Assembly (NCBI RefSeq): GCF_964355755.1
Contig: NC_092672.1
Coordinates: forward strand, 7,440,001 to 7,504,000
Source: Antedon mediterranea
Taxonomy: Eukaryota; Animalia; Echinodermata
Direction: 5' to 3'
Length of the DNA stretch: 64,000 nucleotides
Shown: one piece after another, positions 1-64,000 of the stretch
How the letters are laid out: every line of letters begins with the position of its first letter
How positions within the stretch are numbered: the first letter of the stretch is position 1
Notes under the pieces: model-generated
The model's database searches: none
What the model was told of the DNA's origin: nothing
What the model saw: only the letters and a program-made list of their open reading frames with translations
Position numbers and translations under genes: made by a program

Positions 1-203
1 AGAAGAAGTAAACACATTTTTAAAATAGATTCACCTTCTATATCAACAAAGTATAAACAATTTGGATTAATTCATGTTTTACCTCCTCATTTTTCCTATT
101 TATTCTTAAATGCAGAAACAGTTATTTTTTTATTTTCAAAGAAAATGCATCTTGTTTATCTCTAATACAATTAAAACTGACATTGTTTTTAGAAGAAAAA
201 ATC

Positions 204-2521
204 ATGTCATCAGAATCAAAAGAGGTTCGAAAACAGGTCAAAGAAATGGTTGACTACATAGCTTGGTACATAGATACGATTGAAGAGAGACCATCGTTAG
301 CACAAGTAGAACCTGGTTAGCTCAGCAAACTGATCCCAAATGCAGCACCACAAAAACCAGAAAAATGGGAAGATATTATGAAAGAATTAGAGAAGGCCAT
401 CATGCCAGGTGTAAGTATTTTTTACTTCGCAATTTCCACGATCATCAAAAAATCAGAAAAACAAACAGTTATTTGAAAAAAGTTTCGAAAACAGAAGTTT
501 GGTGGGTTGTGGAGCCGTGAAATGTGCAAAAAGTCACATTTGTGCAAACAACCACATTTGTGCAAACATTTTACCTTTAAATGTGCAAATCTGTTAAAAT
601 TCATAACCCGCAAATGTGCAAACATCTTGCCGTTAAATGTAAAAACGGTCAGATTTGACGTTAAATGTGCAAAAGGTATTCTACAAATGTGCAAATCATT
701 TATTCAGTCAAATTCCTATTACATTTTATATTTTTGGTTCGTATGTCTTTCAGAGTAGAAATAACAATAGGAAAAAGAGTCTAATAAATTTAAAATGCTC
801 AATATCTTAATAACTAATTATACTGTTGTATTTTATTATGATCAAAGGCTCTAAATCGCACATTTGAAGGTAAAATGTTTACACAAATGTGGTTGTTTGC
901 ACAAATGTGACTTTTTGCACATTTCACGGCTCCACATGGGTCTCTTCTAACTCATGATCACCATATCGCTAATACCGAGTAAACAAACTCCTAAATTTCT
1001 TTCAAACACGTCTCTCTACATGATAGTAGTTGCAAATATCAAAGCATGTTTTTCAACTAAAGCATAGAGCCTCACTTCCAGGTTGCACGTGCTGCTTATT
1101 TATCAATTAGAGTCCATTCAATTTATACAATAAAACGAATTATACAATAAACAAATTATACAATAAAACGTTTTTTATTTGTGTATAAACAGGTTAGCCA
1201 TTGGCGTAGTCCTAATTTTCATGCCTTCTATGAAGTTGGAAGTTCATGTCCATCAATACTAATGTGATATGCTGGGTGATGGCATTGGTTGTGTTGGCTT
1301 TACGTGGGTAATTATTGTGTTTGTCTTTTACATATCATATTTTGTCTTTCGAAAAAAGAAACCATTGTTTGTCTATAATAACAAAAACAAATATTGTGGT
1401 TTATTTGTCTTTTACAAACAATGGTTTGTTCATAATAAAAAGACAAAATGTGGTTTTTAAAAGACATGATGATATGATAGTTTGTCTTTTTATAAAATTC
1501 CTGCTTATCAAATTATCAGATTCCTGCAACAAGGAATACAATCACACAATTAATAAATATTTTTGGAATATATATATATTATTTGAAATATTTGTTTTAT
1601 AAGACACATACAGCCGCAGGTTGGTTTTCAATCAGTCACTACGTTGCAAACAGTGTGAACGTGCAATAGAAACATTTGATAAAACTATTATAAAACTGCT
1701 ACTGATAACTACTATTAACCAATCCGATAGTAAAGATACACTCTTGTGTGCATAACATCACTTTTTGAATAGCACGAGATTCGAAAATAGCCAATCATAT
1801 AGTAAGCATACACTCGGTGACCAAGTGGTTATAAGACAGTGGAACCGCATCCCTAGACATAATACTGAGAATGTTTCTTGGCTCATTGGCTCAAAATATA
1901 CTGGTGATACGACGTCATTTATTGTTCATTATTGTGCCTCCTTCAATAATTCAACATTGTTTTGTGTAGATTGTCATCCCAGCTTGCACAGAACTTGAAA
2001 CGATTGTTTTAGATTGGATATGTAAAGCAATAGGCCTACCTAATGAATTCCTGACAGAAGGTAGTGGAAAAGGTGGAGGGGTAATACAGGTAATTTACAA
2101 ATTAATCAAGAACAATGACGGAGGCGGATTGATTCTACAGTGAGTGTCTTAATCATAGATCTCTTTTTGATTTCAAACCTATTAAAATAAATTATAATAC
2201 TTCACCATGGTAAAAATGTCAACACCTTTTTTAAACGTGTGAAAACTCACTTGTACACATCAGAAACATTTCCGTTTTTACCTCTGAACATTAACATAAG
2301 GATACCGGCGCTATATAATCATATTGATTGATTCGGATAGAGATTGATTCATAATCGTACTGTGATCATGTGATTTTGTTTTTCAGGGATCTGCTAGTGA
2401 AGCTACCATATTTTCGTTGCTGGCAGCCAATATGAAAACTATTCGTCAGGTGGTTGAAAGGGAGCCGGATAAGGACCAGTATGATGTATTGCCAAAAATG
2501 ATTGCCTATACTTCAGACCAG
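204..2521 (+). pseudogene. Aromatic-L-amino-acid (DOPA) decarboxylase-like unprocessed pseudogene; first four coding exons only
   Basis: GT-AG exons 204-410, 1193-1307, 1970-2089 and 2387-2521 translate to MSSESKEVRKQVKEMVDYIAWYIDTIEERPSLAQVEPG*LSKLIP...IMPG / VSHWRSPNFHAFY...DMLGDGIGCVGFTW / ...[13 protein letters not shown]...GGGVIQ / GSASEAT...AYTSDQ, collinear with the DDC/HDC N-terminus. There is an in-frame TAG at 318-320 where Tyr is expected (VEPGYL) and a +1 frameshift near 1261. No AHSS exon or later exon was found before the convergent SLC22 gene. Confidence 0.9.
508..936. mobile_element. Non-autonomous TIR element (TGT...ACA ends, 5-bp TSD; Ginger-like)
   Basis: About 80-bp TIRs (TGTGGAGCCGTGAAATGTGCAAAAAG... 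/ ...CTTTTTGCACATTTCACGGCTCCACA). TGGGT is duplicated at 503-507 and 937-941. The Ginger assignment is inferred from the termini only. Confidence 0.8.
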
Positions 2522-2905
2522 GTGAGAATACATTGCGAAAGAGAGAATTATTAAACCGTTCAATTATTATTAAATCATTCAAATGAACTTATTTGTGCAT
2601 GTGAATTGTGTGTGTTTCGAGGTTTATTCACCTTTTCGAGGACACTTAGATCCACGTTCTAGATAAATTAATCCCTTATTTTTTACAAAGTCCAAATAAT
2701 GTATTACAGTAAAAACAATTGCCGGCATTAATTAAGTTTTCTTTTCCTCCATAATAACAACCAGTTGTCGTATTCACCATTCACACTTAGGGTAAGGGAA
2801 ACACTTGCCCTTAAAACAATAAAAAAAAAGGTTGAACCTTATAGAATGAAGCGGTTTTTTTACAAGCAATCTACGAAATAGTATAACATAATGCAGAGTC
2901 GTTGA

Positions 2906-5900
2906 TTATATTTCGCTTTCGCTGAGTTTCTCATTTTGGGTTACACTTGATATAAACGGTTTAGTAGTTCTGAAAAATAAAATAATGATTATAATATGAA
3001 CAAATCATCTTTTAGATATTTCATATGGAAACAAAAACATAATTTGATTATACTGTAGTTCAATTAAAGTGTGTAACCTTAATTTATATAAACAACAACT
3101 GGTAGCCTCAGTATTGTGATATCGCAATTACACTTGTTTTGTGATTAATACAATGATGTAATGTATAAACGGCATAACTACGTAAAAAGATTTCGGGTCC
3201 ATTCCATTGTACGTTGTACTAGAGTACGTTATGCTAGAGTACGGTACGTTATGCTATTGTAGAAATGTTGTCATCAGAATCGTATTGACCGACATCAAGT
3301 ATGTTTCTTGTTTCTTGGTACACTGACGGTGGCGTGATAGAAAACTATGTCACCATGCTAAAACCACCTTATAAGCCGCTGTACAGTCACTTACCCAAGA
3401 TCTTCACCTTCTTTTATAGTTTGTGGCAGATTTATTCCCTTGGTTTCTGGTAGTAAAAGTGCAATGAACCCGGCAATAATTGCCAGAGCAGCAAATATAA
3501 GATACGGAAGCTGTTTGAAAATGACACCAACGTAGAGTATCTGCGGGGCTACGATTCCTCCTAAGCCACCCAACAATGTAGATGCTCCAAAGGCTGTATT
3601 TCTGTAAGATTATATACAAATAATTTTATTTAGTATTTGCAGTTATTAATACAATAAAACCACTATTTATCAAACGCATTCGGAACCCAGAAAAATGTCT
3701 TCTAAATAGGGGTGTCACCTGAACAGATGAGTTGGGCGCAGTGTTAACATTGTATTGCTTTTTTTTCGTTTTACGGTAAAGTCTAATTAACAGACGATTT
3801 GATTTATTTAGAATAAAAAGAACCCGTTTTGACAATCATAGCGAGTCATCCGATATCAAGGTGTTTGATGACTTTTCTTATACAGTATTATATACCGAGC
3901 TTCATGGAAAGGATTTTTTCGTAGGTAGGTACGTTATGGAAAAACATCATGAATTATTCATGAGTAACCTCAGCTGACCCCAATACGCATGTCCAATCAA
4001 TATCGTAAAAAGACAAAACGAGAAACTGAGAGAGGTTCTATGTTCCGCTACGCTTTTGGCGAGAACAGGTGAGAAAAGACGACACAGCAGAACAAGCCAC
4101 CAAGAAGAAACTAAGGACAAATATAAGGTAGGCCTACATATTACCTTATAGGAGTAGGATAAACCTCTGTAGCAAATATATAAACAATTGAGAAACTTGC
4201 TGAGATGCCAAATTTTCCAATCATTCCCATAGTGACAACTAATATCTCATTTGCTATTGAAAACAAGATTATAATTTATAAGTAAAATCATATCTAAAAA
4301 ATAAATATAATATAAATAATAACAATTTAAAAAATATATACGGAAATATGTTTTCATACTTACAAAATACAGAAGTAGCGGCACAAGCCACTCCTGTCAC
4401 TGACATTGTCAGACTTAAAGGAATTCGCCGTCCAAATCGTTCAATTACTATCCAGCTGTAAATAACACCTGGGATCTCAATAAGACCTGCCAGAGCGTTT
4501 GTAACGTAGTCGTTTGACCCAAGTTTGACAATGCTGAGTGATATACCACTATAGACTAACGAATTTACAAACCTATGAAAAAATCACATTGAAAAGAGCT
4601 TGTAATGTATATATGCTTGGAGAAATAATAAAATTGAATAAATTATTTCTCCACGGTGTATGTAAATATACAAGCATTCTTTACAAACCTCTGGTATAAT
4701 AGCTTTCACTACTATGCCAAACCTCAGGTTGGTGGAACCGCCATCAACTAGGCCATCTACCGTGACATGTTCTTGTCGCACTGTGCGTACTTTGGTCGAC
4801 GTTATGCAAAAAACTGTGAGGTATTTGTAAATAATTAAAGTTACAGAAAAATAGATAATTTTAACATTACCATATGTAGACCATCATTATAAACCTTCTC
4901 CGAATATGCTTGTAACGTACTAAGTCCAGTGAGGTGAATTTTAACACGGATGGATCTGCTGTCTTCTATGTAAAACAAAACCAAAAGAATACTACATGAC
5001 ATCTGGAAAACAGGATACAGTATCAGACTGTCTTTATCATTACAATTCCCTCCCTCAAGTAAACCAAATATTGTTCAGAAAAACGAACTATCAGATATTA
5101 CTTTGACAAATTAAAGAGAGTATTCCCAATGTTGATAACATTGTATTTATAGTTTTGGTTTTAAGGACGTAAGTAATTTGACCAATCACAAGCGATTAAT
5201 TATCCGAACTGTTGCTTGTGATTCGTCAACTTACTTGCGTTGTGCCCACGTCATTGCTTTGCGTCCAAAAGTGTGAACCAAGCTATATAGAGTGAAACTT
5301 TACGACACAAAAAAATCCTAAAATTATCTCTTACCAGCCAAGAGTAAAATTACATTCAAATTTTACTCTTACCAAATTGTTTGATGATGCCGGATCTACT
5401 TTGAATAGTACTTTACAGAACTCGTACATTTCTGTTTTATTCTTGCTATTTTTTTTACAAGCACGTTTTAATATCTGTTCTGCTTTACTGAACTCATTTC
5501 CAGAGTGAAGCCAACGTGGAGATTCTGGGACCACACTGTAAATAATTATCAAATATAGAGAAAAGATAACATTAGAATACTAACGGACAGTTATATACTT
5601 TTTTTTATCTGTATTGTTTGTGTTTATCGTTTAATTAATCGTATCTCGAATCTCATTTCAAGAGCCAAGATTCAAGAAATTGTATTGGTCAACTTAAAAT
5701 GGAAAATAACTAGAAAGAAAAATAATCAAAATGCAAAAACTCTATAGTCCAATGCTAAAATAGTGTTGATAAGCCAATGTTAAAATTCTGTTAACAATGT
5801 TAAAATACTGTTAAGCTCTGTCCACACTATCAAACGTTATGTGACAACAAAATGTGATGTGCCCATATGTAGACCTACACGATGATATCATATCACTACC

Positions 5901-8537
5901 ATATTTGGGCATTTCACTACCACTACAAATATTTGGGTACATCAGACAGAGCTTTAAAAACACAGATTGCAAAAATGCCAAAGGCCAATGTAAAATACTA
6001 TTGTGCATATTTTTACATTTTTTTTTCAACAATGTTCCATGAGCAATAGACAATTTTGTTTCAATACAAAATAAAAAGCATGTACCTACATACATATTAA
6101 AACACATATGAGTGCATGGATAACAAGCATTGCCAGCAAACGATATCGCCAATTTTGGATCATATAGGCAAAGAACGATGCTAGAGTATAGCCGATTGCC
6201 CATTGAAAATTGAGAAAGGACCCCGCTAAAGACCGTTTTGATGGGCTAACTAATTCACAACCTGAATAAAGAAAAAATTGAATGATAATAATTTATTAGA
6301 ATAATACACTTACTCTATTATTAATTATACATAACTAAAAACAAAATGCCCTTTTAAAAAAACAAATTGGTTCGTTCTGGTGTGCTTCAACTTTTTTTGC
6401 AATGCAATATTTAAAATTAATACAAAAATAATACATTTTAAATATAAACAACTTTTGGAATGAGCAGAAAAGGCGTTGGGGGCATCCGTGACACTGTAAT
6501 TGGTATACTCCAAAAGTATATTATTGTTGATTATTTGAAATGATGATTTTTTTTATTTATTTATTGTATTGTAACTTTTTTTGGACATTTCCTGGCAGGT
6601 AGTGACTATGAAATTCCCTTACTTTATTGTTTGCTTATTTGTGTTATAATTGTAAATGTATGGTATTTGCCTGAATAGATTATGTTTTTATTCACCATAA
6701 ACAAATACTGTAGTGTACACTCCAGTGGCGCATATCGCCGACAAAAGTCTGAATATCGTATACATCCAATACGACTGTGCTGCCATTGTTCCAACACAGA
6801 CTATGCTCCAGAGTAACATACAAACAACAGTAGTCGGCTTTCTTCCATATCTAAACATAACAAAAAATGATATTTAAACAATTTACATTTTAGGATATTG
6901 TAGGTTGTTGTGGAAGTTGCTATTGGTAATTTCCTGTTGAATTTTTTTCTCTTTTTGTTTTTTTATGTTTTGTATATGGATATGGAGGTACTATCCGAAA
7001 TAAAGGAAATAAATGAATGAATAACAGCACACTATTGATATTGACTTCTTCTCATTCGCACATGTTGAGCGAAAGTGGGGAATTTAGAGCTACCAAGACC
7101 ATGAAAATGAAGAAAGAACATGTTCGTATTATGTTAGAGCGGGTCAAAAATGGTTGAGCACTGTTTTCCGACCTAAAGAGCTAACAATATCGGCATTGAT
7201 TCTAGCCCGACTCGCTTGTTCTGGTGATGAAATAAGTCTTCTCGGGTAAACAATATAAACCGTAGGTCCAGTGTGCACTTTAAAGGACCTAGTTCATCTT
7301 TCGAGACGAGTAGGGGATGGAACTGGACAACGGTAGCCCCTGTGTCAGGGGAATGCCTGACACAGGTGTCTAAAATCTGTGATTAATTTACTCATGGACC
7401 CATACATTAGGTCCATGATTTATACTATACCGTTTTCTATTATTAGGCCTAAATAGAAATGTCTAGGCCTACCTGTCACCAATGTTTCCAATAATCAATG
7501 ATCCAATTAGCAATCCAGCATACTCCAACGATAATGATAATGAAATCAGGTACGTATTCTCACATACTAAATCAAACTAAAAAAAATAATATAATTGAAC
7601 TATTAGTAAAATTAAGTTTAGAACCGATTTTTCTCATAATTATACTAATATAATTTTACGCGCATTTCAGGTTAAATTCATGTCACTTTTTACGCCTTTC
7701 GACAATTACTACTGCAAAAAAATCGAAACTACGTAGAGTTCGCGTATTGCCAGATACTATAATATTTGTGTCGTTTAGGACACAGCGAATATCTGCGATT
7801 AGTCCATACAAATTCGTTTTTTTTTCTATGAAAATCTTCTAGTGCTGTATGAGGCATTCAGGGATCAACGGCTAAACGTCTCATCTGAAAGCAAATAACG
7901 AATCAGATCAGAGTAAAACTAAGAGGGCAGTATACTCTGTCGATTACCAGAACATTCATTTTCCCACAGAAACACAATACAATTGGGTGCAGTGGTATAT
8001 AATAATAATAATAATAATAACACTATCCAAAATAATGATAACTTTATACAATAATGGAAATTTCACTCTTCCCTCGGGCTATGTTTTATGAATTACTTTG
8101 CTAAGGTTATTACTTACCTCCTCTGTGACGGATGTCTGATATAGACTATTGTCATATTCAAACCCATTTTGGCAATACAGCGTAGGAGTATTTTTGAATG
8201 AAGAATTCGAAACAAAATCGTAGGCTGTAAAATTGTATTGATTGCAATATTCTTCGTTAATAGTTGTACTGTTATCGTCATGGTGGCGATATTTACTCTT
8301 CATCTGCTGACAATCATATTCATTCAATCCTATCTCAACGCAGCGGTTATCTAACTCTTCAACGCGGCACCAGTGAACAATGTTAGGAAGCAAAAATATA
8401 ACAGCTACCGCATCAAGGCCAGAGGATATATAAACTAAACTGAGAATAAAAAACGAAATTGTGAAATGACGATTATAAGAGCCAATGTACTTAAAAACAT
8501 CGTCAAAGTGAGGAGTAAGATCCACTTTAAATTCCAT
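2906..8537 (-). CDS. SLC22-family organic cation transporter-like protein (paralog A), about 565 aa, 10 exons
   Basis: Exons 8537-8118, 7576-7473, 6850-6696, 6261-6090, 5535-5373, 4965-4871, 4572-4364, 4253-4145, 3601-3395 and 2969-2906 (last exon less certain) give a 1698-nt open frame. Motifs: FDDVFKYIG, HWC, SVTEEFDLVC, DRYGRK, ELV, PESPRWL, ERFGRR, EVYPTPIR, LPETKG. The 104/155/172/109-nt exons are typical of SLC22. Confidence 0.92.
5151..5287. mobile_element. Palindromic MITE family (..GGTTCCCACTAG...CTAGTGGGAACCAAGC..); other copies at about 10709-10860, 25975-26136 and 26755-27690 (split)
   Basis: Shared hairpin core TTGACCAATCACAAGCGA...TCGCTTGTGATTGGTCAA and TAA/TTA flanks. A PIF/Harbinger-like origin is inferred. 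Confidence 0.7.
5811..5956. mobile_element. MITE family AGCTCTGTCTACAC...GTGTAGACAGAGCT; other copies at about 34615-34750, 37360-37480, 41424-41487 and 55683-55834
   Basis: Recurring TIR plus internal ATCACTACCATATTTGGGC repeats, with TAA/TTA flanks. Confidence 0.7.
7230..7350 (+). mobile_element. Deu/Nin-domain SINE fragment
   Basis: TAAACCGTAGGTCCAGTGTGCAC..TTAAAGGACC...TTTCGAGACGAGTAGGGG resembles the recalled DeuSINE core. A related reverse fragment lies at about 7850-7895, and an L2-type tail (GCGCTATATAAAT...TATTATT, - strand) at 11148-11290. Confidence 0.45.
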
Positions 8538-9369
8538 TTGTTTCTTTTGGTCAGTCTTCTTGGTGGTTATATGGCGGTACAGGTACTCAAATATTTATTG
8601 AACTTTGTACCCATGATTGGCTTTGAACATAGTTAGTTCAATACACTATTAACACATCACAACAATGGCAAAATATCCACATTGTAATATATCACACGAA
8701 GTAGTCAGTTACCAGGTTGGAACTCATATATACTTAGTTATTGATTTAAATCTTTTACGTCCTCCCTTAAAACCAGTTAAAAATATTGTAATAAAAAGTG
8801 ACTAAAGAAGGTGAATAACAAAAGTACATTTAATAATAATAATGTACTAAGAAAATTTACTTTATAACAACTATTGCAAAAACACGAACACAGTATTTAA
8901 TACAACTAAATTTGCCATTTTTTAGTAATACAGATATCCCATTCCTTTTGATCTTAAATCCAGTGTCTATAAGTTTAATTGTGGGGCTGTGACGCCTCTT
9001 ACATCGGGGAAACTTCCCCACATCCAAAGACAAGGAATCAAAAACATATGGGTAGGGATAGAAATTCACATACTGTACAAACACATTAACAATAATAAGA
9101 ATTGCCTAGATCAACGCAGCAAACACAATTTTAAAAATTATTGACACAGCCACCAATAGTTACAAATTAAAAATAAAAGAAGCCCTATACATAAAATGGA
9201 ATAGGCCATGTCTTAACAAACAAATTACTTGTTATATTTAAAAATGCACCCGACCCTTATAAAGGTATAATATAACTACTAGACCGTATCTCATTGCATT
9301 GATGATTTTGTTAGGCGTAACAACGAAACATATTTGCATTTGTTTTCATCAAACTCAAGCTTATTCCAA

Positions 9370-9550
9370 TTGTATTGTGCTGTTAGAAGCTCGGCAACAT
9401 TGGACACGACATCACCTCAATTAAACACTTCAGTGTCAACGGACTTTCGAAAGTTGAAAAGGCTCTCGAAAAAATCCGTTAAAGCAGCAGCTGATATAAA
9501 CTGTTTACAAATTTGCAAAACGTTCGGCGTTTTTCCGAAATGTATAATAA
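9370..9550 (+). mobile_element. Penelope-like retroelement N-terminal coding remnant
   Basis: Translation TDFRKLKRLSKKSVKAAADINCLQICKTFGVFPKCI resembles the N-terminal region of Penelope-like ORFs (recalled pattern). No RT domain is present. Confidence 0.4.
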
Positions 9551-9938
9551 TAATCTAATTTTCAACAAGTTGAATTAGTGATATTTCGTACATGCAATTA
9601 TCTTATTTTAGCATTCGAATGACATCTGAAACAACGAAAGCGTCCTCATTCCAATGTATTCTCTCTACCTAACTCATGTAAGTAGCAGTGGACCGTATCT
9701 AATTATCATTAATCACCCCTTCTCCTCAGGTTTAAGTTTAAAATTATGAATTTTTAAAGCGATTGCCTTTCTCTAACCCTAACCCCTTTAACACCTCGGT
9801 TTAGTTTTCCCAGGGAAATGTAGGCCTAAAATAAAATTATTAATTTTGTAATTTTAGTCTTCTCTGATTCTCCTTTTACATTCCAATGTATAATTGATAA
9901 GATTGCTTTTATAATACCGGTTCAGTTCACTGTTATCT

Positions 9939-12900
9939 TCATTCAGAAATTGCAGAATCTGATGATTCTATTTTATTCAGTAGAACTTTCATCTCTCCTG
10001 GGTCTGTCGCAGGCGACCACCCTTGTTCTTCTGCATCACCAAATATCAGAAAGAACACCATTCCAAAGAACAGCACTGCAGAGGTTATCATGAATAAGAT
10101 TGACCACTGTCCAAACGTATTCTTAAAAATACAAACAGTGAAATCTTCTTTTAATTATTGCAGATAAATATATTTTTCATCAAACATAATTTGAGGAAAG
10201 TGACATTATAGACTAAGATTAATGTTAAAAGTTCCATTTTCTGACTGGTGGCCCCTTTTCCTGGAAATCAATCTAAATCTAAGCGTAAATGGAAATAATT
10301 ATGTGGCCATAACCTGTGTATCGAGATGTCTAACTGGCCTGAATTGCGCACATGTGTTGGCGATGTAGGCCTACGTGACAATGTAATTTAAAACGCAAGC
10401 ATTCATTGTGCATATTATAATATGGTAACTTACGTTGTGTGTTATTAATTCACCAAGAATAAATGGACCAACAAAACCAGTAGTACTCGACACCATTATT
10501 ACCACTCCAATAATTATTCCAGAATATTTTGGAGATAAGTCCAATGCATTTGTAGATAAACTTGCTGGGTTGAATCCAAATGCGCAGAAGATAAGTATGA
10601 TAAGTAGCATAGATGCGACTACGGACTCTCCAACTTGACTCAAGACAATAAAACAAACTGAAGAAACTCCAAGATCTAATTTAATATATGAAATTCAAAT
10701 TGTTTCATTAAGGCTAGTTCCCACTAGGACGTAAGCCGCAATGTAAGTGAATTGACCAATCAAAATGAAAGAATGAATTATTCCAACTATTGCCTGTGAT
10801 TGGTCAATTGGCTTGCGCTGTGGCTTACGTTTTTACGTTGCGTCCTGGTTTATACCGGCTACCTAATAGGACAATGATGATCTTTTTAGGCTTATTTTTT
10901 TACATTATGTCTACGTCCAAGGATATTTAAGGCCTTGCAAACATTATATAACAAATGCCAAAACCTGTTAAGAATCTGTAGTAATTACCTATTACGACAA
11001 AGAGCTTCCTTGTATTCAAGATACTTAGTATGTCACGTCGAATGACAGAGTCTGCACAAAATGCTGAAATTAAAACTACTGGCAATCGAACTAGGCTGGG
11101 AACTGATGTTAGAAAACCCGCCTAGAGTAAAAAAATTACATTAGATAATAATAATACCAATATCCTGGATTTATATAGCGCCTAATGTTGTTGAAACCTC
11201 TAAGCGCTGAACATTATTACCCCAGTCATTTTGGATCAAACACGTATGGAAACATACTCTCTTTTTTTTAGAACAATTTCAACATTTTGCTATTCAGTTT
11301 GTGTATTTAAAACAGCGTTCGCCAACCGAAATGTTTGGTCTAGTGGTAAATGTGTTAACCTATATTACAATGGACCCCTCGGTTCGAGGTATTTCAAGAA
11401 CATGTTTTTTTTTTAATAGTTCAGAGAGATTATTTATAGGGTTAGGTTTATTATATTTAGGAAGTAGATCAGCTATCTATAATAGAAAATAATTAAGGTA
11501 ATGAATTATTCATGATTTCTGCTCACTTTCGTCCTGGAAAAAAAAACTCGGCCCGGAAGCTAGAAATTTCGCTACTACAGCACTCGAGACACAACAAAAA
11601 ATGATGCAAACACTGTGTATTATAATATTTGAAAGTTAAATTATGAAATTGTTGTTTTGGCCAGATGTACATTTGAAATAGAATTAAAACGTAGTTTAAT
11701 ATGGAGGTTATAACAATTTCAAATCAATCGTTAACATGCACCTTAAACAGGCCCGTAGCCAGGGGGGGGGGGGGGTTTATGGTTCGGGCGAACCCCCTTT
11801 ACAGCGACCCCCCCCCCCCCTTAACCGACTGCGAACCCCTATCCCCGACATCCACAATACCTCACCACACCCTCATCTCTGAAAATCCTCCAAATACGTG
11901 CCCCACAATACAAAAGGTAGTTTGTAAATTGAAAAATTTGTAAACTCGTTCGTGAATAAATCATACCTTATTGTTAAACAAATGAATTGGTTGCCGATTT
12001 TCACCTGAAAAATAATACGAATTTTTGGTCCCAGGATGTAACATGATATTGACGCGAGCTTGGGCACGAACGAATCGTACAAAGAACGGGTGTCACGAAA
12101 CCTAAGACCACGAAAGCTAAGACCCCCTAAGACCTAAGATCACGAAAGCTAAGACCCAAGACCTAAGATTACAAATATTTATCTTTCGCACCTGCCTTGT
12201 ATTTTAACTCCCAACATTTATTCTGAATACCACACCTTAGAATTAGCACTTTATGAAAAAGAATTACATAAAAAGTAACAAATACATTTTTAAATTGATG
12301 ATTTTACAGACGTTTTTCTCGCACACATACTGTTTGCGAATTTCACATGACTAGCCCTACACTAACAGTAGGCCTACATCATGTTCAATGTTTTTGTTTC
12401 TATGGAACGTCAACAGAGCAAAAATTATATAGAGTGCTGAAAACTCTGTGGAGTCCATCTACAGTGTGGATGGAACAATGTAAAATTAAAATTGTAATAA
12501 TAGTATAATCATGCTAGTACAGTCGGAAAGCCGCGTTGGTAACGCATCACTGATTTCATTCATTGTGAGGGCGCGCTTCGTGGAAAATGTTGGAATTTTT
12601 GCTATTTTAGTACACTTTGAAAATTGTATAATTTTGATATTAGATGAAATCAATAAACGTATTTCAATAGTTGAACTGCAAGCGTAAATAATGATAAAAA
12701 CTGTGATCTAAATTCCACAGTTTTTTTGTTTCGAGAAATATCATTATTTTGTGTATAAACTTTTTTATTTATATTTTTTTTTAAATGATGGTAAAAAATC
12801 ATTAAATTTCATATTTTCTAGATAAGGTTTCAAAGCGAATTTAAAATCCTTTCAAGATAAACTATTAAGCTATCTATTAAAATAAAAATCTAATTTTAAG

Positions 12901-15900
12901 CTTTCTTGGGATGCAACTCCCACTAATCAAACCAAACCTACTACATTTCTGTTCAGTTACGATCGAAAAACCGCCATTTTGAAACTTTGTTTACGTTTTA
13001 CGAAGCTGGTACGAATCGACCCGGACCGAATCGTGTCCCTGTTTAATCCGGTTGTTCATGCAGGCGTACTGCGTCACAGGCCTAAGGTTTCAATCTGCTG
13101 CCCGATTATTGTTCTATTTGGTTTCTGAGCTAGGAAAGGCCTACTTAGACTAGCTACTATAATTACTTACTTAACTTCTAGCCTAGCTAGGCCTAAAAAT
13201 AGTATTTTCTAGGCCTAGTTAGGCTAGTAATTCTGATAGTAGTTTGTGTTTAGGGCCTATAGTAGCTGGAGTAGAAGTAGACATAATCTGGGTATTCCAT
13301 AATCTAGGCTGGTAGGTCTATCCCAGCTCATATGCCAAGCAAGAAGAAGCCTGAAGAAGAACCTAGGCCTAGAAAAAATTACAAAAACTGTTAAAAAACA
13401 ATAAATTGAAAAACTTCAAAGTGTCAAAAGATAACCCATTTTCAATTTATATATAAATATGGTGGGGAATGTTATTTATAAAATCAGGCATCTTTTGTTT
13501 GAGAGACTCAACCATGTATTTTTATATGGTCATGTTTTTAAAAAAGATAATTATTAGCCCATCATTTACTTGAGTATTGTTAATTGGTTGGTACTTAAAA
13601 GTATATCAATATCTGGCAGTAAATGTGACACTTGTATACAGAAATATTCTATTACTTTATTAGATACAACTTACATTTCACACAAGCAATACATTTTTTC
13701 TTTTTATGTATACATATACAGAATGTGGAAAAATACAACCTTTCAAACAATTACTGATACAAATAGTAAATACTACTGTATATAAAAACTTCTAATAGCA
13801 CCTTGTTCATCAGACATAACAAACTAGCTAGGCCTAATACTGTAAATATAAAATATGCCACCATATGTACTTTTTGAGATATCATTTTTACTTGAGTCTT
13901 ACTGTTGTACTGATTTTATGATTGTTTTATGTTTATATTGTATGCATCTGTGCGACTCTGGTTAATAAAGTAAATCAATCAATCAATTGCAACTTAATTA
14001 ATTATATCTTTATAAAAATTTACTGATCTGAAACACTTCTACAACTTAAATGAATATAAATTTATATGTTATATTAGCGAATAAAATGAAAAACTATCAG
14101 CAATGATATTGAAATCGAGAAAACCACTTTACAGCTTCCACCGTCCAACCTCATATTGAAGAACGAGATAGAAAATCTTGATACCAACAAAAAACCTGAA
14201 ATGAAAATGAATAGCTGAAATGTAAAGAACTATTTAAATAATTGTCACTATGACGAAAACATTTTCTTAAATACTGTATAATTATATAATTATTCCACAA
14301 CCTGAAAACATATTCAGATAAAATATGACTGAACTGTAGGCCTACCATAAAAAAGCACTAAACACAAAACTTCCTTGTGTCTGTATATTTATTGTATAAT
14401 TATTAATACAGTAAATAAATTGTACCCATCAGTTGCCAATAATGAGGATATTTAACTCATGTCAGGCTGCGATTGGCTTAATTATCTTTTTAAAACCTTC
14501 CCAACGCATCTTCAATATAGAGTAGGATTAACGAAACTTTAATAATACTAAATTGTAACTAAAGTATTTTAATTATCAACATGTTACTAAGGCTAAGCCT
14601 AGGCCGATATTACGACAACGATCCACCAGGTCGTGCCCACACCCACACCTGCAACAACCACAATCAACACACCATGCACCACACACGACGGAACTAGTGC
14701 CGCGAGACGTAACAATTATGTGAAATGAGGACCTTTTTTAAAATGTTCGCTGTAGGAAGCTTAAATAGGGTTTCAAGCCAATTTTAACGTAAAACAGACT
14801 ATTGATACTTACTCTATCCATATACGCCGATTTTTTGGTAATTCACTGTATGGGATGCAAATCCCACTAATGGAAAATTTGTAAACAAACACAAGTTAGA
14901 AAACTTCAGCTTTGACGGCTGCACACGAATTTTGGAAAGAAACTGTCACTGACAACAAATCCAACAAATTATTCCGAAAATTAGGTGACCTGCGACATCT
15001 TAAACATATAAGGAACTGATCTTACCATATATGGTTAATTTTTCGCCTATTAATGTTTATTAAACAGCTATAAAATGACGTTTACTTTATGCTAATGTTT
15101 TCGCGCGAAACGTTGATGCCTCTGTGCCGAGAGAGGGCTTCTAAAATTAATGACGTCATGCGAAGTCGAAAATTTCGCGATAACGGTCATATTTCCCAAC
15201 GCGGCTCTCCGACTGAGTACGAAGAAATAAATACTCGCAAATAAATTTTAATTTAAAATCATAATAAGTTTTTTTGTTTCGTTTTCTTTCTGTTTTTATA
15301 CTTGTACTATTATTGTTGCTCTTTTGGCGCTTGATAGAAACAAAAACATTGAGCATGAGGAGTCATACAGAATACAAAGAAACACGTCTGTAAAAACATC
15401 AATTTAAAGGATTTATTTATTTGTTTTTATGTGTTTCTCCTTCTGAAAGTACTTATATAACTCCTAATTTTAAAGTGTGATATTCAGAATAAAGTCAGTT
15501 AACAAATTTCGAGTCAAAATACAAGAAAGGCAGGTGCGAAAGAAAAACATCCTCTGAACCAACACAATGGAGTAAATATATACCAACAAACAACCAGTCA
15601 AGTTTGTTTGTTGTAAAGAAAAAATATACATTTACTCAACGGGCGAAAATAATGTGAGTTTATCTATGTTTTGCGGTAGTATTTAATTATATTTATGGTA
15701 ATAAATGAAACCTACTATGTTTAAAATTATGTATGGATAAACAAGTATTGTTTTAAGCTGTAGTATATCTTAGAATTTGCAATCTTAGGTCTTGGGTCTT
15801 AGCTTTCGTGATCTTAGGTCTTAGGGGGTCTTAGCTTTCGTGGTCTTATGTTTCGTGACACCCTACAAAGAACACCGCTAGACAACCGCGTACCTATTGT

Positions 15901-18900
15901 TTCGATCACTGGCAGTCAGCATGCATAAAGTATATAGCCTTCCGACGTACATCAAAAAATGGAACGCTGCGGTTACCTACAATATTTATGTGTGGCTATG
16001 AAGTATAGTGTATCATCATCATAGAGGATTATAGTGAATTTAATATATTACACTATAATATCTATGGTATCATGTACTGTAGTTTACATTAGGCCTATGG
16101 CATTCGATTATTTTTTTCTAGACCACCAGCCGATACGTAGGCCTACTCAACTGTATCAATACCACCTATTTACATTGATATATTTAGTTTCCTCAACAAA
16201 TTGCTGTAAATAAATATAGATAGAGCTATCAGGGGCGGTCGCAGGACTATTTTAAGAAGAGGGTTGCCCAAAGACTCCAGGGCTGTAGACACTGACAGTG
16301 GTGGCGCCAGCGGGGGGTCTACGGGGGCTCTAGCCCCCTCGTCGGGGAGCCTAGCCCCCCCCCCCCCCGTCGGTGAACACGGGTACTTTTTATCGGGGAA
16401 TATAATATACAGTAAAAAACGTTCGCGTTCACTTCATATAGCTTCAGCGCCTAGAAAACCACGACGTTCCATTGACCGTGAGAGTACGTCAGAGGGCTAT
16501 TATGCACTTTTATCGCTGGCAATAAATGAATAAAAGTGTTATGCATTCATTTATTGCCAGCGATTTAACTTACTACTAAACATTAGCTAGGTACGCACTT
16601 GTCTAGCGGTATCCCTTTGAACGAATCGTTCAACATTGGGTCGAGACGCGTGATATCAAGTTCCATCCAGGGACCAAAATGTGTAATGTAGTTACTGACG
16701 GTTACGTCGTGTACTGCGTCGACGTACGCTACACTACAGCAAAAACGAATTATGTTAATTGTTCGTATGTTCACCAATTTTTTAATTTACAAGTAACCTT
16801 CTGTACCGTGGGGTAATACATTTTTCAACCATTACTAAACAAAAAAACATGCCATTTTCGCTTAGCCAACATCTGATTATAGCTAAGTTATTACATTTTC
16901 AATATGTCATGAATTTCTCACCACTCGGAAGTCCAGATGGTACGCACGCATACACTTGGGAGGAATAAACTTATTTCCCCGACTGAAAAAAGGTCTACGC
17001 TTGCGTTTTTTAAGCCTCTGGGCCTGATGTTTCCAAAGTATAAAATGCAATTTTTTGAAGACCTGCAGGTCTAGTTTTAAACATTTTTAAACAGTATAAA
17101 TTATACTTCAAAACATGAAACAAAATATATAAGTCCCTATCATGGTTGTGACTGAGCTAAGAAATGTTTGAAAAATAGAGATGAATTAGGTCCCGGAAAA
17201 TGCACTTCTTGTACTTCGAAATATGACCAGCTTTATTGTTGAGGCTAATAAGTCCAATTTCCGGGACCTCCAACTCTATTTTTCTAAATTTTCTTTGAAC
17301 TTTTATTTTTTAAATTGAAAAATATGGATTGAAACAGTCATCGCGCATCGTTTTTTTTGCACGCAGTATTTTATTTATGCATTATAAAAAATGGAAAAAA
17401 TGGCTACCCTAAATCTGATTAAAATGACCTCAAATTAATGACGCTTCCGGGGGCTTCGCCCCCTGGACCCACACCGGGGTCCCTTGGCGGCCCCCTGGCC
17501 CCCAGCCTAGTGATGCTCGCATAGCCCCCTCGTCGGAAAGATCCTGGCGCCACCCCTGGACACTGAGTATTTGAGCAAGCAAATTGTTAAATGACACCCC
17601 TAGATGGCCGCAAATAGTACTCTCGCACGTAAATTTATGATAATTTTTTTTCGTTCAATGCAAACGTCGCGGGGAAGTCTCCGATTAAGGTACTTTTGGT
17701 ACGGTAATACATTCTAATAACTGTACTCAATTAATGTAAATTAATTATCAATTAATAATTTTAAAAAGTTGTACAAAAAATATGAAGCAGTTGCTATAAA
17801 TATATTGAGCAAAAGGTTAAATTGTATAATTTGGAATTTTAATTCATTTAAAAATGCTAAATAAAGTCAGATGTTAAAACCACATTTTCCAAAAATTCAT
17901 TTTCATTTATCCACTATAAACTTTACAAAAGTGTTGTTTTAAACCACACTCCAAATAAAACAAAGAAAATAATGATAGGAAATTTGCAGAAAGAAGCAAA
18001 CTTTGCTCTGTTACCGGTATAAACACGGTTCAAATTTTGGAACGTCTATAAATTACTACGGAAATTCGGCCTATTTACGACGAACGTACGGAAATGAAGA
18101 TAAATAGGGTACTACACGCATCGGAAATACAACACTATATACGCACAATTATGATTTGGCCTAAAAATTGGCCTTAGATTATGGAAAACCCCCGGCAAAA
18201 CGCAATAATTATGGACAAATCGATTATTAGCCTTGGCAATATGCCTAATATTTAAAAGGAATGAATATAGGCTATATTTCGTTTGTCGATGAATTTTTTA
18301 AATCATGTGTGAATGATTGATCCATTACAGGTAATCTGTGATGGTTCTAGTAACACTGCTATGCGTGCGTAATTTGTGAATAACGTAGTAGTATTCTACA
18401 TACACGAGCCTAGATAGGGAGGATCTGTACTGTCGTTCATTGCGAGAGGAGGGAGAAGTCCGGTAATGTGTCATGAAAAATGTAACAAGCCAGAGATGAA
18501 ATAAAATTACTAACATTTAGCTGATTGTCGTTGTTTTAGTCGTCGTCAGAAGTTTATCGACCGACATCTATTTCTCATGTGTAGTAGAGCGTTTCTTTGA
18601 TTGAATAATTTTTTTTGTATTATAACACAAGTTCATTTTGGATTTTCAGTAAATTACCAATGGTTTATTCAAAGTCAAACTGTAACTAATCCCTCACTAT
18701 TCAATCAAAATGTTATTATACTACTATATTGTTGAAAAATGGATTGCGTGACTTGAAAATAGATTGATAGTAAAATGTAATAAAGACACGTTCTTGTCTG
18801 GTTATTAGGTATGCATGCTCTGATAAAGCAGAGGATTATTTTTGTAGCGTTCCATTTAAAATAGATTTTATTACAAAGAAATATTTTGGTTGTGAAGGTC

Positions 18901-21900
18901 GTTTTAACAATTAGGCTAATATCAAAACATTCAACAATGATAAAATGCCCTACAACTCTGTAACTTACGGTGGCCTATAAGTGTCACGGCAACTTTCAAA
19001 AAATATCACGGCAACTTTAAAAAAAAGCCACGGAAATTTGAAAAAAGCCACGGCAATTTAAAAATAAAACATCACGGCAAATTAAAAATAAAACATCGCG
19101 GCAATTTAACAAAAATACCACGGCAACTTAAAAATGAAACACCACGGCAAATTAGTATTGAAACACCACGGCAAATTAGTAATGAAACACCACGGCAAAT
19201 TACAGAATGCCACGGCGGAAGTGAGTTACCACGGCGGAAGTGAAACCTTTGGAATCTTCGATTTTTTCTGAGGTAAGTAATTATTTGTGCATTGAAGTAA
19301 ATATTATTATATTAATTTATTATATTTAACTGCAGCGTACGTGTTTATTGCACTAGGCCTAGCTATGCCTACTACTAGCCCTAGGCCTTAGGCCTACAGT
19401 AGTAGCTAGGTCTACTGTAAAATCAACTTGTTATATAAAAAACAGATTACTGTAAATATATTAAAACATTGTAGAATGTTATAGGGCCTAGGCCTACCTT
19501 GTAATAAGGCCTATGGTCTAGCCCGGCCTAGAAAGTTCAAGAAGAGTGCAATAAACACGTAAACTGCTGCAGTTAAATAAATTAATATAATATTTACATC
19601 AATGCACAAATAATTATTAAATTACTTACCTCAGGAAAAATCGAAGATTCCAAAGGTTTCACTTCCGCCGTGGTAACTCACTTCCGCCGTAGTCCAGTCA
19701 ATCTATGACAAAAAAGGGCGTAACCCAAAACAAATTGCAATAGTTTCCAAAGCTTTTTTATTTGATTCTATAAGCATCTGGGAAGATCATTTCCAAAATC
19801 TACCAAAATCGGTTCAGTGGAACATACTTTTTAAGGGGTTTTAAGGTCATAGGGGTCAAATTACACATTTTTCTATTTTGAAAACTACTAGGCGTAGAAT
19901 GTTAATTTTGGTGTCAAACTATTCAGAAGACCCATATTTATATGTACTCTAATGAAACCTTTTTACCAAAAATTACAGGAAAGCATGTTTTTGACCTTTG
20001 ACCTATTTTATTGTATATTTTCGTATATTCGTATCTTAGTAACCAGTGGGCGTAGATGAGCGTTATTTGCGTCAAACTACTCATAAGGTCAATGTTTATA
20101 TTAGTTCTAATGAAAAAGATTCGTGTAAAATGACCGGAAGTCATTATTTTGACCTTTGACACATATTCATTATTTTAGATTTCTCAGTAAATACATTTTT
20201 TATATCTCAGTAACCACTAAGCACAACTTCGTCAATTTTGTGTCAAAAGATTCAGAAGACTCATACAGTATTTATATTCACTATAGGCCTAATGAAAAAG
20301 TTTTTTAAAAAATGGATAGAAACTATGTTTTTGACCTTTGACCTATTATACCAGTATATTTGTTTATATTTACTCTAATGAAAACAAATGCAAATGTACA
20401 ATATAACCGAAAATCATTATTTTGACCGTTAACATTTTCTAGTCGTGTCATGAATAAATCTCGGGTCTCGAGTATAACATTTTAAATTTGACCAAATAAT
20501 AAGTGCGGCGATCTGACAGACGTTGGGCTGGAATATCAACTGATCTTGCCATAGAACAGTGTTTTATGCGTAGCATAAAAACAAGAGGAGGTCTAACAAG
20601 AGGGCGAGGATTAACAGAAATTCAACGACTTGTCTGGGTCCTTTCAACTCCAGTCTGCGCCAAGATCAATCATTCAATGCAAGAGTTCACTAACGTTTTG
20701 TATACTACCAGTGAACAACATAAAGAAACAACATATGCCAGAAAGATGAAGGACCTCAGTGATGTACAAGACATATCAAGGTATCTGACACAGCGAAATC
20801 CATTCAATACAGACAGTACAAAATCACTGACAAACATTGGAGTGACGGCACATATCAATGTAGACTGTGACAATGCCAAGCATGTAGGTCAACAAATTGT
20901 GCAATCAATGACAAACCAAAAGGTCGCCGACTACACATTTCGGAAAAAGAGCCAATCCATTACAATGAACTCTAAAAGCGCATTGAAGATAAAAGATGAT
21001 GTGGTCAATGTAGATCCTTTACTTCTATTTCAACGACTTGTAACTGGGCCGGCACAAGATGCGATAATGTATCAGATATATTTAGACTGTTTGAATCACC
21101 AGATATGATGAGGTCTGCAAATAAAGCTAGTTTAGCTGATAGTTTGTGGTCAACAGCAATCGAGGTTGCTCCAGAACCTCCTGATCAAATTCAGTACGTC
21201 TTAGATGGAGGAGCACTACTTCATAAAACTCCATGGACAAGAGGGGCTTCAGGGGTGACATTAGGAGAGTATACACTAAATATGTTTCTCACAAATATGG
21301 AAAACCCATTGTTGTTTTTGATGGGTACGATAACTCACTAAGTACAAAAGACTGTACACATACAAGGAGAAGTGGTGGTGGTGGTGTAGCTGTACACTTT
21401 GACCAATCTATGACCTTACAAACCAAAAAAGAAGAATTTATTTCTGTCAAACGTTCAAAACAAACAAAGATTCATTAAGATTTTGGGAAATAGTCTTGAA
21501 AAAGAAGGTTGTACTGTTCACCACGCAGAAGCTGACGCTGACTATCTTGTGTCGAAGATGGCTCTGTCCTGTGCAGAACAAATAGGCACGGTTGTCATCG
21601 CAGATGATACAGATATCCTGGTCCTCCTTATCCACCATGGTGGTCACACCAAACATAATGTATGGTTCAAGCCAAACCAAAGGAAAGAAACTAAAAAGGT
21701 GCAACGATGTTGGAACATTGCGGCAACAAGACTTGACCTTGGCAGCGATGTTTGTAAATATATCCTATTTTGTCACACGTTCCTTGGATGTGACACGACA
21801 TCGCGATTTTTTGGTATTGGGAAAATCAAAGCAGTAACTAAAGTAAGAAGTGACTGTTTCTTTTCTGAACAAGCCAAAGTGTTTATGACTTGTAAGGCAA

Positions 21901-24900
21901 ACAGACAGGAGGTAATTGCAGCGGGTAATAACGCCATTTTGTCTTTGTATGGTAGCAGCGATAATGAAAACCTAGATGAATTGAGGTTTCGTAAATTTCA
22001 TAAAAAGACAACATGCAGTACTAAAGCAGTTCATCCACGTTCTTTACCCCCAACGGCATCAGCGGCAAAAAATCATAGTCTAAGGGTGTACCAACAAGTT
22101 CAAGTTTGGCTTGGAAATGAAGAAAATGTACCTCCAGATAAATATGGATGGAAGATCAACCAAAGCAGGATGATACCATATTTGACGGACAACCCCCCAG
22201 CACCACAATTGCTCCTACAAATCATAAGATGCAAATGCAAAACAGGCTGCTATAATATGAAATGCAGCTGTAGGAACAATGGATTAGATTGCTCCATGGC
22301 ATGTAGTGAGTGTCGAGGTGTATGCGCAAACATTTCACTAGATGATAATGAATATACCGATTCTGAAGATTCAACAATGGGTTTGTAAAATCAGACGATT
22401 GGTAAATATTCTCAACCAGGCCTATTTGGATATTTTTCTGTTTTGTGTGTTTTTAGAGTAAATATAAACAGAATAATGAATAGTTAAATGTTATCTTGGG
22501 TGCTGATCTATGAAGAAATATAACACCAATATATTGCCCCAATTACTAAACGTTTTCTGGATAGATATCAAAGGTCAAAATAATTACTTTCGCATTGACT
22601 ATATACACAGACATTTTTTATTAGAGTGGATATCCTTCTGAGTTGTTTGACACAAAAAATGCTCATCTAAACCCATAGTTCACAAATATATAAATATAAT
22701 AGTTGAAAGCTTCCGGTCATTTTCTGTAAAAATAGTTTCATTAGAGTAAATAAATATGGTTCTTCTGAATTGTTTAACACAAAAGTTACGCTTATTGGTC
22801 ACCGAGATACAAAAAATAAATTTAGTGAGATATGAAATAAAGAATATATGTTAACGGTCAAAACGATGACTTTTTCATTAGAGTGAATATAAACATAGAC
22901 CTTTTGAATATTTTGACACAAAAAATGCTCATCTACGCCCATTGGTTACAAAGATATGAATATACCAATATAATAGGTCAAAGGTCAAAAGAGTAGTTTC
23001 CGGTCATTTTTTTGTAAAAAGTTTTATTAGAGTGAATATAAATAAGGGTCTTCTGAATTGATTAACACAAAAATTACGAAGTTACGACTATTGGTCACCG
23101 AGATACAACAAATTTACTTATAGTGAAATAATATAAAATAATGAATATATGTCAAAGGTCAAAATGATGTCGTCTGGTCATAATACACAAAACGTTTTCA
23201 TTAAAGTGAATATAAACATAGACCTTCTGGGTATTTTGACACCAAAAACGCTTGTTTACGCCCAGTGGTTACCGAGATATGAATATGCCAAAATAATAGG
23301 TCAAAGGTCAAAAACATGGATTCCTGTCATTTTTTATCAAAAACTTTCATTAGAGTGAATATAAATATGGGTCTTCTAAATTGTTTGACACCAAAATTAC
23401 CAAGTTCGGCCAAGCGGTTACTGAGATATACAAATATATAATTTGACCCTCATGACCTCTTGACCCCTTAAAAAAGTATGTTCCACTGAACCGATTTTGG
23501 TAGATTTTGGAAATGTTTCTTCCAGGAACATATAGAATCAAATAAAAAAGGTTCGGAAACTATTGCAATTTGTTTTGGGTCTATCGGTAGATTGACTGGA
23601 CTACCGTGGCATTCTGTAATTTGCCGTGGTGTTTCACTATTAATTTGCCGTGGTGTTTCAATACTAATTTGCCGTGGCGTTTCATTTTTAAGTTGCCCTG
23701 GTATTTTTGTTAAATTGCCGCGATGTTTTATTTTTAATTTGCCGTGATGTTTTATTTTTAATTTGCCGTGGCTTTTTTCAAATTGCCGTGGCTTTTTTCA
23801 AATTGCCGTGGCTTTTTTTGAAAAAATTGCCGTGGCTTTTTTTGAAAAAATTGCCGTGATATTTTTTGAAAGTTGCCGTGACACTTATAGGCCACCGTAG
23901 TAACTACTTTATGACTAAGCCTATCAAGTTCCGTGTCCGGATGGTATACGATGAAATGGAACTCAATTTCAATTTAGTGGCAGAAACAACATTTAGTATG
24001 AAATTAAGGCTGTTGCCCGGGCCACAAGGGAAACACAGTGACAGTGGGACAGTGACCCAAATACTTAGTGTCCGAACCCCCCCCCCCCCCCTTGACAGAT
24101 CCTGGTTACGGCCCTGTTAAATATCATAAGTGTTGAGTCAAATAACTTACCTTTCTTGCGTCATATCCTAGAATGGATGAGAGGAAAATTGGGAATTCTG
24201 TTATGGCGAGGTACCATCCAAAATCATAAGCTGTGTATCCGATAGCAACCGCCCAAACAGCAGGCGACGTAAATATATCCTTCCATGGAACTGATGTATA
24301 CTATTATAAGAAAATAATGTGTTTAAGCGTGTTTCTCACTGGAACGCAACGTATCGACGCAAAGTGCTGTATTGCGTAATCACAAGTGGGAAGAACCGAC
24401 CAGCGTGGCCAGCGATCGAAATGAAATTATGCCATATTATGACCGACATAATTAATACGGCTAAAATGTATCACAAAGGTGGGAAGCCAAAAAAAAATAA
24501 AAAGGTCTTGATCATGTTTTCGATCCAATTATGCCAGATTGTGTTAAAATTATGCCACATTTTTTTCGAAAATATGCCAGATAATAATGCCAAATCATGG
24601 TGACTATGTTGTATAACTGCATTTTTAAAATTATGCCACATTTTCTAAAATTATGCCTAGCATAAATGCTAGATGCCAGACGGAGCGCATTTTTTTCCTG
24701 ATGGCATAATTATGCCAGATTTGGCCACTATGGAACCGACGACGAAGCAGTGCTGCAAACATCGCAGGTTTGATTTCAGGCAGGCTGGGGCAAACACAAT
24801 GATTGGAATGGCATTTTTTTACGTTTCGGGGGTTGCGTTACGTTGCGTCCCTAACCAAAATGAATGTACAGATAGATATGTGGACCATGACAATATAATT

Positions 24901-27900
24901 CCACAGATTATCCTTCTTTGGCATCTATAACCTATAAAATTTTAATTTATAGATACCGAATGCTTCTAAAGTGTATAATTTATTTACATAATTGTTGTCA
25001 GTTTCGAATAAAAGCTTTTTGAAAGAAAAAACAGGAATATGTATGCTTACTTCTCTAGTTACTCTGTTTATCTCTCTCCATAGACATTTTACTGTTATAC
25101 ACCTTGTTGTATTTTGTATTTTGTATTTTGTATTATTATTTGTCCTCAGTGAGGAACATAACATATGTTTTCAATATTGTTAATAACATATTGAATTGCA
25201 TTGACTCTCCTACCTTTACATTCGCCTTTTGTTCTGTGTTGTTAAAATACTTTAACTCATTCTTGGTAATCAATGGATCGGTGCTTGGCGTTTCATAAAT
25301 AAGTGTTGCCCATATTAGAAGCCATAAAAATCCAAACACGCCTAGAATTAAAGATTTTTATTTTAAATAGAAATAATCATGTTAACTATATGTGCCTGAC
25401 GGATGATACTTACTAGGCCTACTTATCATCCGTCAGGGCACTACCAGATTCACAGTTAATTGACAACATATAAGCTTCATGTGTTAAGTGGAGAGGTATA
25501 TAAACGGGAACTCGGAAACAAATCTGTGTATCTGGCATCCAAATCCATGACGCGGTTTGAACGTCTTTAGTGCATACACACATATACATTTGAACCACGC
25601 ATTGTAGTTACATTACGTTAATAGCCTAATACAATTGGTAACATTAAACAAATCATAGCATAAAAAATACCACGAAACTAACTGAACAGAAAGTCTCCCG
25701 TAAATAAATATTAAAATATATCAAATTTACCATAAGTATAAAATGAAACGGGCCAACCACCAAGTGAGTAAGCTGTACATATCCAACCAGATAGATGACT
25801 TGAACATATTGTACCAAGTGTCATGCCTACGCAGTATAAAAATAGATATGATCTAAAGTAAATATAAGATATATATTAGGCCCATAACGTATATTTTAAC
25901 ACTGCGTTATATCATGGAGGGTATCCTCCATGGTTATATACATAATTGGAACAAACAATGTTTTATGTGATAATTAAGTTTGGTTCCCATTAGGACGCAA
26001 CGTCAGGACGTAAGCTGCAACGCAAGTGAATGACCAATCACAAGCGATGCTTTAGTCCAATTGTCGCTTGTGATTGGTCAATTCGCTTGCATTTCAACTT
26101 ACGTCACTGCGTTGAGTCTAGTGGGAACCAAGCTTAAGTATAAATATAAATCTGAGCTTACGTAAATATTGTATGGAAAGTAGAAAGCCTTATGCCTATC
26201 ACGCAATCTGTGCCATTCTTTTCGGAAAAAAATTATTTCATGCGTAACTTTAATTAACAATTATCAAAATAATCACCGGCTTATTATTTTGTATCATATG
26301 TGCCAGGCACGTTATGCCTGACCGAGTAATAATGAATATGCATACACGGGCATAGGCAGAAGATTTGTAACCGAGTAAGGTTATAGACCGGTGTACGACT
26401 GTATGCTATTGTTCAAGCCAAGATGTTGTAAATGACGACTAAACTTAGCTGAGACTAGGCTGAGAGAGTGTCATTGTTTTGTACTGTACACGTTATTGAA
26501 ATATACCTGATGTTTTTGTTTGATAGCAAAATCTAAATTCCTATAAAGCTTCAGTTATCATTTTGTGAAAAACAATCCTACCATTGTATGCAATAGACAC
26601 CATAATACTCCGTTCGTTAGGAACAGTCCATTTTCCTAGTATAACGTATAGAGCAGAGCATCCTATTCCCTTCAAACAAAAACAAGATACTATTGAAACT
26701 AAAACATTGTGTGTATACAGTGAAGTTTAATAAGTAATGCATACTTTAAATTGGTAAGTTCTCACTTGGACTCAACGTAAGCGACGAGAAGCCTGTTTTC
26801 CTGTCGACGTTACTCGACGCTATCATCGTTAATAGAGAGCTTTCGCTATCTCGATCGGGAACGAGCCGCCGAGAAAGTAAGGGTTTTTTGAACGAGTACG
26901 AGATCGAGAACCGGTAATTAATGCTAGTTCTCGTTCCCGATCCGAGATAGCGAAAGCTCTCTAATCGTTAAAAGTTCAACGACGATCGTTTGAAAACGAT
27001 CAAGTTGAAACGATAACGATAGCGCGAACATTTGATTTCCAGCGTTGAACGTTATAGTTGGAAATGAATAGAGGATTCCGCTGCCTCTACTAGTTAGTAT
27101 AGCTCACAGTGTAGGAGACGTACTGGGCCTAGACATACTAATATCTCGATACTGATGGTTCTTCGTTTTAAGTAGGCCTATCCTAGCCTAAATAGCATTT
27201 TGGACTAGGCAGAATACTTAGACATACCTAATATCCCCACGCCTACTTTCCGAAACATCATTTTAATATTATAGTCACTTTTGCAAGGCTAGGCCTAGCT
27301 TTGACAGCGCCGCGATGCAACAAAAATAAATGTTGTAAGCAGAATTTTCCATCAATTACGTGACGTCATGTACGTTTTAGCGTTGCGATATTGCTAGAGT
27401 TGAACTGGATTCAACTCTTGCGATTGTCAACGATTGCAACTTGTAGCGTCGATTACCGTCGATTATTACACCTTTTCCTGTTTTGTATCGTCGTCGTTAG
27501 TTAAAAAATACCCTTTCCTGTAAATCGTTAACATTTCAATGTTTACGTAGGAGATCGCCGATTATTGTTAACGATAGCGTCGAATAACGTCGACAGGAAA
27601 ACAGGCTTTATGACAAGCGAAAGAATATTCCATCGCTTGTAATATTGGTCAAATTACTTGCGTTGTGTCCTATAGTGGGAACCAAACTTTATTTTATTTT
27701 CAAATAAATAAGAGAAGCTGAAGATTTTTGTAATTCTTGACATTTAATTTAGAACGTGACGTGCGTAACGAAGCACGGCAAAACTGTCCTTTTTCTGTTT
27801 CATATGAATGTCCTTGTCCATGCTCACATGGCCGAGTATTCATCGTTTTTTTGGGTCAACAATATCGTTCGTCCGATACCGAACAGACCATTTAATAGCA

Positions 27901-30900
27901 AAACAAAACAAGTGTACTAGGCCTATGTTAATGATTATTTTGATTACTTTATCCTAAATATTTCTTCCTTGATGATACTTTTTTTTTAGTAGAGAAGACT
28001 GTAATAACAGTTAAGTTAAAAACCAAACCTGTGCCAATCCGTCTATAACTCGTAGTACTATTAGTAGATGAGTACTGACTCCTGCAGCAAACGGTACCAG
28101 TGCGGATACAAGACTCACCACGATGACTGCAAGTCCAACTACTAACTTGCCGCCCATAATACCAGCGATGTATCCCCCAGGAATCGGTGTGATGGTGTAC
28201 CCAATATAGAACGCACCCAGAATATATTGCTGAGTTCTTTCATCCCAATTGAATGTTGGAATCTACAGAGTGGAACGTGAAACATTAGTTCATATCTTCC
28301 TTCGTTAATCAACATCATCATCCATCCATCGTCATAATTATTCTTATCTTAAAGGCCAATTTACACAAAATCGAGCGCGGTAACCGTAATATATTTGTTT
28401 TTATATATATCTTTTAGTTTGACGTAGTGATTTCCCAACAGTTGCTCATTCATTATATCATTATACATTATTTTCTAAAACAGTGGAATATTATCTGAAA
28501 TAACATTCATAATACTATAACATGACATATTAAGTAAAACATTAACATCACTTTTTTTTTAAATAACACATTAGAATACTTTTCTATTTAGGACCAGCAA
28601 CATTCATAATTCTTTTTAACCAGCCACACATGAAGAGTAAAATCAGCAGGCATTTTAGTGCCTCCCATCACATCATCACCAAAATAGCGTTTTTCTTTTA
28701 ATCTTTTCCATTTTATTATTCCAGATAAAATTATATATTAGATTTGTAACTTGTGTGTATAGGCCTACATATTTTGGAACATCAGTAATATTTACACCAT
28801 ATGGTAATTTACATAGTGCAAGACTTTTTAGGATTACTATTTACCAAAAATTGAGAGATTTCTAGTATTTCATGATATGATTTTAAAGTCCTTTCTAGCT
28901 CTATTAATTTAACCTCCCAATTTTTTCTGGTGCATTCTTCTTTATTATACCCTACATAACTTTTTATTGGGTGTATTACCTATTTAATTCTAAAGGCCTA
29001 TCTATTCTGTTCTTCCATTTACCAATCCAAAAAGCATTATTTTTTTTTATTTAGTGTCATTCCAGATACTTAAAAAATAGTACAATGACCACTGTCTTAT
29101 CTTGAAAATATTCTTTTTTCCAAACCAATAATTAGTAAAAACTAACCTTGACAGTTTCGCTGTCCTGATCGGACAGCTTCTTCAGAAATAATGTCTTAAT
29201 ACTTTTGTCGTTACCAACGGCTGAATGGTTAATTACCAATGGCTGTTATTGCTGAATGAATTTTATTCTTTTTTATAGATTAGATACAGTAGTTACGATG
29301 TATTGGCTAAATAAGATTTAGTAAAAAAATATTATTATATAACGCTAACGCTAAGTGCTTTTCCCTGATACAAAGGTATTGCGTGATTCAGTTATTATTG
29401 TATACAGTAGGCCCCTATCTATTAAATATATTTATTAAGCCTATTAAATATATTTTTTTAATCAACACACAACCTTTAATCTCATAACCATTGTATTTAG
29501 ACAGACATTTAGCCGACAGACATTTTGGTGACCAGAAAAATCGCGGATATTTCACCGACAGGACAATTGGCCGACAGGACGTTTCGCCTACAGGACATTT
29601 AGCCGACAGATTTATATTCATTTGGTGTAATAATATGGTAACATAATAAATAGATATGAAAAATACAATGTTATCTTAAGAAGTAAGAAAATATGTTTTG
29701 CTTGGTGAATTTTAAAAGTCAATAATTTCTATTAAATAGTAATATTGTGTGGCGAACGTTTATTCGAGGAATAAAATGGACGTCTGGGCGTTTATTGGGA
29801 GTGTTACAGGAGGCAGTGTTTATTTCAATTTTTTTTTTGCGAGGGGGTGTTTATTCAAAGCAGACTGTTTATTCGTATGAATATAGTAATATAAAGCTGA
29901 TTTTAGTAATAATTAGCCAGTTTGTGAGAATACCAACCTTAACCCACAATTTAAACATCCGGACATATTGCATAATTTTTATTATAAAGGTTGATTAGGC
30001 CTACATGTGCCAGAAATTTTTTATATATTTATTCTTGTATTCACTTTTTTACATTGAAAGTAGTAACACGTTTCTCATGTTTTAGTATATGGGAAAATAA
30101 ATCTAAAATTGGAACGAAGTGCATGAAACTAGTTCCTTTTACAGTCATAGCATAGTGTACCATACCGTCTTCAAGAGGATCGGACATTCATCATAACTAC
30201 CCGTAAGAAAAACAAGGCCAACAGCCATTAAGTCGCGTGCTACAATGCATAGTGATACCGGACCGACAGACAGACCGACAGACAGACAGACCGACCGACC
30301 GACATAGTGAACTATACTGACCGAAATTACTGAACATGTTTAAAAATGTTGAAATGTTTAAAAACATTTATATTTTTTTAATTTACACGTGCGTAGCCTG
30401 TCACTTTCGACGTGCTCGTATAACGTAATTTCGAGTTGAAAAGTAAGTCAAGAAAACAGAAATCGGGCAAAAAGAGTGCGCAATAACATTTAACGCGTAG
30501 TGCGCGCGCAAAAATATGCGCACTCATGGCAATTTTGTAAACGCTTAAAATTGCCTGAAATGTACTCTTATTTCATCGAAAATAAATTTTGAAAATTTTA
30601 AGCGTGCGTACACATGCGTTACATGCGCTACGCACGTAATTGTATTGCCATATGATGATTTATGCCCTGAAATTTATGAGTACCAAATTTTATTTAATTG
30701 TGATTCATGGTTGTGAAGATATGATTACAAACGTGATTTCGTTAAATCGTGCGTAGACCACGTAATTTTTTATTGCGCACCGTGAAAACATAACCACATT
30801 GATTCCTGGCCATAAGGAATATACTGTGAAAAATTGACCTAGATAGATTAAACTGATATCAAGATAAGGTCAGAAAGCGATAAAACGCATAGTGATACCG

Positions 30901-33379
30901 GACCGACAGACAGACAGACAGACCGACAGACAGACCAACCGACCGACATAGTGAACTATAGAGTCGCTTCCACGCGACTAAAAATGTATAGAATTTCTAT
31001 TAAAAAAATATATACAAATTCTATAGATTTTACTTTTAGATTTTGTATAGAAATAACTTTAGAAATATCTTAAGAAATAACTTTAGAAATTCTTTAGAAT
31101 ATCTTTAGAGTTTCCTTAGAATTTCTTTAGAGTTTCTATATTTCTTTAGAGTTTCTTTAGAATTTCTTTAGAGTTTCTTTAGAATTTCTTTAGAGTATGT
31201 TTAGAGTTTCTTTATTTCTTTAGAGTTTCTTTAGAATTTTAGAGTATGTTTAGAGTTTCTTTATTTCTTTAGAGTTTCTTTAGAATTTTAGAGTTTGTTT
31301 AGAGTTTCTTTATTTCTTTAGAATTTCTTTCGAGTTTCTTAAAGAGTTTCTAAAGCTTTTTCTATACAGTTATTATATTTTCTATATATATTCTATAACA
31401 TTCCGACAGACTGTTATAGATTGTGTATAGAGGTTTATATACAATTTAAAGATATATCTTTAGAAATATTTTAAGAAATATCTTTAGAATTTCTAAAGAG
31501 TTTATAGACTTTTTATATAAGTTATTATATAGAGTTTCTAAAAGTTTATAAAACTCTTTAAAAATTCTATAAAAATCTATAATACATTTGTCGATATTTT
31601 TATGAGATATCTTTATACAATTACATAGAATTTCAAAATATTACGTCATTTTACAAAGTAGACTCCTTTATACAACTTTTATTTAACAAGTATACGTATA
31701 ATATAACACATTGTAGGCCTACAATTCTCTTCGATAGAATCTTCAGTTAACGGTGTACTTTCTAATTATAATGTTTCGCTAATAATAATAATAATTATTA
31801 TTATTATTATTTTCCCACCGAACCACGGGCAGGTTTGGTATTGCAAGTGTATTAACCAACGAACGAAGTATTTTCAGCACTGCATAATGTTGCATGTTAT
31901 TCTGAAACTTTCTTTACAAAGTTTCAGAAACATGTTGTAATAACTTATACTGTGCTTCCCTGTGGGCAAATATTTGTGCTTTTGATTTTTAAAAAGATAA
32001 AAGCTTTAACCGTGTAATCATTTTCCCCCGTGACCATGCATTTTACAAAACTGCCCACTTTTTAATACAGTTTCTATAGAATAATACTTTGAGTACTTTT
32101 TCAGACTCTAACAATGTCATCTATAATAATTGTATAGAAAATCATTTAAAACTTTATATAAAATAAAGAAAATATATTTGTTTAAATCTATAAAATCTCT
32201 TTAGAAATTCTACAAAATATCTATAAGCATTTATAAAAACTCTCTATACAATTTATATAAACCTCAATACAAAATCTACAACAACTCTCAAAAAAGTTTA
32301 TCAGATGTAATAGAATAAATATAGAATCCTAATGGCTATCATTATTATACTTTTAAAATTTTACAATTTTATTTATAATTCTATAGACTAAATTTATATA
32401 AATTATATTGTACGTCGATTGCCGTCAGAATTTCTATAGATTTTATAGAAATTCTATACATTCTTTATATCCTGGTTATTTTTACATTGATGACCGAATA
32501 AATATTATTATTATTTTTATTATTATATAGAATTTCTAGACTGAAAAGTTTAAAGAAATTCTATACATTCTCTATATAGATTCATTTCTTTAGAATGTAA
32601 TTATATATATATAAATATCTATATTCTTAGCTATAAAAATGTCTATGAACTCTATAAACACTCTAAAACACTAAACAATTCTGTAGAATTCTATCAAGTA
32701 TTTTCCTACGGCTATAGGCCTAGACCTAGTCACTATATCTCCCTTTACATTTCATTTTCTATTATATTCTATTCAAAGAGTGTCAGTGTTTTTCATTGAA
32801 CTGGCAGTTTCAAATGAACGGTTTCAAATGAACGGTTTCAGAGTGGTTCAATACACCATTGTTAGGTTAAGGCTAAAATATTTTCAATTCAGTTCAAAAC
32901 TTATTATTTATAAGTAATGTATTTTATTATGACCATAGATATGGTCGGCAAATTTCCTGTCGGAAAATGTAATCTGTCGGTCTATTGTCTGTCGGTCAAT
33001 TGGTTGTTGGCCAAATGACCTGTCGGCAAAATTTCCGGTCGGCAGTAGTAGCGAAATGGCGTTTGGCAAAACGTCCCGTCACCAACTTCGCTTCGGCGAA
33101 GCAAATGGTTGCCTGCCATTAATCAGAATTAAGCATCTAAATAAAATGTTTTGCCGTGTAAATTTATAACCGTTTACTTACAGAGCTGTGTTGATCATCT
33201 ACACTGGTGTTATCTTTTAGAAACGACATTTCTGTCCCTGATGCATTCGGTTGACGTACCATTGCTATCATTGCAATACTCATATTGAGTTTTGTGCAAT
33301 AGAAAAGAAACTGAACTAGACAACACATACCCGCTACAATGAATCGTTTCATGTTGAAGTTGCTGCCCAGAATGACCAT
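9939..33379 (-). CDS. SLC17-family (sialin/VGLUT/NPT-like) anion transporter, about 483 aa, 9 exons
   Basis: Exons 33379-33182, 28262-28029, 26669-26582, 25826-25731, 25341-25214, 24300-24151, 11121-10989, 10675-10434 and 10121-9939 give a 1452-nt open frame. Motifs: NMSIAMIAMV, FNWDERTQQYILGAFYIGY, KWTVPNER, GGWPVSFY, VPWKDIFTS, NALDLSPKYSG, EEQGW. The 234/88/133-nt exons match sialin-type genes. Intron 6 is about 13 kb. Confidence 0.92.
12088..15863. mobile_element. MULE/Mutator-like non-autonomous element with 10-bp TSD
   Basis: About 85-bp near-perfect TIRs (GGGTGTCACGAAACCTAAGACCACG.../...TTTCGTGACACCC), with further inverted matches (12181-12320 vs 15375-15545). TACAAAGAAC is duplicated at 12078-12087 and 15864-15873. 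No transposase ORF was seen. Confidence 0.8.
16296..17558. mobile_element. Non-autonomous hAT element, 8-bp TSD
   Basis: TIRs CAGTGGTGGCGCCAG / CTGGCGCCACCCCTG (14/15). GACACTGA is duplicated at 16288-16295 and 17559-17566; the site is single-copy in the paralogous host near 34923. Confidence 0.88.
19690..23603 (+). mobile_element. Academ (AcademX) DNA transposon, internally deleted
   Basis: Termini TAGTCCAGTCAATCTA / TAGATTGACTGGACTA with a 3-bp TSD CCG (19687-19689, 23604-23606). Several hundred bp of imperfect TIRs contain TTTGACCTTTGACC repeats. The internal coding region has XPG nuclease and Cys8 motifs. Confidence 0.85.
20503..22388 (+). pseudogene. Academ transposase C-terminal part: end of the transposase region, XPG/FEN1-like nuclease, Cys-rich (CXC/Cys8) finger; frameshifted
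   Basis: Four overlapping ORFs (20503, 21105, 21233, 21483) carry consecutive motifs: DLAIEQ..MRSIK..GGL, YVLDGGALLH, VVFDGY, K....RR, EADAD, DDTDILVLL, GCDTTS.FFGIGK, LPPT, and RCKCKTGC...CSC..NGL.C..AC..C...C.N. Confidence 0.85.
24401..24732. mobile_element. Small hAT MITE with 8-bp TSD, inserted in a Harbinger-like MITE (24322-24860; uninterrupted copy at 41890-42096)
   Basis: Ends CAGCGTGGCCA / TGGCCACTATG, internal TTATGCCA repeats, and GAACCGAC duplicated at 24393-24400 and 24733-24740. Confidence 0.75.
26789..27608. mobile_element. TIR element (AGCCTGTTTTCCTGTCGACG...) containing a smaller hairpin MITE at 26833-26963
   Basis: About 40-bp inverted ends. The inner element TAGAGAGCTTTCGCTATCTCG...CGAGATAGCGAAAGCTCTCTA has AAT flanks. 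The whole unit splits a GGTTCCCACT-type MITE. Confidence 0.7.
30200..32712. mobile_element. CACTA/EnSpm-like AT-rich MITE with internal CTATAGAA / TTTCTTTAGAG repeats
   Basis: Ends CCCGTAAGAAAAA / TTTTCCTACGGC with TA on both flanks, and low-complexity tandem repeats of about 11 bp at 31060-31350. It is interrupted just inside the left end by a HINE. Confidence 0.55.
30213..30984 (-). mobile_element. Helentron-associated interspersed element (HINE/DINE-1-like)
   Basis: On the - strand: 5' TTTTTAGTCGCGTGGAAGCGACT hairpin/sub-TIR, (GTCY)n microsatellites, 3' sub-TIR CACGCGACT, short stem GGCTGTTGGCC, then TTGTTTTT. It is inserted in a T-run without a TSD. Confidence 0.7.
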
Positions 33380-34895
33380 CTTTCAACTGGATAACGGTTA
33401 AAATGATCAAATATACGAGTGAACAACACATTTTAGTAATAATTATGCCTACTGGTTATTATTTTTTTTTTATTCAACCGAAACCAACAGAACAGGTTTG
33501 ATACAAACAAAGCCAGGACTGTTTAAAGCACCTTGATTGGTTCTGATATTGATCAAGGGCTTCTCTCAATGTTCCTGGATCCACCGGTAGATGGTGCTGT
33601 ACACGACTAAAGCCAAAGCCATATGGCTCTGTAAAGCTTTCATGTAATATAATGACCTAAAAGGCTCCAGATATGTATGCTGTAGCCAATATTTTGACAT
33701 TTGAACGCCTTAGAATTGTTTCAAGGGGTTGAAAACGCTGAAAAACATACGAAACAGTATATATCTGAGCCAAAAAGTGAATTTTATGATTTTATTTCAA
33801 TAACATGTGACGTCACAATGGACGTCATCTTAGGCATGTCTTCGGAAGCATTGGGATGCTCTGAAATGTCACCCAAACAAAGTTCAAGAAAAGATGTCAA
33901 CCCTGTTCTGATTGGTCGACTAAAATGCTTACGTATGTATGTTTATTCATTCATAAGTCCCAATTGGGTACGTCGACGACCTGGATGGCTAATTGGGCTT
34001 GAGTCTCAATATTATATATATCGATTCTCTACTTATTTTTTAAAATATTGTTTTTATTTTGAGGGAGAGAGATTATTTACAGGGTTAGGTTTTTAATTTT
34101 TAGGACGAGTTTTATTATTTATGTTCATAGCTGATATAACTAAGCCGTCAGAGACAGAGATGCACTATTAGACTAAACAACGATGCCACATACAATATGA
34201 CCAATGTGAGTACAGACACTATCCCAACATTCACTTCCAACATCAAAATCAGTAGGTGAGAGGATGCATTTCCCGTATGGGTAATGCATCCTCTCACCAC
34301 CAGAATCCTTCAACTACAGTTATCCTCCAAGCACCAGGAACATAACACAAAAGTATGTGCAAAATCAAAACAGTTCAAGACATGTACCAGTAGATTGAAA
34401 TCCCTTCACCATGCCTTCAACAAAAACTGCATGTAGCCAAAACAATTGTACCTGGTCATTTTTAAGCAAAATATACCTCTCGACTTTTTGACGTAACGTT
34501 TTAAATATTGTTCTTTCTTCATTAAATGATGCTTGTTTTATTGATATTCTATTTAATAATTTTATAGAAATAATGATTTTTTTATCAATTATTTTAGTTT
34601 AACAATCAGTTATAGTATTAAACATTTTGTATGTAACAAAAAAATGTGACACCATGAGATCATCACTACCATATTTGGGCATATCACCACCATATTTGAA
34701 TACATCACACTTTTTTGTCAAACTAGTTTGATAATGGAGACAGATCTTTACTGTCTGCGCTGCATACAACTTATTACATACATACATATAACCTCTTCTC
34801 CCAGACATGCTTTGGGGTTTGAGCATGAAACACAGCTAGATGCTATAGCTCTCTACACAAGAACATAAGCACGTTCCGTGTTTATTGCACTCTGC

Positions 34896-37246
34896 GAGTT
34901 GCCCAAAGACTCCAGGTCTGTAGACCCTGAGAGTTTGAGCAAGCAAATTCTTAAATGACACCCCATAGAAGGCCGAAAATGATACTGTCGCACGTAAAAA
35001 TCATGATAAATTGCATCTCTAGTTCGCCGGAAATGTCACTCACTCTATAGTGCGCTAGCAAACAGGATTGTCCCGCCGGTAATAAAACATACGCGACTAA
35101 CAATATAGGATAACATTTTTTTTTCGTTCAATGTGAAAGTCACGGGGGGAAGTCCCCAATGAAGGTACTTCTGGTACGGTAATACCAGGGAGTTGTTATT
35201 AGATAACTATTGTTATCTAATAACAACTCCCTGGTAATACATTCTAATAACTGTAATCAATTAACTGTAAATTAATTATCAATTAATAATTTTAAAGTTT
35301 TAAGTTATACACAAAAATATGAAGCTGCTGCTATAAATATATTGAGCAAAACGTTAAATTGTATTATTTTGAATTAAATGCTAAATAAAGTCAGATGTTA
35401 AAACCACAAATTTCAAAAATTTTATTTATCCACTATAGCCTAAACTTTACAAAAGTTTTGTTTAAACCACACTCCAAAATAAAACACAGAAAAAAATGAA
35501 AGGACATTTGCAGAAAGAAGCAAACTTTGCTCTGCTACCAGTATAACACGGTTCAAATTTCGGAACGTCCATACATTACTACGGAAATTCGGCCTAATAT
35601 TTACGGACTTAGGAATTGAAAATAAATAGGGTACTACACGCATCGGAAATACAACAATTTACGCACAATTATGATTTGGCCTAAAAATTGGCCTTAGATT
35701 ATAGAAAAAACCTGGCAAAACGTAATAATTATGGACAAATCGATGATTAGCCTTAGCAATATGCCTAATATTTAACAAGAATGAATATAGGCTATATTTC
35801 GTTTTTGACACAATTTCATGTGTGAATGCTTGATACATTACAGGTAATCTTTGATGGCGCTAGTAACACTGCTATGCGTGTGTAATTTGTGAATGACGAA
35901 TTAGGCTACATACACGAGCCTATAGGGAAGATCTGTACTGCCGTTCATTGCGATAGAAAAAGGGGGAAGTCCGGTAATGTGTCATGATAATGTAACAAGC
36001 CAGAAATGAAATAAAATCACGAATACATTAGCTGATTGTTGTTGTTTTAGTCGTCGTCAGAAGTTTATCAAAGTCAACACTGTAACTAATCCCTCACTAT
36101 TCAATCAAAATGTTATTACTATCCTACTATATTGTTGAAAATGGAATGCGTGATATGAAAATGGATTGATAGTAAAACGTAACAAATATACGTTCTTGTC
36201 TGGTTATTAGGTAGGCCTATTCATGCAGTGATGAAGCGGAGGATTATTTTTGTAGCGTTCCATTTAAAATAAATTTTGTTACAAAGAAATATTTTGGTTG
36301 TGAACGTCGTTAAATTCGTTGACGTTAGCATCAATTCTTTTACCAATTTTAACGATTAATTAAGCTAACATCAAAGCATTCAACAATGATAAAATGCCCT
36401 GCAACTCTGTAACTATACTTTATGACTAAGTCTATCAAGTTCCGGGTCCGGAACCCCCCCCCCCCCTCCTTCCCCTAAATGTTAAATGTGCCCTTTTTTT
36501 TTAAGAACACACACATTTATTTTTAATGCGTCAATGCGTACTTCTGATACGGTAACAAATAAAATGCTATTAATTAATGTGAATCAATTATTATTATCAA
36601 TTAATGATTTTAAAAAGTTAGATAAAAAAAAATATGAAGCTGCTGCTATAATATTGAGGAAACGTTAAATTTTATTATTTTGAATTAAATGCTAAATAAG
36701 TCAGCAGTTTATTAAAACTACAATTTCCAAAATTCATTTTCATTTATCCACTATAGGCCTAAACTGTAATATAAATAATAAATATAAGACAAAGAAATTA
36801 ATTATAGGAAATTTGCAGAAAGAAGCAAAATTTGCTCTGCTACCGGTATAATTCTCTGTTACTACGGAAATTCGGCCTAATATAACGGACGTATATATCG
36901 GAAATGAAGATAAATAGGGTACTACACGGAAAAACAAAACTATACGCAATTTCTTTTCAAAATAATTATGAACAAATCGACGACTCATACGACGGGTTTT
37001 TCCCGAACACAGTGTGTGTTGCCCTCCTTTCGTACCTCTCTACCTATAGTAGGCCTATTGGTGACTGCTGTGCATTCTGCCAATTTACAAATATTCTCTT
37101 CCAGACTGGACTTCTATAACGTGTAAATATGGATATTGTATACGATAAAATGGGACTCAATTTTAATTTAGTGACAGAAACAACATTTAGTATAAAATTA
37201 AGGGTGTTGCCCGGGCCACTAGGGCAACACCCCTGGGTCCGCCCTG
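34896..37246 (+). mobile_element. Second and partial third copies of MITE family 'B', lacking the hAT and IS3EU inserts
   Basis: 34896-36450 is collinear with 16262-16295 + 17567-18965 + 23906-23940. 36530-36985 is a deleted repeat of the same sequence. 37128-37246 matches 23941-24037 and supplies the right TIR. Confidence 0.8.
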
Positions 37247-38059
37247 ATACACCGACACCAGGGAATGCTTCCCTTATACACACCATTCGCCATAGAGGAA
37301 GGGTTTATTCAATGATAAACGCCTACGTTAACGGCCGAAAACATTGTTTATTGAACAGGTCTATAGAAATGTCTACACTATCAAACTTTATGTAACAAAA
37401 AAAAAATGTGATGTGCCCATATATGGACATGATGTTATATCACTACCATATTTGGGCATATCATTACCATATTTGAACATGAGCAAGTGCCGTGTTTATT
37501 GCATATTCTCTAATGATGTCTGTATACAAACACAGTTTTTCTAGATCTTAAAAATTCAAATGATGAAATTTGTGTGGGTATGTCATATATTTCTAAATTT
37601 TGTTGAAGGAACCGACCATATGACTGCCCTGATATTTGGAAAATGTAATAATAAATTATGCGGTATTAGATAAGGCAGAAAAAGTGAATAATGCATGGAT
37701 ACAATTTTCAGAGGACACTCCTAGTGATCTTTTTGGTCACATTAAGAATTTTTTCTCATATTGTATCATATTTATTTCTTTATTATTTTCTTTCTTGTGT
37801 CATGAGGTGCTGTCTCCATGATACCCTGTTTGAATTATATAAGAGTAAATAAGACAGGTCATTTGCAAATGTTACATAACAATACAAGATGGTGATTACC
37901 GGTTTAGAATCAACTACGCCGAACTGTTTGTTTTGTGTTCATTGTAGTTACCGTCATTGTTCTGGCCATTCCAACCCATTGCTTGCCATATACATTCAAT
38001 TCAATTCCATTTATTTCCACAATACACAATAACGTAACATACAGGATAATAAATACAAT

Positions 38060-38390
38060 GAAGTATTCATGTGGGGGTGGGTCATAATAAGTCAGAAAGT
38101 TTGACCCACCCCAACATAACATTAAATACGAATACGAGAGAAAAAAGAGAAAAAAATACATAAACTAATAATAGATAAAAGAAAACAAAGCTACAAATTA
38201 AATCTATTTAAAGCATTTTATCCAATCTTAACTGGTCTTATGAAATATATATATTTAACGTTCATCATATCTTGAAAGTAAATAGTTCTTGTATACTAAT
38301 TTAAATTTAGAATTTGTAGATGCAGTTTTAATATCTCCATGGATTGAATTCCATAATTTAGCTCCATAGTATTCAATAGAGTTCTTGATC
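38060..38390 (-). mobile_element. CR1/L2-group LINE 3' fragment
   Basis: The - strand reads KNSIEYYGAKLWNSIHGDIKTASTNSKFKLVYKNYLLSRY, the typical G.KLWN....IK...FK...K..L C-terminus. It is followed by a 3' UTR hairpin (GGGTGGGTCA...TGACCCACCC). Confidence 0.6.
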
Positions 38391-39126
38391 AAAATAGGTA
38401 AAATATAATCATTTGCATTGTTGGCTTCCTGTACTTATTTGATCTCCTTTAGTTGGATAGAATAAGACATTTTTGGGGTGTTTTTTTTTAATTTTTTAAA
38501 GCACATTAAGACTATGCTATATTACATGCCTTATATCAAATGTAATTTACATTTAAATGATCTTCGTCCATGTGGAAAGTTGGAACACACAAGCAAAACA
38601 ACATCGGAGAGATGATGTCAAACTCCCTAGACTGATGATGCAGTCCTATAAGCCAGCCTGTCTTTTCTTAGATATGTATTTTGTTGTACAGTAGCATTTT
38701 ATTTTCCCCTTTAAATTGTTTTGTTTTATGATCTAAACTGAATAGGGGTTGGGTCCAACAGCTCTTCCAGAGTAATTTTAATTCACTTAGGTTGACCCTA
38801 GTCTCCCCAATTTAGCTTTTTTCTTAATTGTAATATTGAAAAAATACCAAATAAATAATTAAATGAAACTTTATTTTATATAATTATTATACTAGCCTTT
38901 TAATTAAAATATGTAAATATAAGGTTTATGTATACAGTTTTATAAGTGAAATAGATGTTAATATTATATGCTAGTTAATATAATGCTTCTTCCTCTCCAG
39001 TACACAGTTGTAAAGTATGTTGTTTTATTTGACACTTAATAGTATTGGGACAATGGTCTCACTTGATCTGCTCTTTTCTTGCTCTTATACAGCGGGAGAG
39101 GTTAACTCCATCCAGAAACACGTTGA

Positions 39127-42100
39127 TTAAATTGGAGTATTTACATCCTTTCTAAAACAAAAAAGATGCAATTAGAAGTCTGACCTGTAGAACCTAGTAA
39201 ACATAATTCTGTATTCTGATTATCTTTGGTCTGTCCAAGATTAGTTATTTAGGCTGGATAAGTTGGTTTCTACATAAAAGTTGGCAATAATTGAGCCCAT
39301 GATACAACTTAACCGGGTAAAAAAAAAGCCCGTTGATTGCTTTCTCTCCGTAACCTCTATAAGATCAGGGAAGAGTGAAATTATCATCTCACTCTTTCAT
39401 GGTAAGACCAACCTGTACATTATTACTTACCCGAGATTTTCACCTTCTACTAATGAATGTGGAAGATTTAAGCCACGTGTTTCCGGAAGAAACCAAGTGA
39501 TTATGCCTGCAACCAGCGTAAGACCACCAAATATTAGATACGGTAACTGCTCAAAGAGAACTCCAGCATAGAGGATCTGAGGTGCGGATATGGCACCAAG
39601 ATTTCCAATCGTTGATGATAATCCTAACGCAGTGTTTCTATAAGAAATCATAAACTTGTATGTATCATATATCATTTACTGAAAGAACACCTTATATAAC
39701 TCTGGAAACCGGCTAAAGTAGGTCCAATAGGCCTATATACAGTTTCTATAACCATAATGAAATCGACCTAAATTCTACGCCCGACGATATCTCAAAAGAC
39801 GACTCGTCTCGTCGGGATTCAACTTCTCAGACAGTCAAGACGAGTCAAGACGTTCCGTCGGGCCTCGTCGCACGATGTTGTCTATGTTGACCTTTCATTG
39901 GTTAACTGTGAGAATGGAGGAAAGTTGCCTCACTCAATTCATCGACAACTTTCTAGGTCCAGAAGACGACCGACGTTTGCACTCCGAAAATGTGTGTCAT
40001 ACCTTATGGGTGTTGGATAAACCTCCGAGGCAACAATGTAGATAATTGTAAATGAGATACTGATGCTGAATTTTCCAACGAGTCCAGAAATCATACCCAA
40101 AATGCTGTTAGCTGTTGGAGAAATAGTTTTCTTTATATCAGTTTCTATCCTTATAATTAATTATAGACATACGGGTGATATTATTGTACACAATTTATTT
40201 CTTAAGTGGTATTTTAAAATTGAATATACAGTAGTACTTTGGCGGGTCATTCATCCATGTATTCAATAGTATAAAAGCCACTGTACAATAATAGAATATA
40301 ATACATATTATAAAATGTAAGTAGTAGTAACAGCAAAATAATTTGTTATGCGAAAAAGGCAAATCTTACCAGGTTATTGATTACTTTTTCTTTTTGTTTT
40401 TCATTACTAAAATACACTTATTTGTTGGTTTATTAAAATAATAAAAGGAGTGTAAGTTTTGCATCATCTCGATCTCTCTTTAATGAATGCGCTGACTAAT
40501 GATCGTATTTAGTCCATTTATTGGTTGTACGTATGATAAGCTTTATTATTTATCATTAAATGTTTTGATAGTGGCAGAATCCAGAGACAATTGTACTGAC
40601 ATTCATGACTATATACTCACACAAAAACGGAGAAGATGCGCAGGCTATACCAGCTAGTACCATCGCTGCACTTAAAATTGGCCGGCGTCCCATACGTTCC
40701 ATGGCGATCCATCCAAGAAAAGCAGCGGGAATTTCTACGAGACCAGCCAGTACGTTGGCAACATAATCATTGGATCCAAGAGTTACAGCACTTAATGATA
40801 ATCCGTAATAAACCAAGGAGTTTACAAACCTGGAAATTAGGAACAAAGTTAGGCATCAACTTGGATCTGAGTGGAAACTTGTTAGAAAGCGATTGAGAAA
40901 TGTTAAGATAGTTGGTATACGCTACATTCGATGTTCTGTTATTATATATAGTATATTTCTAATCTTAAAAATTCCACCTAAACTGATAATAGCATTCGTA
41001 GTGCCTTTTACATACAACTCCCACCATCACACACCCAACAATCCAGTGTAAATAGGTGTATGGCACGTTTATGACGACAACGAACAACGATAAATAGATA
41101 AATATACAATGTTCCTCCAAAATCATTCAGGCCTAATCAGAAACAAATCTGAGCTTTTCAGAAAACTGAAAATGATGGTCAATAACTGTTTAGTTTTCGG
41201 AGAGTTTGCTGTGTTGGAGAGTAGAACTAGAAGCCTAGTTTGAACCGTAGACCATACCAACAATCACTTACCATATAAAATTAATAAGAAAAAACCTCAA
41301 CCAAAGATTTTTCATGCGCAATAGATTTCGTGGTTTAAAATCGGATGATGATTTCTGGTGATTTAAAAAAATACAAGTAATAGATCAATTATATTTTAAG
41401 TCGTCGTTCGCATTGTCTGTTGTAAGCGCTGTCTACACTTTATGTGACAAAACAATGTGAATAGTTTGATTGTGTAGACAGAGCTCTACACAAGGCATGT
41501 ACCTCAATTACTGCGGGTGTTGCACATATCATTTGGGACACTCTAATGCTTTCTTGGGGTTCTTTGCTGGACCGACATGCCCGTTTCAAAATCACTTCTG
41601 TTTCTCCCATTCTGTTTCTTGCATGGAGCCATCGAGGAGATTCGGTAACAACCCTAAAAAACAATATTTACATTATTGTAACGTGAAATAACTACTGCGG
41701 TTTTCTTCATACCACGTTTTTGGGTCATCGCAAGGACGTCGTAAACGCAACAATTGCCGACGGTGATAGATCATATAGGCAAAATAATGTCCATCATATA
41801 CCTATATGATATTTGATTATGGGAGAACTTTTAGAAAACATCGGGTATGAATTATGCCACGAACCAAACTTGCCTTGTCTTAATTCACGTTGTTCCCACT
41901 AGCGACGCAACGCAGCGACGTATCGACGCAAAGTGCTGTATTGCGTAATCACAAGTGGGAACCGACGACGAAACAGTGCTGCAAACATTGCATGTTTGAT
42001 TTCACGCAGGCGGGGGCAAACACAATTATTGGAAGGGCATTTTCTTACGTTGTGTAGGTTGCGTTACGTTGCGTATCTAGTGGGAACCAAGCTTTACATT

Positions 42101-45100
42101 TAATATGTGGTTGCGTTAGTTCCCTGCAAGTTATTTTAACAGTATAATTTTATTAATGTGATTTATTACTTTGTCAATGATTTTAATAGAAAGAGGCCTT
42201 ATGTTAAACTTATGATCAATCAAAATGTGTATGTAGATAGATATAGATAGATAGCAAACTTGCATGATGATCGTCGTCGCGTCAGAACTTCGTAGTCACA
42301 AATCGAAAAAATTTCCGCGCATGCGTATAGTGCTTAAATCCAGGTCGTTGTAAATCTAAAACCTTTCACTCACAGGCAGATTAATATCCACATCGCTATA
42401 TCCGTCAATAACATTGCTAATAGCATATATCGCCAGTATGGGATTAGATAGGCGTATAAAGAAGCAAGCATATATCCGATTGCCCATTGTATTCCAATAA
42501 ATGTGCCAGCAAAAGATCGTATTGACGGTCCAACTAGTTCACATCCTGAGGAAAATTAAAATCATTTATTTAATATAATTTTCAAAATTACTTTCTCTCA
42601 CACGATTATATATTTTAACTATTTTAGAGAACTTTTTTTAGTTCCCGGTTCTTCAACAAAACTAATTCTTCTACAAAACTAATTCTTCTTCAACAACCAT
42701 TACAAAATATTTCCAGTTTTATCCAGAATAAACTTTTAAAAGCACCATCGGGTACCATTGACCTCCCTGAATAAATATTTTTTTTTTTTGTCTTATGTAG
42801 GATCGACCCACTTTTATTTCTTCATCAATAAAATGTTAGTTTACAATGAGTACATTGAGCACATGAGTAATGTAATGATACAATACAATATAATTGACAT
42901 TAACTAACTTTCAGTACAAAAAAATTCCTCTATGTTATACACTCTTTACACGTTTTTCAATCCTTAACAATGTACGTATAATTTACCACAGAATTCTTAA
43001 TTTTATAACTCTTTTTATCTCTTTCAGGCAAGTTATATTTTACTTTACCTAAATATCAATTTTATAAACGTTAATTTTATACCTTGCTAAATTGTTACGG
43101 TCCATATCTGACCACATTTTTTTTTGCCTTTTCTTTATTTATTAAAAACTCACAATTGATTATATCTTCTAACTCCGCAGTGAACATTAACCATGGACAT
43201 TTTTTAACAAGTCCTAGTCTGTGTTTGACTTTATTTTTATAAACACAGAAAGTTAAAATGGAAAATATTTCATTAATTTTGACATCATATTTTCCAAGTA
43301 AAATTTTCTCCCATGTAACTTCCTGAGTAAATGCAAAACATGTTTTCAGCATAGCGCAACATTTTACCCAGCAATGTTTTACTTCTTTGCATGTAAATAA
43401 CATATGCTTTTCATTTTCAACCTCCTCATTACAATATTCACAATAATTACTGTTTGACAAATTCCATAATTTTAGCTTACACCTAGTTGGTAAAATTTTA
43501 TGTAGCAACTTAAAATTAAAGAAAGCCACTCTTTTTATGTGCAACATACTCTTAACTTTGTTTTTCCAACATAGATTCCAGTCGATAAAACAATTTTGAA
43601 GTTGGTTTTCCCATTTATCTTGTGCTTTTGGTATGCACGCTTTATATGCTACCTCGGTAAAAGTGAAATAGAATTGTTTGACAGTTGTATAATTTGAAGT
43701 AACATTAACATTTTTGTCTATTGTATCAACCTCTTTATGTATATAACAATAGGGTTTCTCAACCACTATAACTTTCCAGTTTCTTGGAATAGCGTCAATT
43801 AGTGCCATATATTTTAAAAATGCATTTTCCCTTCGTTTCAACAGTGGAGTTATTTCATTAATATGCTTAAATCTAGACTTATCCATAATATCTCCTACTG
43901 TTTTTATACCTGATTTCACCCAAGATTTACAGAATAGTGATTTTTTGTTATGCATGACATATATATTCTCCCATAACCTCTGAGTTTTTATTTCACATAT
44001 ACATTGAGGTTTTTTAGTATAAATATTATTAAACCGTATGCAGGCTTTAAGCAAATTTATATAGAATGTATTCACATATTTGAGTGCATTATGCTTCTCA
44101 AAGTTTGCTTCCGTCATACTTAATGTATAATCAATTGGATATAAATTGTATAATGGAATACATTTCCACTTTCCTGGATCCGGGCTTAGTAAACGTTTTA
44201 CCCAGCCTAACTTTAAAGATTCAATCATAGAGTTAAAGTCTATCATTTTAATCCCACCATTTTCAATGTTTTGTATCAGAGTATTTCTTTTAATTTTTTC
44301 TTTATTACCACTCCATAAAAAGTTGTATAAAATCTTGTTTATTTCAGGAATAATAGATTTTGGCAAGTCTGTGACACTTGCATTATAAATAAGTTTTGAT
44401 AACGCTAGCGTTTTAATTACCGTTATTTTCCCAAAGAATGATATTTTTCTTTTTTCCCAAGTTTTAAGGATCTTTTTTAGATTTTCAATTTTCTCATACC
44501 AATTTTTTGTATTGCAACTATCCCTGAATAAATATTTGTTTAAAAAATTGTTGTTGAATACGCCATTTTAATATCACATATTCGTTTATTTACTTTGAAA
44601 AAAAATTGGATTGAAAAAAAATTATTTGACTGAAAAAAAACTGAAAAATATATCAATTTTTGAGGTTTTTTCTACGGAAGTAATTAACTTTCTCGAAACT
44701 ACAAAATTACCTATTCAAAGAATGATTTTATTAATTTTCATTTATCATGTTCTTGGGGGACAATACACCTTTAAACGAGTTGACTCACTTACCTGGATAT
44801 AAGTTTTTAACCTACCCAAAACAAATGTAGTGAGGTAAGCTCCTTGAATGAATATCATTGCTATTGTTGCAGATATAAGAAACATCCAGTACTCCTGTGA
44901 TAGTAACTTCACTACAAGGCAAACTGAATACATACACATGCATAGTACCAAGGTTTTCTTTCGTCCCAGTCTATGATTAGGAAACGTAACGTAAAAACGT
45001 AAAACAAGTTGTTGATGCTATGCATATCATACACTAGATACATATGTTTTTTTTTTTCAAATCCTTCTAATAGCACCAAAAAATACTAAAACAGTGCCTT

Positions 45101-48100
45101 GAAAACCTGAAAATGTTGTTTGGGTAAAAATGTAGTGAAGTAGAAAATCAAATTCTGAATCGCAATCACTATGAAGTGTACATTTTCAACAACATAATTT
45201 GTAATTTTCTCATTTGGAGGTTGTGGTGCAATGGGATATCAAAATGACTAGAATTAATTGTATTTGGAAGGTATTAAACTATTTAAACCGCCTTGATTGT
45301 GTAATGGTTGTGGGGTGTATTGGGATATCATAATTACTAGAATTCGTCGTTATTGGGGAGGTTTTAAAATACATTTGAAATCTACCGTACCTGTCACTGA
45401 CGTTTCCAAATATCAATGCGCCTAATAGTACACCGAAGTAAGTTAATGAGAGCATCAAAGGTATTAAATAAGCATCTTCACACACCAAATTAAACTGTAT
45501 AGAATATATAAATATTAAAATTTATTGTTTCGGTTGTAGGCCCTAGTCCAAATGGATCGTAGGTCTTGGAAAGGAAAGGTTTATTTACGGGTCATAGTTT
45601 GAATATAAGGGTTGTCTGGGCTTGTTATGCGCTGACCTATCTAATTCGTATACTATATTGTTACTTGGTATCATTTGATCGTCCTCAGAGTGAGAATGCA
45701 CTAAGTCTAGGAAAAAGAACTTAAGTGAAATTGGCTAAAAGCTAAAACAATGAGCAAGGTTCACAGTGAGAGGAGGGAGGAAGTTTTTAAAATATTTATT
45801 ATTGTTTTTATATTATTTAGTCGCAGCCAATCATAGGTTGTTCAATCTATCTTGGCAAGGCGAGCTAGAATCATGTTGTTAGATTACCTTGGTCTATTAT
45901 TAGTTCCATGTTTTATTCCAAAGCAATGTTTGTCGAGTATTTTGGCTATTTGACCCTTTTTATCGACTGTCTGTCTGTGGGCCTATATTTAACACAGGCA
46001 ATTTGATTTATTACCACATCATACTTAATTTTACCTAAAAAGAAGTTACTTATTTTGTCATCTGTATAATAGAAAATGGAAATTAAAACGGCAATATAGG
46101 ATAATATAGCATAATAATTATAAACTCAATTTGAATAACAGAGTTGATTTATAGTGACATTTCTAGATTGTGCTTGTATGTGCGGTGTAAATTCGTTGCC
46201 ACTTCTGCTCATTAGATTTAAAATAGAAAGCAATGCTAAGACGTTTTGAGAAACCATCATTGTTTTGTTTTTGTCAGCATTTACCGGTAGGTAAAAACCT
46301 CACTACACGAGGTCAATCCATACTTCCGTCTCACGAAATGCATTTTGGGTAATGAAAGCCAACTTTTTTACAACCCACCCACGAAGTATGTGCAGCGGAA
46401 ACGGTGCACGAATTTCATATACGGTATATATACGGTATATTTATACGGTATATTTTGGGTTGGCAGCAGAAATAGTAAGTACTACTATAACGTTGTCCAC
46501 TATTTCCAAGTACCATATCATATATCATATACATTATCTATATATAAATTTACGTAAGGGCAAAATTCGGTAAATCGCGCCTTACTTTTAGAATTTTTAC
46601 TCGATGGTATGTAAAGTTGGTTCGTACTTTCGGTACTGATTTTAACCACCTGATGTAACCCTGTTTACTAATTAAATTAAGTTAGATAATTAGTTATTGA
46701 CGATTAAAACGAATTTAGGTTCAACGATTTGCCCCAGATAGGGGTGTTTTCCGATCGTGGTATACACTGTCTAATGGATGTCCATCTTGAAAAATACCCG
46801 CCACAAAAATGCGAGGAGGCTTCGCATTTTCCTATCTCCTCCTACGATAATTGTTTTTAATAGCTGAAAACCGGTTGAGCTCGAGTACAGTATCATAATG
46901 TTGAAGACAGGCCGATTTTCTTAAAAAAATACTATTTTGATAGATTTAATATACGTTTATACAAATGTATTGATTTGCGATGAATGGAACATTCCAATCT
47001 CTGTGTCGTTCCACAAGTGTCTATTCCCTCAGGCGTCGTAAAGGAAAGTACTGTATACTCATAACAGAAATTTGATCCATTTTTTTTTCAATCTGTGCTG
47101 CAGAGGTTGGATATAATTTTTTTTAAACGGATAATGAGCTAGCGTTTTCAGTCGCCGTAATTTAATATTTATTACCGATTAAATCGAATTTATGATTTGC
47201 CCCGAATAGAGGTGGTTTTCACAAATTGTTTAACATTATATATAAACATACGTCGTAGTGTATCGTAACATGTACTGTACTATTTCAATCGACTACGACG
47301 GTGATAGTTTCAACAAAGTATTACATCGCAATGTTTTACTGTGTTTAGTGGTATATTATTTGTAAAACATGTTAATTAATATTTCGTTACAAAATAAAGA
47401 ATATATTTAAAAATTGTTCCTCTTTGCACCCATCCTCTTCCCCATCTCTCAACCATATTGTTACATATATAATACAAAACACAGATTAAGTTTGTTTAAA
47501 TTTGACTTAAACAATTGGTCTCATTTTGTGACAACTTTCTCTTTCGGAAGTAATTCCCAGTGTGCTAATTTTAGTTGAGTACATAAATCACAGTTCCTGT
47601 AAACGACATATATTATTGCCCTGCATTATTGTACATTTGAAATCGCCAGTTTTTTAACGCTGAAATTACTGTGTATTCGAGAACCGTGGGCACGACCTAG
47701 ATGGTACGCGAGTTTGAAATTTAACTAAACCGGTACTTCATAATTTTCCCGAGTGTGGTTGTCAAAATAAGATTTAAGTATCAAACAATTTCCTTTTTTT
47801 TAGTTTGATTATTTTCTCTGTTACTAAATGAAGAAGTTGCATTTCTAGTTTACTATGAGAAAACTATAATAATTACTAATAAAAATCAAAGTAGTTAGGT
47901 CCTTTCTGAATGTACACTTTTAGCCAAAAGTGCGAGCGAGTGAGAATTAGATCTAAGGCCTAAATCAGTAATCATATTAGGCATATATTTTTATTGAGAC
48001 GGTTTCAGGAAAATAATAATCGTTTTTAAATATATGGAAAATAAAAACTTTTAAACTATAATTGCTAAACCAACCTCTTGTGTTACGGATGATAGATACT

Positions 48101-48497
48101 TAGTTGTATCAAACTCGTACCCATTGCCACAACGATGAATTGAAGAATTTCTCGATGTGCTCAGATTGGTAAAATTATACTTGCTACATTGATTTTCTTT
48201 TAACGGCGTGTTTTCATTGTCAACTGGTCGGTTCTCAAGTTTTAAAGTCCGACATTCAACGTCAGTAAAATTTCTTTCCGTACACAAATCGTTTAATTCT
48301 TCAACGTTGCACCAGAAATCTATCTCGGGAAACAGAAATACAACGGCGAGTGAATTCCATCCTATAGATGTAATACATAAGCTGGCTGTTACAAATGAAA
48401 CAAACAAATACTTATTACAGGAACCGATATATTTAAAAATATCGTCAAAATGAAATTTCTCCGCGTGAAGTTTGTTTGATTGGTTTTCGAGTTCCAT
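39127..48497 (-). CDS. SLC22-family organic cation transporter-like protein (paralog B), about 545 aa, 10 exons
   Basis: Exons 48497-48075, 45494-45391, 44970-44816, 42545-42374, 41653-41503, 41354-41272, 40829-40621, 40111-40003, 39637-39431 and 39151-39127 (last exon less certain) give a 1638-nt open frame. Intron phases are the same as paralog A. Motifs: FDDIFKYIG, DRLGRK, ESPRWL, ERMGRR, EVYPTPIR, LPETRG. Confidence 0.92.
42781..44520 (-). mobile_element. 5'-truncated L1/Tx1-clade LINE with poly(A) tail and about 17-bp TSD
   Basis: An uninterrupted frame runs from the truncation point to the stop at 43095 (W..RNISFFGKITVIKTL..., YNFLW, ENGG, WVKRLL, zinc knuckle CEYC...ENEKHMLFTC). Poly(T) at 42778-42789. 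TCCCTGAATAAATATTT occurs at 42764-42780 and 44521-44537. Confidence 0.92.
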
Positions 48498-49682
48498 TCT
48501 GATCAAGTCTATTGCTACAGTGTAGTAGTATAGGCTACGACGTGCAGTGCAGATTAATTTTTCCAGAATAATCACGTCACACGACGAAAAATGAATTGAT
48601 TATATTTAGGTAGGCATATGCACCGTGAGAAGAAATGCTGGTGGGTTTGTGAACTCAATGCAAACTTCCTAATTGTATAGTAATCTATGACACATGTTTT
48701 CCTTATTATTTATATTTTATTTATACAGTAGGGGGCCTAGTGTAGGTGTATCTTATCAAGGCTATATCACTGAGCATTGGTCTTACTGGACACAGGTTCC
48801 GAAGGAAACCACTACTTAATCCTTGTCCGAGGGTGTTTTATATTGAAATTGTATTTCTGATATTGAAATCATCCCAAATGTATGTTTTAATTGAACGAAA
48901 ACCCGGCCAACTTAAAAATGTGCATGTATGGCTATCATCAACAACTTTCAACTGCTTTATTGATACTGCCAATTCGTAAAATTAAAGTTGGTGTTGCGTC
49001 AATAATCGTCTGGTTTTTACATTAAATTATATAGCCAAGATTTTTTTAGGAGTACACAAGTATTCCCAGAACAGTAAACCCATGCGGAGAGTATTAGGGA
49101 GCTTATTAAAAGTGCGTTTTTTCGATCCAATATAATTTACCGTCAAGCTACATTACATATAATGTAAAAATATACTACTGTACTGTATTATGATCCATCA
49201 CTTAAGTTTGTTCGTCTTTAAACGGTTAAAAATAAGTTGATTCAAATGATTTAAGCATCCCAACATGCATTGAACGCGTATTGATATTTTTTTTTTCTAT
49301 GATTTTCACCCACCTTCGCTCGATCGTGAAAGGCCAAAACAAATGGAAAAATTCTAACTTTTCAGCAAAAATAGATTTAAATGTCTTTAAAGTAATACAC
49401 CTATATATAAATTATTTTTACAAAACGTCAACATTGTAGGGAATGGGTCTTTATATGCATTACATATCACTTGGTGCATCCACTAAATGCACACGTTTGT
49501 TGCCAAACTAAACGCACCTCCAAAATAAGTAATTAAAAACTACAGTTGTCGAAAAGCACAAAAGACAAAACACATATATTCCTATTATACTTTTTCAGCT
49601 TTATTTCATATCAGAAATGCGGTCTTATTTGACTGATCTAATTCTAGTCACCGATTTAACATTTTATTAAAGCTTTTTGTAT

Positions 49683-51133
49683 TTATTCATCATCATCATC
49701 TTCATCATCATCTTGATTGATCTGGAAGTATCTCAGTTCGTACGTTTCCTTGTTAGCTGCAACAACTCTCAACCAATCACGAAGGTTGTTCTTCTTCAAG
49801 TATTTCTTTGTCAAATACTTTAAGTACCTACAAAATATAAAACAAATTTATTTTATTTAATTTACAGGGAAAACTGTTTTTCGATTTCTGCCAAACCTTT
49901 TTCACATGAAAACTTCAAAGTTTACAGCATAACTTCAAACCTTTTAGACAATTTTGAGAATTTCGATAAAACTTTTTCGCATTAATATATCAAAGTGCAC
50001 AGAGTATGGCATATTAATGAATGCAATTAAATATCCTGAAAGTGATACCAAACGTTATGAAGTGTGATAGGCATTCTATATATAATAACAAATATGTAAC
50101 ATTGTCAAATGGCCTTCATACCTTTTAGAGAACTGGATGTCACTGGCAACCGTGAGCTTACTCTTGCTACGCTCAATCACAACATTCGTTCCAAGGTTCT
50201 TCATCTTACCGTTGACCTTGATTTTATCTTGGAGAAATTTCTCCTGATGTGGAAATTAAACAGAAACATGTTGGAATTAGGGAAGGTTGCCCTAATTCAA
50301 CTAGGGAAGGGTACCCTAGTGATTGTGGTGGCCAGCCAGCAGAAGGAGTTACAAGGGGCAGGGGTGGTAGTGGTCCTCAGCTGCTGGTATCTATCCTTAG
50401 TTAGGGAAAGTTTCCCTAATTCATTGGACAATATCATTCACTTATTTGTTGATGTACACTTGTCAACATGTAAATTCCTGTCCAGATAAAATTAAAGAAA
50501 ATGCCTTGGTAAAACATTTCAATCTATTTAGTGCATTACATTAGTTGAGAGGAAATAATGTAATAAAGATTATTCGAGTAAATCAAGATTTAGCATCGTC
50601 TTACAAAGTCAGAGGCATCCATGATTCCATCTTCCACAGGATGTGCACAATCAATGATAAACTTCAGTTGAGTCTTCTTTTTCTTGCCTTTGCCGGAACT
50701 GGCTTTGCCAACCTTTTTCTGAACTTTGACCTATTTATTAATTAGTAAATAAAGTGCACTGAAGTATAGGCTAGCAGACTAAAACTAAATTTGCTTTGTA
50801 AACAAATAACTTATGTGGTCTAAATGCGCCCTTTACTATATATCGTCAGAAACAAGAAATGGACTAGCGCCACCACCACCAGAGTGTTACCACCTGGTCA
50901 CCACCGCGCCGCCCTCACCCCCAATCAGCTGAACTGAATAGAATTTAGAAAGAAGCTTCCCTACAGAAATACGGCAAACAGGCTTTTATAATTGTATATT
51001 TTTATGAAAGTGTTTGTCATAAGATGCTAATTATATTAAAAATCAGTTGCCGATACTTTATAATAATCATATTAGTGCAAAATAGGTATTTTTAATGTAT
51101 TTTCGGCACCAATTATTCACTTACTGCAGGCAT
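49683..51133 (-). CDS. RPL22: 60S ribosomal protein L22 (eL22), 133 aa, 4 coding exons
   Basis: Exons 51133-51125, 50730-50605, 50243-50122 and 49827-49683 give [58 protein letters not shown]...[51 protein letters not shown]. Confidence 0.97.
50274..50479 (-). promoter_or_regulatory. Structured RNA element in RPL22 intron 2: three G-C-closed 7-nt-loop hairpins plus an alternative 3' splice site
   Basis: Sense-strand hairpins UUAGGG-AAACUUU-CCCUAA (50419-50401), ACUAGGG-UACCCUU-CCCUAGU (50320-50300) and GAAUUAGGG-CAACCUU-CCCUAAUUC (50298-50274). The upstream acceptor TTTTCTTTAATTTTATCTGGACAG ends at 50478. The function is inferred. Confidence 0.7.
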
Positions 51134-51149
51134 GATGGAAGTCGGAACG

Positions 51150-51167
51150 TAAAAGAAAGATGAAAGG
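51150..51167 (-). promoter_or_regulatory. TCT initiator / 5'TOP pyrimidine tract of RPL22
   Basis: The - strand reads CCTTTCATCTTTCTTTT about 25 nt upstream of the ATG, as expected for a ribosomal-protein gene. The TSS is probably near 51159. Confidence 0.75.
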
Positions 51168-52619
51168 ATTTATGGGAAAAATGATACCGCCCTCTATACC
51201 AACCCCCTCTACCGGCGACAGAACTATGTTTGTGTGTTTTCACTGGGTGGAGTTCAATTTTCGCATTTGCTTCTTTTTAATGTTCCCAAATTTGTTATTT
51301 TGTCAGGTAAATGATCAAGAAATTGGAATTTTCACTATCTAGGCCTAGTATATACCTGTAAACTTCATTCTTTATAATGATAATATTAGATGATGAAATA
51401 TATAATCGAACAGGTATAAAATAGTGTTAATAATGATGGAGTGTGAGTGTGCCCAGCCTGGCCCCACAGCTAGTCTTAAGTTTTAGTACTAACTAGGCCT
51501 AGCCTCTAGGTAGGCCTATGATGCCTGGTAGTAGGCCTAGGCTATAGGCTAAAGCCTAGTAGTAGGCCAACCAACCAGACAGGGCCTATAGGGGTAGGCC
51601 TAGCGGATTTCCGGCCTAGCTAGGCCTACTACAGTAGGCCTAGGCGGCTAGTGTATAACTAGCTAAGTAGAGAGAGGGCCTAGAGTGGTAGTAGTAGTAG
51701 TAGGCCTATTATGCTCATGCTAAAACTAGGTTATATAGCTTATGATGAAGCTAAGCCTTACACTTATTTACAGTCAGTAGTATTACTAAACTTAAAAGTG
51801 CTAGCCTAGGACCTAATAAACTTAAAAATTAAACTAGATTTAATTCGTCACTATGACGAATTATAGGTTATATGCATTGATTTAAATAAAGATAATTGAT
51901 TTTTAAAAGATATTTTGATTGATTGATTTTCTCAGATTCTTTAATTATTTATAATATATGATAGGACCTTGCTAACGCGAATACAATAGCCGGTATCACA
52001 ATCCGATCAAAGATCCCTCTGCGTATAATGTCATAAACCACATTTGTTGTTACATAATAATAAAGACATAAGTTACTTTTTATCTAGATTTCATTATAAA
52101 TCATGTGTATAATATATACACTAAGAAATAAATTTGAACAAACAATACGGATAATAAAAAAAAAATCTTATTTCGTTTCCCAAGGTGAGACTCGATCTCG
52201 GTACCTTGAGTGCCATAGACACGAGCACAGAACACTGAGCCATACACAACTGACTAAAAGTTGTAGAAAAATTCCTCCGTGTATTTACTATGCAGTAACC
52301 ACTTTGGTGCAGACAGATTATTACATACCGCAATGAATTATAATTTTTTACTATGATGACATCTCTAAAAATGTACAATAATGATGCACTGTCAAACTAT
52401 ACACTTTTAACTTTAATATATGAACTTTTGAAGGAAGAAAGTTAATGTTAAGTTTGTTATTTTGGCCTAAGAAAATGTCATAATTTGTTTGATTGTCGAA
52501 ATGATTTTTTTAAAATTTAATATGCAATTAATTATGGCTTAATCAACTTTTGTTCCCTTAGTTTAATAATAAATCATACATAAGATACATACACTTCAAG
52601 AAAATGAAATAAAAAATAT

Positions 52620-53300
52620 GTGTTCCCGAGCATTCTGACGATCTATATTAATTTTAAAATTTAGCATATTTTCACCATTTTGTTAACTTACACGTGTGTA
52701 GCCTGTCACTTTTGACGTGCTCGTATAAGGCAATTTCGCGTTGAAAAGTGAATAAAATATGATGATATTATTAAAGAAAGGTTTTACAACCGAAATCGGA
52801 CAAAAAGAGTGTGCATTAACGTATAACGCGCAGTGCGCGTGCAAAAATCTGCCCACTCATGGCAATTTTTTTAAACGCCTAAAATTGCCTGAAACCTACT
52901 CTAATTTCATCGAAAATTAATTTTGAAAATTTTAAGCGCGCGTACGCATGCGTTATATGCGCTACGCACGTAATTATATTGCCATATGATGAAATATGAC
53001 CTGAAATTTATGGGTACCAAATTTTGTTTAAAAGTGATTCATGATTGTGAAGATATGATTACAAACGTGATTTTGTTAAATCGCATAATTTTTGATTGCG
53101 CACCATGAAAACATAACCACATCGATTCCTGGCCATAAGGAATAAACTCTGAAAAATTGACCTAGGTAGATGAAACTGATATCAAGATAATTGACAGACA
53201 AAATAGTGCTAAGGAAAGAATAAATAAAGGAATAAATAATAAAGATTCTGACAGAATCAAGAGGTTATAATAATATGCATGATAATGCATATAACCTAAT
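52620..53300. mobile_element. HINE-like element sharing about 480 bp of internal sequence with 30386-30867
   Basis: ACACGTG.GTAGCCTGTCACTTT...GATATCAAGATAA is collinear with the earlier copy. It has a different terminal hairpin (GGTTATA..TGCAT..ATGCATATAACC) and (AATA)n instead of (GACA)n. Confidence 0.6.
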
Positions 53301-53380
53301 AATATTAAAAGCACTGTTTTGCAATTATTTTTTGTTTGTATTCATAAACAGAGACCATAACTTATAACAATAAAACAACG

Positions 53381-56300
53381 ATGCCAGCTCTTTTAAGACC
53401 TAAACTGAGTAAGGCGATGTCAGATGCCCTACGACACCATATACTTAAAGAGAGAGAAAGAAAAAGACAAGGTTAGTCTACAGTATTAAGCCAAGGAAGC
53501 TATTTTCGAAATATAATAGTAATCAGTAAAACCATACCAAAAAGACAATTTCAGAACCAAATAAAGTGTCCCTTTAATGGAGATATAAATGATGGAAAAT
53601 TATCCTCTAGCCTTCTAAATCTATATTAATTAATTAAAGAGTCATTCTTTGTCAAAATAGTAGTAGCAACTACTAGATTATACAAATATATTACAGCCTA
53701 TACATTATGTGTAGCATCATGTATAGGTACAGTTTTTTAAATATTATTTTTTGTTAATAATAATTTTGTTTAGTCACATATTAATTATATATGTGTTTGT
53801 ATTCTTTGTAGAAGAAGAAGAAGCTGACAAAGCAATTGAAAGAAAAAAGGAAGAAAAAGAGAGGTTACGCAAGAAAGCTGAGGATGAAACCCTATCACTT
53901 GAACAAACCAAAGTCCAGGTGTGGAAAGTGGCATATTGTTTTATTTCTTTAGACAAAAATATTCACACAGGAATACAATCTTTAAAGAGGGTAACCCTTC
54001 CATCCAGTTTAGCCCAGCAGTGGGTATCTTTCTAAATACACTAGTGTTTTGCATTGATACAAAACTTTTATTTGTTCAGATTTATAAACAATCAACTTTA
54101 CTTTTTAATTCCCTGTAATTGAACTATATGTTAGAAAAGCAAAAACAAGTTTTAAACTTTTTTTTTCAGCCACGATTATGCGTCACACATTTAGGTCACA
54201 TTCAGGTCATACATGTTCATAAGATGGGTATTTGGCAATTATAATAATTTTTTTTTTCTTGATTTTGTCTATTTAAAAGGTGAAACATTTAGAAGATAAA
54301 TTGCAGACTTTACAACGAGAAAAGCATGAACTATTTTTACAATTAAAGAAAGTTATCAATGAAGATGACAACAGGAGAAAGCAAAGAGAAAAGGAGAAAA
54401 GGTAATTAATTAGGATTTTAGTTAACTTTGTGCTCCAACTTAATATGTATTGTAATTTATTATGATGTTTTTTATTAATTGTGATATGGATGAATTGTTT
54501 CATATAAAATTGTTGTGAGATGTGATGTGAGATTTCACTTCAAATGTTTTGCACGTATACATGTCATGGTTTAGGTACGTTGAATGTACCTCAGCTTCTA
54601 ACTCATAAAGAAAACTAAATTGTTGTGATGTGAGATGTGATGTGAGATTTCACTTCAAATGTTTTGCACGTATACATGTCATGGTTTAGGTACGTTGAAT
54701 GTACCTCAGCTTCTAACTCATAAAGAAAACTAAATTGTTGTGATGTGAGATGTGATGTGAGATTTCACTTCAAATGTTTTGCACGTATACATGTCATGGT
54801 TTAGGTATGTTGAATGTACCTCAGCTTCTAACTCATAAAGAAAACTAAATTGTTGTGATGTGAGATTTCACTTCAAATGTTTTGAACGTATACATGTCAT
54901 GGTTTAGGTACCTTGAATGTACCTCAGCTTCTATAACTAATAAAGAAAACTAAATTGATTGTACACACATTTTGGTGGAGTTATGAAATAAAGATGGGAT
55001 AATGTTGTTTGTATGCATTCTATTGGTATATAGAAAAATATGTAAACATATAAAGGTAGATTTATTGAAGAAAATGGGTTTGACAAATTAATATAAAAAA
55101 TGATATTTACTATCTGTATTCTATATTATATCCATAGCAATATTTTACATGCAATGAACCACCATCAATATCTGCCTGCTATGCGTATAGGAGGAGGACC
55201 ACATCTTATTGTGCAAGGTAAAGTTCAAATTAACTATAAACTTGTATATTATTCATTCTGTACCTCATATTTTTGGATCAGTATATATCATCACTACCAT
55301 GTTTAAACAGTAATGAACTATAGTTATTTTCAGACAGCCTTACATCTGAGGTAAAGTTACATCAAACATCAATTATACATGCATGTTACTTTGGATGGGC
55401 GTCCACACAATGCTTAATACTGGCGGAGTAAATTGTCTTTAGTAAATTTAAATTAACTTAATACAAAGAGTGTCTTCACAGGCACTACCAGAGGGCTAAA
55501 TCTCAGCCTAAGAGTGTCTTCACAGGCACTACCAGAGGACTAAATCTCAGCCTAAGAGTGTCTTCACAGGCACTACCAGAGGGCTAAATCTCAGCCTAAG
55601 AGTGTCTTCATAGGCACTACCAGAGGGCTAAATCTCAGCCTAAGAGTGTCTTCACAGGCACTACCAGAGGGCTAAATCTCAGCCTACACTTTCAAAGTTT
55701 ATGTGACAAAAATATATATGGACACGATGATGTCATATGACTACCACGTTGAGCATACCTGTATGACTACCATATTTGGGCACATCACCCTTTTTTATCA
55801 AATTAGGTCAAATTGATAGTGTAGACAGAGCTTTACAACAAACAAACTGCTTTCTTCTGACTGATATCTGTCACCTTTTCATCACTATTGCATTGTCAAA
55901 ACCAATTTTGCACTTTTGTAAAATGCTGAAAATTGTATTTTGTTGTTATGATAGGTATCAACCGTCCTGCACTGTTGGGTGATTCACCAAAGTTTAGACA
56001 ACAACAGACTTCACCATCTCATGTAAGTTTACTTTACAATGTCACTTTTTGTTAAAATTTAAGACTTATTTAATGTGTTACTATGTACACGGCAAAAGCC
56101 TTGTAAATCAATCATGAGGTAGCTCTTCTACTATTGGTTGGATCCTTTAGATGATGACAAACTTTTGGAATTATAACTGATGGGCAAACTAAGGGCTAAT
56201 TACAATTATTCAGGGCTGCAAATTAAGGGGTATTTGGTCGCATTTGCGACCTAATTTTTCTGTTTGCGACTAAAGAAACAGAATAGGATCAGATCGTCTG

Positions 56301-59300
56301 CTTGTGCGAGTTGTTTCAAATTGAAGTTAGGTGTGTTTTCCCTATTTCAAACACTGTGTTGTAATTTAATCTCTCTACTACGGAAGGCTCAGGAGTTTCC
56401 ACTAGTCACCGCCGCCGCAAAGGAGTTAGGTTCATTCAAGCGTACAAAGCCCCTAAACATTTTACACTCGTTGTGATTGGAAGTTCGTCCATTTATTGCA
56501 TGCTGCCTTACCCAATCACACAAAAGGACACCAAACACACAGCACCGTGTGACGCGCGGACGACACAAACCTCGTGGAAAATCACCTCCGTTTTAAAGAA
56601 GGAATATAAAAAAACAATTGTACCGCCGTACACAGAAGTTAGCCAGGGCGGGCGCGGCAGATACAAAGGATTGTCGCCGCGCAGCCATCAGCATTTTTAG
56701 GCAGTATAATATATATAATAATATCTATTCATTATATAGATTAAACAGCAGTATTATTTATCGGTAGATTTAATACTTTATTCCAGATTCTGATTATCGA
56801 AAATTATATATCAGAGAAAATACCGCAACTTTCCTACAAAGTAGCTTCGTAGATAAAACAGGCTACGTTGTTGGCTTTGTAGGTTACATTGTTTGGCTTC
56901 GTTAGTAACCTCAATAAACAACCTCACGATGTTCTTAGTAAGTAACAAGGTGTGAAAATTATTATTTGATGTGTTAATTTTGACTGGCGGAGGAGGACCA
57001 ATTTGTACATTACTAAGAAATATATAATATAATATTTTTTATTCGTAGATGTTTCATTCGTGTGTTTTTTTACTCTCAGCGGCGAATATAAATTTCCCAC
57101 AATGTAAACGTAGAGACACGATCCAACACAATGAACTATGCCAACTAATAAAAATAATATAGCGAACGTCCAGTCGATCCAAAAACATATGCAAACAAAA
57201 ATATCGTAAAAAATTCATTCTAAATATAGTATCAGAACAGGGAGTTGTAAAATAAGACTCCCTGATCAGAACGTTCAATCGGTCGCTCAAAAAGACTGCC
57301 GACAGAAGACCGTAATTAATACAGACCTAGTTTTTTGGTCACATGTCATGAAATGCGATACTCTGTGTTTTACCACCGCAAACCTCTCGCGTGGCTACAA
57401 AACAGAGTACAGTACTTGTACCTGAATTTTGCGTCACATGAAACGTAATACAGCTCTAAACTGTTCCCACGATTCGCACGTTTTTCCCCTCCAAATTCTG
57501 GTCGGGCCTTTTATCGTAATATAATAATTTACAAAGGCCTATGTTAAATCTTAACATGGAATATATATTTATTTTGCATATATTTTGTTGGTGTCCTAGC
57601 CAAGGTGTTGTTGTTTTTATAATTCGCTAAAAACCAAGGTAGGGTTGAATGGCCGGATTGAATCATGTAGGCCGCCGAAACTCTCTCTGCGTGAGTTGAG
57701 GGCCTCGGGTCCGATGTCGTCTCGTCGGCGGATGTCCTGCCAAATTAGGACAACCGATGTGTAGGGCGGCTACAAAAATTAACGTCTTCTAGGATTTTAA
57801 TTAGCCAACAATACATGTTTGTTTCCATTGTTCATGCTCCTATTAAAGGCGATGACATTGGTGTATCGACGCATAGATATTATCATAAACAACAATACAT
57901 CGTAGGCAACGAACAGTACTTTGTAAATTGCAGGATACGTTTAGAGAACAATGACCTACGATCTATTTACGCGTAAGCTACGAAAGGTTACATACAAACC
58001 AGTAATTTCTTTCTGTACCGTAAAAAGAATAGATCTTGCGTGAATATAAGTGGCGCATCAGAACCAGTGCCTAAAATGTGCATAACCCAATTTATGAGCT
58101 CAGAAATCGATTGAAACAACCTATAATTACTTAAAAATCCCCCCCCCCCCGCGCTGGGGGGGGGGGGGGGGCTCTCATTTTTATACACTCCCCCCCCCCC
58201 CCCCCCCCAACTACTAAAAACGGATCTGTGCGGAATTGGGTTTGAGGGAAAGGGGTTAGTTATCGATGAAAAGGTGCTACTAAAAAAATTGGTGGTGCTA
58301 CCAAAAATTATTATGAGCCATCATACAAATTTGATAGTGCTACCAAGTAAAAAAGTTAATTTGCAGCCCTGTTATTGTCTTTTTATTTTATATACAGACT
58401 ATCAAAAGAAACAGAAGCCCTTCTCCTCCACTGGTTCAACTTTACCCACCTCACCCTCACACACAGGGTCACTACAGCCAACAAGTTACTTCTACTTATG
58501 CCAATGCTCAAGTTAGCCATTCCCCATACAGACAAGGTTAGTGATGATGTATTTTTTTTAAGCTGCCCCATCCCAGCATTTTATATATTGTATGTTTTTT
58601 TTTTTTTTTTTTAACATTTTGATTACGGTATAAAACATGGACATCAAACAGTCTGAAGGCTGAAAACTTTGAAATTACAAAAATATACTTAAGATAAAAA
58701 AATAAAGACTATATTATATTTGTGCTGATATTATTCTGATTGATTAAGAAACATTCACTCACAAACGTATGAGCATGCATAGAGTGACTGTTAGACTCAA
58801 TAGCTTGTAGTTGCATAGTAATATTGTGAAAAGAAAAGGTTGCTATAACATCACTGTTGACATTCTGTCAATCTGCAAAGAAACCTACAACATGCCTTTT
58901 ACATATGCGACAAGCTAAGGGAAACACTTACTCTTAAATAAAGAAAAATATCCTATCTAAGTACAATATTAAAATAAAATACAATTTAAGGGAAATTACT
59001 TAAATATTTATTAAGTGAAATACTTGATTTTTAAGGGAAATATAATAATTGTAATTGTTGAATATGGTCACTGATTCCTAATAACATTTGTGTGTTTTGT
59101 TCTTGTAGCTCACAGTACAACTCCAGGTTCTTACAATAATCAACAACATGGTAGCTACGCACAGCCTCACAGCAACTACACTGCCACCACTCAGTCTAGC
59201 ACCAAATACCAGTCTAGAGACCCAGCATATGCTAACTTTAATCACAGTCATTACGTCCAACAGCAGAAAGAACTTGGTGCTCAATTCTCACAAGGTGGCT

Positions 59301-62055
59301 ACATACATCAAACACATCAACCAAGTAAGTTATTTTATGTTAAATATGGCCTCACTATTTTTCCTTAAGAAATTATGACTAATAGTATGATATTCGGGAA
59401 GGTGTTTTTAGTGGTAAAAACAAATTTGATACCTTTTCAAGAAAAATCTTGTTTTGGGAGAGTTTCCAATTTTCAAAGAGTCTTGTATTGGGAGAGTTTA
59501 CTGTATAATATAAGTATTGCTAATTAAGTTTTCTAAATTGATTGTGTTTGAATTCAATTTAAAACAATTGTGGCAAACCAAAAATAAATTGTAATCATTG
59601 CTCGTCATACAACCACAATAAGATTTATGAAAACCAATCATTTCATCATCTATTTACTTAATACATTTCTTGTTTTAAAGGATATCTCCAAGCTGGCTCA
59701 ACACATACAGGAGAACCACCCAGTAAGCAACCAGCTTACAGTGATGAACAGTCTCACTACTCTACAGCCAAGGCACAGCAGGCTAAGGTATTATAGTGTC
59801 TTTTGTTTTGGCTCAAAAAGATACTTAAATACAATGCAATACAATGGAAAAAACAGGGTTTCTAAAAATGTAACCTAATCATTTTTATAGAAGATCTCAT
59901 ATTGCACTGTTTGGTGATAAAACAGAATATAAAATGTGTACAAAATGTAGTTAAAATACAAATTATAAAAATATATTTATACACAAATTGGTAATAGAAA
60001 TAATAATTTTAGATATATTATTAAAATATGTTTAATATAATATATACTATTTATTTTTGCAGGCCCATCAACAGCATGTGCGACCTGTCATGCAAAGTCA
60101 CACACAAGCCTTACATCAACAACAAGTACTGTTGTCACAGCAACAACAAAAGGTATGAAAACATTGCTGCATATAGATAGGAAGGAAAGAAAATGTTTAA
60201 TAGGACATGAATTGTTTATTTTTTTACAAGAATGAATTTTCTTCCCTAAATCTGTAAAATGCGCTTTTTATTCTTACCATGTTATACTGTTATGTGTTAT
60301 ATTACATAGCCTATGTAAATACGCGAACGTGATTGGTTGAAACTGCATCACATGACTACCGCTGCGAGGATCGTAAATCGTATATATCCTCGAGAACGAT
60401 GATATTGACTGTGTAATTTTCGCGTAATTATCGTGTCTCCTGTCATTAAACATATAGATTCTCGAGTACGATGATATTGACTGTGTAATTTTCGTGTACC
60501 AACACTCGCGTTGCCGATAAATAAACAAAAGTCATCTACTCGATCTTGAACTCGGGTGGAATTGTCACTCCATCGCAAGACAACGCTCCAACCGCTGCGC
60601 CATGTAGCTTGCTTGAAGAAATTAATCATCTAAACTATTTAAACTATGCATACATAGCGCCCTCATTTGTTATTAGTCCACCCTAAATGTGATGAAACAC
60701 CGTTTGTGATTGGTCAATACTCACGGTAGTAACTTAGCAACTAGTACGCGCTGAACATCCGGTGATTCGGCTCCTCGAAGATCGAGAAGAAGACGAATTG
60801 TTTATTCGGCCTAGGCTTACCTGATTATAATATTATTATTTTTAATAGGCTTATTGATGGAAATTCTTCTGTTAATTTCAACGACCTAGGCCTAAGTGAA
60901 TATTTTATTGCCAAGGAATCATTAATTAGTAATTATCTGTATATTATTCTTCGCAAGGTAAGGTGTCTAGGCAGGCTTGTTTAAATACAATACAAATACT
61001 ATAGGAAGGAGGCCTAGCCTAGCTTCACCCAACCCAGCAGACTTGTTGTTGGCTATATAATATAACAGATATTGCCTTTTATATCGGTTAAATATAAGAT
61101 TTGACATCCCCTCGGGAATGATATTAAGTTCTCGGGGAATATATATTTCCCTCAGCTGGCGCTTCGGGAAATATATATTCCCTCGAACTTAATATCATTC
61201 CCTCGGGGATGTCAAATCTTATATTTAACCTCTAAGCAGTCAATATCTGTATAATATTATACTGTGTCTTTATTTTCAAGTATACCGATGTAATATATAT
61301 CATGTGGCTACTGATGAGGATAATGGTAAACCTGTATATGATTGCCCTAATCAGCTTCTTCAAAAACTTTTGAATCAAAATCAAGTAATGTTTTCAAAGT
61401 CAAACCTCCTCAATTTTTGTATTTCTAGGCTGGAGTAATTCAAGGTTATCCAGCAAGAAGGAAGCAGCAAGAATCACCGGTCTATGCCCACAAGAAACCG
61501 CAGTCACAACATCAACAACAGCAGCAGCAGCAACAGCATCATCAGCAGCAGCAGCAACAACAGCAGCAACAGCAGCATCCCATGACTTCCAAAGTAATTA
61601 TGATTTTATCTCATCTTTTACATTATTACATGTAAAGTTGTAGACAGTATATATGCTTATATGCATGATATGTATAATCAAATAAACACCTCATAGATTT
61701 AAAAATATTCAACACAATTAATATTGAAGAAGTGATAATTTAAAACACAATAAAAATGAAAATACTTGGTCAATGAATTCTACTATAAATAAGAATGTGT
61801 TATAATACTGTGTATATATGCCTGGAAAAAAAAAGAAAAATGTTTAATGTGTCTAATTTGCAAAGAGACCAATCTGGTTTCTTTGGTCTTATAGTATGTT
61901 TTTAATTTTCGTATTGATGTTTTTCTCTTCTGGAATTTTGTTTTGCATTATATTACCAGTATGAAAAATATATCTATATCATTATAATTTTACAGAGTGG
62001 ATATCAGCCAACACAGGCAATGAGACATGCCTATCAAGACAGACAATACTACTAG
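53381..62055 (+). CDS. GPS2: G protein pathway suppressor 2 (NCoR/HDAC3 complex subunit), about 414 aa, 11 coding exons
   Basis: Exons 53381-53471, 53812-53918, 54280-54401, 55138-55217, 55955-56022, 58398-58536, 59109-59324, 59681-59787, 60063-60152, 61429-61593 and 61996-62055 give a 1245-nt open frame. The N-terminus MPALLRPKLSKAMSDALRHHILKERERKRQEEEEADK...SLEQTK..LEDKL..LQREKHELFLQLKKV matches GPS2. The C-terminal exons are low-complexity and less certain. AATAAA at 62422. Confidence 0.9.
54508..54957. repeat. Tandem repeat, 115-bp unit x4 (last spacing 103 bp)
   Basis: CAAATGTTTTG recurs at 54541, 54656, 54771 and 54874. Confidence 0.9.
55466..55685. repeat. Minisatellite, 44-bp unit x5
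   Basis: AAGAGTGTCTTCACAGGCACTACCAGAGGGCTAAATCTCAGCCT repeated head-to-tail with single-base variants and no spacers. Confidence 0.95.
56211..58371. mobile_element. Non-autonomous hAT5-like element (16-bp perfect TIR, 5-bp TSD)
   Basis: CAGGGCTGCAAATTAA / TTAATTTGCAGCCCTG, with TTATT at 56206-56210 and 58372-58376. Confidence 0.8.
60295..61257. mobile_element. Crypton-like non-autonomous element ending in a palindrome of about 210 bp (61042-61253)
   Basis: Long inverted repeat GGTTAAATATAAGATTTGACATCCCC...GGGGATGTCAAATCTTATATTTAACC centred on CCCTCAGCTGGCGCTTCGGG. No TSD was seen. The family call is from recalled terminal style. Confidence 0.45.
61501..61577 (+). repeat. CAG/CAA/CAT codon tract (polyQ/H) in GPS2 exon 10
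   Basis: Encodes QSQHQQQQQQQQHHQQQQQQQQQQQH. Confidence 0.9.
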
Positions 62056-62597
62056 CCTCCACGATTGAAGCAAAGTTTCTTGGCCTACTGTTTATATGCC
62101 TCAACTGATGGTTGGAGTAGGCTCTCTGCACATTAAGGTCTCCAGCCCTGGTTCCTTTCCTACAATATTGACTACCAATGACATACTTTTTCAATCATTG
62201 AAGAAAATGTTAACAGTTTATGTTAACATTTTGAGGAATTGCAGATTTTGTTTGGTAGATGTATTTACTGTATATTGAATGTACTCTATATTCTATTGCT
62301 TTAATTTGTAATGCTGAGAGCTGTCGTCGTGTTGATGTTTCTAGCAATTGTTTATATCCTAATAGGCTTGCATGCTTGTTACTCGACAGTATAGCTATTT
62401 TGTAACTAGCAACAAACGATTAATAAATGAATAAAAAACAAACACAAAACTGGATTGATTTTTTAGTTTTAATATCTTTTTAAATAATTTTAATTATTTG
62501 TGAAGAAACAGCTTGAAACAAAGGAATTTTTTTTTTAAAAGTTTTATGTTTTTATATGATTTTATGTACAATGTACGAGCATATTTTGAGTCACATA

Positions 62598-63478
62598 TTT
62601 CATTAGCTTCTTTGTACAGCAAAAGCATTGCATAATTCTGAGAAGGATAATTCACTATTATTATGTTACCTTCATTATGTTGTTATTTTTAACTCCATCT
62701 TTATTGTTTTCATCATAAATTATTTTATGGTATACTATTCAAAATTTTTTCCGACATCATAATAAATAATGCAATTTCTTTCCTCATTATCATAATTTCC
62801 ATTCGTTATTGTCACAATCCTATTTTCGAATCCCTATCACCGTTTTAGTAAATTATTTTATTTTAATCGCCAGCACAGTTCTTCGAGGTACAAAAACATA
62901 TTCGGCATCTGCCACTAACCAACACGTACACACTGGCGCATCCCGAATACATATTTTTTAGAGGCCGATGGAAACCATTTTGTAAAACGGCACATTCAAA
63001 ACGGATCGGCGCTTTTGTCGATAGGCCTACATATTTTATTTTTCATTAGCTTCTTTGTACAGCAAAAGCATTGCATAATTCTGAGAAGGATAATTCACTA
63101 TTATTATGTTACCTTCATTATGTTGTTATTTTTAACTCCATCTTTATTGTTTTCATCATAAATTATTTTATGGTATACTATTCAAAATTTTTTCCGACAT
63201 CATAATAAATAATGCAATTTCTTTCCTCATTATCATAATTTCCATTCGTTATTGTCACAATCCTATTTTCGAATCCCTATCACCGTTTTAGTAAATTATT
63301 TTATTTTAATCGCCAGCACAGTTCTTCGAGGTACAAAAACATATTCGGCATCTGCCACTAACCAACACGTACACACTGGCGCATCCCGAATACATATTTT
63401 TTAGAGGCCGATGGAAACCATTTTGTAAAACGGCACATTCAAAACGGATCGGCGCTTTTGTCGATAGGCCTACATATT
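62598..63478. repeat. Direct tandem duplication, 443-bp period
   Basis: 62598-63035 is repeated at 63041-63478, apparently identical by eye, with ACATATT microhomology at the junctions. Confidence 0.92.
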
Positions 63479-64000
63479 CGACAAGATCACAACATCTTCT
63501 TGACCAATATCATGATTGTTATTGTCAACATTTACCATAATTGTTATTTTAAATAGGCCTACAAATTATCGTTAGAGGTATTATATTTTAGTAATTTTAG
63601 AGGGAATGCTTACTACCACTTGTACTGAACGATGTAACACCAACAGATGTCCGGAAATTTTTTTTAATAAGATATTTATTAATTTAGTAAGTTCCCTCTC
63701 TGTCAGCCTCGTTCCGTTATAATTTATATAAACGTTTTATGTGCAAGATGAAATGCGGCTAATTTTATTTTGAAAGTCCGCTTCCACTGTCCACCATGAT
63801 ATAACACCAACATATGTCCGGAGATGAATTAGTTGATTATTCTTGATTTTAAAATGACATATTTAATTGGGTTCTCACACTTGTACGGTCCCTCTGGGGT
63901 TTCTGAGATAATCGTTGCATGATTGTATTTGCCATACTAGATGATGAAAGTCGAAGTTGACGCGAATTCCCGTATAATTATTCGTGAATAGTTTTAGTTT

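Follow-up and report, generated by a model that had tools for sequence, protein, structure and literature searches.

A candidate eL22 feedback element in intron 2 of the RPL22 gene of the crinoid Antedon mediterranea

The second intron of the Antedon mediterranea RPL22 gene carries three hairpins that fit the binding consensus of the gene's own product, the ribosomal protein eL22. It also carries an upstream 3′ splice site (hereafter the poison acceptor) that leads into an early stop codon and was seen in use in one RNA-like sequencing run. We think it likely that the hairpins and this upstream acceptor form a feedback loop through which eL22 acts on its own gene. Most likely, the element is an invertebrate's version of the exon-3A switch known from RPL22L1, here lying in RPL22 itself. 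All positions given below are those of the window, the 64 kb stretch of genomic DNA that was analysed, and the gene is read from its minus strand.

The RPL22 gene and the hairpins of its second intron

The sequence and open reading frames of the window outline a four-exon RPL22 (eL22) gene on the minus strand (Table 1), with a pyrimidine-rich, TOP-like leader, recognised from the sequence alone, preceding its ATG. The best-scoring protein among seven candidates was eL22 of another crinoid, Anneissia japonica, at 88% identity, and the gene therefore fits the original prediction, made from the bare letters, of an RPL22 from an invertebrate deuterostome. For this lineage, protein searches showed one eL22 entry per species, which is a statement about entries seen and not a count of gene copies. 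As exon 1 lies outside the RNA-like contigs, the numbering of intron 2 follows from the genomic sequence together with the human gene.

Table 1. Features of the RPL22 gene and of its second intron, in window coordinates
Feature	Positions	Strand	Basis and remarks
Exon 1, coding part (ATG CCT GCA)	51125..51133	-	Predicted from sequence only; outside the RNA-like contigs
Exon 2	50605..50730	-	3′ end set by both junctions in RNA-like run X1
Intron 2, normal form, 361 nt	50244..50604	-	GT..AG, phase 0 between Phe and Glu codons; X1 joint
Intron 2, short form, 127 nt, ending at the poison acceptor	50478..50604	-	X1 joint
Poison acceptor, pyrimidine tract and CAG	50478..50501	-	Use seen in X1
Poison extension of exon 3, 234 nt, containing all three hairpins	50244..50477	-	X1 contig
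Premature stop TGA	50463..50465	-	341 nt before the exon 3/4 junction, which is the last junction; 49-aa product; predicted NMD trigger
Hairpin 1, loop AAACUUU	50401..50419	-	Sequence and fold prediction
Middle stem-loop (GC-rich, polymorphic), between hairpins 1 and 2	50332..50387	-	Fold prediction
Hairpin 2, 7 bp, loop UACCCUU	50300..50320	-	Pair P about 1.0
Hairpin 3, 9 bp, loop CAACCUU	50274..50298	-	Pair P about 0.84; a branch-point candidate lies in its 3′ strand
Candidate branch point CCCUAAU, A at 50277 (-34 from exon 3)	50276..50282	-	Motif
Normal pyrimidine tract and CAG	50244..50273	-	By prediction, 50273-50258 pairs with 50483-50464, around the poison acceptor
Exon 3	50122..50243	-	Pfam Ribosomal_L22e, E 5.3e-12; joints in X1
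Exon 4, coding part	49683..49827	-	KKYLKK basic cluster and acidic tail; 294-nt-skipping joint in X1

The surroundings of the gene show some further features. On the minus strand, two in-frame acceptors 12 nt apart are candidates for the end of intron 1, 50731 (TAG) and 50719 (CAG); both have poor pyrimidine tracts, and the choice between them would add or omit Val-Lys-Val-Gln. The 5′ end of exon 2 may alternatively lie at 50718, after the in-frame CAG; the RNA-like contig begins at 50700 and leaves both possible. Upstream of the RPL22 start, a region at about 51480-51820 is dense in the palindrome TAGGCCTA and in CTA/TAG repeats. Short pieces of high-copy repeats lie at about 49940-50000, within intron 3, and at 49400-49455; hundreds of other contigs match there in DNA-like runs, and the summed depth in intron 3 is thousands-fold over that of its flanks. 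Downstream of RPL22, exon-sized frames at 28014-28262, 39430-39675 and 40559-40855 (minus strand) match Pfam MFS_1 or Sugar_tr and represent one or more major-facilitator transporter genes. The Pfam scan took 122 of the 234 stop-to-stop frames of the window and returned five matches.

The motif UAGGG-N7-CCCUA occurs at 50418-50402, 50318-50302 and 50294-50278, and at no other site in the whole 64 kb. When the stem was counted on both strands there were four matches (hairpin 1 being counted on both strands) against 0.03 expected, and none of 100 shuffles reached four. We also scanned for the eL22 consensus, taken as a G-C closing pair, a loop of 5–7 nt, a 3′ U and at least five Watson-Crick pairs, and found three such hairpins in intron 2; among 5000 dinucleotide shuffles the mean was 0.05, with seven reaching two and none reaching three. 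Over both strands of the window, eight consensus hairpins have at least six pairs, and three of these eight are the minus-strand trio of intron 2. The predicted fold of the intron (-85.3 kcal/mol, z = -3.06) was equalled by none of 100 shuffles. The original prediction had placed three hairpins in a GC-richer block of this intron, and a check of the sequence agreed with it at every coordinate, the block having a GC content of 0.50 against 0.28 in the 5′ part of the intron.

As set out in the portions available to us of three papers, eL22 recognises a stem-loop with a G-C top pair, a loop of 5–9 nt and a 3′ U (PMC2668802, PMC3750023, PMC4838235), and the hairpins agree with this published consensus, as had been claimed for their G-C closing pair and 3′ loop U. 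The consensus is loose, and the available text of one study reports no RPL22 CLIP peak on the SELEX sites of 28S rRNA (bioRxiv 10.1101/2024.08.15.608201). Hairpins 2 and 3 are adjacent and both are predicted to have open 7-nt loops. For the naked RNA, folding predicts that hairpin 1 zips its loop down to 3 nt, giving an 8-bp helix (mean P 0.77); this hairpin matches the consensus only with its loop open, and opening it to 7 nt would cost about 1.9 kcal/mol. The stems had been described as kept while the loops vary; the stems are indeed identical and the loops do differ, but four of the seven loop positions do not differ among the three. Given this sharing, and an identity of 91% over 23 nt between the units of hairpins 1 and 3, the three hairpins look like copies of one module and not like independent solutions.

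The 5′ part of intron 2 also holds a 10-bp AU-rich hairpin at 50565-50534 (minus strand; mean P 0.95), which pairs a second CUAAU (50544-50540) lying 63 nt upstream of the poison acceptor. By prediction, this hairpin could shorten the short intron or hide a branch candidate.

Splicing at the upstream acceptor

Five runs contain this stretch, each as contigs and not as raw reads; none is recorded as RNA and none as perturbed. One of them, X1, was treated as RNA on the strength of three GT-AG joints, which the DNA-like runs lack. X1 covers the exons, has no cover in intron 1, and its joints skip 294, 361 and 127 nt; all three joints were absent from each of the three DNA-like runs compared (X2, X3 and X5). 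The 127-nt joint is the predicted junction, from donor 50604 to acceptor 50478. It is found on one 277-nt X1 contig, which runs from 50476 to 50214, through all three hairpins and into exon 3. This joint has 20 nt on its exon-2 side, below the 31-nt bridging threshold, and comes from one contig in one run of one study; an exact 20-nt match that ends at the true donor and resumes after the CAG is unlikely to be a chance event. Contig depth was 238 for the 127-nt joint and 9500 for the normal 361-nt joint, figures that do not measure isoform share.

In frame, the poison extension reads GAA TTT ACA TGT TGA and stops after four codons. As a rule, NMD acts on a stop more than 50–55 nt before the last junction, and the TGA, at 341 nt, is well beyond this distance. 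Both the acceptor and the stop had been predicted before any junction was at hand, and both were borne out by the junction present in X1. Judged by motif, the branch A serving the poison acceptor may be 50510 (-33) or 50492 (-15).

X1 differs from the window by three substitutions and a 6-nt deletion, all of which fall at 50343-50369, within the middle stem-loop and outside the hairpins; with four events, and with the hairpins making up about 28% of the segment, this sparing of the hairpins is a weak sign. No X1 contig showed full retention of intron 2, of which 50492-50587 is uncovered, and contigs drop rare forms, so that absence is not implied. A depth of 17.8 at 50472-50538 was considered as retained intron and rejected as a bin-edge effect. 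A protein search for short poison-isoform proteins (30–69 aa) found no candidate, a blank that carries no weight.

Relation to the human RPL22L1 switch and to other known systems

An alternative 3′ splice site lying within intron 2 of human RPL22L1, known as exon 3A, variant 3, RPL22L1b or L22L1 ncRNA, is controlled by RPL22. Use of this upstream acceptor is raised by RPL22 and goes down on its depletion, its product is stabilised by anisomycin, and the intron contains two juxtaposed eL22-consensus stem-loops (10.1101/2024.08.15.608201; 10.1101/2023.12.29.573614; PMC12035866; all available in part). One study has an RPL22 CLIP peak on this intron, and the accessible portion of PMC12035866 has none. 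In human RPL22L1, 67 nt separate a strong upstream acceptor from the weak normal one (PMC10325915, seen as an excerpt). The original prediction had taken eL22 feedback on the yeast RPL22B and vertebrate RPL22L1 introns as established, and the literature, in the parts available, agrees.

Our comparison with human RPL22L1 was made from oligonucleotides printed in methods sections and not from the whole intron sequence. Of the first 18 nt of a human intron-2 primer, 16 agree with hairpin 2 (50316-50299), and its last 4 nt mismatch; this is its only match in the window at up to three mismatches, with 0.02 expected. The human bases of this primer are also covered by one that is specific to the poison isoform (PMC11057873, in the part available), so the human hairpin sits inside the poison segment, as it does in Antedon. 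The human genomic guide starts G-GAGCAA and the spliced-form primer has T in place of the first base (oligonucleotide sources including the available part of PMC11057873); this difference falls at the base preceding the Glu codon and places the human intron at the same Phe/Glu codons. Human guides also match crinoid exon 3, with 1 mismatch in 12 at its start and 3 in 20 at its end; the guide for the start has a second match, which is this palindromic site read on the opposite strand.

The likenesses to the human switch are thus an intron at the same Phe/Glu position (the human side being deduced from oligonucleotides), an upstream acceptor with low constitutive use that gives an early stop, and eL22-consensus stem-loops lying side by side at or after the acceptor, one of near-identical sequence. 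The differences are that Antedon has three hairpins where human has two, and a 234-nt in-frame extension that stops after four codons in place of a 67-nt frameshift; moreover, the Antedon element lies in RPL22 itself, so that the predicted regulation would be self-feedback and not control of a paralog. The shared intron position and the hairpin match support common descent with the vertebrate element but do not prove it, as a short motif selected by eL22 could converge.

Other known systems share parts of this arrangement. In Saccharomyces cerevisiae, eL22 represses splicing of its own gene family, RPL22A and RPL22B, through intronic structure, with the products going to NMD (PMC4838235; PMC13630204; both available in part). 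According to the same excerpts, the yeast element is unlike the SELEX hairpin: its loop sequence is irrelevant and it acts through retention or alternative 5′ splicing. The Antedon intron does not conform to the long-stem RPL22B type, having short consensus hairpins and an alternative 3′ site, and the two elements are probably analogous and not homologous. Human MDM4 intron 6 and the viral RNA EBER1 resemble the Antedon element in having a cluster of three consensus stem-loops with a G-C top pair and a 3′ loop U (for MDM4, the accessible text of 10.1101/2023.12.29.573614), and a cluster of three eL22 sites is therefore not special in itself. Both differ from it in kind, MDM4 being a trans target with exon skipping and EBER1 a viral decoy RNA, and as described in the parts available neither is feedback on RPL22. 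L10a and RPS9 are likewise ribosomal proteins that control their own unproductive splicing (AS-NMD) through a conserved element, although the proteins and the elements are different (PMC4937301, PMC3315480, in part). The claim that a triple-hairpin architecture is undescribed in an invertebrate deuterostome holds in so far as our literature search, which is thin on subscription papers, found no description of the element in an invertebrate RPL22 gene; the device itself is known from RPL22L1, and triples from MDM4 and EBER1.

A metagenome scan for orthologous introns, in which one search peptide spans the intron-3 junction and so biases the scan against intron-bearing genes, gave 454 confirmed stretches. 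The best 80 of the 454 all matched as unspliced reading frames, two of them with internal gaps of 32 and 37 residues. A loose AGGG-N5-8-CCCT occurred in eight of these 80, in no case inside an intron of the gene. Viral contigs gave no eL22 match, and a search of prokaryote genomes gave four loci with single matches. These four contigs from bacterial genome bins (L081-L084) encode eL22-like proteins of 41–60% identity and are probably eukaryotic contamination of the bins.

Mechanism, alternatives and meaning

Intron 2 has a single yUnAy in the range -15 to -45, the CUAAU at -34, which is predicted to be paired, with an unpaired probability of 0.00–0.01 globally and 0.02–0.07 locally. The original prediction held that the last hairpin hides the branch point; the predicted pairing agrees with this, but weakly, as the opening cost of 5.8 kcal/mol was reached by 11 of 150 control motifs and intron 3 of RPL22 has no yUnAy in the same range. 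In single-sequence prediction, two 8-bp helices (mean P 0.94 and 0.88) couple the region of the poison acceptor to the normal pyrimidine tract. The poison CAG is itself predicted to be paired (unpaired P 0.02–0.03), with 50265-50258 as its partner in the full fold, and it is predicted to be paired also locally, before the normal tract has been made. In the wide fold, opening would cost 9.6 kcal/mol at the poison acceptor and 4.5 kcal/mol at the normal one, so a simple clamp model leaves the pairing of the poison acceptor unexplained. Of the proposal that eL22 clamps the hairpins and diverts splicing to the poison acceptor, the use of that acceptor is seen in X1, and its CAG is not predicted to be free.

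Reasoning from the human system, we propose that eL22 not taken up by 28S rRNA would bind the hairpins on nascent RNA. Surplus eL22 would then shift splicing to the 50478 acceptor, the shift following the eL22 level, and NMD would remove the stop-containing product, whereby eL22 would limit its own supply. From the folding, hairpins 2 and 3, when bound, may keep the branch A at 50277 paired, block U2 loading and so handicap the normal acceptor. Provided that the loop operates, we lean slightly towards branch-point occlusion of this kind, by handicapping the normal acceptor, as its main step.

The same loop could turn on another step, in which hairpin-bound eL22 would release or activate the poison acceptor, for example by breaking the long helix, or by recruiting an SR protein, and burial of the branch point would be incidental. 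This reading overlaps with the main one, and we regard it as possible but on balance doubtful. It would account for the predicted pairing of the poison CAG, which is flanked by the second 8-bp helix. It would also fit three reports, each available in part: SRSF4 knockdown lowers the human RPL22L1 poison variant (bioRxiv 10.1101/2024.08.15.608201), the eL22 motifs of MDM4 act from downstream of the skipped exon, so that branch-point burial is not needed there (10.1101/2023.12.29.573614), and the inhibitory fold of yeast RPL22B leaves the branch point recognised (PMC13630204). The long helix is, however, a single-sequence prediction over 200 nt, and as the poison CAG is paired locally even before the tract is made, its pairing may be uninformative; the only good branch candidate, moreover, does sit in hairpin 3. 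Where a gene is very highly expressed, use of a minor acceptor can also be noise, and the upstream acceptor might be a splicing error or a constitutive leak, with the hairpins a vestige or a local duplicate lacking a present regulatory role. The low depth ratio in one run and the close likeness of hairpins 1 and 3, as expected of recent copies, would suit this reading, which we nevertheless judge unlikely: intron 2 holds 13 internal AGs, and the single one seen in use in X1 is the one that had been predicted; exact stems in an AT-rich intron and a 16/18-nt match to human RPL22L1 in the corresponding intron would be hard to keep without selection; and a target of NMD is expected at a low steady-state level.

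Introns of ribosomal protein genes commonly encode small RNAs, and the structured block could in principle be one of these (an H/ACA or C/D snoRNA, or a K-loop RNA). It is GC-rich and well folded, with an ANANNA at 50390 after an extended hairpin 1, an ACA at 50326, one CUGA at 50380 and a C-box-like AUGUUGA at 50469. In an H/ACA RNA the pocket usually lies 14–16 nt from the H box, whereas by inspection that of hairpin 1 lies about 10 nt away, and the ACA does not come after a closed second hairpin. The C-like box is without the first GA of RUGAUGA, and no exact RUGAUGA is present (consensus as in the available part of 10.64898/2026.08.03.742641). Hairpins 2 and 3 fall outside either layout, and in the X1 contig the block is seen within a spliced exon. 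An intronic snoRNA had been named beforehand as the alternative to check in Rfam, and no match was returned at E up to 1 in positions 47000-54000. With no Rfam match and no canonical boxes in a canonical layout, we reject a snoRNA or K-loop RNA as highly improbable.

Self-feedback by eL22 through the hairpins and the poison acceptor is thus the reading that we prefer. The mechanism belongs to a class already known, and the gain is evolutionary and practical, not a new kind of system. On the practical side, the hairpins, the branch candidate and both acceptors stand further apart in the Antedon layout than in the human segment of 67 nt, and this makes it a convenient minigene for finding out at which step eL22 acts. 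On the evolutionary side, whether repression of eL22 paralogs was inherited or arose repeatedly was left open in the available text of PMC4838235. We find it somewhat the better bet that the eL22 switch is older than the vertebrates: it would have arisen as self-feedback in intron 2 of a single ancestral RPL22, would live on in crinoids as a sensor with three sites, enclosed by a long acceptor-coupling helix, and would have been inherited by RPL22L1 after the vertebrate duplication, autoregulation thereby becoming the cross-regulation of paralogs now studied in cancer. If the Antedon element is a working copy, the control of the vertebrate paralog would be ancestral self-feedback left in one duplicate, and the part that eL22 plays in sensing spare ribosomal protein through splicing, later put to use on MDM4, would be at least as old as the deuterostomes.
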